From Balanoglossus misakiensis (lineage: Eukaryota; Animalia; Hemichordata): a DNA stretch of 64,000 nucleotides. The notes under the pieces are model-generated. The model searched no databases. It saw only the letters and a list, made by a program, of their open reading frames with translations, and was not told the origin of the DNA. Below, in pieces: positions 1 through 64,000 of the stretch (position 1 is the stretch's first letter; every line of letters begins with the position of its first letter). The position numbers were made by a program, and so were the translations under genes. The stretch covers positions 3,268,349 to 3,332,348 of the forward strand of contig CM082586.2 of NCBI GenBank assembly GCA_040954595.2. The letters run 5' to 3'.

Positions 1-674
1 ACATCAGAGATATGCATAACCTGTTACATGTAGTTTCCATATGACAATCTAAAAACCCACAGGGTTATTTAATTTCATATTACAGATCGATTAGCACTTT
101 CAAATCTGAGAACATACCAGAGAAGGCCCCCTTGGACCCCTAACAGTGCAATTGTGTAACACAAGCTGGGCAGTACTGCCTTTCTAGGCTGACCCGAACT
201 TACTCTATAATCAATTTATACATTGACCTTTCTTCCATGCACAGCTTTTTACTCATCCATTCTTTTTCACATCACATTTCTTTTTGGGAGCAGGATATGA
301 CACATTGTCACATGTGATACTTGTTATAAATCAAGACGGTTGGCCGCCATTGGCCATGGACTCTCCTTACAATCTTCCTCAGGATCCATTTCCTGACATA
401 CATAACAACCTTCATTAAACATGCCACTTTACATCCATTTCGCATTTTTTGTATCTGCTAATCACCGTATCACAATGGCTTTCCCCTTACACTTCAGTTT
501 ACCATCAGTGTGTGATACCACACAGTAATTATGTGCAGACGAGTATGCAGTATAGACACAAAGACTGACTCCGAATATGTTTGTCCGAGTTATATTTACC
601 ACTGAATGGAATTATGATATAGAAATGAACTCTTTGGCCATCCTGGTTTGGTCCAAATTCACTGTTTACAAGTT

Positions 675-767
675 TTAACCCTTTCACTATCATGGTTCAG
701 TCCAAACTCATTGTTTTCTATGGTAAGGTTGGACCTCTAAAGAGGAAACTGGGGGTGAAAGGGTTAA
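675..767. mobile_element. Short non-autonomous piggyBac-like MITE (85 bp plus TTAA target-site duplication)
   Basis: Perfect 13-bp inverted ends TTAACCCTTTCAC (675-687) and GTGAAAGGGTTAA (755-767). TTAA-CCC...GGG-TTAA is the piggyBac end signature. Lies in 14-3-3 intron 1. Confidence 0.7.
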
Positions 768-3003
768 GAGGGAAACGGGGTTACCCTGAATTGAGTTGCA
801 TAGAAGCATTACACTGTAATAAACTGAACTCTTTCATTGTATCAGACTGCATTATGGCGTTGCATCTGGAAAGTAGAATTTACATGCACAATGAGTGTTA
901 CTATATTTACCACTATTCAATGTCATAAATTTATATTCCCTCTTCTCTATATCCAGACTTAACATCGAGTACATTTACGTTCAAACCATTTAGAAGGATT
1001 TCTGCCGGTACTACCACATTCATTCCATTACATGTATGGAACCCATTTCCACAGTCAAGGATCTGTGGGGGTCACAAACCTATGCAAATTTATTATTTAA
1101 GAAAAGAACATAAGACAAGAGAAAATTTTACCAACACTGCATGTATTGTACATTGAATTTGAAAGACTGTTTCTGATATAAACGAATCTACACCAGTAAA
1201 TTTGAATATTCATTACAATATGAATATTTCATTGTTCCAGTATAAAATATGGGTGTATTTCCCTAAGGGTTTTTATAATCAAATACGTCAAATTGATGAA
1301 ATAGACTGTGGAGTCTTTGGAGTGGGGTACTATAATAGGATGAATATGGTACACAAACATGTATCATGATGGACATTACATCTAATACACTATCTATAAT
1401 TGATTATGTACAATTTCCTGATCTTTAAATTCTGACTGTGATCGACCATTATCTAGAGCTTAAAAGCCTGAAAAGCATTACAGCAAATAAGTAAAGATGG
1501 ATGAAGTTTTAATAATTATTTATACAGCAAGATAGCGCACGGGAAGGATTTTGTATCTCATTATGTGACCATCAGATACAATATTGACCAATGCCTCTGA
1601 TCACATGCTGCTCATGTTATTAAAATTAAACTCAATCTGGCAACGATAAAAAATGGGCTCAGCGTCAGAAAATATCTTGCCATTATAGCATAAAAAAGAG
1701 GTATAGCTAAATGACAGAGAAAATGCCATGAAAGTCCTTAAATTAGATGATAAAAAAAGCCTTACTATCTACCCTGCCTTGTCCATTTTTCATCCAACAG
1801 GAAGAGACCGTTTACAGTGTATCTTATCGTAGCATTGCATTAGACACAAGAAGTATTAAAAATGCAGGAGATGACCTCTGCAGTCTGACTTCACAGGATT
1901 CTGACATGATTAATTCTCATGAAGTCAGCATAGAACTGCACAAAAAAGAACTTCGTTTCGGATCATATCGAAAAAAATATCTACTGGCATACGTAAAACA
2001 CCATATATATATTCTGAATACAGAGTTCTTTCACCAAATTCGGATGTACATGTAGTCCATGCATCACACTTCAATCAGCTTTTCTAAAACAGAATCATGG
2101 CATTCTGAGAGTACTGTCTTTTTGACCAAACATTAAAAATAAGCTCATGATAAGATCGAGTTTGGTTTCAGCATATCCTGAATTTCAATGCATTTCCAAT
2201 GTATTTGTACACAGAACCCATAAATGAAAGAGAACAGAATGCCTACTGCAAACTGCCAGAGTACCAATTCCTGTTTGCCCTTGACCAACGGACACAGGGA
2301 TATGTGGGCCTGGGTGGTTCAATCAAGTGTAAATTGGACAATAGTGGCTTGTATTTTAAAACTGGTAATGTGAAACTTGTACTCGGGCCTCTTTTACTTT
2401 TTCATTCATGTTTCATGGGAGCATAATGCATAATTTATGAAAACCGTTTGAATCTTGCCACTACAGAATACAAGTCATGTCATGAATGGTTGGCAAGAAT
2501 GCATTTTTAATGGGCCTTCTTTTGCTCCGTATTCAACTTCCCGGTGAGGTTCAGTCCAAAATTTTAAAAGTGCAGATGAATTGGCATAAAGGCAACAAGA
2601 TGTTCTGTTTTGATGCAGCACTATCTGAGTAATCCACACACATGTACTAGTTTTACACGGTAACGCGATGCATATCACAGGCCTTTGTTGGGTCAAGGGT
2701 CGTGACCTCGACATTTTGGATTCAGCAAACGACGGGAAAATAGAAACGGAAAACTACGCCATTTTACTCAACTGCAGCCAGTTTTGGGGCGCAAAAAATC
2801 CACCGAAAGATGTGTTAATAATCGAGGTTAAATTATTAGGGGTCAAATTATACTGTCGTGATGTGTTTTGACCATTTTATGGAGCGAGAAAAATATCAAA
2901 ACTGATCAACTGTCGGTTGTCGTCGACATGGCGGCTGTCACTACGCTACGATGTCGAATAGTTGTATGGCCGCCAAAACGATCAATGTATTTTAATTACT
3001 AAC

Positions 3004-3300
3004 CTGAACTTCGTTGCACAATTTTTGAAGCTCCGATTCAATTTTCAACCTGTACTCTTTGGCATTCTGTTTTTTGCTTTCGACATCAGTCTTCTGCTCG
3101 ATGCTAGAAATTACCCTCCAAGAAGAACGCCTGGCCCCGACCACATTTTTGTAGGCCACTGACAGCAGGTTGCGTTCCTCCCGACTGAGCTCCATTTCCG
3201 ACTTTTCGGTCACCTCTTTCATCAACCGGGCCATGTCATCGTAACGCTCGGCCTGCTCGGAAAGCCTGGCTTCGTCAATCATACTCTGTAGCGACGACAT
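3004..3300 (-). CDS. 14-3-3: 14-3-3 protein, first coding exon (gene continues beyond the left edge of the window)
   Basis: Translation [23 protein letters not shown]...[30 protein letters not shown]...LCNEVQ contains the 14-3-3 signature motifs. 297 nt ending at donor CAG|GTTAGT (phase 0). No second exon was recognised in 1-3003. Confidence 0.95.
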
Positions 3301-4094
3301 TGTGTAGGTTAAAATTCACACGAACAGAAAACCAGGCTATCTCGGAATGAAATTGTTTCAAGGGTCGATAAACGGCCTACCGGGCACTCCCAAAACACGT
3401 ACATACACGACACAGTACGGACAACATTGGATATCAATCCGCAAAAATGGAGGAAACCCCCACATTGTATGCCTGCTTTGGGACTATAATCGTATTTAAC
3501 ATTAATTATTTAGGTATTATGATGAAAATTTCACCAAACCGTTATCGCAGTCGGCGAACGGAACAAAACGCGACGAATTTAAGGATTATTTTCTTTCAGC
3601 GGATTGAAATTTTTTGTGAATGAGCAGTGGTTAATTCATAGGTTTACCTCGGGTGACGTCATCACAGTTACTATAGTAGGGAAGTGTCCAGGGAGACCAC
3701 CTGTACTGTGTGTATGTCAGTGTGTGGTAAAGCTGGAAAATCGGTGTCGGGATCGTTCAGAAATCAGCCAGCCTTGTGAATTCCCGTAGCCCGGAACGAA
3801 GGGATTGCATTGTGACCAGTTTTCTGTATTTCCACGGGCACTTACAGTAATTATTGTGGCAGGAATTGTTCTGAATGGCGCCCTCGGCGTCCATAGTGTG
3901 GACTACCTTCTTTCACAATTTAACTTTATGGGTGGACTATATATGCAATTAGCTAAAGTAAAATACAAAACAACAGGTGAAAAACTCAGAAACCACAAGT
4001 TAGATTGCTTTCATATTGATATAAAGTTATGTATTTCTTGTATCAAACATAATTAATGGGAAAAGGGCAGCGAGAGAGAGACTTTGTTCCTTTA

Positions 4095-4246
4095 ATGTCA
4101 ATTCCCATCTGTTGTTTCATTCTTCATTGTCAAATGCTTATACTTGTCATTGTCAAATGCATCAAACCCAATCTCTGGTATGTCCCGTTTGGTCGAATTT
4201 TGTTTTTATGGAAATCAAATGTCACAGTCCAATGGAGCCACTTTCT
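4095..4246 (-). pseudogene. Orphan duplicate of the last coding exon and 3'UTR of the solute-binding-protein gene (original at 9727-9915)
   Basis: Near-identical to 9727-9915 apart from a ~44-bp deletion. Minus strand reads KVAPLDCDI* versus NVAPLDCDI*. The splice acceptor is lost (CTG instead of CAG) and no upstream exons are seen. Confidence 0.75.
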
Positions 4247-4752
4247 CAGCTTAGTAGCCTGCCTACACCGATCAGTCTTTGGCCCTTGGCCTACCGGCAA
4301 ATTGATGGTTTTATTATTTTACTATTATAAACTTTGAATTGCCTCTCAAATAAACGATGTTATCTGGAAAGCAATAACTTGGAGTTATATATGAATACAT
4401 GCGGTGATTTGTGGAACTGAAGTGGGGGTATAAATTAAAGCACTTTATGGAATGACCTTGATAAAAAGTAAGCATGGCCTACTCATGTTGAACCTGATTT
4501 TTCAGGCACGACCGATAGACACACACGTGATATCGGATCAAGGTTATTTCAACCCACAATCCCTCCACGCAGTACTGATCGGCATATCATACCTCCTCCC
4601 GACCTTGCCCTGGTCGCGATCCCATCATGCAACATCCTGAAACACATCGCTTTGACCGACCTTCAGTTTTTCACCCTAAAACCATAAATAAGAAAATGCA
4701 TGGCGCATTTGGTACGTGCAGTTAACCAACTTTAGTTTTATAATTTATAAGT

Positions 4753-4882
4753 TTAGGGACCTTACATTTCTAAGGACATGGGGTGGGCCGGAGAAGTCGG
4801 GCACTTCGCTCACTTGTCCTAGTGGGACCGACCCAAATTTTATCCGACCCACCCTCATCATAAATAAATGAAAGCTCCCTTA
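4753..4882. mobile_element. Degenerate PIF/Harbinger-like MITE upstream of the laccase gene
   Basis: Ends TTA-GGGACCTTACATTT...GGGGTGGG and CCCACCCTCATC...AAATGAAAGCTCCC-TTA form imperfect ~33-bp terminal inverted repeats with a TTA duplication. Confidence 0.5.
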
Positions 4883-5033
4883 GGATTTTCGCAAACTTGT
4901 CTTCGTTCAACAAGATTCTTCCGAGTCGGACACAAGTATAGTTTACTACCTGTTAATCATATCGGTGCTTCCTTAAATTCGAGGTATCCAGCAAAAACCT
5001 TGACAAAGTCATTATAGAATTCTCGCTGCTGCG

Positions 5034-8000
5034 ATGTTCAAGTTGTTAGTTCTTGCTCTGGCCTTTTTGACGGTGGATTGTCGGCGCGCCACCCCGAACG
5101 GAGACTGTCGAATGAAGGACTCGTATCAGATATGTACCTACGATTGGGTACTAACACACAAGGAGACAATGGTCCTTTACGACGAAACGACAGGAGTCGC
5201 GATCGGTACTCCCGTTGTCGTGAGAAACGAGACTTTCTACAAGCGTTCCAACGACCAGTGTGATGGCTTGATAGAAATGAAACCAGACGGTATGTCTTCT
5301 TCTGATAAAAGTTTTGCCTAAAACCCAACCGGGCGACACAGTTTCCTTCCATATGCCTACCATTTGATGTGTTCGCGAATTTAGTGCGGGGTCTTCTTTG
5401 CGTGTTTTGGTACCGTGCGCCCCGTAAGACAAGTTGATTATATGCCGTTTGGATGGTTATGGCCACGCAGACTTCAGAACTACGAACCAGCAGGACCGAA
5501 CATGTCTTGCTGGTAACACACTTGAAGTCAGCATGGTTGTTTGGTCAAATCACCGGGAACACATATATCATGTCGTCCATAATTCTCGTTCACTTCACAG
5601 ACCACAGGTGCCTGCGCATATGCTGATATCGAACGGCCTCCATAGCCTCTATCAGGCCCAGAAGGCCGTTTGATAACAACATTCGCGAGCACCTGACAGT
5701 AAGTGCCTTTACCTTCCAGAGATTGATTCTGTTCTGACGGTTGACGGGTCACATGGTAAAGCTCTAGTGATTAATGGTCAGTTTCCCGGACCTCCAATAA
5801 TCGTCGAAGAAGGAACTCGGGTATGCTCTAGAATTTAATTATCCTGTTTATCAGCTGCATTCGAGAACTAATGACACATCCCTTTCTCATATCTACGCTG
5901 TGCTACTGAAAGTTTGTCGGCTCCAATCAAAAGAGGGAAGGTAAACCTCCATTCACAGAAACATATGATTGGTTGAAGATAGGGTTGGGCCTACTCTGAT
6001 TGGCCATTATCTACTTCTTCACCTTGTATTACCAGGTTGTTGTTCGAGTTAAGAATCACTTGCTTGGAGAAGGCATATCGATTCATTGGCATGGCATGTT
6101 TCAGCGAGGGACCCCCTGGATGGACGGCGTTGCATCGATCTCCCATTGTCCCATCAACCCAGGAGAGAGTTTCACATACCGGTAATGACTGCTTTGACTA
6201 TGACATTTCTACTCCGAAGAAAGATATTGGGCTGTGTAACTGGATGTATACAATTATCTATCTATGTATCTCTTTGTCAGCTTCCTGGCGACTCCCGCAG
6301 GCACTCACTGGTATCACTCGCACGCTGGAGTTCAACGGACTGATGGAGTGTATGGTGCCTTGATAGTGTTAGAAAAAGATGATGAGAAATACAAGGGCAA
6401 AAGGGTAAAGATCATTAGTGTCCCTAAAGCTACGTTTGTGTCACTACTTTTGTACACATTTATCGACAACATATCGAATAACTGGCATCTTATCCGAATA
6501 TTTAACGAAGCTTATCACGACAATTCTTACTCTCTCTAGAAACACCACCACAAAGGTTCAGAGTTCAAATTCGAAGAAGACTTTCTGTTTCTCGTACAAG
6601 ATTACATGGGGGAACCGTCCCTTGACACCAGCATTCGCTTATTGTCCTTCACTGCAAGGTGGGTGGCGAGATTCTACCTGACTTTGAAATGGAAATTCCG
6701 CTGCCAAACACCAAGAAATACGGCTGTTATCTAAGAAAAAGTGACAAGTTAATCACGTTTATCTTTTGCTGTAAAGTATAAATGGACCATCATGTTTTGA
6801 CATTAAATGCGATGATCAAAACATTCACGTCATCTTCCTATTTCCAGGTTTGCCCCAGGGTACGACAACACCGATCAGTGTTTTTATCAGGCGGCTCAAA
6901 TAGACGGCGCAGAAGCTGGAACGACTCCGTTTAATTCTGGGCTCATCAATGGAAAGGGTAAGATCAATGTGTACATCCGTTAAAGGGCGACGATCGTCTT
7001 ATGCGCATGTGCCAAGCCAGAGACTCACTAGGTTACAAAAATTGTATACAGTCAATGCCAAAGGGCAGCGTACTGTCCTAATAGCAGAAAAGATAGTGGC
7101 GACCATTGAATGTATCGGAGATCGGGACAAGACAGCAAAAGGAAGGGAAAAAAACTGAAGTTCACAGTAACTTCGTATCTTCACACTTGCAGGCTGGCAC
7201 TACCTTTCACACGAACGTCCCGAAAACAAGGTCATCCCTGTGGAAGTTTTCAAAGTACAGCACGGACTCTTCTATCGTTTTCGACTCATCAACGCCGGCT
7301 CGATCCACGCTTTCCGTGTTTCCATCGATGGCCACCACCTTCACGTGATCTCCACAGACGGAAATGACGTCACACCTCGTAAAATCCAGTCCATTGTTGT
7401 GCACACTGGCGAGCGCTGTGACTTCTACATCAAAGCATCCGAACCTGTATCGAATTATTGGATACGGGCCGAAACACTAGAAACAACCAATGTTCTCGGT
7501 GTAAGCAAACATGAAATCAAGCAGTCAACCAATCAGTGACGCATCATCGATAATGAGTAGCGTACTAAGCACTTTATCAAAATAGTATTTACAACTCACA
7601 CCATAAACACATCAATTCCCCGTTCATTATTTTTCAGGAAACGGTCACACCTGGACTAGTATCTGCGATTCTGAGATATGATGAAGCGCCCCAAACCTAT
7701 CCTCTGAGCAAACGCAGACGTTGCGAAGTGGCCTGTGATGTGCTAAACTGTCCTTTCGGGTGAGGAACTACTTTGAAGTAGGATAGCAGCACATAATTGT
7801 GCTGTGTTTCTTAAAATGTAGGGTGTCCCCAGACACTCAGCTTTTGCATGCTTCCAAACATGCCAAAGTTTCCCTACCGCTCCACCACCACCACCACCAC
7901 CACCACCACCAACAACAACGACAACAACAACAACAGCTGATAGTTTGTCAATATTCTTCTCCGACAGTCTTGAGGACACGACTGGCTTCAATTGTATTCC

Positions 8001-9541
8001 CGTGTCGAGCCTCAATTCAACTTACCACGGACAAGTCCCCAAGAATTCAAGCGGTCGTGGATTTCAAGAACACTTCCTTCATTTCAATTTCTTCGGCAGA
8101 GAAGTGACAAAATCGGCCATCAATGGCCGATGGTTTATTCTACCGTATGCTCCACCCGCAGTAAGTCTCCCTAGAAAAAATGGACGATACTCTTTCAAAA
8201 CTAACTCTGTCTGCTACATATGGCCAGAAAGACCGGTTTTAGCAAACGTACACTGTATACTACACGAACCGGATTTCGCAAAAATAACCATTTTGTACGA
8301 TACTTCTGCAGACTCGCCCAAGCACAAATCACTCGGACTTCATGGTCCCCTGCGATGACGATGAATGTGATAAGGACAAGTGTGAATGCACGTATTTCTT
8401 AGACCTGAAACTCGGCAACGTCGTTCAACTGGTACTATTCAATATACGCCCCGGTAAGTTTTATACTCTTTCAAGAGAAACACGTGGTCTATAGAGGGTA
8501 CGGACCACTGACAAGACAACATGTGAGGAATAATATTTACATCATCGTTCGAATATAACTATATTCAAAGTTGATGTTTTTTTCCACAATCTGACCAAAA
8601 TTTTGTTTTCCCAGATAACCCTACTTACGGATCCCCCCATCCAATTCATTTGCACGGGCACCACTTCTACGTATTGAAGACAGGTTACCCACTATATAAC
8701 ACCACTACCGGTAAATCCGTTAGTAATTCACCTGATATAGACTGTGGTGGCAGTGTTCAATGCAACGTGGGCAAGTGGGCAAATGATAGCTGGGGCGGAG
8801 ACAACATACCTGGCCTAAACCTTGACAACCCACCACTTAAGGATACCGTAACTGTTCCTGTTGGTGGCTACGTTGTGATACGATTTTTAGCTGATAACGT
8901 TGGTATGTACACCATCTTTTCATTTCGCAGTCAGGTAGTTTGATACATTCTGCAGTAGTCTGTTTGAGTCATTTTGTTCTGGAAAAGGGTGAACCCTGGC
9001 CAATTGTCGGGGAGGGGGGGTGTTGCCCGGGGCAGCTGTCCAGATATTCTTATGCCCAATTATTTTCCAGGTTGGTGGTTCCTTCACTGCCACATCGAAA
9101 TACACCAGATAGAAGGCATGGCCCTATTGTTGAAGGTAGGTGACGCTGACATGATGCCTCGACCCCCAAAAGGATTCAAAATGTGTGGCAACTTTGATTG
9201 GTCAGCGGAGGACTTCGAAGACGCCATTTCTTCCCGCGGTGAGTTGTTTGATGTTGAACCTCATAAATTGAACGACACACGCTGACAGTCGAATCGTTGA
9301 ACCAACGCCGGAAATGACAACGTTACTAAATGTAGAGATTCTCAATTTAGACCTTTCAGGTGATGCATTCTCAGACTCAGGTAATATGGCCGCCGGCGGA
9401 GTGACACAAAGTGAGCAGTCTCATGTAGGTGGTGATGGTCCAAACATCGATGAGGGCGTCTACTCTGAAAAGACTGACGGAATGCACGGAAACAGTCAGA
9501 AGACTCAAGTGCAGGTTGATGGCGCTGAGGGAGCCCCTTAA
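5034..9541 (+). CDS. Secreted laccase-like multicopper oxidase, 13 exons, ~752 aa
   Basis: Exons 5034-5289, 5720-5820, 6036-6181, 6281-6404, 6540-6658, 6848-6957, 7193-7500, 7638-7759, 7968-8160, 8312-8453, 8615-8902, 9071-9238, 9360-9541 join in frame with GT-AG introns (2259 nt). Signal peptide MFKLLVLALAFLTVDC. All four Cu motifs are intact: HWHG, WYHSH, HPIHLHGH, HCHIEIHQIEGM (axial Met). AATAAA at 9621-9626. Confidence 0.93.
7882..7934. repeat. (CAC)n(CAA)n microsatellite in laccase intron 8
   Basis: Trinucleotide tract lying between donor 7760 and acceptor 7967. Confidence 0.85.
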
Positions 9542-9883
9542 TTACCCAACCAAACTCTTCTGTTTGTAACCACGCCCCATTTGAGTGGTCACTTGTATCG
9601 ATAAAGCTATAGTAACTGGAAATAAAGTTGGAGTTGCTTAATATTACCACAGAACACATGTCTCCCTTACATACAATTACAACTACAAGACCCCTGTCTG
9701 CAGGGTAGAAAATTAAGGTATTAATCATGTCAATTCCATCTGGAGTTTCATTCTTCCCTATCATACTGGTAGCAGCACCTCTTCTTTTAAAATACTTGTC
9801 AAATGCTTATACTTGTCATTGTCAAATGCATCAAACCCAATCTCTGGTATGCCCCGATTGGTCGAAGTTTGTTTTGATGGAAA

Positions 9884-12800
9884 TCAAATGTCACAGTCTA
9901 ACGGAGCCACATTCTCTGCAAACAAAAGAAAGAAACTAAACTAAGCTTAAGTTGGGGCATGAACGTTTGTGGTGACATATACTGTACCCGTACACGTGTG
10001 CGATATATTTTTGACATTTTCAGTATTTTTACATGTATTTAAGTACTAGTATGTTGAAATCCGGAGTATTCAGGTTTTGTTGTACGGTCGGATGATACAT
10101 ACGAGATGGTAATGCCATTGATGCCATAGCAACTGGCGTATACGTATACCGTACGTCATTGTTCTCACCAGGAGTATTGTCGAAGTTGTTGAAACCACTA
10201 ACCGTATTTGCGACGTGCAGCCATGCACAGGGCTGCGTACTTTCCGCTCTTCTTCATCTTGCTCAGGGCCTCGTTGAACCACTCCGTTATGGGATTGTCC
10301 TTCCTCGAGGCGACGCTGACGCCCTCGGAACAGGAAAGGGTGTCGCCGATCGGTACGTAGCCTTCCGGTACACCGCTGAGGAGTTCAAATCGCCGTTCGC
10401 CGTCCTCTCCCCAGACCGGAAGTTCGAGTCCAAAAACCGCATCAACGTCCTTGTTCGAAAAGAATACAACGCAGTGTCAGTGTCTTGTGGTGGTCACATG
10501 ACCAAACTGAGAATACATGGCTTTTGATTTGGTGGTGGTTTTACCGTGTGGAAGGTCAGACTAGATGATCACTCACTCATTTATTCATTCATTCATTCAC
10601 TCGCTCACTCATTCTTTCAGTTACTCACTCACTCACTCACTCACTCATTCATTAACTCACTCACTCATTGATTCACTCACTCACTCACTCACTCACTCAT
10701 TCATTCACGGGTCAACGGTCTGAGTGTGAACTGTGCCTCATACCTGGTGTTTCTCCAAATACTTAGGTAGCGCTGAATATTCCAAGAGAATGTAGTCGTG
10801 GAGATGAATACCGGAACCAGTCACATTGTTCTTCGCGAGGCACCGGAAGTTGCTTTGGAAACCCTTCAGATACACTGGACATTTGGAAAGAAATTTATCC
10901 TTTAAATCACACATCTGATAATGATAAGGGTGTTCGTTTTAACGAATGTCTGTCCCATCATGATATCCAAGTAGCCCAAAATAAAAAAATGACATACCTA
11001 TTTTCTTCCTTGTGATGTCTTTCGGGTCAAAGTGTTTAGGGTTTTCCGTTTTAACATAGAAGCGAGAGTTTCCAGAATACTTGTAGAATGATTCAGTAAA
11101 TGCGAAAATGTTGTCCAGTTCATCGGTTCTTGTAAGAAAACACGCGTCACCTGTTCCACCAAGTATTCCTAGTGTACAGTTACAAAAATTGTAGTGAAAC
11201 GTTTGGGGTGAGAGGGTGGGGTTTTAACGTTGTGCTAGGGGGTCAAATAATTGCATTGTTGGTAAAAGGTCGACAGCTCGTTGTGATAGGGTTTGAAGAG
11301 ATGACATGTAACCTGTAGTGTATTTCATGATGTCTTCTTTCTTTCTTAAAGCCGGTCTTGTAGTTAGCTTATATAACTCGTGCAAATTTTTTCCATTATG
11401 TATTTTATCAGCTCTTAATTTCCAACTAATAGTTTCAAACATTTACCTTTTCCCCCTTCAAGGGCACCACTTCTATCGGAGGTCAAGCATTTTCTAAATA
11501 GCTCATTCTCCAGTCTGCATTTTTTACCCGCTTCTTTGCACACTTTATAACAAAAGAGAACAGAAGTTGAAAGTCGACAACGGACGATAATACCACAGAC
11601 TTTGAAATGTTACAGTATAAAAATAAGTCAAATAGGTCCAAATTACCTCCTCCAATAAGATCCGCAAAGTAACCTTGAAATGAACCATCTTCATCTCTGC
11701 AATCCCGAAAGCGAAAGGTTGTTGTCATATTCAACACTAATTAATAAACACTTGAGGGTAGATTTGTAACAGTCAATACATCTTTTTTTTTGGTGTGTAA
11801 TTTTTGTGGTGAAGATATTTTTGTGTATACAAAATAGTCCCATATAACACGCGTTCTAAGCAACCCAAGTAAACGTTCTAGTTGCATTTGAAGTAGTAGC
11901 CTATGTATCAATTTAATCTGTTATGGATATACTCACATATAATGAAAAATATAGTTAGGCACAGGTTCGGCGAGAAACGTGTAGACTCTGTCATCTTTCT
12001 CTTGCAACTGGACATCACGAATAGCCTTCGTCAGTGTATCCTCGAGGACGTGCAAAAACAGCAACATATGTGCCAGGTGGTCTTGTCGGTAATTTGCCAT
12101 TCTGAGGGTTGCTAAGGCTAGGCCGTCACCCAAATCCAGCTGTTACAAGTTGGCAATAAGGGTACGGTTGTTGTTTTTAGTTTGACATTTTGCCATAACG
12201 TGTAATAAATTGCGATGTTTTTCCTGAGCTGGGGGTCACTACTGGTGGACAGCACTGACCCCCGCCCGAGATTATCTTGACTGTCTGAACGTATTTGCAG
12301 GAGACTGACTGAGTTTTATTTCTATTTCATATGTTAGCCAAGTTTTCAACCAAATCCTCACTAGATACTCGAACGACTTACATCAGTTACATAGCGTGTC
12401 ATCATCGCACGCACTGTCGACATGGGAACGGTGTGTGACGTCAGAGCCCGAAACACCGGCAGGAGACCTGGACGGCCAGCAAAATCATCCAGACCAACAT
12501 CAAATACATTAATGTTGTCAATCATCGGGTTGCGATAAGACATTCCTCCTAAAATTTGTGCGTGTGTGTGTGCGTGTGCATGTTTGAAAGAGAGAGAGAG
12601 ACAGACAGACACAGACACACAGAGAGGGTACGTCATTAAAATGTGTAGTTATGCATTGCTCCATTGAGCCCACACGCACCGTCTAAAGGTATATCAATAC
12701 AATTACCGGTACTTGTTCAACAACTTGAGACGATATATATCCCAGTAGTCATACCGATACAAACTACGCGCCGTTTCGCAAAAAGTGAACATACTTGCGC

Positions 12801-12892
12801 TTGTCGCGAGACCGTGAATATATCATTATCAACTAACCTTGGATCCACAACCCAAAACACGCCACAATAAGAAGTCTTTGTACACCTGCCAT
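9884..12892 (-). CDS. Secreted stand-alone type-2 periplasmic-binding-fold protein (SBP_bac_3 / HisJ-LAO-ArtJ-like), 9 exons, 383 aa
   Basis: Minus-strand exons 12892-12838, 12548-12382, 12139-11937, 11696-11647, 11542-11447, 11168-10998, 10874-10744, 10449-10203, 9915-9884 join in frame (1152 nt). Signal peptide MAGVQRLLIVACFGLWIQGGMS. Motifs FHYIDEDGSFQGYFADLIGGVCKEAGKKC, DACF..AFTESFY, DITRKKIVYLKG, DVDAVF and SRKDNPITEWFNEALSKMKKSGKYAAL match HisJ-family motifs in order. Confidence 0.85.
10569..10708. repeat. (TCAC/TCAT)n tetranucleotide microsatellite in an SBP-gene intron
   Basis: About 35 imperfect tetramer copies. Confidence 0.9.
12558..12626. repeat. Compound (GT)/(GA)/(CAGA) microsatellite in SBP-gene intron 1
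   Basis: Di- and tetranucleotide tracts next to the exon 2 acceptor. Confidence 0.8.
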
Positions 12893-13889
12893 CTTGGAAG
12901 TGTACGCCGATTGCCAACGTGACTATAATAATGCCACGATGCTGCGTTTGCCTAGCTAACCCCCGCTGAAAAGTACGATGTTATCAACTTAATGTAACAT
13001 TTGGTCATCTTTTATTCGCTGCTCAAAGGTTATTCTGTCTCATGTTCAAATCGGAAGTTATCTTTATGCAACCGGCCAGTGACACTTTTGTCCTCAGTGA
13101 TCATCGGTCACCAACACGTCTGTCCGTTCTCTGACTTGTACCGATCATTGCTGACATATTTTTCACGAATATGAACAGAAATTTACCGACTCAGAAATAT
13201 GCTGTAAGGGCTTAATTAATAAATGTTGGTATGACGTTTCCTAAACTACGTATAGCTTACAAATGGACAATGAATAGCTGTGGTATGTCATGACCTCTCT
13301 ACTCCAGCCATCGCAAAGCGGTAGCCAGGTCTGTGGTCACCTGAGAAATGGGTTCCAGGGACGACAGATCGGACGAACAGATAAATCCTGATAGACACAA
13401 GTGGTGGCACAACGTACACCAAGCAAACTTTGGCCGACATCCGACCTTGGACAAATTTAGAAGATAACCACTGCATTGTTCATTGTGTGGTGCGACCGTG
13501 TGTTCACGGGACGATGTCCGACACGAATATCGGTTTATACAAAGCCGTACCTTACCGCGACAAACATAAATGCAGTTGGGTTTGGCGGTTGATGCAGGTC
13601 GCGGGTTTTTTTCAGTAAGAGGAACTTCTGCCACGTCTATATTTGGGCACTTCAGAACATTTGACCTGTATGTGTCTGATGAGAGATGTGTCAGTTTTGC
13701 AAACACGACACGTATAGCCATACGTCAACAGCATGAGTGATCCCTGACCCTTAATTGGGGGAAGTTTTGAATATTTATCGTTCTGTTGACTGAAATATGA
13801 CAGATCCTCGAAATAACTTAAGAGATATTGGATTGTTTTGCTGGTTGGGGTAACCTGCCAAGGTACAAGTTATTTGCTGATTGCGCTCA

Positions 13890-14226
13890 AACTTTTCAAC
13901 CAATCAGCGGAGAGAGGTGTGGCCTGTCATTCAATCTCAAGTGCTTCCTGATTACGCTGAAACTTTTCAACCAATCAGCGGTCAGAGACGTGGCCTGTTG
14001 TCACGGGAGCGAGTGTCGGTGGGGAAAAGTTACAGACCTGTGCGCAATGCCATCTTACGTGGCATTTACCGTCACTCTGGATTATTTACACAGATTTTTC
14101 TAGCTCTCAAAGTCAACCATCTGAATCAAACACTCATTCGTCCAGCTCGGTAAACAACATACATTTCTCATGTGCACAACACTGATTGGCAGATATGTAA
14201 ATTAGAAGTTGGAAGGTATATAAAAA
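13890..14226 (+). promoter_or_regulatory. Putative mucin A promoter: duplicated CCAAT module, forkhead-like GTAAACA, TATA box
   Basis: Two copies of AACTTTTCAACCAATCAGCGG...GTGGCCTGT (13890-13927, 13961-13998). GTAAACAA at 14150. TATATAAAAA at 14217-14226, ~140 nt before ATG 14364. Confidence 0.55.
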
Positions 14227-14363
14227 GCGGGGAAAATAACAGTTTTGTTCTAGTGTGAGTATGTACAGCACATAGCTCATCAACAGTGAAGCTGCAGTCT
14301 CGACGTCGCCTGTCACTCCACTGGGCGAAGAAACTTCACAGCCAGCATCGCACAGAGCTGACC

Positions 14364-17300
14364 ATGGCGCGGAGTGGATCTCCGCAAATTTTAGCGGGCC
14401 TGCTCTTCCTTCTTTTAATTCCCCGAACACTCCAGCTTCACATTCCAAAGAGCTAGTAAGTCGTTCTTTTAGTTACAATTTTGTACTGGTTTGATTGATT
14501 TAAAATTGAACTACTGTTCAGAAAACACGAATAGCAACTCGCGCATGTTTGTCTAACCAGGCCGAGAATTTGTCTGGTAAGCTTACCTGTATCTTGATGA
14601 CACGGTGTTCGTAGATACACCTCCTGTCGCACAGCGATGTCGATTTTTGAAAATGTGTTTCGGGTAAATTTTTCCTACCTGTTTGTGCGAGTCCACAATT
14701 AAGCTGATTCAGGTTCCCTATATTACTGCTTGATGTGGCGTGGCCGTCTGGGTCTTCTTAGTGAAAGCATGATTTTGTCTTGTTTCCAGCATTGACGATT
14801 CTGTAATAGATGAATTATATGAACTTAAACACAGAAAAGACTCTCCTCAGGACATACAACCACAGAATGCAGAAGGTAAGGTTACACATCGTTTTGAAAT
14901 TTAACTGGGGTTGCATGCACAAAACGCATTTTAACCAGTGCTTCAAGATTGTTTATGAGACAGCTGCGAATTTCACGAGCGAAACGTCTATGCCAACTGG
15001 TAGTCGGGTAACTCCCAAAAAAGGCAAATGCATTTTTCCTTACAGGCGGAAGTCAGATCAAAGTGTTTCGCCTAAAAATTACCAAAATCTGTCGCATTTG
15101 TGCCAAATTGGCTGTTGGCTGGATTGTTGAAGGACGGGGATTATGGAGATGACGACGTGGCAACTCCAGATGAGTGGCCTGTGCGCACAACAAACACTCG
15201 ACAATTGGAGTGGCTATCGTAAAACATACAAAATTGTGTGCAGTGCTTCAAACGATTAATTGGCATATTTAAAGAACTCAGAGCATTTTGCTGACGTTTC
15301 ATACTTTTTGGAGTGGCATTTACAAGCACTTCCGAAGAGCCACTACCGGTCTACTTCGCTGGATTGCCCTGAAAGTTCATCAAGGTCATATCACACATCA
15401 GAAGTCTGTAACGTTGGCTCCTTTCGCTCTAAGACTTCTTTCATTCCACCTCAGTGATCACAAGTCCGTGTACCAGCCACCCGTGTTTGAATGGCGGTGT
15501 TTGCCGAGACGTGGACGAAGGCCAGTTTATTTGCTACTGTCAAAGCGGATACATGGGACAGTACTGCGAGGTGGCACCAGGTGGGTGGGTGTCAATCATT
15601 AATTGATTGACAGCGAAGGCGTGGTTACCTCCCGGACAATTTGCGTTTGCATGCTTCGGTCTCGGTGGACGTTCTTGTTCACGTGGACCCAGTTTTTATT
15701 CCGATGCGAAGAAAATCGGCAACATGACAGCAAGAGATCTTTAAACTGAACTGTTAGAATCAAGCACGACAATTTAAGAATGTATAATGACCAATCAAAG
15801 TTACCAACACGCGATGCGACACAGAACAAGAGTGATCTTGGCAGACGCATAGAATCTGTTCATCACTTCAGACTTCATGACCAAACGTTATAAGCTCATA
15901 TACGTGTATCTCATTTCTCCAATAGATCCTTGCGCAAGATCGCCCTGTCAAAATAACGGACGCTGCCTCAGCATTGGAAGTCGAAATTTCTACTGTCTTT
16001 GCGTTCAAGGCTACAAAGGAAGTCAATGCGAAATCGCACCCGCAGTCAACCCATGTGATGGCCGGCCGTGTCAACATGATGGTGTATGCTATGATCTTGG
16101 TAATGGACGATATCATTGCCAGTGTAAGCAGGGTTTCACTGGAACCGACTGTGGGGTCAAACAGAGTATGTACGATTCATTGAAATCTTCATGTACATGT
16201 ACTGGACTACACATACCAGATTACACGATGACCAGAGAATGATAGGAATTCTGGTCGGGGTTTAAAAAACCTTTACCAGCAAGAAAGGAGTCATTGGCTT
16301 CTAATCTTTCTCAAAGCGAGTTCTGCCTCCTGAACTTTTCAGTAGTAAGAGTTATTGACAAGAATCTTTGTTGTTACCGTCAAACAGAGAAAGCGACACA
16401 CTCGCTGGGATTTGGCAATCTTCCCTCCGGTGTCCACCAGGCCGAGAAGTCGCTGAAGAGCGACATCCACCAGCCTGCTATTCCGGCAATAGAGGGCGGT
16501 GATCCCCCCTTTGTTGACGACAACTACGAGGAAGAGCTGAAGAACTTCCGTGCACAACACTATCGAAGAGACAGTGGCATTGCTTCGTTTGTCACCACCC
16601 AGGTTGCCACGACAACCATGGTGCCAGGAACCACCAGCCATCTCCCAATTACCTACCAGTCAGGTAAGATCAGGTCTGGTTTTCGGGATAAAGTCTTTAT
16701 GGACACGTGCTGGTTCTGTTTCACCGTCGCATCTGGTGATACCACATGACAAAGTCAGTGTACACAGAAAAAATTAAAATACCATATTCTAATGATTTTA
16801 GCTGCTTTGACACGAATGAAGTTGAATAAGTCGCTATATATACTTAACACCAGGCGATGGAGGTTTTAGTGAAAGAATGACCCTTTGTATACCAAGGCGA
16901 CTTTCTAAGCCAAAGTTTGGTTCTACGTATCCTATCTGGAGTGGCAAGATATTGAAGAAAACGCAGCAAGATAGTCAGTCCCCAAAGTATTAAACCGCTT
17001 CTTCATGAAATCTACGTCACTCAAAAGTGTGACTATTAAAATTAAGTAATTTTCTAATTTTTACAGCTCAATCGTCGACAGGAACCTGCTTCACATTTTC
17101 CCAGTATCACTACAGTTCGTTTGATGGTAAATTTTACAGTTTCAAATGCCAGTGCAGTTACAAGTTGGCGGCTGACTGCAATGCTGGCTCTTTCAACATC
17201 TACCTCACCAACGACCCTGACTGTGACAGCAGCCAGCCGTGCAGGCGTTCAATTCTCATCGACAACGGAGTGTCGACCGATACTCTTCTCTTGATCAGGA

Positions 17301-20300
17301 CGGCAGAAGGTCCCAGCGTCATCGACGGTTCGGAGATTCTGGACATCCCGGCCTACAGACACGGCTCCGTGATTGAAGTCATCGGTCACTACATCGTCGT
17401 CAAAAGCGGCGCCGGGTTCAAGCTTCGATGGGATGGCGACGAGTACGTGGACATTGAAATAACCAGCGGGTCGCTCTTCGGCAAGACATGTGGTCTCTGC
17501 GGCGTGTACAACAACGATCCAGCGGACGACTGGTCGGATGCCACGGGGACAATTATTACGGACTTGCATTTGTTTGTCGAGAGTTGGGAGATAGAAGATA
17601 ACAATGGTGAGTGTCCGAAAATCAGAGTGATCATGAAATAACATCGTCATACTTTTTGACAATGTAAAAGCTGATATTTCCAAATTCGCAGCAGTTCCGT
17701 TCTTTTATTTCAATCATATTTTTTTTTTGCAGGAGTGTGTGAAGAAGGCGTCAGAGAAACACATTCCTGCACTAACAACACTTTTGATGAGTATTCTGAG
17801 ATGTGGTACAGACAGCAGAAAGCGGTAGTCGAGTGCGAAATTCTGCTCTATGGCGAGTTTTCTGTTTGCCATTTTGTGAGTACACTTTATATGAGCAAAT
17901 ACACTTGGTTATGGTCACTAGAAGAGTGATACGATTACACTGTTAAGTGGATTTGAGTATCACTGTAGTCTGTCAATCCTTGAATTCTTTCCACTGCTCT
18001 GTCATATGACCTTCCTAGCTTGCAGATGAGTATTTTATTTACACCAATTTTTCAGGCCGTTGACGTATTCCCTTATCTGGAGGCTTGTGAGGTCGATGTG
18101 TGCGCGTGCGATTCGGCACGTGACGACTGTGCGTGCAGTGCCGTGGCTGCTTATTCAAGGGCCTGCTCCAGAGCTGGTGTTATAGTTCCAAACTGGAGAA
18201 CAGAGGACTTCTGCTGTGAGTAGACTCAGCCATCAGTAGTATTTACACTGGATACAACCTCTACCGGTGTACACATACTGCTATAAAATGTTTTTATGAT
18301 ACCTTGCTTGCAACATGGGTGGCTTGTATTATATTGCCCAATGAAACATGTTCTTTTCCAGATGTCAACTGTACCAATGGTATGGTGTATGACGACTGTG
18401 GATCGGCCTGCCCGCAGACATGCTCACGGAAGGAGTACATTTGTGAGTATGGACACTGTGTAGATGGATGCCACTGCCCAGAAGGTACTTACTTGCAAGA
18501 TGGCGAGTGTGTTACAGAGGCTGAGTGCAAGTGTTACTACCATGGCGAGGAGTATGACCCGACGTCTTGGATTGCACAAGACTGCAACGAATGGTAATGT
18601 TCTGCCTTAAATATTTATATATACCTGTATACATCCATCATCAGCTCATAAAATATTAAATTTTCTTTGATCTTGACTTGTTTACTGATAACAAGCTTTA
18701 ACATCCATTTCTACCTGTGATAATACACAATTGACACTTTTGTTTACCATGTTTTCGCTTATCAGTCAATGTGCAGCTGGTAGATGGGAAAACTGTACAG
18801 ACAACCAGTGTGAAGGTAATTATTTTACATAAGTACATAGATGTACAATGCTTATACACACCACAAGGGTATAAAGTAAAGAGTTTATTTTTGTTTTCTT
18901 TTATAAGAAGAGGGTTTCATATTTCATTGTTGCCAAAATTGGCCAAAGTTGCCGGAGAGAAGGTGACAGTACCACCACCAACGTTTTTACTTCTTACGAA
19001 TGCCTCTTTCCGAATAATGCCAATTTGCAGCTACCTGCTCAGCGGCTGGTGATCCACATTACACAACATTCGACGGCTTACACTACGACTTCAAGGGAGA
19101 GTGTCACTACATCCTGGTGGAGAACTGCTTCGAGGATACCAACGAGTATAAGATCAACGTGGAAAACAGTGACTGCAGTTCCAACGGTGGCGTGTGCACC
19201 AGAGCCGTCCACGTCTACTGGGGAATCCATCATATCAAAATGAAGCAGAATCATGAAGTCCTGGTCGACGGGCGAGATGTCTACTTTTTCCCCTATTATG
19301 ACTTCGGTGTCTACATTGAGCGTGTGACGTCACTGTTTTCAAAGGTAAGGCTAAATATCTGTCGCTGGTGGAAGATCACACACAGGGGCGCAGATACATG
19401 CTGTCACTAATAGTGAAGATCTAAACCTTTCACTTATGAAAATAGTAACACAGCATTGTTGTGAACATTTCTGAAATATCATTAGTTTTCCATTAAAAGA
19501 AATGAATATTTTAATTATTTTTGCTCCATAAAGACCACACTACCCAACGGAATTCGTGTATTATGGGATGGTGACACCAGAGTGTACATAACAGTCAGCC
19601 CTGACCATCTGGACAAGACCTGTGGTCTCTGTGGCACCTTCAACAACAACCAGATGGATGACTTTCACACAAGAGCAGGTACTGTTATGAATTTTGCATA
19701 ACTCAGTAAAAATATTCATTGGAAAAGTACAAAAGCTCCATTGGTTTGATGTAACATTCGACATAATCTTGATCACAAATTATTCTTCCATAGTGTTTAA
19801 ATTTAAATGCAGACGATTTTGAAGTTTCCTTACTAATAAGTCTCCATGGCCTTTTATGAATAGGTGATATTGAGACCAGTCCTGAGGCGTTTGGCAATAA
19901 ATGGAAAGCAGATTCCAACTGCATGGACACTGAAACAGACAGTACAGCCAAAGTTCACCCTTGTGACCTGTACTCGCAGAAGCTTGGAATGGCCGAAGAA
20001 GAGTGTAGACGTATTAAGGATGACCCTGCTTTCAAAAGTAAGCAATTTTCCATGTCTCGTGATCTGTGATCATTTGTTTCAAAACCATGAGGCTACATGA
20101 CTTGTTACAGATTTTACAGCAGAGATTCATCCGGAAGATGCTTGATTTACAGAGTTAAACGTGCAGGTGTCACATGTTTCGAAAAGAGTGAGGATCCTGC
20201 TCCATGCATAGCATCCACAGTGTTAGAAACCTTTATTCCCTGGCTTCGTTTGTGGCATGGATTGGTGTCATGTTGTTTTGTGGTGTGTACTGTCATGCAC

Positions 20301-23300
20301 TCACAAACACTTACGTAGTCATTCCTTGACTTGCTATACTATTATATTATTTTTACTTTCCCGCAGTTTGCCATGAACGTGTGGAACCAAATCAGTTCTA
20401 TGAGGACTGTTTATTTGACTACTGTAAGTGTCCTGAGAATGACTGCCATTGCAACATCATGGCTGACTATGCCCACCAGTGTGCTGATAAGGGCGTCCTA
20501 ATTGATTGGAGGGACAGTGTTCCTGAATGTAGTAAGTTAACTCGTGTCTTTCAGTTATCAAATACATTGTGTTCTTTCTATTGGCCATTTTTCAACGCTG
20601 CCTCAAATTTTACAAGTAAACAATGCATATTTGCGAAAGCTCTGCTATGTATTTCTGGTGGAAGTATTACTTTGTATACCAAATCCAACAAATAATTGTT
20701 GCATTTGGTGGGGACAGTGAATGTGAATTGAAACACCTTCCGTGAATTTTTTCATTCCCCCAGGCATACGCTGTGGGTATGGCTTGGTCTACCAACAGTG
20801 TGCGAGTTCATGTGATACATCCTGTGCATCAGTGTCACACGTTGGTCCAGAACAGTGCGTAGAAGACTGCATCGAGGGTTGTACATGTCCCATGGATGAA
20901 GTCATGGGCCAGTATGGTTACTGCGTTTCTATAAGCGAGTGCCCCTGTCAGCATCAAAACCAACAATTTTCACCCGGTCAAGATCTCAACATTGGTTGTG
21001 GGACATGGTATGTTGACTCTAGTTTTGTAAACTCCAGCAGGATGACAGTACTTTTCATGTTAAATTATTATCATTATTGTTCTAATAAGAACCAAACGTT
21101 TCAACGTATTACTGTGCAACTTTCAGTGTCTGCTCCAATGGACGATGGGACTGCGACGGTGTGGACTGTGGCAATGAGACGGTTTGTGGCCCGAACCAGG
21201 AGTACACAAGCTGTGCTTCGTCATGCCCCAGGACCTGCCTGAACAATGCAAATTACAAACCCTGTGAAGATGACATATGCGGCTCTGGATGCCAGTGTAT
21301 GGAAGGCTACATGTGGTATGAGGACGAATGCGTTCTACCAGAGGACTGCCCTTGCATGCACGGAGGTGAAGCCTATGGTCGCGGCCTACAGATCAGAATA
21401 GACTGCAATAAGTGGTATGTATTAAAGATTTGCAGAAACATGCTCCATCTGGATGAATCTGCTATTTCGCTGCTGAATATCAGAGCTTATTATAATTGAA
21501 ATTAAGGAGAGTAGATGTATCATGTATGTCTATCATCAGCCACAACTTTGATATTTTTCTTTCAACAGTTACTGCAATGGCAACAACCAGTGGATCTGTG
21601 AAACCAAGGAATGTAATGGTAGGTTTGTCCCGGGGATAAGTAGTATTGGCAATTTGGGTTCAAAAATTTTTTATTCTTATTCTAAAATTAGTTCGTTTGG
21701 GTCAAATAGTTTTGTCATTATGGATAGATAGATATATTCCTGTGGTATAAATGTTCTTTCTGGGTGTACTGACACAAATCACAATTGATTTTTTCCCAAT
21801 TGGTAGGTATTTGCACTGTCTATGGTGACCCGCATTATGTGACCTTTGACGGGAAACAGTTTGACTTCCAAGGCTCCTGTTCTTACATCGCCTCGCGTAC
21901 AACCAAAGAACACAATGAGACCTTTAGTATAGCCACGGAAAACGTCATGTGTGGAACCAGTGGAGTGTCCTGTTCGAAGGTTGTTACCATGACAATGGGT
22001 GAGTTAAAAAAGACATGATGCACAAATTTGAGAAGATTATTTTTTACAATATACTGAATGTGGTTAACATGAGGGATATAAGTCTTTCATGAATGTGCCA
22101 TGATACGACATGACTCTATACAGACTTGGCAGGCACAGAAGGCCATCTGAAACAACAGAATTGGGAAAGTGAACAAACCAATATGCACGTTCTCTGTTCT
22201 CTGTTCACAACAGGTACTGGTTCATATCAGCACAGGCTAATACTCTCACGTGACAAACCACCAGAGATCACATATGGTGATGGACCTGGCTTTGTTGTGT
22301 CTCAAGTTGGCCTCTTCATTTTTGTGCACACTTCAATTGGTGTGACTCTCACCTGGGACAATGGTACAAGACTTTACATCAATTTGGAGCCAAGTCACAA
22401 GGGTTTGGTAAGTTCACAGGAGTGAAAAAGTCTCAGATTTTGCAAACCATGATATCAGTTTTCAGAAACAACTGCCTTGCTTTATTGTGTCAGATACACA
22501 ACACATAGAACACCACATCTATTGAATCGTCCACACTTACTTGATACCAGAGCAGATAATTGGTATCCAGTTAAGTTATCAGATTAAATATCCATGTGTT
22601 CAATTTGAAAGGTTGAAGGCATGTGTGGTAACTACAACGGTGATCAAAACGACGATTTCATACCACCGACTGGCGGCTTCCCACTAGAACTGCCCAATGA
22701 ATTTGGTGACAGCTGGAAAGTTCATGACTACTGCCCTTCCGCACCTGTTATCGAAGACACTTGCGCCCTTCACCCGGAAAGAAAGACATGGGCAAGGAAA
22801 CAGTGCAGTATTCTGAAATCGGATACGTTTAAGCCATGCCACACTAAAGTACCATTTGAACCATGGTTGAAGCGCTGTGAATTTGATGCCTGTGGTTGTA
22901 ATATGGGAGGTGACTGTGAATGTCTGTGTACGGCCATAGCAGCCTACCAGTACGAATGCAACCGAAACGGTATACCTATACAATGGAGGACCCAAGAGTT
23001 ATGTCGTAAGTAACATACAGCTTTTGATTTACACAGAGAATGACGTAAGTCAAAATATGGCTGGATTTTCATGTGTAAATTAAAGTGAGTGTATTCCTTT
23101 AATTGGTTCATTTTAATTTTGACTATATCCACAGCAATACAGTGTGATGAATGTCTTGTCTATGTACCATGCCTTCCACTGTGCAATGCCACATGTGAAC
23201 ACCAGCACCGCCGGGATTCAGATGGTTTCTGTCTCGACATCTGCGTGGAGGGTTGTAGGTGTCCGGACGGTGAAGTCTGGGATGGTGGGAAGTGTGTCCC

Positions 23301-26300
23301 TGAATGTCCACCAGGGGGAGGCGGTCCGTGCCCTCCTGGTTGTCCAACACCACCGAGCTGTCCGCCCGGATACGAGCTGGAGTACAGAGGAAGCGATGGC
23401 TGTTGTCCGTTTTACACGTGCAGGCCACTGATACCACCGACCACAGCTGCTCCCATAAGAACTCGTCCACTTCCACCTACGTCAGCTCCAGGTTTTCCAT
23501 CAACTACCATATCTTATCCACCGATAACCAGCCATGCGCCAACAACACAATGTAAGCCATCCATATACATTGTATTACATTTTCACTGGATACTACCTTC
23601 TATAAAAACACAAATTCTTAGCCCTGATAATAATGATCGCAAGACACTTCGTGTCAATGGTGACTTTTGTTTTCTGTTATCACAGTTTGTCCACAGTGTA
23701 CCATACCAACCTGTCCACCAGGATCAAGCCTTGTATACACTGAATATGATGGTTGCTGTCCACACTATGAGTGTATAATAACTCCCTCTACTCCCATGAT
23801 TACAACACCTACCACAACAACACAACCACCATCAGGTAAAAAAATTAAGCTCACCATGTTTCAAACAGTTTGGATAGTAAAGTAAAATCTCATGTTCGTA
23901 TTTACTGATTGAAGTTTGCAAACTTGTACAAGACTGGACAGACAGATATCGACAAAAATCCATTCTTGTCTTTCAGCTTGTCCAACAAGTTGTCCTCCAA
24001 TTCCAACATGCCCACCTGGACAGGAACAAATCATCGAACAAGATGAATGTTGTGACGTATCTGGGGGATGTGTACCGATAACATCACCTGTTCCAGGTAG
24101 GTTCTAGAATTTACATTGCATGTATGTACAATGAAAGTACAGAGAATACAACTCGCCAGGTGCGCTGATGCAAATGATTCAGCTAATTTGCTATATAAAC
24201 AATTTCTCAAGCCTTCTGGTTTTGTGACCCATTAAGACCACACATTATAACACCGTCTGTTTTTCAATTACCACAGAGTGCACTTGTCCACCGCCAATGA
24301 TCTGCCCAACAGGCTCTCTCACTGTCCCCAATGGTTATGATGACTGTGGATGTCCAATTGAAGAGTGTTTATTGGAATGTAAGTGGTGAAAGTCACAACT
24401 GATGATGCAATTACACAAGCCTCAGCCTTTTTGTCTGTTGTGCAACTAAAATGACATAGGACAAGGAAGAAATATTAGATATGCAACAATATATAATCAT
24501 CTTTATAAAAAATTATACATTTTGTGTATAGTATGTGAAATGGGCTATCAGAAGAAATAGGCAATATGATTATCTTTGCTTAAACTATTTATATATTTCT
24601 ATCTATTCAGTGACACCACCACCTACACATTTTCCAACGGTCAGCAGACCGGCTATTGGAACAACACTGTCAACAACTCCAAGCACAGGTCCATACACTA
24701 CAGCTCCAGGACACACTCCGAGAATCACTACTGTCTCAGGTCCAACTACAACAACTGGTACAGGACCAAGCCCAACAGGTCCACCTGGTACAGGACCAAG
24801 TCCTACAGGACCACCTGGTACAGGACCAAGTCCAACAGGCCCACCTGGTACAGGACCAAGCCCAACAGGACCACCTGGTACAGGACCAAGTCCAACAACC
24901 ACTACTGTTCCAGGGCCCACTCCCACCACCACTACTGGCACAGGTCCATATCCTGGCACCACTACAGCTCCAGGACACACTCCGAGAATCACTACTGTCT
25001 CAGGTCCAACTACAACAACTGGTACAGGACCAAGCCCAACAGGCCCACCAGGTACAGGACCAAGCCCTACAACTACTACCTTTCCAGGACCGACTGCAAC
25101 CACGACACTTGGTACAGGACCTGCTCCTACAACTACTAGTGGTACTGCACTGCCCCCTACTACAACTACTGGCCAAACCATCACCACTACATCTGTGCAA
25201 CCAACAGGTAATTTCCTATAGAAATGATATTGGTATGATGTTAAGTCAACTGCAAAAAAGATGATTTTTGATCGGACAAATACCTCCAAGATTTCATCTA
25301 TAAACATTTAATAATGCAGCTAATGAAAATGAAAAAGTTTATATCATATTTATAAAGAAATAATTTCTGACACATGAAATCAATATTACACTGTTGTATT
25401 CTTGTGCATTTCAGTAACATCTGAAACACCTCCATACAATGAACCAGTACCTACAACACGTAAGTATTTGCATACTACATCAATAACTAACGGTAACAAG
25501 GATTATACGTGCTGTAAATATTGCGCTTGCTGAATTGCCAACAACCTCATAATGAACATTTTTCTATACGTAGAATTTATAATTTGATAGTTTTAATTTA
25601 ACTCCAAAGAGAGCCATGAAATCTGTGAAAGGTGTTAACTTTGAACATGTATGGTAATTTAAAGAATATACATTATAGTTTTATAAACATACCAAATACT
25701 ACAACATGTGGTCTTATTCTTTAAAAGCTTGTCCTATATGTACTGATCCAAAGTGTCCGGATGGTCAATATCCAATCCATATTGGTGATGATGCATGCTG
25801 CCCAATGTATGAATGTCAACCCATGCCAAAGACAACAGCAGGTAATATAATCTTTTATTGAAGATAATTTAAAATTGTGTTTCTTTTCAATAACGGATTC
25901 TGTGCGGATAACAAATGGATTTAGTTACATTTTGTATATAAACATATAGCTCACAAGACAGCTTTTGCGATTAGATTAATAAAGGTGAACAATTGAATGC
26001 AAGTCTGGTTCATATCATGAATAAGGTCTAACAACCACTACTGTTTCAGGGCCCACTCCCACCACCACTACTGGCACAGGTCCATATCCTGGCACCACTA
26101 CAGCTCCAGTACACACTCCCAGAATCACTACTGTCTCAGGTCCAACTACAACAACTGGTACAGGACCAAGCCCAACAGGACCACCTGGTACAGGACCAAG
26201 TCCAACAACCACTACTGTTCCAGGGCCGTCTCCCACCACCACAACAGGCACAGGTCCATATCCTGGCACCACTACAGCTCCAGTACACACTCCCAGAATC

Positions 26301-29300
26301 ACTACTGTCTCAGGTCCAACTACAACAACTGGTACAGGACCAAGTCCTACAGGCCCACCTGGTACAGGACCAAGTCCTACAGGCCCACCTGGTACAGGAC
26401 CAAGTCCAACAGGCCCACCTGGTACAGGACCAAGCCCAACAGGACCACCTGGTACAGGACCAAGTCCAACAACCACTACTGTTCCAGGGCCCACTCCCAC
26501 CACCACTACTGGCACAGGTCCATATCCTGGCACCACTACAGCTCCAGGACACACTCCGAGAATCACTACTGTCTCAGGTCCAACTACAACAACTGGTACA
26601 GGACCAAGCCCAACAGGCCCACCAGGTACAGGACCAAGCCCTACAACTACTACCTTTCCAGGACCGACTGCAACCACGACACTTGGTACAGGACCTGCTC
26701 CTACAACTACTAGTGGTACTGCACTGCCCCCTACTACAACTACTGGCCAAACAATCACCACTACATCTGTGCAACCAACAGGTAATCTCCTATAGAAATG
26801 ATATTGGTATGATGTTAAGTCAACTGCAAAAAAGATGATTTTTGATCGGACAAATACCTCCAAGATTTCATCTATAAACATTTAATAATGCAGCTAATGA
26901 AAATGAAAAAGTTTATATCATATTTATAAAGAAATAATTTCTGACACGTGAAATCAATATTACACTGTTGTATTCTTGTGCATTTCAGTAACATCTGAAA
27001 CACCTCCATACAATGAACCAGTACCTACAACACGTAAGTATTTGCATACTACATCAATAACTAACGGTAACAAGGATTATACGTGCTGTAAATATTGCGC
27101 TTGCTGAATTGCCAACAACCTCATAATGAACATTTTTCTATACGTAGAATTCATAATTTGATAGTTTTAATTTAACTCCAAAGAGAGCCATGAAATCCGT
27201 GAAAGGTGTTAACTTTGAACATGTATGGTAATTTAAAGAATATACATTATAGTTTTATAAAAATATCAAATACTACAACATGTCGTCTTATTCTTTAAAA
27301 GCTTGTCCTATATGTACTGATCCAAAGTGTCCGGATGGTCAATATCCAATCCATATTGGTGATGATGCATGCTGCCCAATGTATGAATGTCAACCCATGC
27401 CAAAGACAACAGCAGGTAATATAATCTTTTATTGAAGATAATTTGAAATTGTGTTTCTTTTCAATAACGGATTCTGTGCGGATAACAAATGGATTTAGTT
27501 ACATTTTGTATACCGGTATATACATATAGCTCACAAGACAGCTTTTGTGATTAGATTTATAAAGGTGAACAATTGAATGCAAGTCTGGTTCATATCATGA
27601 ATAAGGTCCAACAACCACTACTGTTTCAGGGCCCACTCCCACCACCACTACTGGCACAGGTCCATATCCTGGCACCACTACAGCTCCAGTACACACTCCC
27701 AGAATCACTACTGTCTCAGGTCCAACTACAACAACTGGTACAGGACCAAGCCCAACAGGACCACCTGGTACAGGACCAAGTCCAACAACCACTACTGTTC
27801 CAGGGCCCACTCCCACCACCACTACTGGCACAGGTCCATATCCTGGCACCACTACAGCTCCAGGACACACTCCGAGTATCACTACTGTCTCAGGTCCACC
27901 TACAACAACTGGTACAGGACCAAGTCCTACAGGCCCACCTGGTACAGGACCAAGTCCTACAGGCCAACCTGGTACAGGACCAAGTCCAACAGGCCCACCT
28001 GGTACAGGACCAAGCCCAACAGGACCACCTGGTACAGGACCAAGTCCAACAACCACTACTGTTCCAGGGCCCACTCCCACCACCACTACTGGCACAGGTC
28101 CATATCCTGGCACCACTACAGCTCCAGGACACACTCCGAGAATCACTACTGTCTCAGGTCCAACTACAACAACTGGTACAGGACCAAGTCCTACAGGCCC
28201 ACCTGGTACAGGACCAAGTCCAACAACCACTACTGTTCCAGGGCCCACTCCCACCACCACTACTGGCACAGGTCCATATCCTGGCACCACTACAGCTCCA
28301 GGACACACTCCGAGAATCACTACTGTCTCAGGTCCAACTACAACAACTGGTACAGGACCAAGTCCTACGGGACCACCAGGTACAGGACCAAGCCCAACAG
28401 GCCCACCAGGTACAGGACCAAGCCCTACAACCACTACCTTTCCAGGACCGACTGCAACCACGACACTTGGTACAGGACCTGCTCCTACAACTACTAGTGG
28501 TACTGCACTGCCCCCTACTACAACTACTGGCCAAATAATCACCACTGCATCTGTGCAACCAACAGGTAATCTCCTTTAGAAATGATATTGTCATGATGTT
28601 AAGTCAACTACATAAAAGATGATTTATGATCTAACAAATACCGTCAAGATTTCATCTTTAAACATGGCAGAATGCAGCTTATTAAAATGAAGTCATAAGA
28701 GGTTTATATCATATTTATAAAGAAATAATTTCTGACACATGAAATCAATATTACACTGTTGTATTCTTGTGCATTTCAGTAACATCTGAAACACCTCCAT
28801 ACAATGAACCAGTACCTACAACACGTAAGTATTTGCATACTGCATCAATTACTAACAGTTTACTAATAGTTTTAATTTAACTCCAAAGAGAGAACCATGA
28901 GTGAAAGTTGTTAATTTTGAACATGGTAAACCAAAGAATTTACATTATAGTGTGATAAAATATTATGGCAACAGCTGGACCAAATACTACAACATGTGAT
29001 CTTATTCTTTAAAAGCTTGTCCTATATGTACTGATCCAAAGTGTCCGGATGATCAATATCCAATCCATATTGGTGATGATGCATGCTGTCCAATGTACGA
29101 ATGTCGACCCACGCCAAAGACAACAGCAGGTAATAAAATCTTTAATTGAAGTTAATTTGAAATTCAGTTTCTTTTCAAAAAGGGATTCTGTGTGGATAAC
29201 AAAGCTTCACATTATACTGAGATATATTATTGTATGACTATTTCACAGGTCCGTTGCCTACCACTACAATTGGTACACGTCCAGCCACTAGTCCAGGAGA

Positions 29301-32300
29301 AACCCCTAGCAGCAGTACAGTTTCAGGTCCAACTACCACAACAGGCACCGGAGTAGTTCCTACAGGCTCACCTGGTACAGGACCAAGCCCAACAGGACCA
29401 CCTGGTACAGGACCAAGTCCAACAACCACTACTGTTCCAGGGCCGTCTCCCACCACCACAACAGGCACAGGTCCATACCCTGGCACCACTACAGCTCCAG
29501 GACACACTCCGAGTATCACTACTGTCTCAGGTCCAACTACAACAACTGGTACAGGACCAAGCCCAACAGGACCACCTGGTACAGGACCAAGTCCAACAAC
29601 CACTACTGTTCCAGGGCCCACTCCCACCACCACTACTGGCACAGGTCCATATCCTGGCACCACTACAGCTCCAGGACACACTCCTAGAATCACTACTGTC
29701 TCAGGTCCAACTACAACAACTGGTACAGGACCAAGTCCTACAGGCCCACCTGGTACAGGACCAAGTCCAACAACCACTACTGTTCCAGGGCCCACTCCCA
29801 CCACCACTACTGGCACAGGTCCATATCCTGGCACCACTACAGCTCCAGGACACACTCCGAGAATCACTACTGTCTCAGGTCCAACTACAACAACTGGTAC
29901 AGGACCAAGTCCTACAGGACCACCAGGTACAGGACCAAGCCCAACAGGCCCACCAGGTACAGGACCAAGCCCTACAACTACTACCTTTCCAGGACCGACT
30001 GCAACCACGACACTTGGTACAGGACCTGCTCCTACAACTACTAGTGGTACTGCACTGCCCCCTACTACAACTACTGGCCAAACAATCACCACTACATCTG
30101 TGCAACCAACAGGTAATCTCCTTTAGAAATTATATTGTCATGATTTTAAGTCAACTGTATAAAAGATGATTTTTGATCTGACAAATACCGTCAAGATTTC
30201 ATCTTTAAACGTGGCAGAATGCAGCTTATTAAAATGAAGTCATAAGAGGTTTATATCATATTTATAAAGAAATAATTTCTGACACATGAAATCAATATTA
30301 CACTGTTGTATTCTTGTGCATTTCAGTAACATCTGAAACACCTCCATACAATGAACCAGTACCTACAACACGTAAGTATTTGCATACTGCATCAATTACT
30401 AACGGTTTACTAATAGTTTTAATTTAACTCCAAAGAGAGAACCATGAGTGAAAGTTGTTAATTTTGAACATGGTAAATCAAAGAATTTACATTATAGTGT
30501 GATAAAATATTATGGCAACAGCTGGACCAAATACTACAACATGTGATCTTATTCTTTAAAAGCTTGTCCTATATGTACTGATCCAAAGTGTCCGGATGAT
30601 CAATATCCAATCCATATTGGTGATGATGCATGCTGTCCAATGTACGAATGTCGACCCACGCCAAAGACAACAGCAGGTAATAAAATCTTTAATTGAAGTT
30701 AATTTGAAATTCAGTTTCTTTTCAAAAAGGGATTCTGTGTGGATAACAAAGCTTCACATTATACTGAGATATATTATTGTATGACTATTTCACAGGTCCG
30801 TTGCCTACCACTACAATTGGTACACGTCCAGCCACTAGTCCAGGAGAAACCCCTAGCAGCAGTACAGTTTCAGGTCCAACTACCACAACAGGCACCGGAG
30901 TAGTTCCTACAGGCTCACCTGGTACAGGACCAAGCCCAACAGGACCACCTGGTACAGGACCAAGTCCAACAACCACTACTGTTCCAGGGCCGTCTCCCAC
31001 CACCACAACAGGCACAGGTCCATACCCTGGCACCACTACAGCTCCAGGACACACTCCGAGTATCACTACTGTCTCAGGTCCACCTACAACAACTGGTACA
31101 GGACCAAGCCCAACAGGACCACCTGGTACAGGACCAAGTCCAACAACCACTACTGTTCCAGGGCCCACTCCCACCACCACTACTGGCACAGGTCCATATC
31201 CTGGCACCACTACAGCTCCAGGACACACTCCTAGAATCACTACTGTCTCAGGTCCAACTACAACAACTGGTACAGGACCAAGTCCTACAGGCCCACCTGG
31301 TACAGGACCAAGTCCAACAACCACTACTGTTCCAGGGCCGTCTCCCACCACCACAACAGGCACAGGTCCATACCCTGGCACCACTACAGCTCCAGGACAC
31401 ACTCCGAGTATTACTACTGTCTCAGGTCCAACTACAACAACTGGTACAGGACCAAGCCCAACAGGACCACCTGGTACAGGACCAAGTCCAACAACCACTA
31501 CTGTTCCAGGGCCCACTCCCACCACCACTACTGGCACAGGTCCATATCCTGGCACCACTACAGCTCCAGGACACACTCCTAGAATCACTACTGTCTCAGG
31601 TCCAACTACAACAACTGGTACAGGACCAAGTCCTACAGGCCCACCTGGTACAGGACCAAGTCCAACAACCACTACTGTTCCAGGGCCCACTCCCACCACC
31701 ACTACTGGCACAGGTCCATATCCTGGCACCACTACAGCTCCAGGACACACTCCTAGAATCACTACTGTCTCAGGTCCAACTACAACAACTGGTACAGGAC
31801 CAAGCCCAACAGGCCCACCAGGTACAGGACCAAGCCCTACAACTACTACCTTTCCAGGACCGACTGCAACCACGACACTTGGTACAGGACCTGCTCCTAC
31901 AACTACTAGTGGTACTGCACTGCCCCCTACTACAACTACTGGCCAAACAATCACCACTACATCTGTGCAACCAACAGGTAATCTCCTTTAGAAATTATAT
32001 TGTCATGATTTTAAGTCAACTGTATAAAAGATGATTTTTGATCTGACAAATACCGTCAAGATTTCATCTTTAAACGTGGCAGAATGCAGCTTATTAAAAT
32101 GAAGTCATAAGAGGTTTATATCATATTTATAAAGAAATAATTTCTGACACATGAAATCAATATTACACTGTTGTATTCTTGTGCATTTCAGTAACATCTG
32201 AAACACCTCCATACAATGAACCAGTACCTACAACACGTAAGTATTTGCATACTGCATCAATTACTAACGGTTTACTAATAGTTTTAATTTAACTCCAAAG

Positions 32301-35300
32301 AGAGAACCATGAGTGAAAGTTGTTAATTTTGAACATGGTAAATCAAAGAATTTACATTATAGTGTGATAAAATATTATGGCAACAGCTGGACCAAATACT
32401 ACAACATGTGATCTTATTCTTTAAAAGCTTGTCCTATATGTACTGATCCAAAGTGTCCGGATGATCAATATCCAATCCATATTGGTGATGATGCATGCTG
32501 TCCAATGTACGAATGTCGACCCATGCCAAAGACAACAGCAGGTAATAAAATCTTTAATTGAAGTTAATTTGAAATTCAGTTTCTTTTCAAAAAGGGATTC
32601 TGTGTGGATAACAAAGCTTCACATTATACTGAGATATATTATTGTATGACTATTTCACAGGTCCGTTGCCTACCACTACAATTGGTACACGTCCAGCCAC
32701 TAGTCCAGGAGAAACCCCTAGCAGCAGTACAGTTTCAGGTCCAACTACCACAACAGGCACCGGAGTAGTTCCTACAGGCTCACCTGGTACAGGACCAAGC
32801 CCAACAGGACCACCTGGTACAGGACCAAGTCCAACAACCACTACTGTTCCAGGGCCGTCTCCCACCACCACAACAGGCACAGGTCCATACCCTGGCACCA
32901 CTACAGCTCCAGGACACACTCCGAGTATCACTACTGTCTCAGGTCCAACTACAACAACTGGTACAGGACCAAGCCCAACAGGACCACCTGGTACAGGACC
33001 AAGTCCAACAACCACTACTGTTCCAGGGCCCACTCCCACCACCACTACTGGCACAGGTCCATATCCTGGCACCACTACAGCTCCAGGACACACTCCTAGA
33101 ATCACTACTGTCTCAGGTCCAACTACAACAACTGGTACAGGACCAAGTCCTACAGGCCCACCTGGTACAGGACCAAGTCCAACAACCACTACTGTTCCAG
33201 GGCCCACTCCCACCACCACTACTGGCACAGGTCCATATCCTGGCACCACTACAGCTCCAGGACACACTCCGAGAATCACTACTGTCTCAGGTCCAACTAC
33301 AACAACTGGTACAGGACCAAGTCCTACAGGACCACCAGGTACAGGACTAAGCCCAACAGGCCCACCAGGTACAGGACCAAGCCCTACAACTACTACCTTT
33401 CCAGGACCGACTGCAACCACGACACTTGGTACAGGACCTGCTCCTACAACTACTAGTGGTACTGCACTGCCCCCTACTACAACTACTGGCCAAACAATCA
33501 CCACTACATCTGTGCAACCAACAGGTAATCTCCTTTAGAAATTATATTGTCATGATTTTAAGTCAACTGTATAAAAGATGATTTTTGATCTGACAAATAC
33601 CGTCAAGATTTCATCTTTAAACGTGGCAGAATGCAGCTTATTAAAATGAAGTCATAAGAGGTTTATATCATATTTATAAAGAAATAATTTCTGACACATG
33701 AAATCAATATTACACTGTTGTATTCTTGTGCATTTCAGTAACATCTGAAACACCTCCATACAATGAACCAGTACCTACAACACGTAAGTATTTGCATACT
33801 GCATCAATTACTAACGGTTTACTAATAGTTTTAATTTAACTCCAAAGAGAGAACCATGAGTGAAAGTTGTTAATTTTGAACATGGTAAATCAAAGAATTT
33901 ACATTGTAGTGTGATAAAATATTATGACAACAGCTGGACCAAATACTACAACATGTGATCTTATTCTTTAAAAGCTTGTCCTATATGTACTGATCCAAAG
34001 TGTCCGGATGATCAATATCCAATCCATATTGGTGATGATGCATGCTGTCCAATGTACGAATGTCGACCCACGCCAAAGACAACAGCAGGTAATAAAATCT
34101 TTAATTGAAGTTAATTTGAAATTCAGTTTCTTTTCATAAAGGGATTCTGTGTGGATAACAAAGCTTCACATTATACTGAGATATATTATTGTATGACTAT
34201 TTCACAGGTCCGTTGCCTACCACTACAATTGGTACACGTCCAGCCACTAGTCCAGGAGAAACCCCTAGCAGCAGTACAGTTTCAGGTCCAACTACCACAA
34301 CAGGCACCGGAGTAGTTCCTACAGGCCCACCTGGTACAGGACCAAGCCCAACAGGACCACCTGGTACAGGACCAAGTCCAACAACCACTACTGTTCCAGG
34401 GCCGTCTCCCACCACCACAACAGGCACAGGTCCATACCCTGGCACCACTACAGCTCCAGGACACACTCCGAGTATTACTACTGTCTCAGGTCCAACTACA
34501 ACAACTGGTACAGGACCAAGCCCAACAGGACCACCTGGTACAGGACCAAGTCCAACAACCACTACTGTTCGAGGGCCCACTCCCACCACCACTACTGGCA
34601 CAGGTCCATATCCTGGCACCACTACAGCTCCAGGACACACTCCTAGAATCACTACTGTCTCAGGTCCAACTACAACAACTGGTACAGGACCAAGTCCTAC
34701 AGGCCCACCTGGTACAGGACCAAGTCCAACAACCACTACTGTTCCAGGGCCCACTCCCACCACCACTACTGGCACAGGTCCATATCCTGGCACCACTACA
34801 GCTCCAGGACACACTCCTAGAATCACTACTGTCTCAGGTCCAACTACAACAACTGGTACAGGACCAAGCCCAACAGGCCCACCAGGTACAGGACCAAGCC
34901 CTACAACTACTACCTTTCCAGGACCGACTGCAACCACGACACTTGGTACAGGACCTGCTCCTACAACTACTAGTGGTACTGCACTGCCCCCTACTACAAC
35001 TACTGGCCAAACAATCACCACTACATCTGTGCAACCAACAGGTAATCTCCTTTAGAAATTATATTGTCATGATTTTAAGTCAACTGTATAAAAGATGATT
35101 TTTGATCTGACAAATACCGTCAAGATTTCATCTTTAAACGTGGCAGAATGCAGCTTATTAAAATGAAGTCATAAGAGGTTTATATCATATTTATAAAGGA
35201 ATAATTTCTGACACATGAAATCAATATTACACTGTTGTATTCTTGTGCATTTCAGTAACATCTGAAACACCTCCATACAATGAACCAGTACCTACAACAC

Positions 35301-38300
35301 GTAAGTATTTGCATACTGCATCAATTACTAACGGTTTACTAATAGTTTTAATTTAACTCCAAAGAGAGAACCATGAGTGAAAGTTGTTAATTTTGAACAT
35401 GGTAAATCAAAGAATTTACATTGTAGTGTGATAAAATATTATGACAACAGCTGGACCAAATACTACAACATGTGATCTTATTCTTTAAAAGCTTGTCCTA
35501 TATGTACTGATCCAAAGTGTCCGGATGATCAATATCCAATCCATATTGGTGATGATGCATGCTGTCCAATGTACGAATGTCGACCCACGCCAAAGACAAC
35601 AGCAGGTAATAAAATCTTTAATTGAAGTTAATTTGAAATTCAGTTTCTTTTCATAAAGGGATTCTGTGTGGATAACAAAGCTTCACATTATACTGAGATA
35701 TATTATTGTATGACTATTTCACAGGTCCGTTGCCTACCACTACAATTGGTACACGTCCAGCCACTAGTCCAGGAGAAACCCCTAGCAGCAGTACAGTTTC
35801 AGGTCCAACTACCACAACAGGCACCGGAGTAGTTCCTACAGGCCCACCTGGTACAGGACCAAGCCCAACAGGACCACCTGGTACAGGACCAAGTCCAACA
35901 ACCACTACTGTTCCAGGGCCGTCTCCCACCACCACAACAGGCACAGGTCCATACCCTGGCACCACTACAGCTCCAGGACACACTCCGAGTATCACTACTG
36001 TCTCAGGTCCAACTACAACAACTGGTACAGGACCAAGCCCAACAGGACCACCTGGTACAGGACCAAGTCCAACAACCACTACTGTTCCAGGGCCCACTCC
36101 CACCACCACTACTGGCACAGGTCCATATCCTGGCACCACTACAGCTTCAGGACACACTCCTAGAATCACTACTGTCTCAGGTCCAACTGCAACAACTGGT
36201 ACAGGACCAAGTCCTACAGGCCCACCTGGTACAGGACCAAGTCCAACAACCACTACTGTTCCAGGGCCCACTCCCACCACCACTACTGGCACAGGTCCAT
36301 ATCCTGGCACCACTACAGCTCCAGGACACACTCCAAGAATCACTACTGTCTCAGGTCCAACTACAACAACTGGTACAGGACCAAGTCCTACAGGACCACC
36401 AGGTACAGGACCAAGCCCAACAGGCCCACCAGGTACAGGACCAAGCCCTACAACTACTACCTTTCCAGGACCGACTGCAACCACGACACTTGGTACAGGA
36501 CCTGCTCCTACAACTACTAGTGGTACTGCACTGCCCCCTACTACAACTACTGGCCAAACAATCACCACTACATCTGTGCAACCAACAGGTAATCTCCTTT
36601 AGAAATTATATTGTCATGATTTTAAGTCAACTGTATAAAAGATGATTTTTGATCTGACAAATACCGTCAAGATTTCATCTTTAAACGTGGCAGAATGCCG
36701 CTTATTAAAATGAAGTCATAAGAGGTTTATATCATATTTATATAGAAATAATTTCTGACACATGAAATCAATATTACACTGTTGTATTCTTGTGCATTTC
36801 AGTAACATCTGAAACACCTCCATACAATGAACCAGTACCTACAACACGTAAGTATTTGCATACTGCATCAATTACTAACGGTTTACTAATAGTTTTAATT
36901 TAACTCCAAAGAGAGAACCATGAGTGAAAGTTGTTAATTTTGAACATGGTAAATCAAAGAATTTACATTGTAGTGTGATAATATATTATGGCAACAGCTG
37001 GACCAAATACTACAACATGTGATCTTATTCTTTAAAAGCTTGTCCTATATGTACTGATCCAAAGTGTCCGGATGATCAATATCCAATCCATATTGGTGAT
37101 GATGCATGCTGTCCAATGTACGAATGTCGACCCACGCCAAAGACAACAGCAGGTAATAAAATCTTTAATTGAAGTTAATTTGAAATTCAGTTTCTTTTCA
37201 AAAAGGGATTCTGTGTGGATAACAAAGCTTCACATTATACTGAGATATATTATTGTATGACTATTTCACAGGTCCGTTGCCTACCACTACAATTGGTACA
37301 CGTCCAGCCACTAGTCCAGGAGAAACCCCTAGCAGCAGTACAGTTTCAGGTCCAACTACCACCACAGGCACCGGAGTAGTTCCAACAGGCCCACCTGGTA
37401 CAGGACCAAGCCCAACAAGACCACCTGGTACAGGACCAAGTCCAACAACCACTTCTGTTCCAGGGCCGTCTCCCACCACCACAACAGGCACAGGTCCATA
37501 CCCTGGCACCACTACAGCTCCAGGACACACTCCGAGTATCACTACTGTCTCAGGTCCAACTACAACAACTGGTACAGGACCAAGCCCAACAGGACCACCT
37601 GGTACAGGACCAAGTCCAACAACCACTACTGTTCCAGGGCCCACTCCCACCACCACTACTGGCACAGGTCCATATCCTGGCACCACTACAGCTCCAGGAC
37701 ACACTCCTAGAATCACTACTGTCTCAGGTCCAACTACAACAACTGGTACAGGACCAAGTCCTACAGGCCCACCTGGTACAGGACCAAGTCCAACAACCAC
37801 TACTGTTCCAGGGCCCACTCCCACCACCACTACTGGCACAGGTCCATATCCTGGCACCACTACAGCTCCAGGACACACTCCGAGAATCACTACTGTCTCA
37901 GGTCCAACTACAACAACTGGTACAGGACCAAGTCCTACAGGACCACCAGGTACAGGACCAAGCCCAACAGGCCCACCAGGTACAGGACCAAGCCCTACAA
38001 CTACTACCTTTCCAGGACCGACTGCAACCACGACACTTGGTACAGGACCTGCTCCTACAACTACTAGTGGTACAGCACTGCCCCCTACTACAACTACTGG
38101 CCAAACAATCACCACTACATCTGTGCAACCAACAGGTAATCTCCTTTAGAAATTATATTGTCATGATTTTAAGTCAACTGTATAAAAGATGATTTTTGAT
38201 CTGACAAATACCGTCAAGATTTCATCTTTAAACGTGGCAGAATGCAGATGAATAAAATGAAGTCATAAGAGGTTTATATCATATTTATAAAGAAATAATT

Positions 38301-41300
38301 TCTGACACATGAAATCAATATTACACTGTTGTATTCTTGTGCATTTCAGTAACATCTGAAACACCTCCATACAATGAACCAGTACCTACAACACGTAAGT
38401 ATTTACATACTGCATCAATTACTAATGGTAACAAGGATTATATGTGCTGTAAATATTGTGCTTGCTGAATTGCCAACAACCTCATAATGAAAATTTTTCT
38501 ATACGTAGAATTTATAATTTGATAGTTTTAATTTGACTCCAAAGAGAGAGCCATGAGTGAAAGTTGTTAATTTTGAACATGGTAAATTAAAGAATATACA
38601 TTATAGTGTGATAAAATATTATGGCAACAGCTGGACCAAATACTACAACATGTGATCTTATTCTTTAAAAGCTTGTCCTATATGTACTGATCCAAAGTGT
38701 CCGGATGATCAATATCCAATCCATATTGGTGATGATGCATGCTGTCCAATGTACGAATGTCGACCCACGCCAAAGACAACAGCAGGTAATAAAATCTTTA
38801 ATTGAAGTTAATTTGAAATTCAGTTTCTTTTCAATAAGGGATTCTGTGTGGATTACAAAGATTTACATACTAGTGAGATATATTATTGTATGACTGTTTC
38901 ACAGGTCCGTTGCCTACCACTACAATTGGTACACGTCCAGCCACTAGTCCAGGAGAAACCCCTAGCAGCAGTACAGTTTCAGGTCCAACCACCACAACAG
39001 GCACAGGAGTAGTTCCTACAGGCCCACCTGGCACAGGACCAAGCCCAACAGGCCCACCTGGTACAGGACCAAGTCCTACAGGCCCACCTGGTACAGGACC
39101 TAGTCCAACAACCACTACTGTTCCAGGGCCCACTCCCACCACCACAACTGGCACAGGTCCATACCCTGGCACCACTACAGCTCCAGGACACACTCCTAGA
39201 ATCACTACTGTCTCAGGTCCAACTACAACAACTGGTACAGGACCAAGTCCTACAGGCCCACCTGGTACAGGACCAAGTCCAACAACCACTACTGTTCCAG
39301 GGCCGACTCCCACCACCACTACTGGCACAGGTCCATATCCTGGAACCACTACAGCTCCAGGACACACTCCGAGAATCACTACTGTCTCAGGTCCAATTAC
39401 AACAACTGGTACAGGACCGAGTCCTACAGGACCACCAGGTACAGGACCAAGCCCAACAGGCCCACCAGGTACAGGACCAGGCCCTACAACTACTACCTTT
39501 CCAGGACCGACTGCAACCACGACACTTGGTACAGGACCTGCTCCTACAACTACTAGTGGTACTGCACTGCCCCCTACTACAACTACTGGCCAAACAATCA
39601 CCACTACATCTCTGCAACCAACAGGTAATCTCCTTTAGATATGATATTTCATGATGTTAAGTCAATTGCATAAAAGATGATTTTGATCTAACAAATACCG
39701 TCAAGATTTCATCTTTAAACGTGGCAGAATGCAGCTAATTAAAATGAAGTCACAAGAGGTTTATATCATATTTATAAAGAAATAATTTTGGACACATGAA
39801 ATCAATATTACACTGTTGTATTCTTGTGCATTTCAGTAACATCTGAAACACCTCCATACAATGAACCAGTACCTACAACACGTAAGTATTTGCATACTGC
39901 ATCAATTACTAACGGTAACAAGGATTATACGTGCTGTAAATATTGCGCTTGCTGAATTGCCAACAACATGATAATGAATATTTTTCTATACGTAGAATTT
40001 ATAATTTGATAGTTTTAATTTAACTCCAAAGAGAGAGCCATGAGTGAAAGTTGTTAATTTTGAACATGGTAAATTAAAGAATATACATTATAGTGTGATA
40101 AAATTTTATGGCAATAGCTGGACCAAATACTACAACATGTGGTCTTATTCTTTAAAAGCTTGTCCTATATGTACTGATCCAAAGTGTCCGGATGATCAAT
40201 ATCCAATCCATATTGGTGATGATGCATGCTGTCCAATGTACGAATGTCGACCCACGCCAAAGACAACAGCAGGTAATAAAATCTTTAATTGAAGTTAATT
40301 TGAAATTCAGTTTCTTTTCAAAAAGGGATTCTGTGTGGATAACAAAGATTTACATACTAGTGAGATATATTATTGTATGACTGTTTCACAGGTCCGTTGC
40401 CTACCACTACAATTGGTACACGTCCAGCCACTAGTCCAGGAGAAACCCCTAGCAGCAGTACAGTTTCAGGTCCAACTACCACAACAGGCACAGGAGTAGT
40501 TCCTACAGGCCCACCTGGTACGGGACCAAGCCCAACAGGCCCACCTGGTACAGGACCAAGTCCTACAGGCCCACCTGGTACAGGACCAAGTCCAACAACC
40601 ACTACTGTTCCAGGGCCCACTCCCACCACCACTACTGGCACAGGTCCTTACCCTGGCACCACTACAGCTCCAGGACACACTCCAATAATCACTACTGTCT
40701 CAGGTCCAATTACAACAACTGGTACAGGACCAAGCCCAACAGGCCCACCTGGTACAGGACCAAGTCCAACAACCACTACTGTTCCAGGGCCCACTCCCAC
40801 CACCACAACTGGCACAGGTCCATACCCTGGCACCACTACAGCTCCAGGACACACTCCTAGAATCACTACTGTATCAGGTCCAACTACAACAACTGGTACA
40901 GGACCAAGCCCAACAGGCCCACCTGGTACAGGACCAAGTCCAACAACCACTACTGTTCCAGGGCCCACTCCCACCACCACTACTGGCACAGGTCCATATC
41001 CTGCCACCACTACAGCTCCAGGACACACTCCTAGAATTACTACTGCCTCAGGTCCAACTACAACAACTGGTACAGGACCAAGTCCTACAGGACCACCAGG
41101 TACAGGACCAAGTCCTACAGGACCACCAGGTACGGGGCCAAGCCCTACAACTACTACCTTTCCAGGACCGACTGCAACTTCTGTTGCTGGACCTACTCCA
41201 ACCACTACAACTGGTACAGGACCAACACCTACCACCACTACTGTACCAGGTCCTATATCAACCACTTTAGAAAGTAGCCAACCTCCTGCAACAGAGATTC

Positions 41301-42897
41301 CTTTAACTACTGGTCCTGGCAAAACACCAGCCACTTTGCCACCTGGTAAGTGCCATGTGTGGCGGTTCTTAAGTAAAACATACTTGGAAAAGCTTCGACT
41401 GGATGCTGAAATATTGCTTGCCCGTTATCTGGAAGTGACAACGCCATAGGTTACATGGCCAGATCATGTGACTGAAAGTAAATAATAACATAGACAATGA
41501 GCATGTCAATTACATTGATGTAGAGAGAACAAATGTTTTAAAACACAATAATGTTTACTCTGTCTTCATCATCCAATAGAATGTCCAACCCAGCCAGAAT
41601 GTCAAGAAAGAAGATGTCCTGACAACTATGAGCTGGTAATATTGAAGGAAGCGTGTTGTCCTGATGTTTTCGTATGTCAAGTCAGTAAGTCCTTTATCTG
41701 CTGTAATTTGTCATTTTGTTACATAGCTATGAGTATGAATGTGCAAAACTGGGCAGTGTTATGATTACACTTTTGAGGAAAAAGAGCAGAAAAGCACTAA
41801 TAAAAGTATAATACTCCATTGGCCTTTTGTATGGCCATCGAGTAAATATCTTTGATTGGCTAGATCTTAATCATCAATAAAAGGTTTGGCTATATTTGAA
41901 TAGGCCTACTTTTAAGAAGTATAGTGCAGCTGCTTATTACGAGCCTAATATGAAGTCTGAAATACCAATTTTTAATCTGTTCGCAGTTTGCTCTGGTGCA
42001 TGTCCAATGCCAAACACCACGTGCCCAGCAGGACAAACTTTGCATGGAATGGCGACGGGAATCAATGAATGTGGATGCGATGATGTCTTCTGGTGTGAGG
42101 CAGGTAAGTCAAACAGAATTTTAGCCCAGTTTTGTTTGACTCCATAATTTTTGGCAGTCAATAACAAAATACAATTGTTATTATAATTTCACTGAGTTCA
42201 TGTTTTTCCTTTGCCTTCAGATGCGGGTGTAGATTCGTGTGTACCAAGTGAATGTGAAGCACCTCCTGTGTGTAGTGATGGACACGGCTTAACATGGAGC
42301 CACAACGATGGTTGCTGCGACCATTTTACATGTGAAACAGGTGAGTCATTCCATTTGAGAGGATGCCTTTGATAACCCGAAAGACCAAATGAATCACTGA
42401 AGCCAAAAATATTGCTGAATGTGTTCGGCTGTCATCCTAGGCTGTTCACAGCTTGTTCAACTAGCCGACTTGCCTCAGAGTTAAGTATTAGCTTTACAAA
42501 AGAAAAACAGAACTATATGTCACAGTCCAATAAGGATGATTCTACCCTCTATCTGTTTTTTTTTCCCACAGTCGTACCGATCGAGCAGTGTGAAGGTCAG
42601 GTCACTCGAATGACACTGAATATCGGTGACTGCGTCAGTCTGGAGACAGTGGAACTGCGCGAGTGCAGCGGCATGTGCCACACCAGCACCTACTACACAG
42701 CACAGGGCCAGCTGCAGAGCGACTGCGACTGCTGCAGTGCTGCCACCATAGACACCAGGACGGTGGACATGGTCTGCACTGGCGGTGAAATTCAAACCAT
42801 GGAATATGAGTATGTGAGTGAATGCCAGTGCTTGGAGTGTTCATCACTCAACAGCAGCACGACTGGCGAAGAGGATCTGTTCCCCAACTTTGTGTAA
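14364..42897 (+). CDS. Gel-forming mucin A: signal peptide, 3 EGF, D1-D2-D'-D3 (VWD-C8-TIL), very long Gly/Pro/Thr PTS array with 6-Cys modules, C-terminal cystine knot; ~59 coding exons, ~5,500 aa
   Basis: Exon 1 14364-14455 ([20 protein letters not shown]), exon 2 14790-14875, EGF exons 15455-15580 and 15926-16165, linker 16388-16663. VWD1 17067-17606 (CGLCG), VWD2 from 19031 (AGDPH, CGLCG), VWD3 from 21807 (YGDPH). C8-3 motif GGDCECLC in 22612-23005. PTS array 24611-41345. Cys exons 41580-41684, 41987-42103, 42221-42340. 11-Cys CTCK exon 42572-42897. Splice phases are compatible throughout. Confidence 0.9.
24611..41345 (+). repeat. Tandem array of ~1.4-1.9 kb exon+intron cassettes (11 PTS exons, 10 micro-exon + Cys-exon pairs) with nested 174-nt and 30-nt coding repeats
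   Basis: PTS exons start at 24611, 26026, 27606, 29249, 30796, 32661, 34208, 35725, 37272, 38905, 40392. Each but the last is followed by a 45-nt exon ([14 protein letters not shown]) and a 114-nt exon ([29 protein letters not shown]). Introns are near-identical between copies. Confidence 0.95.
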
Positions 42898-43756
42898 ATT
42901 GGTAAGTTATTTATGTTATTCCTATGAGATTTATAAGCCATGGCAATAGAAGTTTGGAAATGAGTTGAATTGCCTCGTACATGTAGCTGTAACACACATG
43001 TCAAATTGTGTAATGAATTCTGGATATATTTAACAATGGTATTCACCAAATTATGTTGCAAAACTATCATTAGACCACATAACTTGATCACAGGTATATG
43101 GTCATCTATACAAATTCAGCCAATCGCAGATTTGTCCTGGGTGGCCACGCAAAATATAGCGCCACCACATCATTCTTTAGAGCACTCAAACACCATTTTA
43201 ATCACTCATATATGTAAATTATAGATGATTATATACCTTTAAGTTAGTTTGATAGAAAATATATTGACATTAATTTTTACAAATTATTGCAGTATCTTCA
43301 TAATATCTATTCTTTCACTTTCCACAGTTACAGTCACTCATGAACGACCGCACATACCAATGGACAACTGGAGATGTATACTATGACAGCGTTTATCGAC
43401 ATCTTGTTTATATGTAGCATATTTTGGTGAAGGTTATTTTACTTTTTTCCGGCATTTTCACTTGTCTTGAAACTTATTGTTTGGAGCATACAGAGTACCC
43501 ATGGTTTAAGTACAAAACAACTATGAACATTTTACATGTGCTTGGCAGTTCTGTTTTAAGAGTTCTTCTCGCCAACTGGACAAGAAACACAATTTTGTGC
43601 AAACTCAGGCTCCGTTTTTCTTTATCATTGATGACACTTTTCTCTCTTAAGACTTGTATGTATTGTATAGTATGAATACATTTTATTGATACTATGTATA
43701 TTTAATTATTTAATAGTGGGTGCAATATTGTAAGTTTTTTTCTTCTCTCAAGGTGC

Positions 43757-43762
43757 AATAAA
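43757..43762 (+). terminator. Probable polyadenylation signal of mucin A
   Basis: AATAAA downstream of a probable non-coding last exon that begins at 43328. Confidence 0.5.
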
Positions 43763-44418
43763 AATACACTAACTGTATAGAATCATTCTCAGTCTGTCGT
43801 TTGGTTGCCATACTGTGTGAATGGTGATGTCCTAGCTGGCGCCTAAATTATCTGTTTTACAAAATTAACAAGGTGATAGTGTCTAATATTATACACTTAA
43901 TCAGTGACGCAAGTTCAAGATAACTACACTAGCTACTCGTCAATGAATAACCACCTGTAGATATGAGGTATTGGAATTGTCGTTATTGCAGTAAAGTACA
44001 AATCTGCACACAACTTGCGAATAAAAAAGCTATCTGTTAAAGTTTTGGGTGTTTGTGCATTTACCAACATAACACCAAAACGATAACTTTGAAGAAATGC
44101 CAGAAACAACTAATATTGGGGATTAAATTTGTTCTACTATGGTAGTGTTCCTTTGTGCAAATTACATTCCGATGGCCGAAATCCTGTAGTTGACTGCTTA
44201 CAAGGACACGGGATAAATAAGGAATTCCCCATACATTAAATTTAGTTACTAAGATTGCGAGTGATAGCGGTTACCAAGCAGCCGGACTTCGTTATCTATT
44301 GATGACGATTTGTTACCAAAGAAAGGTTTCTTGTGACGTCATGTTTTGCATGTATATTGGTTATTTATGTTTGGTGAGAAAACTTAAGGAGTTCACGTGG
44401 TGGCCACCCCATACACCG

Positions 44419-44452
44419 ATAAATACCCTGTCAGTCCCCACCTTCATCATTC
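44419..44452 (+). promoter_or_regulatory. Putative mucin B core promoter (ATAAATA TATA-like box plus TCATTC Inr-like element)
   Basis: ATAAATA at 44419 and TCATTC ~28 nt later. CRE TGACGTCA at 44334-44341. ATG at 44580. Confidence 0.4.
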
Positions 44453-44579
44453 AAACTCGCCCACTCTGCACTCAAGGAACCAGGCAACGTGGCACTGAAG
44501 AAAACTCAGCCGAAAGTTTGAGTAAATCGAGCTCTTTAAAAGCTGGAAAGCGGCCTAAACAGCGCATATCCATGTAACT

Positions 44580-47500
44580 ATGATCAAGTTTTACCGCAGA
44601 TTCCTCTTCCTGACGGTTTTAGCGGCTCTAGAGTGCAGCGGACGCCAAGTTAAATTAGACAGGTGAGTTCGTGATACGTCCAACCTAGCATTTTTGTCAG
44701 TTCAGTGATTGCAACCAAAGTATGCCCATACAGAACTTCACAAGTCCTTCAAACGAATGTACATGTATATCTGGAATACTAGCTGCTCCGATTTTTGTCT
44801 CATTGTTTCGGACCTGCCCAACCAACGACCCTGTCATTATAGTTTAGCACACTGCAGAAAGTTTTATTGCTCGGTGGATAACGCTAATAATTGCAGAAAA
44901 ATTACTGCATGACAAGCAAACGCAGTGTGTCCATGGTAAACAAGCGCTGGCTCGGACATGTAGAAATTCCTACTCACTGGTGGTCACTAAACGTTCTGCT
45001 GCATTTTTTTTGTGATGGAGACAACTACACGCCCTAGCAACATTCGCAGTTGATGTTTATATATCTCAAACTTATCCGGACAGAAATAGATAAGAATATA
45101 CATATAACTGTTTTCCGTTGGTCCCCCTTCTTTGTCGCGATTTACGTTTATTTCGTGAATGACAGACGCCCTCATTTCTGACAGTATACTCCCGCACCCT
45201 TTGATGTATTTTTTTAAAATTGTGGAATCTCACCAGTTTTGATAATCGCGTAGATATTAGTTTCAGGTGTGGACAGCTACGGAATAAATTCCGCCACATC
45301 CGTTGTGACGTGACCAAGTTCCGTTGGAGCACCGTATCCGTCATGTTGACGAAGTCATTACATCACAATCACAAAGCTTATCGCCGTGTCAGATTCCTTT
45401 GAGATTGCCAATTTCAACAGTTAAACAGGATATTTGCTTACAGTCGGTTTATTTCAAACCAGTACACGTCAGAATCTACGTCAACATTCCTATCTCCCAA
45501 AAGCAATGTCTGATTTTCGTGTTTTTTTCTCCCTAATTTGGGTACATTTCTGCAGCCATATATAGTTTGTTTTATTTTGGACAGACTCAGTCTACATCGT
45601 GATAATGTTCAAGCAATCAGGTGATTTGTGAAAAACTTTGAAACAGCCGAGGCATCAATCAGTACGTGTGCAGAAAGAGGAGCCTGAGTAATGTCTTGAG
45701 TGAAGGTCTTAGTTGATATTTAACACGGAAAACGTTATCATTTTGTACATTTCATGCGGATCTGCTGCTTCCGTAGGATCTTAACTGATAAGAACGCGGA
45801 AAAGTTAGCTTTTGATGCGGACCTGCTGCTTCAGGAACTACCTCACAGTTGAGAGATTTAAAACATTATAAACACCTCCTATGTGCCTACCACCGTTAGT
45901 ATAGTCTGAAACTATTGCTGATAGTCTGAACAGAACAGGTTAATCAATATATCGGTTTTAGTTTATCGATGGAACATGGCATTATATGATATGAAATCAT
46001 CGATAAAGGAATTACGATGATCAGAACGCTCTAAATGATAAAATCTCGCTACCTTCAGAAAAATGTCTTCGCTCGGATGACATATTTACCCTCAAAGTAC
46101 AATGTAACTTGGTTTAATTTTGTTGTATTTGCTCATTCTCTTCTGTAGTCTCGGTGACGATGCTCTGATTGACCAGTTGTACCTATTACGTCACAAAGGT
46201 GGAGCTGACCAAGGTAAACAACTAACATCTAATCACAAACAACTAACATCTAATCACAGGACTGTCCTTCTACAAGACATTAAGAATCCATCTTCAACTT
46301 TTCTCAGCATGGCGGTTTGTAAGACATCAAGCAACATGGCGCGTAGGCAAAGCCAGGCATGGTTGAACAGAGTGTAGCGACCCCACTGCATTCACGACCA
46401 AGAGTTGATCCCTTCCCTCTCGAGCTGAGTACACACAGTTATGTAATGTGTCGCTCGGTGTCGTTCGAAAACTTTAATAAAATGGAATTATTTTGCCACG
46501 TATACGTAATGATGCGTAACCTGGTGATTTCGACAGTGGGGTCGATCTGAACTATTTAACCCACCAGTACACATGACATGCGTGGTTAGGGCCAGGAGAA
46601 AGGCAACTAGCAACCTGAACCGTAAAAGACAATTCGCATATATTAAGCAAAAACGGCAAGAAATGTGACAGAAACGAGATCACTTCACCAGAAAAATAAC
46701 CAAAAAAGGTAATCTAACAGTCACACAACAAGGACAGTTATTAAAATGATCACGTGCTCAAAAGGTTGGTGACCCATCAATGTACACATGTACGTTTGAC
46801 ACTTGAGTGTTGCTAGGCAAAATTTATGAAGACGCCTACGCGTTCGTACACAGTCTGGACTGGTATCGAAATCGCACGAGATAATGGGCACTTATACAGT
46901 AAGTATCAGAATCTCAGAAGATATCGTTGCCAAGGGTTCGGACTCTACTGACGCTTTCAGCAGAGCGCCCCCTCTAAAGAAAGACATAACTGATCCATGT
47001 CATTCAGAACCGTCCTCAGAATCCTGCTTATTCCTGCCAAATGATAACACACGCCTGCAAAGCAGACAATTCTGAAAAAGATATGCTTACGCACTCCTTT
47101 TAAAAACCCAAACCTTGGAGGTTACGATGATACTTATTTAAATCCTACTTCCTCGATAATTTTAAAGTCCCCATCACAAATAAAGTCATGATCTGACAGA
47201 ACATTCTTCTCTGTAGATATTGGTGTGAAGGCGGCTCCCATGATCCCACGAGCGCCGACGCTGCCAGCAACGACTCATGTACCATCTACAGCGAGATCGA
47301 CTACACAGCCCACGACAAGCACGGTCCCAACCACAACAACAAAGCGAACTACGTTGCCACTGGTAACCGAAGCTCCAGCGACGACAGGTCGGTACCATTT
47401 CGCGGATCTGGATGATCAGTTTTTGTTTGTGACGTGTAACAGAGAGGGTGGGGCAGACAGACAGACACACAGACACACAGAGAGACACTGAAGCCAGACA

Positions 47501-50500
47501 GAGACAGACAAATAAACAGACAGACAGACAGACAGACAAAAAAGTCCATTTGGATGGTTTCAGATGCCCACCCAAAAGACTGGCCTAACGGGGGGGGGGG
47601 CTACATTGTACTTTCAATGCAGTCCTATAACAATCACAACCATACCTTTATCATACTTCACGGGTGAGACATTAAAAACCAGAACCCTACCTTGCGTCAT
47701 CCTACAGGTCCACCACCACGTGAATCCGGGTACTGCGCCACCTGGGGAAAGGACCAATACCAAACCTTTGATGGTTCTCACTACATGTACCAGGGTTCGT
47801 GTACCTACAAGCTGGTCTCCGATTGTTTCAGCGCATTATTCGACGTCTACGTTCACAACGATGGCGACTGCGAGTACAAAGCGTGCAAACGGTCCATCAC
47901 CGTCGACACCACAGGGGATCCGAGAAACGGTGTTTATCTGACGGTAGAAGATGACGGACGCGTGTCGGTATCCAAGGGCGACCAGAGCCTCGCCATCCCA
48001 ACATTCATAGACGCCCTTCTGATCGAGAAGATAGCCCATTACATCGTCATTCGCAGCAGTCTTGGCTTCAGTGTTGTCTGGGATACCAGAGAATATATTG
48101 GCGTCTCCGTCACAACCGACTACTGGGACCATACCTGCGGACTCTGCGGCCACTACAACGGCGATCCAAGCGACGATTTCACTGATTCCAGCGGTCATGT
48201 TCAAAGTGACCCTTACGACTTCGCAGAAAGCTGGAAGGTTATACTGGACGATGAAGGTCAGTACCATCTGGAAGATATGGTAAAGAGAAAGTAGTCGTTA
48301 ATTTTTCATAACCAATTGATTTTTTTTGTTATACGCATCAACCACAGTTTCGTCTTATACTGGAGACATGATAGGTAACCCAATACAGATGTACAAAGTC
48401 TTCCGAAATCAAAATTATTTTGACCATCTGATTTCTTGGTGAGATAGGAGCCGTCAATGTACTCAATATTCCTATCATATACCACAATTCAATAATTTTC
48501 ACGTTTGGTTTTCTTTTATTGTGTAAAAAATAACTTTTCGTTTCCGACAGGCTGCGATGCAACCCCGCCATTACCACCTGTGTGTACATCTGTGTACATC
48601 CCACCAGTATATCGGGACCAGTACACAGAATTCATTCAACATCAAGCTTACGTCTCATACACGTGTGCTCAGTTGGAACAAGCGCCATTCGACCAGTGTC
48701 ATGCAGTAAGTTAAACGCGCAATAATCGCACAGAAAAGTACTTTTATGATGACTGCTGATTATGCATGCTACAAGCGTCCTCACATAAAGTGTACAAATG
48801 TATGACAATACACAGAAGACGCTGTCTTTGCTATAACTACACAATGCCAGTGCTGGGTTTTCTTCAAAACGCTTGCAAATAATGTTTTTTTCTCTCCAGA
48901 TCGTCGACCCACAGCCTTACATTGACGCTTGTGAACACGAGACCTGCAACTGCAACGAAACCGACGCTTCGTGTCCGTGCGATAATTTCGAAGCTTATGC
49001 ACGTGAATGCGAAAGGAACGGAGTTACTCTGGACTGGAGGACTGATCAACTTTGTCGTAAGTGGCAGTAGACTGATCGTGTATCTTTCGAGATGCCGGTT
49101 GAAATGGCATGATTTACTATTTTTGATTACACTAGATTAAGTTTAATAATATATTTCAGCGATTACTTGTAAACCGGGGTTTGTGTACGACCACTGCGGA
49201 ACGACTTGCCCCAGTACGTGCCTTCAGAAACAACCGATCTGCGAGGACGATTTCTGCGTGGACGGGTGTCGCTGTCCGGACGATACATACTTGCATGATG
49301 GAGAGTGTGTGGATCTGTCTGAGTGCACGTGCACCTATCAGGGTGAGGAGTATCCACCCGGTTCGGTGCTGTCCAAGGACTGCAATGAATGGTGGGTAAT
49401 TAAGCCATTTACCTTGAGGACACACCACGTCCGTACATCTCACTGCTATCATTATCTAAGTTTATTGCACATACAAAATAATCCATGGAATTAAAAAGCA
49501 AGCGATAAGCTTTAACAATCTTGTACCATTTTTATTCAGCTTATGCCACAATGGGAAATGGGATTTCTGTACAGACAACCAGTGCGACGGTTAGTAAATT
49601 TGGCGTTTAGAAAGATTCATATCATGTTTGATTTGAAATGACAAAAAATCATCAGATTTTCAAACGTTTGATAGTTTACGTAAATTATCTGTCCTTTGAT
49701 GTATAGGCGTTTGTTCCATCTGGGGAGACCCACATTTTGAGACTTTCGACGGTCGAAAGTACAATTTCCACGGGGAGTGCACCTATGTGGTTGTCGAGAA
49801 CTGTTTTGATGCGGCCAGTGACTACAGAATCGTCGGCGAGACCTCGTCCTGCAGCTTGATTGATAGTCACACCTGTCTGTCCAGTGTGCACATCTACGTT
49901 GGAACATCTCACGTGAAGTTGAAGAAGAACCACGAGGTTATCGCGAATGGCGAGGACGTGACGTCATTTCCTTATGATCTGGAGGGCGCCGTACTGATAG
50001 AGAAAGTGACTTCAATGTTTTTGAAGGTGAACTGCTCAATGCAATTTTAGAATGATAAATTTTTTATCAAAGGTTCTGCGACTACCAACGTGTGCAATTG
50101 AAAATGGCTGCCAAGTATGTGACAAGAATCGACAGACAAAAGTTTCCATAGAAATTGAAATATATGTACATGTACATGTAGTAAAGAGTGAAAGTAACTC
50201 TTTTCCCTCTGAAAATCTGTCAAGTATGTTCTTCAACCAAAAATGAAGTAACAATAGCCGAACATGTGCTTTACAACTTACAGGCAACCCTACATAACGG
50301 GTTACAAGTATTGTGGGATGGAGACACAAGAGCCTACGTCACAGCCACGGCAGAGCATGCCAACAACACTTGTGGTCTGTGCGGAACATTCAACAACAAT
50401 CAACTCGATGACTTTTACACTAAACAAGGTAAACCACAGATACAAATACATGTCAAAACATTGTCTGAAGACAATAGATTAGAGCACGGTTACCGTGATT

Positions 50501-53500
50501 AGAGTTAATCATCTTCACCAAATTCGCTAAAGGATCTGAATATAGGTTTGAAACTATTTTTCGAGCTATAGCTTTAGCCATATTTTCATACTGGCCGAAA
50601 AAATGTAATGTCGTGGAATTTTGCTTTTTTTAGGGGATATCGAAGTGAACCCGACTGATTTTGGTAACAAGTGGAAGTACGACCAAAGCTGTGCCAACGT
50701 TCCTTCAAGCGACCTTTATGCTGTGAATCCGTGTGATCTGTACTCTCAGAATGCGGCGCAGGCAGCACAGACTTGTTCGCGCATGAACACTGATCCTATA
50801 TTTCAAGGTTCGAAAATGATTTTTTAATTATTTTTCTGCCATCAAGACGTTCAGGAAACAGGAATATGCTATATGCAAAGTTTGAGAAGTTTTGTGACTG
50901 AAATTTTCTCAGAAATAAATCTAGCCTAAAGGTTACCGCTTGCATCATTCTAAAGTACCTCGCTTTACACGTCTAACTTCCCAGCATGCCACTCGGTTCT
51001 CCTCCCAACGACTTACATTCAGAGCTGCATCTACGATTTCTGCAAGTGTGAAGACAATTCCTGCCACTGCGATGCGTTTGCGCATTATGCGCACGACTGC
51101 GCGCAGAGGGGCGTTGTCATCGATTGGAGGTCATCAACCCTAGAATGTGGTGAGTAGTACGATTTTAAAACGACTCACAACGTCAGAGTTTTTATAACGC
51201 GAATATTGAATACTCAGTTGAGCTTACTGTGCCCTGGTAGCCAAGTTTGAAAAAATGGTAAAATAACCATGTTTTGGTGGCGCGCATCAAGCATCTCGAT
51301 ACTTTCCAGTCTGGGAGCATCTTTATGGTAACAGAGCAATATTGGATATTTAGCAGGTTCTATGTATCGTATATTTTAATCCGGATGTTTCACCACAGAC
51401 ACGAACTGCGATGCCGGTAAAGTCTACGAGCCGTGTGCGAACAGCTGTTCCACAACCTGCCCGCTCAACACAGATCTGTACGGCGACTGCCATCCACAGT
51501 GTGTCGAGGGATGCGTCTGTCCGCAAGGGATGGTACTCGATCCGAACGGTCGGTGCGTGCCGGACGACAAGTGTCCGTGCACTCACGGTGGTCAAGTGTA
51601 CGACCACGGCCAAACCTTGATGAAGCTGTGTGAAACCTGGTAAGAAGTTCTCCACAAAGATGGGCAAATTTATGTTCACATCGTCGTCAACTGAGTATTC
51701 TCTTTAGTAACATTTCAAAACTGACCAACACAATCACAGACTAACACCATCTGAATCTTTTACAGTATCTGTGATGGCGGCAACTGGCAATGTGACGGCA
51801 TGACCTGCCCGACAGGGGTGACGTGTCCCCCCAACATGGAGCACACGGACTGCGTGTCGGAGTGCGTGCAGACGTGCAGCAACTACGCCGACTTCGAGGG
51901 TTGCACGCCCGCCGAGTGCGAACCTGGCTGTCAGTGCTCGGCCGGCTACGTGTGGAACGGCCAGGAATGTGTCCTCCCGTCTGAGTGTCCCTGCATGCAT
52001 GGCGGCAAGGAGTATCAGCCCGGGGATATCATCAAAGTGGACTGCAACAAATGGTAGGTTGTTCTCCCGGCTTGGTAGTCCTTGAATGAGCATATGCTAT
52101 GCACACAGCTAACCTTTATGAGCAGAGCAACACAACATTTAGTCTTACTCTGAGTCTCTTTAATACTTCTTACCACTGCATTTGTTCTCGTTACTTCACA
52201 GCGCATGTCAAGGAACCCAGGGATGGCAGTGTGAGCAGAACAGCTGCGCAGGTACGAAAAATGTCCTGGTGACAATCGATATATTAGGCTTCTTCTTTCC
52301 AGACACGTTCATAGGCAGTTATCAGGAAAGGTCTTTCAGGAACAAATCACTCTAATCCTGATCCCAACCGATCATCATTGTTCATACTTCTCTGCCTTTT
52401 CCAGGTCAATGTAGCGTATTCGGAGATCCTCATTTCGAAACTTACGACGGCAAGCAGTACGAGTTCCAAGGAGATTGCGCGTACTATGTCTCCCGTAGCA
52501 ACGACCAAAATGGCCACAAGTTCGCGGTGATTGCCGAGAACATTCCTTGTGGAACCAGCGCAGTGACGTGTTCAAAATCCATCACCATGACGATAGGTGA
52601 GTTCCAAGAATAAGCATGCGCCATTTCAAAATATGATATTTCGCCAAAGGCACGGCACTTTGGAAAAAAACGGTCCGAGCTGTGGAGGCGGTTTACTTTA
52701 CTCTGCTCTGTGTATCCTTTCGCAGACAACGGTGGTATCACCCACATCCTGCATCTGGTCAGAGGGAGTGATCCCGTAGTGCCACCTGGATCAGAGGACG
52801 TTTTTCTTGTCAGCCATATTGGATTATATACTTTCGTCCACACTTCGATCGGTGTGACTTTGCAATGGGATCGAGGAACGAGATTTTACATCAGACTAGA
52901 CTACGATCATCACAACCAGGTGAGATATAAAAAATCTCCTAGCTATTTCTATATTCTCGTTTTGAGGATTTTTTTCGTTGGGAAACATTTAGAAGTTTTC
53001 GTGGAATAGTCTAACCAAGGACATCTTTTACCGACACAGGTTGAAGGTCTGTGCGGGAATTTTAACGGAAACCAAAACGACGATTTCTTGGGGCCAAGTG
53101 GAGGATTCTCGTACACAGATCCCGATATGTTTGGTGACAGTTGGAAGGTAAGGCCGTGATCCTTGATTATTGTGATTCTATGTTTGATTCCGATCTGGTG
53201 CGTAAAAGATGACCAAAAGATTCACCTAATGTATGTGTTTCATTCATTGACCGACCTTCAGTTCCACCAAGTCAGATATCAACGGTGTTTCCTTTCAGGT
53301 ACACGACTACTGCCCAGATGCACCCATCGTCCTCAACCCTTGCGAGCTGAACCCCCACCGCAAAACCTGGGCCAAGAAGCAGTGCAGTGTTCTGAAGTCG
53401 GAGCTCTTCCAGCCTTGCCACGCGGAAGTCCCCTTCGAGTCTTACCTGGAAGACTGCGAGTACGACGCCTGCGCATGCGACACGGGTGGCGACTGCGAGT

Positions 53501-56500
53501 GCCTGTGTACAGCCATCGCTGCTTATGCGCATGAGTGCAATCGGCATGGTGTACCTATCGACTGGAGGTCACAAGATCTCTGTCGTGAGTAGTTCCTACC
53601 AGGATATTAGAATGGCCTTCCACAATGGATGTTTAAAATGTTGGACAATTTGAATAGTATTTTTTCATATGAACTCCCAAAGGGCGAGTTCACGGCTTAA
53701 AAATACACATCTGTAGATGAAGCAACTTCATCATGTTTAAAATTAAAACTCATCATGAAAATTTCGCTTGCATATTTCATTTCAGCTATTAAGTGCGACG
53801 GGGTCTGCTGGGAGTTCAAACCCTGCATACCCGTATGTGAATATTCGTGCGAACACTTGGATAGACGAGACGATAACAACGAGTGTGAAGATACTTGTGT
53901 CGAGGGTTGCGCATGCCCAGACGACCAAAAGTGGGACGGGGAGAAGTGTGTGTCTGAGTGCCCGACAACAGTAGCGCCAACAGTACCAGAGACAACGGCT
54001 CGGACGACCACTGCAGAACCGATTGCCACCACTACAGCTGCTGCAGCGCCAGAGACAACACGTTCCACCACTGCAGCACCACCGACAACTAGCACTACCA
54101 CTGCAGCACCACCGACAACTAGCACTACCACTGCAGCACCACCGACAACTAGCACTACCACTGCAGCACCACCGACAACTAGCACTACCACTGCAGCACC
54201 ACCGACAACTAGCACTACCACTGCAGCACCACCGACAACTAGCACTACCACTGCAGCACCACCGACAACTAGCACTACCACTGCAGCACCACCGACAACT
54301 AGCACTACTACTGCAGCACCACCGACAACTAGCACTACTACTGCAGCACCGCCAACAACAACAAGCTCTACTGCAGCACCGCCGACGACGACAACATCTA
54401 CCACTGCAGAACCAATTGCCACCACTACAGCTGCTGCAGCGCCAGAGACAACAAGTTCCACCACTGCAGCACCGCCGACAACGACAAGCTCTACTGCAGC
54501 ACCATCGACAACAGAAACAATTTCCACCACTGCAGAGTCAATTTCGACCACAACATCCGCTGCCGCACCAGAAACGACAGCGACTGTCTCCTCTACCGCA
54601 GAACCTTTGGTGCCCACGACTGCAACAAGCACAACCACCGAGCCTCCGACAACGAGCGTTCGAGAGACAACCGCAGCTACGACATCAACACAGAGTCCAA
54701 CAGAAACGCCAGCCAGGACTTGTCCCGTGTGCCCGAGACTATCAGCAGAGTGTCCCGAGGGGCAGATACTGGAATGGGATGACAATGGCTGCTGTCCAAT
54801 TCCTATCTGCAACCCAAGTACAACTACATCTGCAGCTGCCACAACACAGGCACACCAACAAACTACACGTAAATATCATTTACATAATTCGCACCATCAC
54901 TGTATCAGGTGACCGAATATGAAAAATCAATTGCCAAGAATAAAAGATTATTTCCAGTAATTGGCTCCATTGGAAAAGATTGGCGCTTGAATAGTGGCAT
55001 TTCAAGGCTATCTAACCTATAAGCTCCATTCATTTGATAGCTGGTCTTTCTAATCATGTATGAATCATTCACAGAGAAACAGACGACAGAATCTCCGCCA
55101 GCCGAAACAACCCCACTGGAAGTCACTACAGCTAAAGCACCACAAGAGACAACCACACAGCCAGCACCACCAGAGACAACCACGGCCGCACAGCAAGAAA
55201 CCACCACACCAGTCGGTGAGTATACACACAAATGAAGAGGGAGAATTTTGGCTAGTGGTGACAAAACCGAAACTACATGTTTACCCCTGAGAAAGAAAGC
55301 AAGTGTAAGCAACAGCTACATCGGGTCTAAAGAATTCTCTTTCCTATTCCAGAATGCAACTGCCCCACGCCACCTCCATGTCCAGATGGGTACGCTTCAC
55401 GACCAGTCTATGAGAATAAGGATGAATGCTGCCCTATCTATGTCTGTGAGCCACGTAAGTATTTCTAACTCTTCATTTAGTGTATCACAATTTGTTTTCA
55501 AAACGTACCCATTTCCTTTTCACAAAGTCTACGAAATCGTGATAACAACTTTACACTTTTTCAACCAGAATGTCCCCCTTCGTGCTCTGTGCAACCGACT
55601 TGTCCACCTGGAAGCGTGCTGACTACAACGACAACAGAATGTTGTGACGAATATAAATGTATACCGGGTGAGTTGTCTTTATTTTGTCGAAGCATTGAAT
55701 ATCTTTGCACAGGTATATATGGTGTCCATCATGGCAAGAATGTGGCCGAACTGGCCATCCACTACATATTTTTGCAATAATTTTCAACAACACGTCATTG
55801 TCCTCAGAAAACAGAACATAATGTATTCTTTATTGTAACTGGTCTGTTTCATACGCTGAACCCGCTTTTGGTATTTACAGAAACGCTGACAACAGAAGCT
55901 GTGCCGGAGGCCACGACACAACCAGCACGGCCAGAGACAACCCCAGAAATCACAACACCACCTGGTGAGGAACTCGAGTTTCATCTGAGAACTGACACTT
56001 ATAATAACACTCTTTTCAATTTATCAAAACAATATTTAGACAACAGGTGTCTGTTAGTGACAGGCTGTTAATTTCACTGACCATTATCTTTCTTCTCCCA
56101 GAATGCAACTGTCCGACACCCATACCCTGTGCAGAAGGTTACCCACCACGTCCAGTCTATGAGAATGTAGATGACTGCTGTCCTCTTTATGTCTGCGATC
56201 CACGTGAGTGTCGTACTGTAACATGTCCTCTAAAACCCTCGAAAAATTCTGTTTCAACTCTCAAAAAATTGGCACCTTCGGCTTCTTAACTTCACGGTGA
56301 TTCCGTTTTCCCTTCACACAGTATGCCCACCAGCATGCCCTGTGCAACCAACGTGTCCGCCTGACAGCATGTTGGTTACAGCGATAGGAGGGTGCTGTGA
56401 CGAGTATATATGTGTACCAGGTAAGTTCCCTTCTTTTTCTATACACAGTATAATAGCATAATACCAGCAATATGCTGAGAAAACAACCAGACCACTTCAT

Positions 56501-58146
56501 AAACAAGCAAACCACTTTCACCAAAGTGTTTGTAGTAACATGTTATTTTACCAATGAGATTGTATTGGTCAGGTGTGACGAGAATACCAGCTTATTAATG
56601 ATTTGTGCAATCTCAAAATACCACCAGTTGCTGGAACACCAGTTATACTACCCAAAACACCACCAGTGGCAGCAACCACACCAGGAACCACTACGGCTGA
56701 AGTACCACCAGAAACCACCACAACAGAAGCATTGCCAGAAGCAACAACGCCTCACGCGACAACACTCCCATCGCAACCAGAGACAACCAAAGCAACAACA
56801 CTACCAGCAAAACCGGAGACAACCAAAGCAACAACACTACCAGCAAAACCAGAAACAAGCACTGCAACAACACTACCAGCAAAACCAGAAACAAGCACTG
56901 CAACAACACTTCCAGCAAAACCAGAAACAAGCACGGCAACAACACTCCCGGCAAAACCAGAAACAACTAAGGCAACGACATTACCATCACAACCAGAAAC
57001 AACCAAAGCAACAACACTACCAGCAAAACCAGAGACAACCACAACCAAACAAGAAACCACCACACCAACTGGTAAGTATGCATGCTGGACATTCCGTTAT
57101 ACTAAACATCAGATATCCATCCTTTGCAAGTTGAATGGTATCTCTCTTCACTCATTGTTGTCAATATAGTCATTATAAAACTCAAAAATGGCAATCTGTC
57201 CCCACAGAATGCAACTGTCCAACACCTCCAAGCTGTCCCGATGGTTATGCAACACAACCAGTCTACGAGAAGGATGTTGACTGTTGCCCAATCTATTACA
57301 TTTGTGAGCCACGTGAGTATCATTCTCTATCCATGTATTTCACATTGAATATTCTTGATTGTATTACTTGCCTACCAATCTATTGCTATGGTAATTAACC
57401 AAGCCTCGAGATCTCGCAATTAACTGACAAGTTTAGCTTTTGCTCAAGATTACAAAAGGACTTGTTTCATTGTACTTTTGAACAGAATGCCCGACGTCAT
57501 GCCCCGCGGAACCACCGACTTGTCCCCCTGGTAGTCAGTTGCGAACAACGAAAACCGAGTGTTGTGATGAATACGAATGTGTACCGGGTGAGTTATTACA
57601 GCTGTTATGTTGAATAAAATATATGTTGTGACGTCACTGAAATGAAACAAATTCCATTCACGCTTGGAGCATCTATCCATACTCTGATCTGTCCAAACTA
57701 TAAACAACTACGTATTTAAAGGACAAACCATGTTGAAATGACGTTTCTTATTGAATTTGACCCTAACAAGTACAAATTTGTCATTATTTGCAGAAACCAG
57801 CAAGTGCGTGGCCATACCAGTTGCGGATGGCCCCCAGCACATCACTATTGACGACTGCGTCAGCCAAGACACGGTTGAAATGACAGAGTGCGACGGCCGC
57901 TGTTCGTCTCGCTCCTACTGGTCTTACGCGGCAGGCGATACCGTGAGCGACTGCAAATGTTGCTCGGCAATGGCGACGGAGACCCGACTCGTGCCGATGA
58001 TCTGCGCCAACAGCACCACGTCACTGTACCAGTACACGCACATCACTGCGTGCGGGTGCGTGCAGTGTGGGGCCAACACTCTGCAAGCAAATGCGCACGT
58101 GCAGAAACAGATGGATAGCTTGTATCACCTCAACCAATTTCACTGA
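44580..58146 (+). CDS. Gel-forming mucin B: signal peptide, D1-D2-D'-D3, Thr/Ala/Pro PTS segments with 6-Cys modules, CTCK; 30 exons, ~2,110 aa
   Basis: Exon 1 44580-44662 (MIKFYRRFLFLTVLAALECSG), exon 2 46149-46213, exon 3 47217-47387. VWD1 47708-48256, VWD2 from 49707 (WGDPH), VWD3 from 52405 (FGDPH). GGDCECLC in 53299-53584. PTS exon 53786-54868. CTCK exon 57794-58146. Many exon lengths equal those of mucin A (232, 50, 145, 174, 165, 288, 50, 192, 194). AATAAA at 58385. Confidence 0.9.
47455..47537. repeat. (GACA)n-type microsatellite in mucin B intron 3
   Basis: Imperfect GACA/CA/GA tract. Confidence 0.8.
54068..54350 (+). repeat. 30-nt coding VNTR (TTAAPPTTST) x ~9 in mucin B
   Basis: Near-perfect repeats of CCACTGCAGCACCACCGACAACTAGCACTA. 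Confidence 0.92.
56755..57040 (+). repeat. 36-nt coding VNTR (ATTLPAKPETTK/ST) x ~8 in mucin B
   Basis: Repeats visible in the translation of exon 56628-57071. Confidence 0.88.
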
Positions 58147-60637
58147 TCAGTTTAGAGACTTTAGCACATGAAGAAGACCATAGACCCTAGAGAGAAGACG
58201 GAGCTTTGTAATGAAACCCCTCCTCTTACACGTGACTGACACCTGTTGCAAGATTACAGCCAGATATGACAAGTGGACACCAAGATTAAAAACCTCACAA
58301 GCGCCGTTTTTTTTCATTACTTAATTTTGTCCGATCCAGCTTTGTATATTGGTAATGTCCTTGATCAGATGCTGCCGTCCATGGAATAAACAATTAGTGT
58401 ATCATATACTGTAATCTGACTGTGATTTCTTAACGCCCATCTCAAGTCCAGCCAAAGCAAATACTAGTATTCGGGAACCTTTCCCTTCTAGCTCTATGGT
58501 CCAATGTTCTCGGCTGTCCCGGGGCCCTTGGTCATTGACCTTCCTGTGTGGTCAGTTCGTTGACTTACAACCTGATCAAACATTGGTGATAATTATCAAG
58601 GAATTAGCGACATTGACAATGCAAACGCCAGATTGCATAGCAATTGCATTGATACTGAATCTTATGGCCATTCCATGATCGACTGAAATTTCTTTTTCTG
58701 CTCGAGTAAATTTCGTCATTCAAGTCATTACAGAGCCTGCAAACGTTAACGACACGAAGTGGATTTTATCTGATGCTGTAATTTTGCTATACCGTGTTTG
58801 TTATACGGGGGTGTCATAGTTCGATTACGTCATCCGGCAAAGAATCTGCGTGGCGCCTGCACTGATATTTTCACCTGACGTGATCAGTGGACTTTGAAAA
58901 ATACATAATCAAAAGCCCCCTCTCCCTACGCCAGGTGATTGGCATTCACGTGTCTTTCAAACAGCCGTTAATTAAACGAACTAGGGTAGGGATTTCATTA
59001 ACAATAAACAGATCAAAGATACTTATTGTTGTATTGAAATATCTGATACAGCGCTGATGACTATTGTAATGGATTGTGGACTATCGTTACGTATAGCGAT
59101 TTCATCTCATCTTACAGATTACAGTTGTAATTGCAATTTCTGCATTTGTTATTCTATATCTTTGATTGTATTACCGTGGAGACTTGTCTGAAAATCTCCA
59201 GCTTGCTGCGGATCTAGGTACGACACTGCGTCCTTTGCAGAGAGGCGTTTTTTTGGCCTTTCGAGCGATTTATCCCCGTTTCAAAGACAACATGGACATG
59301 GGTTTAGTTTGAGTTTTAAATGAATGTTCTAGACTTTGGCGCCGTCGAAAGTTCATCGCTAGGCGTGCAAATGCTCAGTGCTCGTTTTTATAGACAATAC
59401 ATATTACGTCATACAAATTAGCTGTTAATGATTAAATAAGATTACCGGTCTAATAAAACTCGTCCCAGATAAGAGCAAGTCTAGGGACCCCGCCGAGAGA
59501 CGAAAGCAAGCAACGGCACCTTTATTAAGTCATGTCTTTCCCTGGGCTCGGGGTTTATCATATCTAAGAATAATTACAAATAATATATTCTGTTTGTTTA
59601 CACAAACATGTGGTACAAGATCCCAAGCAGTGATACTTTACCAACTTACGTAGGTAGCTCATGATAAATTTCAAAATTCATTTCATTGTAATTGTTCATG
59701 GTTAAAAATTCACAACTCGGGTATTTGCTGACTTGACGGCAAACTTCAAGTCTGGTGTAATTTACATAATTAGGCTTAATCAAGTTACACAACATATGCT
59801 GTTATCTCATACGATATTTCGCATCGTCTTCCCACGTGACCTGTACAGTTGAATGTTGCAATCGCTGAATATGGTTGTGGACAAAAACTAGAATTTTAGA
59901 CCGACTTCTTTTCTTAAAATGCATGACTGATGGGATTTTCGATTCGATTTCATTTAAACACAAACTAATTGCAACCGTACGATTATCACTTGTTAAAATT
60001 TAAATCTCTGTTTACCTAAATGTGTGAAACTTTTGGTTGACAACAGAAATCATGCACGTGATAATCCCTTGTTACTATGCGAATTGTGTATCTACGTATT
60101 TAGGCAGCTACACAGAGCACCGAGTTGATTATTGACTTCTCTTGCGTCAAAACCTCCGTGAAAAATGCCTTATTCGCTTCTCGTCTTGTTGATTTCATGC
60201 AATAAAACTGGATTGTATTCCAAACACTATTTGTGGCGTCACTGTGCATGGAAAGCCGAGTCAAATGCTTTAAATTGCCGAAAAGGCAAATTGGCAGTCT
60301 GACCACAAGTTCTCATCAGGAATGTCTAAAGGCTTTTGTTCTTTCATCGTGGCACCGATCATTGAACCTGCCGGGGTCACGTGACTTCTGGACTTAGCTC
60401 TTATCATATTCTCTTTGTTGGTTTTGCTTTGTTTAAACTTTGGAGGAAAATAAGCACTTTTCGACCAATCGCTGAGAGCTGATAAAAGTATTACGATTTT
60501 TTTAGAGGAGTCGCCATCACTTTGTCACCGAACCTCACACACTCCACAGGTCGGGTTGCAGAACGCTTGGTCCAGATAATTACACTGTAGCTTTTTTTAG
60601 ACTCTTTTCCTCTCACACGAGGAGAAAGAAACCTAAG

Positions 60638-63600
60638 ATGGCATCTTTCGGTGTAAATATGACCAAGTCGATCTTCGCGTGCCTTTTGCTGCTCGCATCG
60701 ACGATTTTGGAGCACTCCGTGCATGGACGAGGAATTCCAATTATCGGGTAAGTTCCACAATGGACTTCAATGATTCCAGAAAATCCTCTCAAAACGCAAT
60801 TCCGTTTTACTTTCATTACTTAAGATGTTGTGTTTTCGAAGTTATTTTTCTGCTTGTTACTCGAGTGAATTATCGCTGTTCTTAAAACGCGACGCGTGTA
60901 TTTTTTTAGAACTCTCGGAAAACTATCCAAACACAACGAAAGAAGCGACAGATTTGTATAGATTAGTCCAGTACAATTCACGAGTCAAGAGTCCTACATC
61001 TAGTCCTGATACACAAATTTTCAGATAAGCCTCGAAAATGTCAATTTAGAGGAATTTCGTCCGAAATGTGTCTGTCGGGAATTCCGACAGCACACTATCG
61101 ATTTGCACCACACTGCATGGGTTGCACGTCGCAAAGGCCATGGAGGTATCTACTGTTGTGAGAAAAAGGGGAGACTTTTTCGGCTCCGACTGGCGCCGAA
61201 CGTATCTCAAATACCCGTCGGCTTCGTTCGGAGGCACATTCGAGAGGTCTCGGGCAAGGTCAATGCTTCGAGCGGCGGCAGTTTACCGCAACCCTGGATG
61301 CAGTTGTGAAATGTTTGCTTAGTTAATCTGGGACAGCTGTATAATCATTAACCCTGTACGGGGATGCGAAATGACATGCACATTTCGTGACGACTATGAC
61401 AAATTTATAGGCCTACTTGGTTGCGAGATGACATTTCTTGTATTAGCCATAAGAACCACATGTACTGATTTGTGACTGACGAACTAACTACTGTAGGCAA
61501 ATACTGACCTCTATTTCTACTCGGAGCCATTTTGTGAGACATTTGACAAAAGTAAACATTTTCAAAAAGGGAGGTTTAATTCGTCGCGACCTAGAACAGA
61601 CAGCGATCCCTGTATATTCAGCGTCTGTGTCGTCAATTTGGAAAACTTTCAACGAATTCTCGTTTTTCCTCGTAGGCACGGCGGTGATATTGACGAGCTG
61701 TATAAATTACGTGAGGATGTTAAAATAACCTCACCGGATTGGAGACAAGGTAATTAAGAAAGTAATAGAGACAATAGGTTTGAGTAAAGCTCAATTATAT
61801 TTCATTATTATTTTTCTTTACGTCATCTGAAGTTTTCCCTTTAAATCTCAATTTATGGTGGACCAGTACAATTAGACCCTGAAGTGTGACAGACACATCG
61901 AGATCTACGTGAGTGTGCACTGCCCCACCCCAACGTTCACACAAACCCCAGGAATATTGATCTACCGTTTGTGTGCTGGTATATTATGTTAAGACACGTT
62001 TGCATTTTAAGCAGGTGTTATCAGACAACCGCCGGGAGTCAGAAGAGTGACCACACTGCCCACGCTTCAGACGGTGAAGCCGACGGCATCGTACAACACA
62101 CCCGAAACAGTCACAACAGGTAGTGTACTACGACATATACTCGAAATTCACCGTCACGGGTGTCCTCTATATGCCCGTTGATGAAACGGAAGATTGAGAA
62201 GAGTTTTGAGTGGACGGGAATGATATCGTAGACTGAAATATTCAGTCGTGTGCGGGCGCTCCGGCGCAAGGGTCGTAGGCAGTGCTATGCTTTAGGCCTA
62301 CTCTTGTCTACACTTTTCTCTCAAGTGTCTTTCTCGCGGCTTTTTAGGTCGGACCCTTTAAAGGAAACAAAAATGTTGACAAACACTTTTTCTCTTTCAG
62401 CTTCCCAAGGGTCTAAAACTGGGTACTGCGCTGTCTGGGGCCGGGACGAGTACCAGACCTTCGATGGTGCCCATTACATATACCAAGGATCGTGCACCTA
62501 CAAGCTGGTCTCAGACTGTTTCAGTTCACTGTTCGATGTCTACGTTCACAATGACGGCGACTGCGAGTATCAGAACTGTAAACGGTCAATCACAGTCGAC
62601 ACCACTGGCAACCCACAGAATGGAGTCTTCTTCACAGCTGGCGACGACGGACGTGTTTCTGTCTCCAAGGGCGACCAGAGCCTCGCGATTCCAACCTTCG
62701 TCGACGGTCTCTTGATCGAGAAAATTTCTCATTACATATTCATTCGTAGTCTGGGCTTTACCATCACCTGGGACTCAAAAGAGTATATCGGAGTTGAAGT
62801 CACCGATTCTCTTTTCGGTCTCACCTGTGGACTGTGTGGGCGCTATAACAACGACCCGAGTGATGATTTCACTGATGCCGGCGGTTTCATACAAGAAGAG
62901 GCGTTCACGTTTGCGGAAAGCTGGAAAATGCCACTTGTAGGAGAGGGTAAGTGTTCTTTGTTAATATGCCTGAGGTTACTAACCGATATAACACGAAATA
63001 TGTGCGTTTTTCCCTAATCTTGAAACATCCTTCTTTTTGGCCGAGAAACATACAGAATGTGAGAACACGAACTCTCACGACACTTAATCATGTCCTCGGG
63101 GGCGTGCAATAAAAAGACTTGGCATCCAAAAAAGGAACAGTAAACTAAGTCCAAGACAACTTAGTTACCCCCAACGACATAGTAATTACGTACTCATAAA
63201 CGTATCACTTTTTAGCTGGGTTGTTGGTCAAAAGTGAAGCGCCTGGTACATATACGCTGTCCAGTCATGTAATCTTCAAGACCAGGGAAACACTTTTATC
63301 AAACACACATAGAACTTTTGGTCCATGTCTTCATTTCACAGTGTGTGCACCAACGCCACCGCTGCAGCCCTCCTGCACATCAGTGTCGATACCGCCAGAG
63401 TTAGAGGAGGAGTTCGCAGATTTGTTGGAACATCAAGACTACGTGGTGCAAGCCTGCGATCGGTTGAACCTAGCTCCGTTTAAAAAGTGCCATTCTGTAA
63501 GTAGAATCACATCAACCTTTGCTGTGTAGATCCCGAGTAATCACCTGGCTTAAGTTATATGTCGACAGAAGCACCAGACTACGGATATTTCAGTTGGGCC

Positions 63601-63909
63601 TACATCTCGTACAACCATAAGGTTCTGGCCTTTCTTTGGGGGAGGAAGTGACATTAACTACGCGCAAACTCCAGTAAAGGCCCGTGACGCAAATTGGAAG
63701 TCATCCGATGTGACCATGATCTCCGACTTTTCTTCTCCTTTGACAGATTGTGGACCCACAACCTTACATCGAGGCCTGTGAACACGAGGCCTGCAATTGC
63801 AACAAGACGCAGACGGCATGTACTTGTGATACTTTCGAAGCATACGCTCGCGAATGCCAACGTCAAGGATTTAAGATGCCATCCAAGTGGAGGGCCAAGA
63901 GCGGATGTC
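60638..63909 (+). CDS. Gel-forming mucin C, 5' part (signal peptide, Thr-rich linker, VWD1, C8); continues beyond the window
   Basis: Exons 60638-60747 (MASFGVNMTKSIFACLLLLAST), 61676-61749, 62015-62119, 62401-62946 (VWD1, CGLCG, closely similar to mucin B 47708-48256), 63342-63496, 63747-63909 are in frame. CCAAT at 60465 and GATAAAA at 60481 upstream. Confidence 0.88.
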
Positions 63910-64000
63910 GTAAGTTGGCGGACACGTAGATTTTCTCTTACAGGCTTTTCCATGCCATTTTGAACATTACAACTACTGAACGTAAAGTTCTGAATGTTTG

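Follow-up and report, generated by a model that had tools for sequence, protein, structure and literature searches.

Free-standing periplasmic-binding proteins are prokaryotic, and animals are known to have the fold chiefly as part of receptors. The S1S2 ligand-binding domains of ionotropic glutamate receptors (iGluRs) share this PBP2 superfamily fold, and the carboxylate-binding arginine is kept in them. In iGluRs the domain is split by membrane and channel segments, whereas the gene described here, from a window (the whole stretch of DNA analysed) of 64,000 nucleotides, encodes a continuous, free-standing solute-binding protein (SBP) domain in which the iGluR-type arginine is missing. Members of its family are already in RefSeq, some under bacterial names; the new part is the remodelling of the amino-acid pocket, as read from sequence alignments.

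Gene model, predicted secretion and the acorn-worm family

The gene lies on the minus strand, from 12892 to 9884, and when spliced from the genomic sequence has nine exons and eight introns. All eight introns (104-294 nt) run from GT to AG, and the joined exons make 1152 nt, or 383 codons and a stop, with no internal stop. The earlier note had proposed nine GT-AG exons and a 383-residue product, and both are upheld by the canonical introns and by full-length acorn-worm homologues that are collinear with the model. The exons are as follows.

Exon 1, 12838..12892, minus strand: ATG at 12892 and GT donor; predicted signal peptide (residues 1-18); top hydropathy window
Exon 2, 12382..12548, minus strand: residues 19-74; AG and GT ends; first half of the N-terminal helical region
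Exon 3, 11937..12139, minus strand: residues 75-141; AG and GT ends; remainder of the helical region and strand 1 of the binding domain (domain from about residue 125)
Exon 4, 11647..11696, minus strand: residues 142-158; SBP domain; F152 at the LAO Asp30 position
Exon 5, 11447..11542, minus strand: residues 159-190; C160 and C167 (the LAO C38/C45 pair), F174 (LAO Phe52) and C177
Exon 6, 10998..11168, minus strand: residues 191-247; C200; L208 at the LAO Arg77 position; hinge strand 1
Exon 7, 10744..10874, minus strand: residues 248-291; lobe 2; F253 and Q254 at the LAO Ser120 and Thr121 positions; C259
Exon 8, 10203..10449, minus strand: residues 292-373; L299 at the LAO Asp161 position; C331 and C366; C-terminal helices of the SBP fold
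Exon 9, 9884..9915, minus strand: residues 374-383 and stop; C381; strong polypyrimidine/AG acceptor

Searching the window with acorn-worm homologues (tblastn) gives matches on exons 2-8 that end at or near the called junctions. Exon 2 is matched by P0019 (12459-12379, 67% over 27 residues) and exon 3 by both P0019 and P0002, and a Pfam scan of exon 2 gave no match to a known family. On inspection exon 9 encodes neither a hydrophobic tail nor an ER-retention signal, and between 9000 and 9884 the minus strand shows no canonical poly(A) signal. Within the window the neighbours are a multicopper oxidase on one side and mucin genes on the other, and none of the nine ORFs scanned there encodes a permease or an ATPase. 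The view that this is an intron-containing animal gene and not contamination agrees with its canonical introns and animal neighbours. That the exon chain arose by chance, or stems from a pseudogene or from contaminating bacteria, is very improbable, given a 383-codon frame that stays open through eight canonical introns, full-length homologues, the contrast in GC between exons (0.48) and introns (0.39), and the neighbouring animal genes. At the level of sequence, the gene is real and its exon model holds.

The highest 19-residue Kyte-Doolittle window is at the N-terminus (1.37), and all later windows are at or below 1.11. This hydropathy pattern is consistent with a signal peptide and the absence of membrane helices, as had been claimed, and the N-terminus of the homologues is likewise hydrophobic in the alignment. 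Between the signal peptide and the binding domain lies a conserved helical region of about 105 residues, absent from the earlier note. The AlphaFold2 model of the relative P0005 gives these N-terminal helices low confidence (pLDDT about 35-60), and no conserved propeptide cleavage site was found before the SBP domain in the homologue alignment. A homodimer prediction for P0005 scored 0.01 and weighs neither way.

Of the nine cysteines in the protein, one falls within the predicted signal peptide and two, C160 and C167, make up the LAO-type pair; six remain, which is the number of further cysteines that had been counted beyond the HisJ-type pair. For each of the eight in the SBP domain, the column is filled in 11 to 13 animal domains, and 11 to 13 of these have the cysteine; each of the six extra ones is present in 11 to 13 animal domains, and the terminal C381 is common to 11 of the 12 homologous domains in which its column is occupied.

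Relatives occur in at least three acorn-worm families, and Ptychodera flava has nine clusters at 90% identity. The near-full-length matches are collinear and 31-46% identical (E 5e-108 to 3e-51): P0005 aligns over residues 1-381 at 40%, and P0002 (46%) and P0019 (45%) align from residue 48/49 to 381. Over the tree columns the protein is at most 48-49% identical to any other member, and exon 6 alone, as a 56-residue query, also retrieved the acorn-worm family. The claim of an animal gene with an SBP domain thus stands, with the correction that it is one member of an expanded multi-gene family already in RefSeq, which includes the following entries.

XP_070569830.1, Ptychodera flava: "histidine-binding periplasmic protein-like"
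XP_070534050.1 and XP_070532161.1, Ptychodera flava: uncharacterized
XP_070544308.1, Ptychodera flava: "arginine-binding periplasmic protein-like"
LOC100375244, Saccoglossus kowalevskii: RefSeq member of the family
XP_077977404.1, Glandiceps talaboti: "putative ABC transporter arginine-binding protein 2"

These proteins share with the present one the overall length, the hydrophobic N-terminus, the helical region, the single SBP domain and the conserved cysteines. They differ from it at the position of LAO residue 120, which is Trp in 11/13 animal domains and Phe here, and in a CxC motif, also in 11/13, that this protein and one other member lack. The automatic names "histidine-binding" and "arginine-binding" are probably wrong for these proteins. 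A literature search, with most subscription papers outside its coverage, found no description or functional study of the family. A word-based homologue search with exon 8 or exon 6 as query gave no match; with an alignment of eight proteins it returned four and missed known members, and it therefore says nothing about the range of the family. P0010, an Anaeramoeba protein with FGF-like repeats, was a false match among ten from the exon 6 search and was dropped after a Pfam scan. The one metagenome match (L001) covers 20 residues of an unrelated prokaryotic locus and is due to chance, and two matches of 16 residues each in genome contigs were treated as chance.

The solute-binding domain and its pocket

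The SBP family-3 domain spans residues 125-375, approximately. Residues 139-365 match a profile of 13 bacterial SBP domains continuously and collinearly at 34.7 bits, against 6.9 bits for the best of 1000 shuffles and -2.0 for the reversed protein. Five of nine true homologues scanned exceed the PF00497 cut-off (26.4 bits), and exon 8 alone matches PF00497 with E=0.011, below the curated cut-off. The best eight PDB sequence matches of exon 8 are amino-acid SBPs, all weak. The PDB matches of exon 6 were weak ones to deferrochelatase and were set aside. TIGR01096, the profile for LAO/ArgT, HisJ and ArtJ/ArtI, is the best or second-best profile for 9/9 homologues, the best of which scores 39.7 bits against a cut-off of 256 (256.35). 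The HisJ-type cysteine pair named in the earlier note is present, with C160/C167 at LAO C38/C45. It occurs in 13/13 animal domains, in all of the best eight bacterial scorers, and in 10/57 bacterial domains, all of the Art/His/LAO type. A search of the ESM Atlas, in which small clusters are excluded, returned bacterial clusters alone, mostly SBP_bac_3.

P0005, at 40% identity, serves as the structural proxy. Its AlphaFold2 model has pLDDT mostly 80-95 over the SBP domain, and its best Foldseek match is to LAO (E 4.5e-15). By VIA-align it superposes on LAO (1lst) with Z 18.3 over 220 residues (rmsd 5.4 Å) and on an isolated lobe (6xks) with Z 17.9 over 139 residues (rmsd 2.8 Å). The protein is thus predicted, from a model of this relative, to have a two-lobed type II periplasmic-binding fold like that of LAO and HisJ. 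The proposed match to HisJ, LAO and ArtJ is supported both by the profiles and by the fold of the relative, the two comparisons that had been suggested for it.

The reading of the pocket depends on alignments in which identity to LAO is about 15-20% and on the model of the relative; at LAO positions 11, 69 and 70 the alignment is unstable or has gaps. In the LAO/HisJ type, Arg77 holds the carboxylate of the ligand and Asp161 its amino group. Relative to LAO, Arg77 is replaced by Leu208, Asp161 by Leu299, Asp30 by Phe152 and Ser120 by Phe253, and the equivalent of Tyr14 is also lost. The assignment of Leu208 and Leu299 is the same in three alignment modes and in the large alignment. Arg77 is kept in 55/57 bacterial domains and in 4/13 animal ones, Asp161 in 44/57 and 0/13 (one gap), and the Asp30 position is acidic in 47/57 and 0/13; joint loss of Arg77 and Asp161 is seen in just one bacterial domain of the 57. 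The Saccoglossus and Glandiceps members are among those that keep Arg77. Six motif-anchored pocket columns contain no charged residue in this protein, against a bacterial mean of 2.6, and their mean hydropathy is 2.55, above the bacterial maximum of 0.70. The position of LAO 52 is aromatic in 8/9 members that have lost the arginine.

In LAO the D161A change alone weakens arginine affinity from 1.0 nM to 42 uM (10.1101/2023.03.18.532921). The earlier note proposed an extracellular ligand carrier or scavenger. Since anchors of the Arg77, Asp161 and Asp30 type are absent, an amino-acid scavenger like HisJ is unlikely. The missing charged residues that would grip an amino acid suggest that some other small molecule is probably carried, likely a water-repelling one. 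Two charged residues lie close to the lost anchors: Arg204, basic in 8/13 animal domains, is four positions away, and Glu300, common to 5/9 Arg-lost members, is one position away. Either could supply pocket charge if the register were shifted. The apolar cleft could instead be a protein-contact surface or simply closed.

Origin of the family

The comparison includes 13 animal and 57 bacterial domains; of 50 loci fetched, two from unpublished genomes were omitted and four had no full domain. Both trees are quick searches of bacterial and acorn-worm sequences, with SH-aLRT support only and no eukaryotic outgroup. The animal domains, this gene among them, form one clade in both (SH-aLRT 100), and the Arg-kept and Arg-lost branches have support of 92 and 93 with the Arg77 column excluded. 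In the first tree the animal clade groups with the Art/His/LAO subfamily (SH-aLRT 98), but this grouping is gone in the second, which uses a simpler model with four trait columns and five long rows removed. The animal stem is long (1.2-1.7 changes per site) and has no stable bacterial sister group.

The animal profile weakly matched three of 301 genomes of one bacterial phylum (E about 2e-4). Plasmid matches are Arg/Lys/Orn-type SBPs, 22-27% identical, among the 30 of 60 matches listed. No close bacterial relative was found in the bacterial genomes and plasmids searched, and viral contigs gave no match. The relatives seen with the 56-residue query and with the word search that returned four proteins are acorn-worm and bacterial only.

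The bacteria-to-animal transfer that had been claimed remains likely from these comparisons and trees of bacterial and acorn-worm sequences, although its specific Art/His/LAO placement did not survive the second tree. The gene has introns and a defined locus among bona fide animal genes, which is one of the criteria for transfer in PMC4729200. An origin without bacterial transfer, as an old eukaryotic gene or an ionotropic-receptor domain set free and then lost or unrecognisable in other animals, appears improbable. It would be consistent with the long stem and the lack of a stable bacterial sister, with trees made up of bacterial and acorn-worm sequences and searches that give no range beyond acorn worms, and with SBP_bac_3 domains reported inside some sponge iGluR-like proteins (10.1101/120998). 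Against it, no iGluR chain is among the 54 PDB profile matches at E<=10, and none of nine homologues matches an iGluR Pfam family at E<=0.1. The two lobes are also not split by a membrane segment, and the domain carries the cysteine pair confined among the bacterial domains to the Art/His/LAO type. In sequence the domain appears to resemble bacterial Arg/His/Lys binders more than it does the domains of glutamate receptors. No iGluR chain is among the Foldseek matches listed or the 50 VIA-align matches, although a family absent from such lists is not excluded by them.

Possible function and comparison with known systems

The preferred reading, to which we give a probability of about one half, is that the gene encodes a likely secreted, disulfide-stabilised, two-lobed SBP, probably descended from a bacterial ABC-importer subunit, that would close on an uncharged, apolar small molecule. 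The signal peptide would route the protein through the ER, where the cysteines would pair. Since the protein appears to have no membrane anchor, and animals are not known to have a type I ABC importer, it presumably works free in mucus or body fluid, possibly carrying or buffering its ligand much as odorant-binding proteins and lipocalins do. One origin before the split of the three acorn-worm families may have been followed by gain of introns and cysteines; the acidic residues of the pocket would have disappeared from every member sampled, and Arg77 from the branch to which this gene belongs. Paralogues whose pockets are lined differently would be expected to take different ligands. Acorn worms accumulate halogenated aromatics, and these are a ligand candidate only.

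The domain could also have no small-molecule ligand and be a structural or protein-binding part of mucus or matrix, or a soluble receptor partner, perhaps acting through the N-terminal helices. The loss of the canonical anchors, six added conserved cysteines that could stiffen the lobes, the conserved helical region of about 105 residues and the adjoining mucin genes are all consistent with such a role. It is nonetheless somewhat unlikely, as the pocket columns are consistently apolar and not randomised (the Trp at LAO 120 and the aromatic LAO 52 position are examples), and neighbourhood alone shows no link to mucin. Binding of free (basic) amino acids, scavenged or buffered outside the cell as by HisJ, ArgT or ArtJ, is doubtful. 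The profiles do match Arg/His/Lys binders best, the best bacterial scorers share the cysteine pair, Arg77 is kept in four animal domains, the lost anchors have Arg204 and Glu300 close by, and the automatic RefSeq names imply such a ligand. In this protein, however, the equivalents of Arg77, Asp161, Asp30 and Tyr14 are all missing, a combined loss of Arg77 and Asp161 is nearly unseen in the bacterial domains compared, and no homologue approaches the TIGR01096 cut-off. Cyclohexadienyl dehydratase evolved from an amino-acid SBP, and by analogy the protein might have turned into a secreted enzyme whose substrate is small and apolar. The rebuilt cleft has Glu300 adjacent to it, and ancestral dehydratase reconstructions are weakly among the PDB matches (E 0.02). 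As these matches extend over the C-terminal helix only, which all these SBPs have, and the family shows no conserved catalytic motif, an enzyme seems quite improbable.

The carrier reading can be extended, more tentatively, to the whole family: acorn worms, and perhaps other deuterostomes, may have captured the binding subunit of an ABC importer and made from it an undescribed family of secreted small-molecule carriers, with the Arg-lost branch binding apolar ligands. If so, the family would be a periplasmic-fold counterpart of odorant-binding proteins and lipocalins, a recruitment of the fold separate from that in glutamate receptors, and the ligands of the Arg-lost branch might be, for example, halogenated aromatics of the worms themselves or mucus-borne chemical cues. 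For the question of how the ligand of a nutrient-binding protein changes after loss of its transporter, the two branches, with and without the arginine, would offer a ready comparison.

No SBP-type family appears in the main text of Simakov et al. 2015 (PMC4729200) or in two of its spreadsheets, the extent of this search. Like the candidates described in that work, the present gene has introns and ordinary animal neighbours, and the relatives seen outside acorn worms are microbial. If the transfer is true, the microbe-related genes of deuterostomes would gain a non-enzyme, in the form of an intron-rich, expanded and secreted family present in three families of acorn worms. Compared with LAO/ArgT, HisJ and ArtJ/ArtI, the gene has introns, six extra cysteines and the 105-residue N-terminal region, has no permease or ATPase gene among the nine nearby ORFs scanned, has lost the pocket anchors, and belongs to a family that scores far under the NCBIfam cut-offs. 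What it shares with them is the fold, as predicted from the relative's model, the collinear profile match, the C38/C45 pair, Phe52 and the C-terminal helix.

Gene model and genomic neighbourhood

A three-frame reading of the minus strand gives the exon model listed here, and it confirms the earlier note's nine GT-AG exons joining into a 383-aa ORF.

Exons of the final model (window positions)
12892-12838, minus strand, exon 1
12548-12382, minus strand, exon 2
12139-11937, minus strand, exon 3
11696-11647, minus strand, exon 4
11542-11447, minus strand, exon 5
11168-10998, minus strand, exon 6
10874-10744, minus strand, exon 7
10449-10203, minus strand, exon 8
9915-9884, minus strand, exon 9

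All eight introns are GT-AG and 104-294 nt long, with a GC content of 0.48 in exons and 0.39 in introns. Intron 1 carries dinucleotide repeats, and intron 7 a degenerate tetranucleotide microsatellite (window 10570-10710). The spliced product has 383 aa and 9 Cys. Judged by hydropathy only, which peaks at the N-terminus (1.37) and reaches at most 1.11 further on, it is predicted to have a signal peptide and no membrane helix, in keeping with the first reading.

The neighbours are ordinary animal genes, with a Pfam match in 8 of the 9 ORFs scanned.

Neighbouring genes (window positions)
2995-3302, minus strand, first coding exon of a 14-3-3 gene (Pfam E 9e-30)
about 5032-9542, plus strand, laccase-like multicopper oxidase gene with several exons, its product hydrophobic at the N-terminus (sequence and Pfam)
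about 14365-42900, plus strand, gel-forming-mucin-like gene 1 (EGF, VWD; cystine knot at its end)
from about 46100, plus strand, gel-forming-mucin-like gene 2, in tandem with gene 1 (sequence and Pfam)

Given such flanks (14-3-3, multicopper oxidase, mucin-type), bacterial contamination is no live option; the note had argued against it from the introns. The two mucin-like genes have EGF, VWD and long Pro/Thr/Gly repeat exons, the last of which recur every 1.5 kb or so; tandem VWD/mucin clusters are reported from hemichordates and amphioxus (PMC4729200). The oxidase gene is convergent with the SBP gene, and since their stop codons lie about 340 nt apart, the 3' ends may overlap. Across the oxidase gene lies a 124-bp direct copy (window 4127-4250, 94% identity) of the SBP gene's last exon and 3' flank, accompanied by a further 31-bp match (window 4095-4250 compared with 9727-9919). 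Lacking AG at its splice acceptor, the copy resembles the remnant of a duplication that brackets the oxidase gene.

Domain, relatives and origin

On a profile built from 13 bacterial SBP domains the spliced protein reaches 34.7 bits, and the best of 1000 shuffles 6.9; PF00497 is above cut-off in 5 of 9 homologues. The expected PBP2/PF00497 match is found. A PDB search with a profile of 11 animal proteins gives 54 matching sequences at E<=10. AncQR, an arginine binder, HisJ and LAO come first, and none of the 54 is an iGluR chain. The AlphaFold2 model of P0005, a relative with 40% identity, is confident across the SBP domain and poor across the N-terminal 140 residues. It is closest to LAO and HisJ (Foldseek E 4.5e-15; Z 18.3 and rmsd 5.4 A over 220 aligned residues; rmsd 2.8 A for the isolated lobe), which upholds the proposed HisJ-like fold in this relative, and a LAO/HisJ-type fold is predicted for the gene product. 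The product belongs to the PF00497/PBP2 superfamily and to an acorn-worm family that has no name as yet.

About 105 aa, predicted helical and conserved from about residue 48, separate the signal peptide from the SBP domain; no Pfam match was found for this region. Short helical hydrophobic-Arg-Ala-hydrophobic motifs, one to four per protein, occur in 9 of 11 family proteins checked; the region concerned corresponds here to aa 48-124 (window 12382-12548 and 11937-12139, minus strand).

A search of 1.84 billion representatives with exon 6 (E<=0.001) retrieved nine acorn-worm proteins and an FGF-repeat protein, rejected as a false match; an alignment search added two acorn-worm members. The first search is too short and the second too crowded to fix the family's range, observed as three families of Enteropneusta: Ptychodera flava has nine 90%-identity clusters on five large contigs, and members occur in Saccoglossus kowalevskii (one record with two domains) and Glandiceps talaboti. 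RefSeq labels some relatives 'histidine-binding periplasmic protein-like' or 'arginine-binding periplasmic protein-like', and proteins with names of this kind may also exist in echinoderms. The spliced model is collinear with P0005 over residues 1-381, and with relatives P0002 (46% identity) and P0019 (45%) over residues 48/49-381; identity to the Saccoglossus relative is 31%. Matches of relatives by tblastn fall on exons 2-8. With collinear, multi-copy relatives in acorn worms, this gene belongs to an existing multi-gene family, and the source of the window is probably an acorn worm or a near relative of one. The Saccoglossus model P0017 (XP_006823585.2, 672 aa, flagged low quality) has two tandem SBP domains, an arrangement that may be genuine or may stem from the fusion of two adjacent genes.

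Two trees, both quick searches limited to bacterial and acorn-worm domains, recover the animal domains as a single group (SH-aLRT 100). The first joins them to the Cys-pair Art/His/LAO proteins (SH-aLRT 98), where the 8 best-scoring bacterial domains all lie; this grouping is lost in the second, which omits trait columns and five long rows and uses a simpler model. The earlier note's bacteria-to-animal transfer stands as the simplest and a likely reading of the sequences, putative in direction as well as in donor, and a non-transfer origin is unlikely.

Remodelled pocket and possible function

LAO binding-site positions were taken from nine mutants in PDB titles (D11, Y14, D30, F52, S69, S70, S72, R77, D161) and compared in an alignment of 13 animal and 57 bacterial domains. 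LAO has a C38-C45 disulfide, and D161A lowers its arginine affinity from 1.0 nM to 42 uM, as reported in 10.1101/2023.03.18.532921. The corresponding Cys pair is present in 13/13 animal and 10/57 bacterial domains. The Arg77 equivalent is kept in 4/13 and 55/57, the Asp161 equivalent in 0/13 (one gap) and 44/57, and an acid at position 30 in 0/13 and 47/57. Domains that keep Arg77 (Saccoglossus, Glandiceps, one Ptychodera) and those that lost it (eight Ptychodera proteins and this gene) form separate branches of the animal group in both trees, a split that persists without the Arg77 column (SH-aLRT 92 and 93).

The product's pocket residues (Phe152, Phe174, Thr203, Leu208, Phe253, Leu299) carry no charge, and mean hydropathy of the pocket positions is 2.55 versus a bacterial maximum of 0.70; assignments at Arg77 and Asp161 are stable across three alignment modes. 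Two points count against an uncharged pocket: columns 11, 69 and 70 contain gaps or align unstably, and Arg204 and Glu300 lie near the lost anchors, so that the register may be shifted here. The six further Cys seen in the first reading are each common to 11 to 13 animal domains, as would be expected if a secreted protein had gained disulfides.

From the gene structure, domain and residue changes seen in the sequence, and from a predicted fold, we infer, at a probability of about 0.5, that the product would be secreted, form disulfides, close its two lobes around a ligand that is apolar and uncharged, and act as a free carrier or buffer. Animals are not known to have the cognate ABC importer, hence the free role. 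A structural or partner role with no ligand bound is a weaker candidate. Continued amino-acid binding, for which Arg77 and Asp161 are the anchors at issue, is improbable; an enzyme is more so, and an artefact scarcely credible. For the carrier or buffer, bromophenols and haloindoles are no more than candidate ligands, suggested by acorn-worm chemistry: the animals reportedly hold high levels of both and secrete copious mucus (PMC6315191).

Comparison with known systems

The product falls outside the LAO/HisJ/ArtJ functional group, since it lacks the anchors and its homologues lie below the score cut-offs, and it is not an iGluR, since it has no predicted membrane segments. Deuterostome genes with microbial relatives are a known kind (PMC4729200); the acorn-worm SBP family was not found in the main text and two spreadsheets of that article, nor was a description of it found in a literature search. 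Relatives are already present in databases; new are the family's apparently undescribed expansion and its remodelled pocket, and thanks to these it is still of interest and readily testable.
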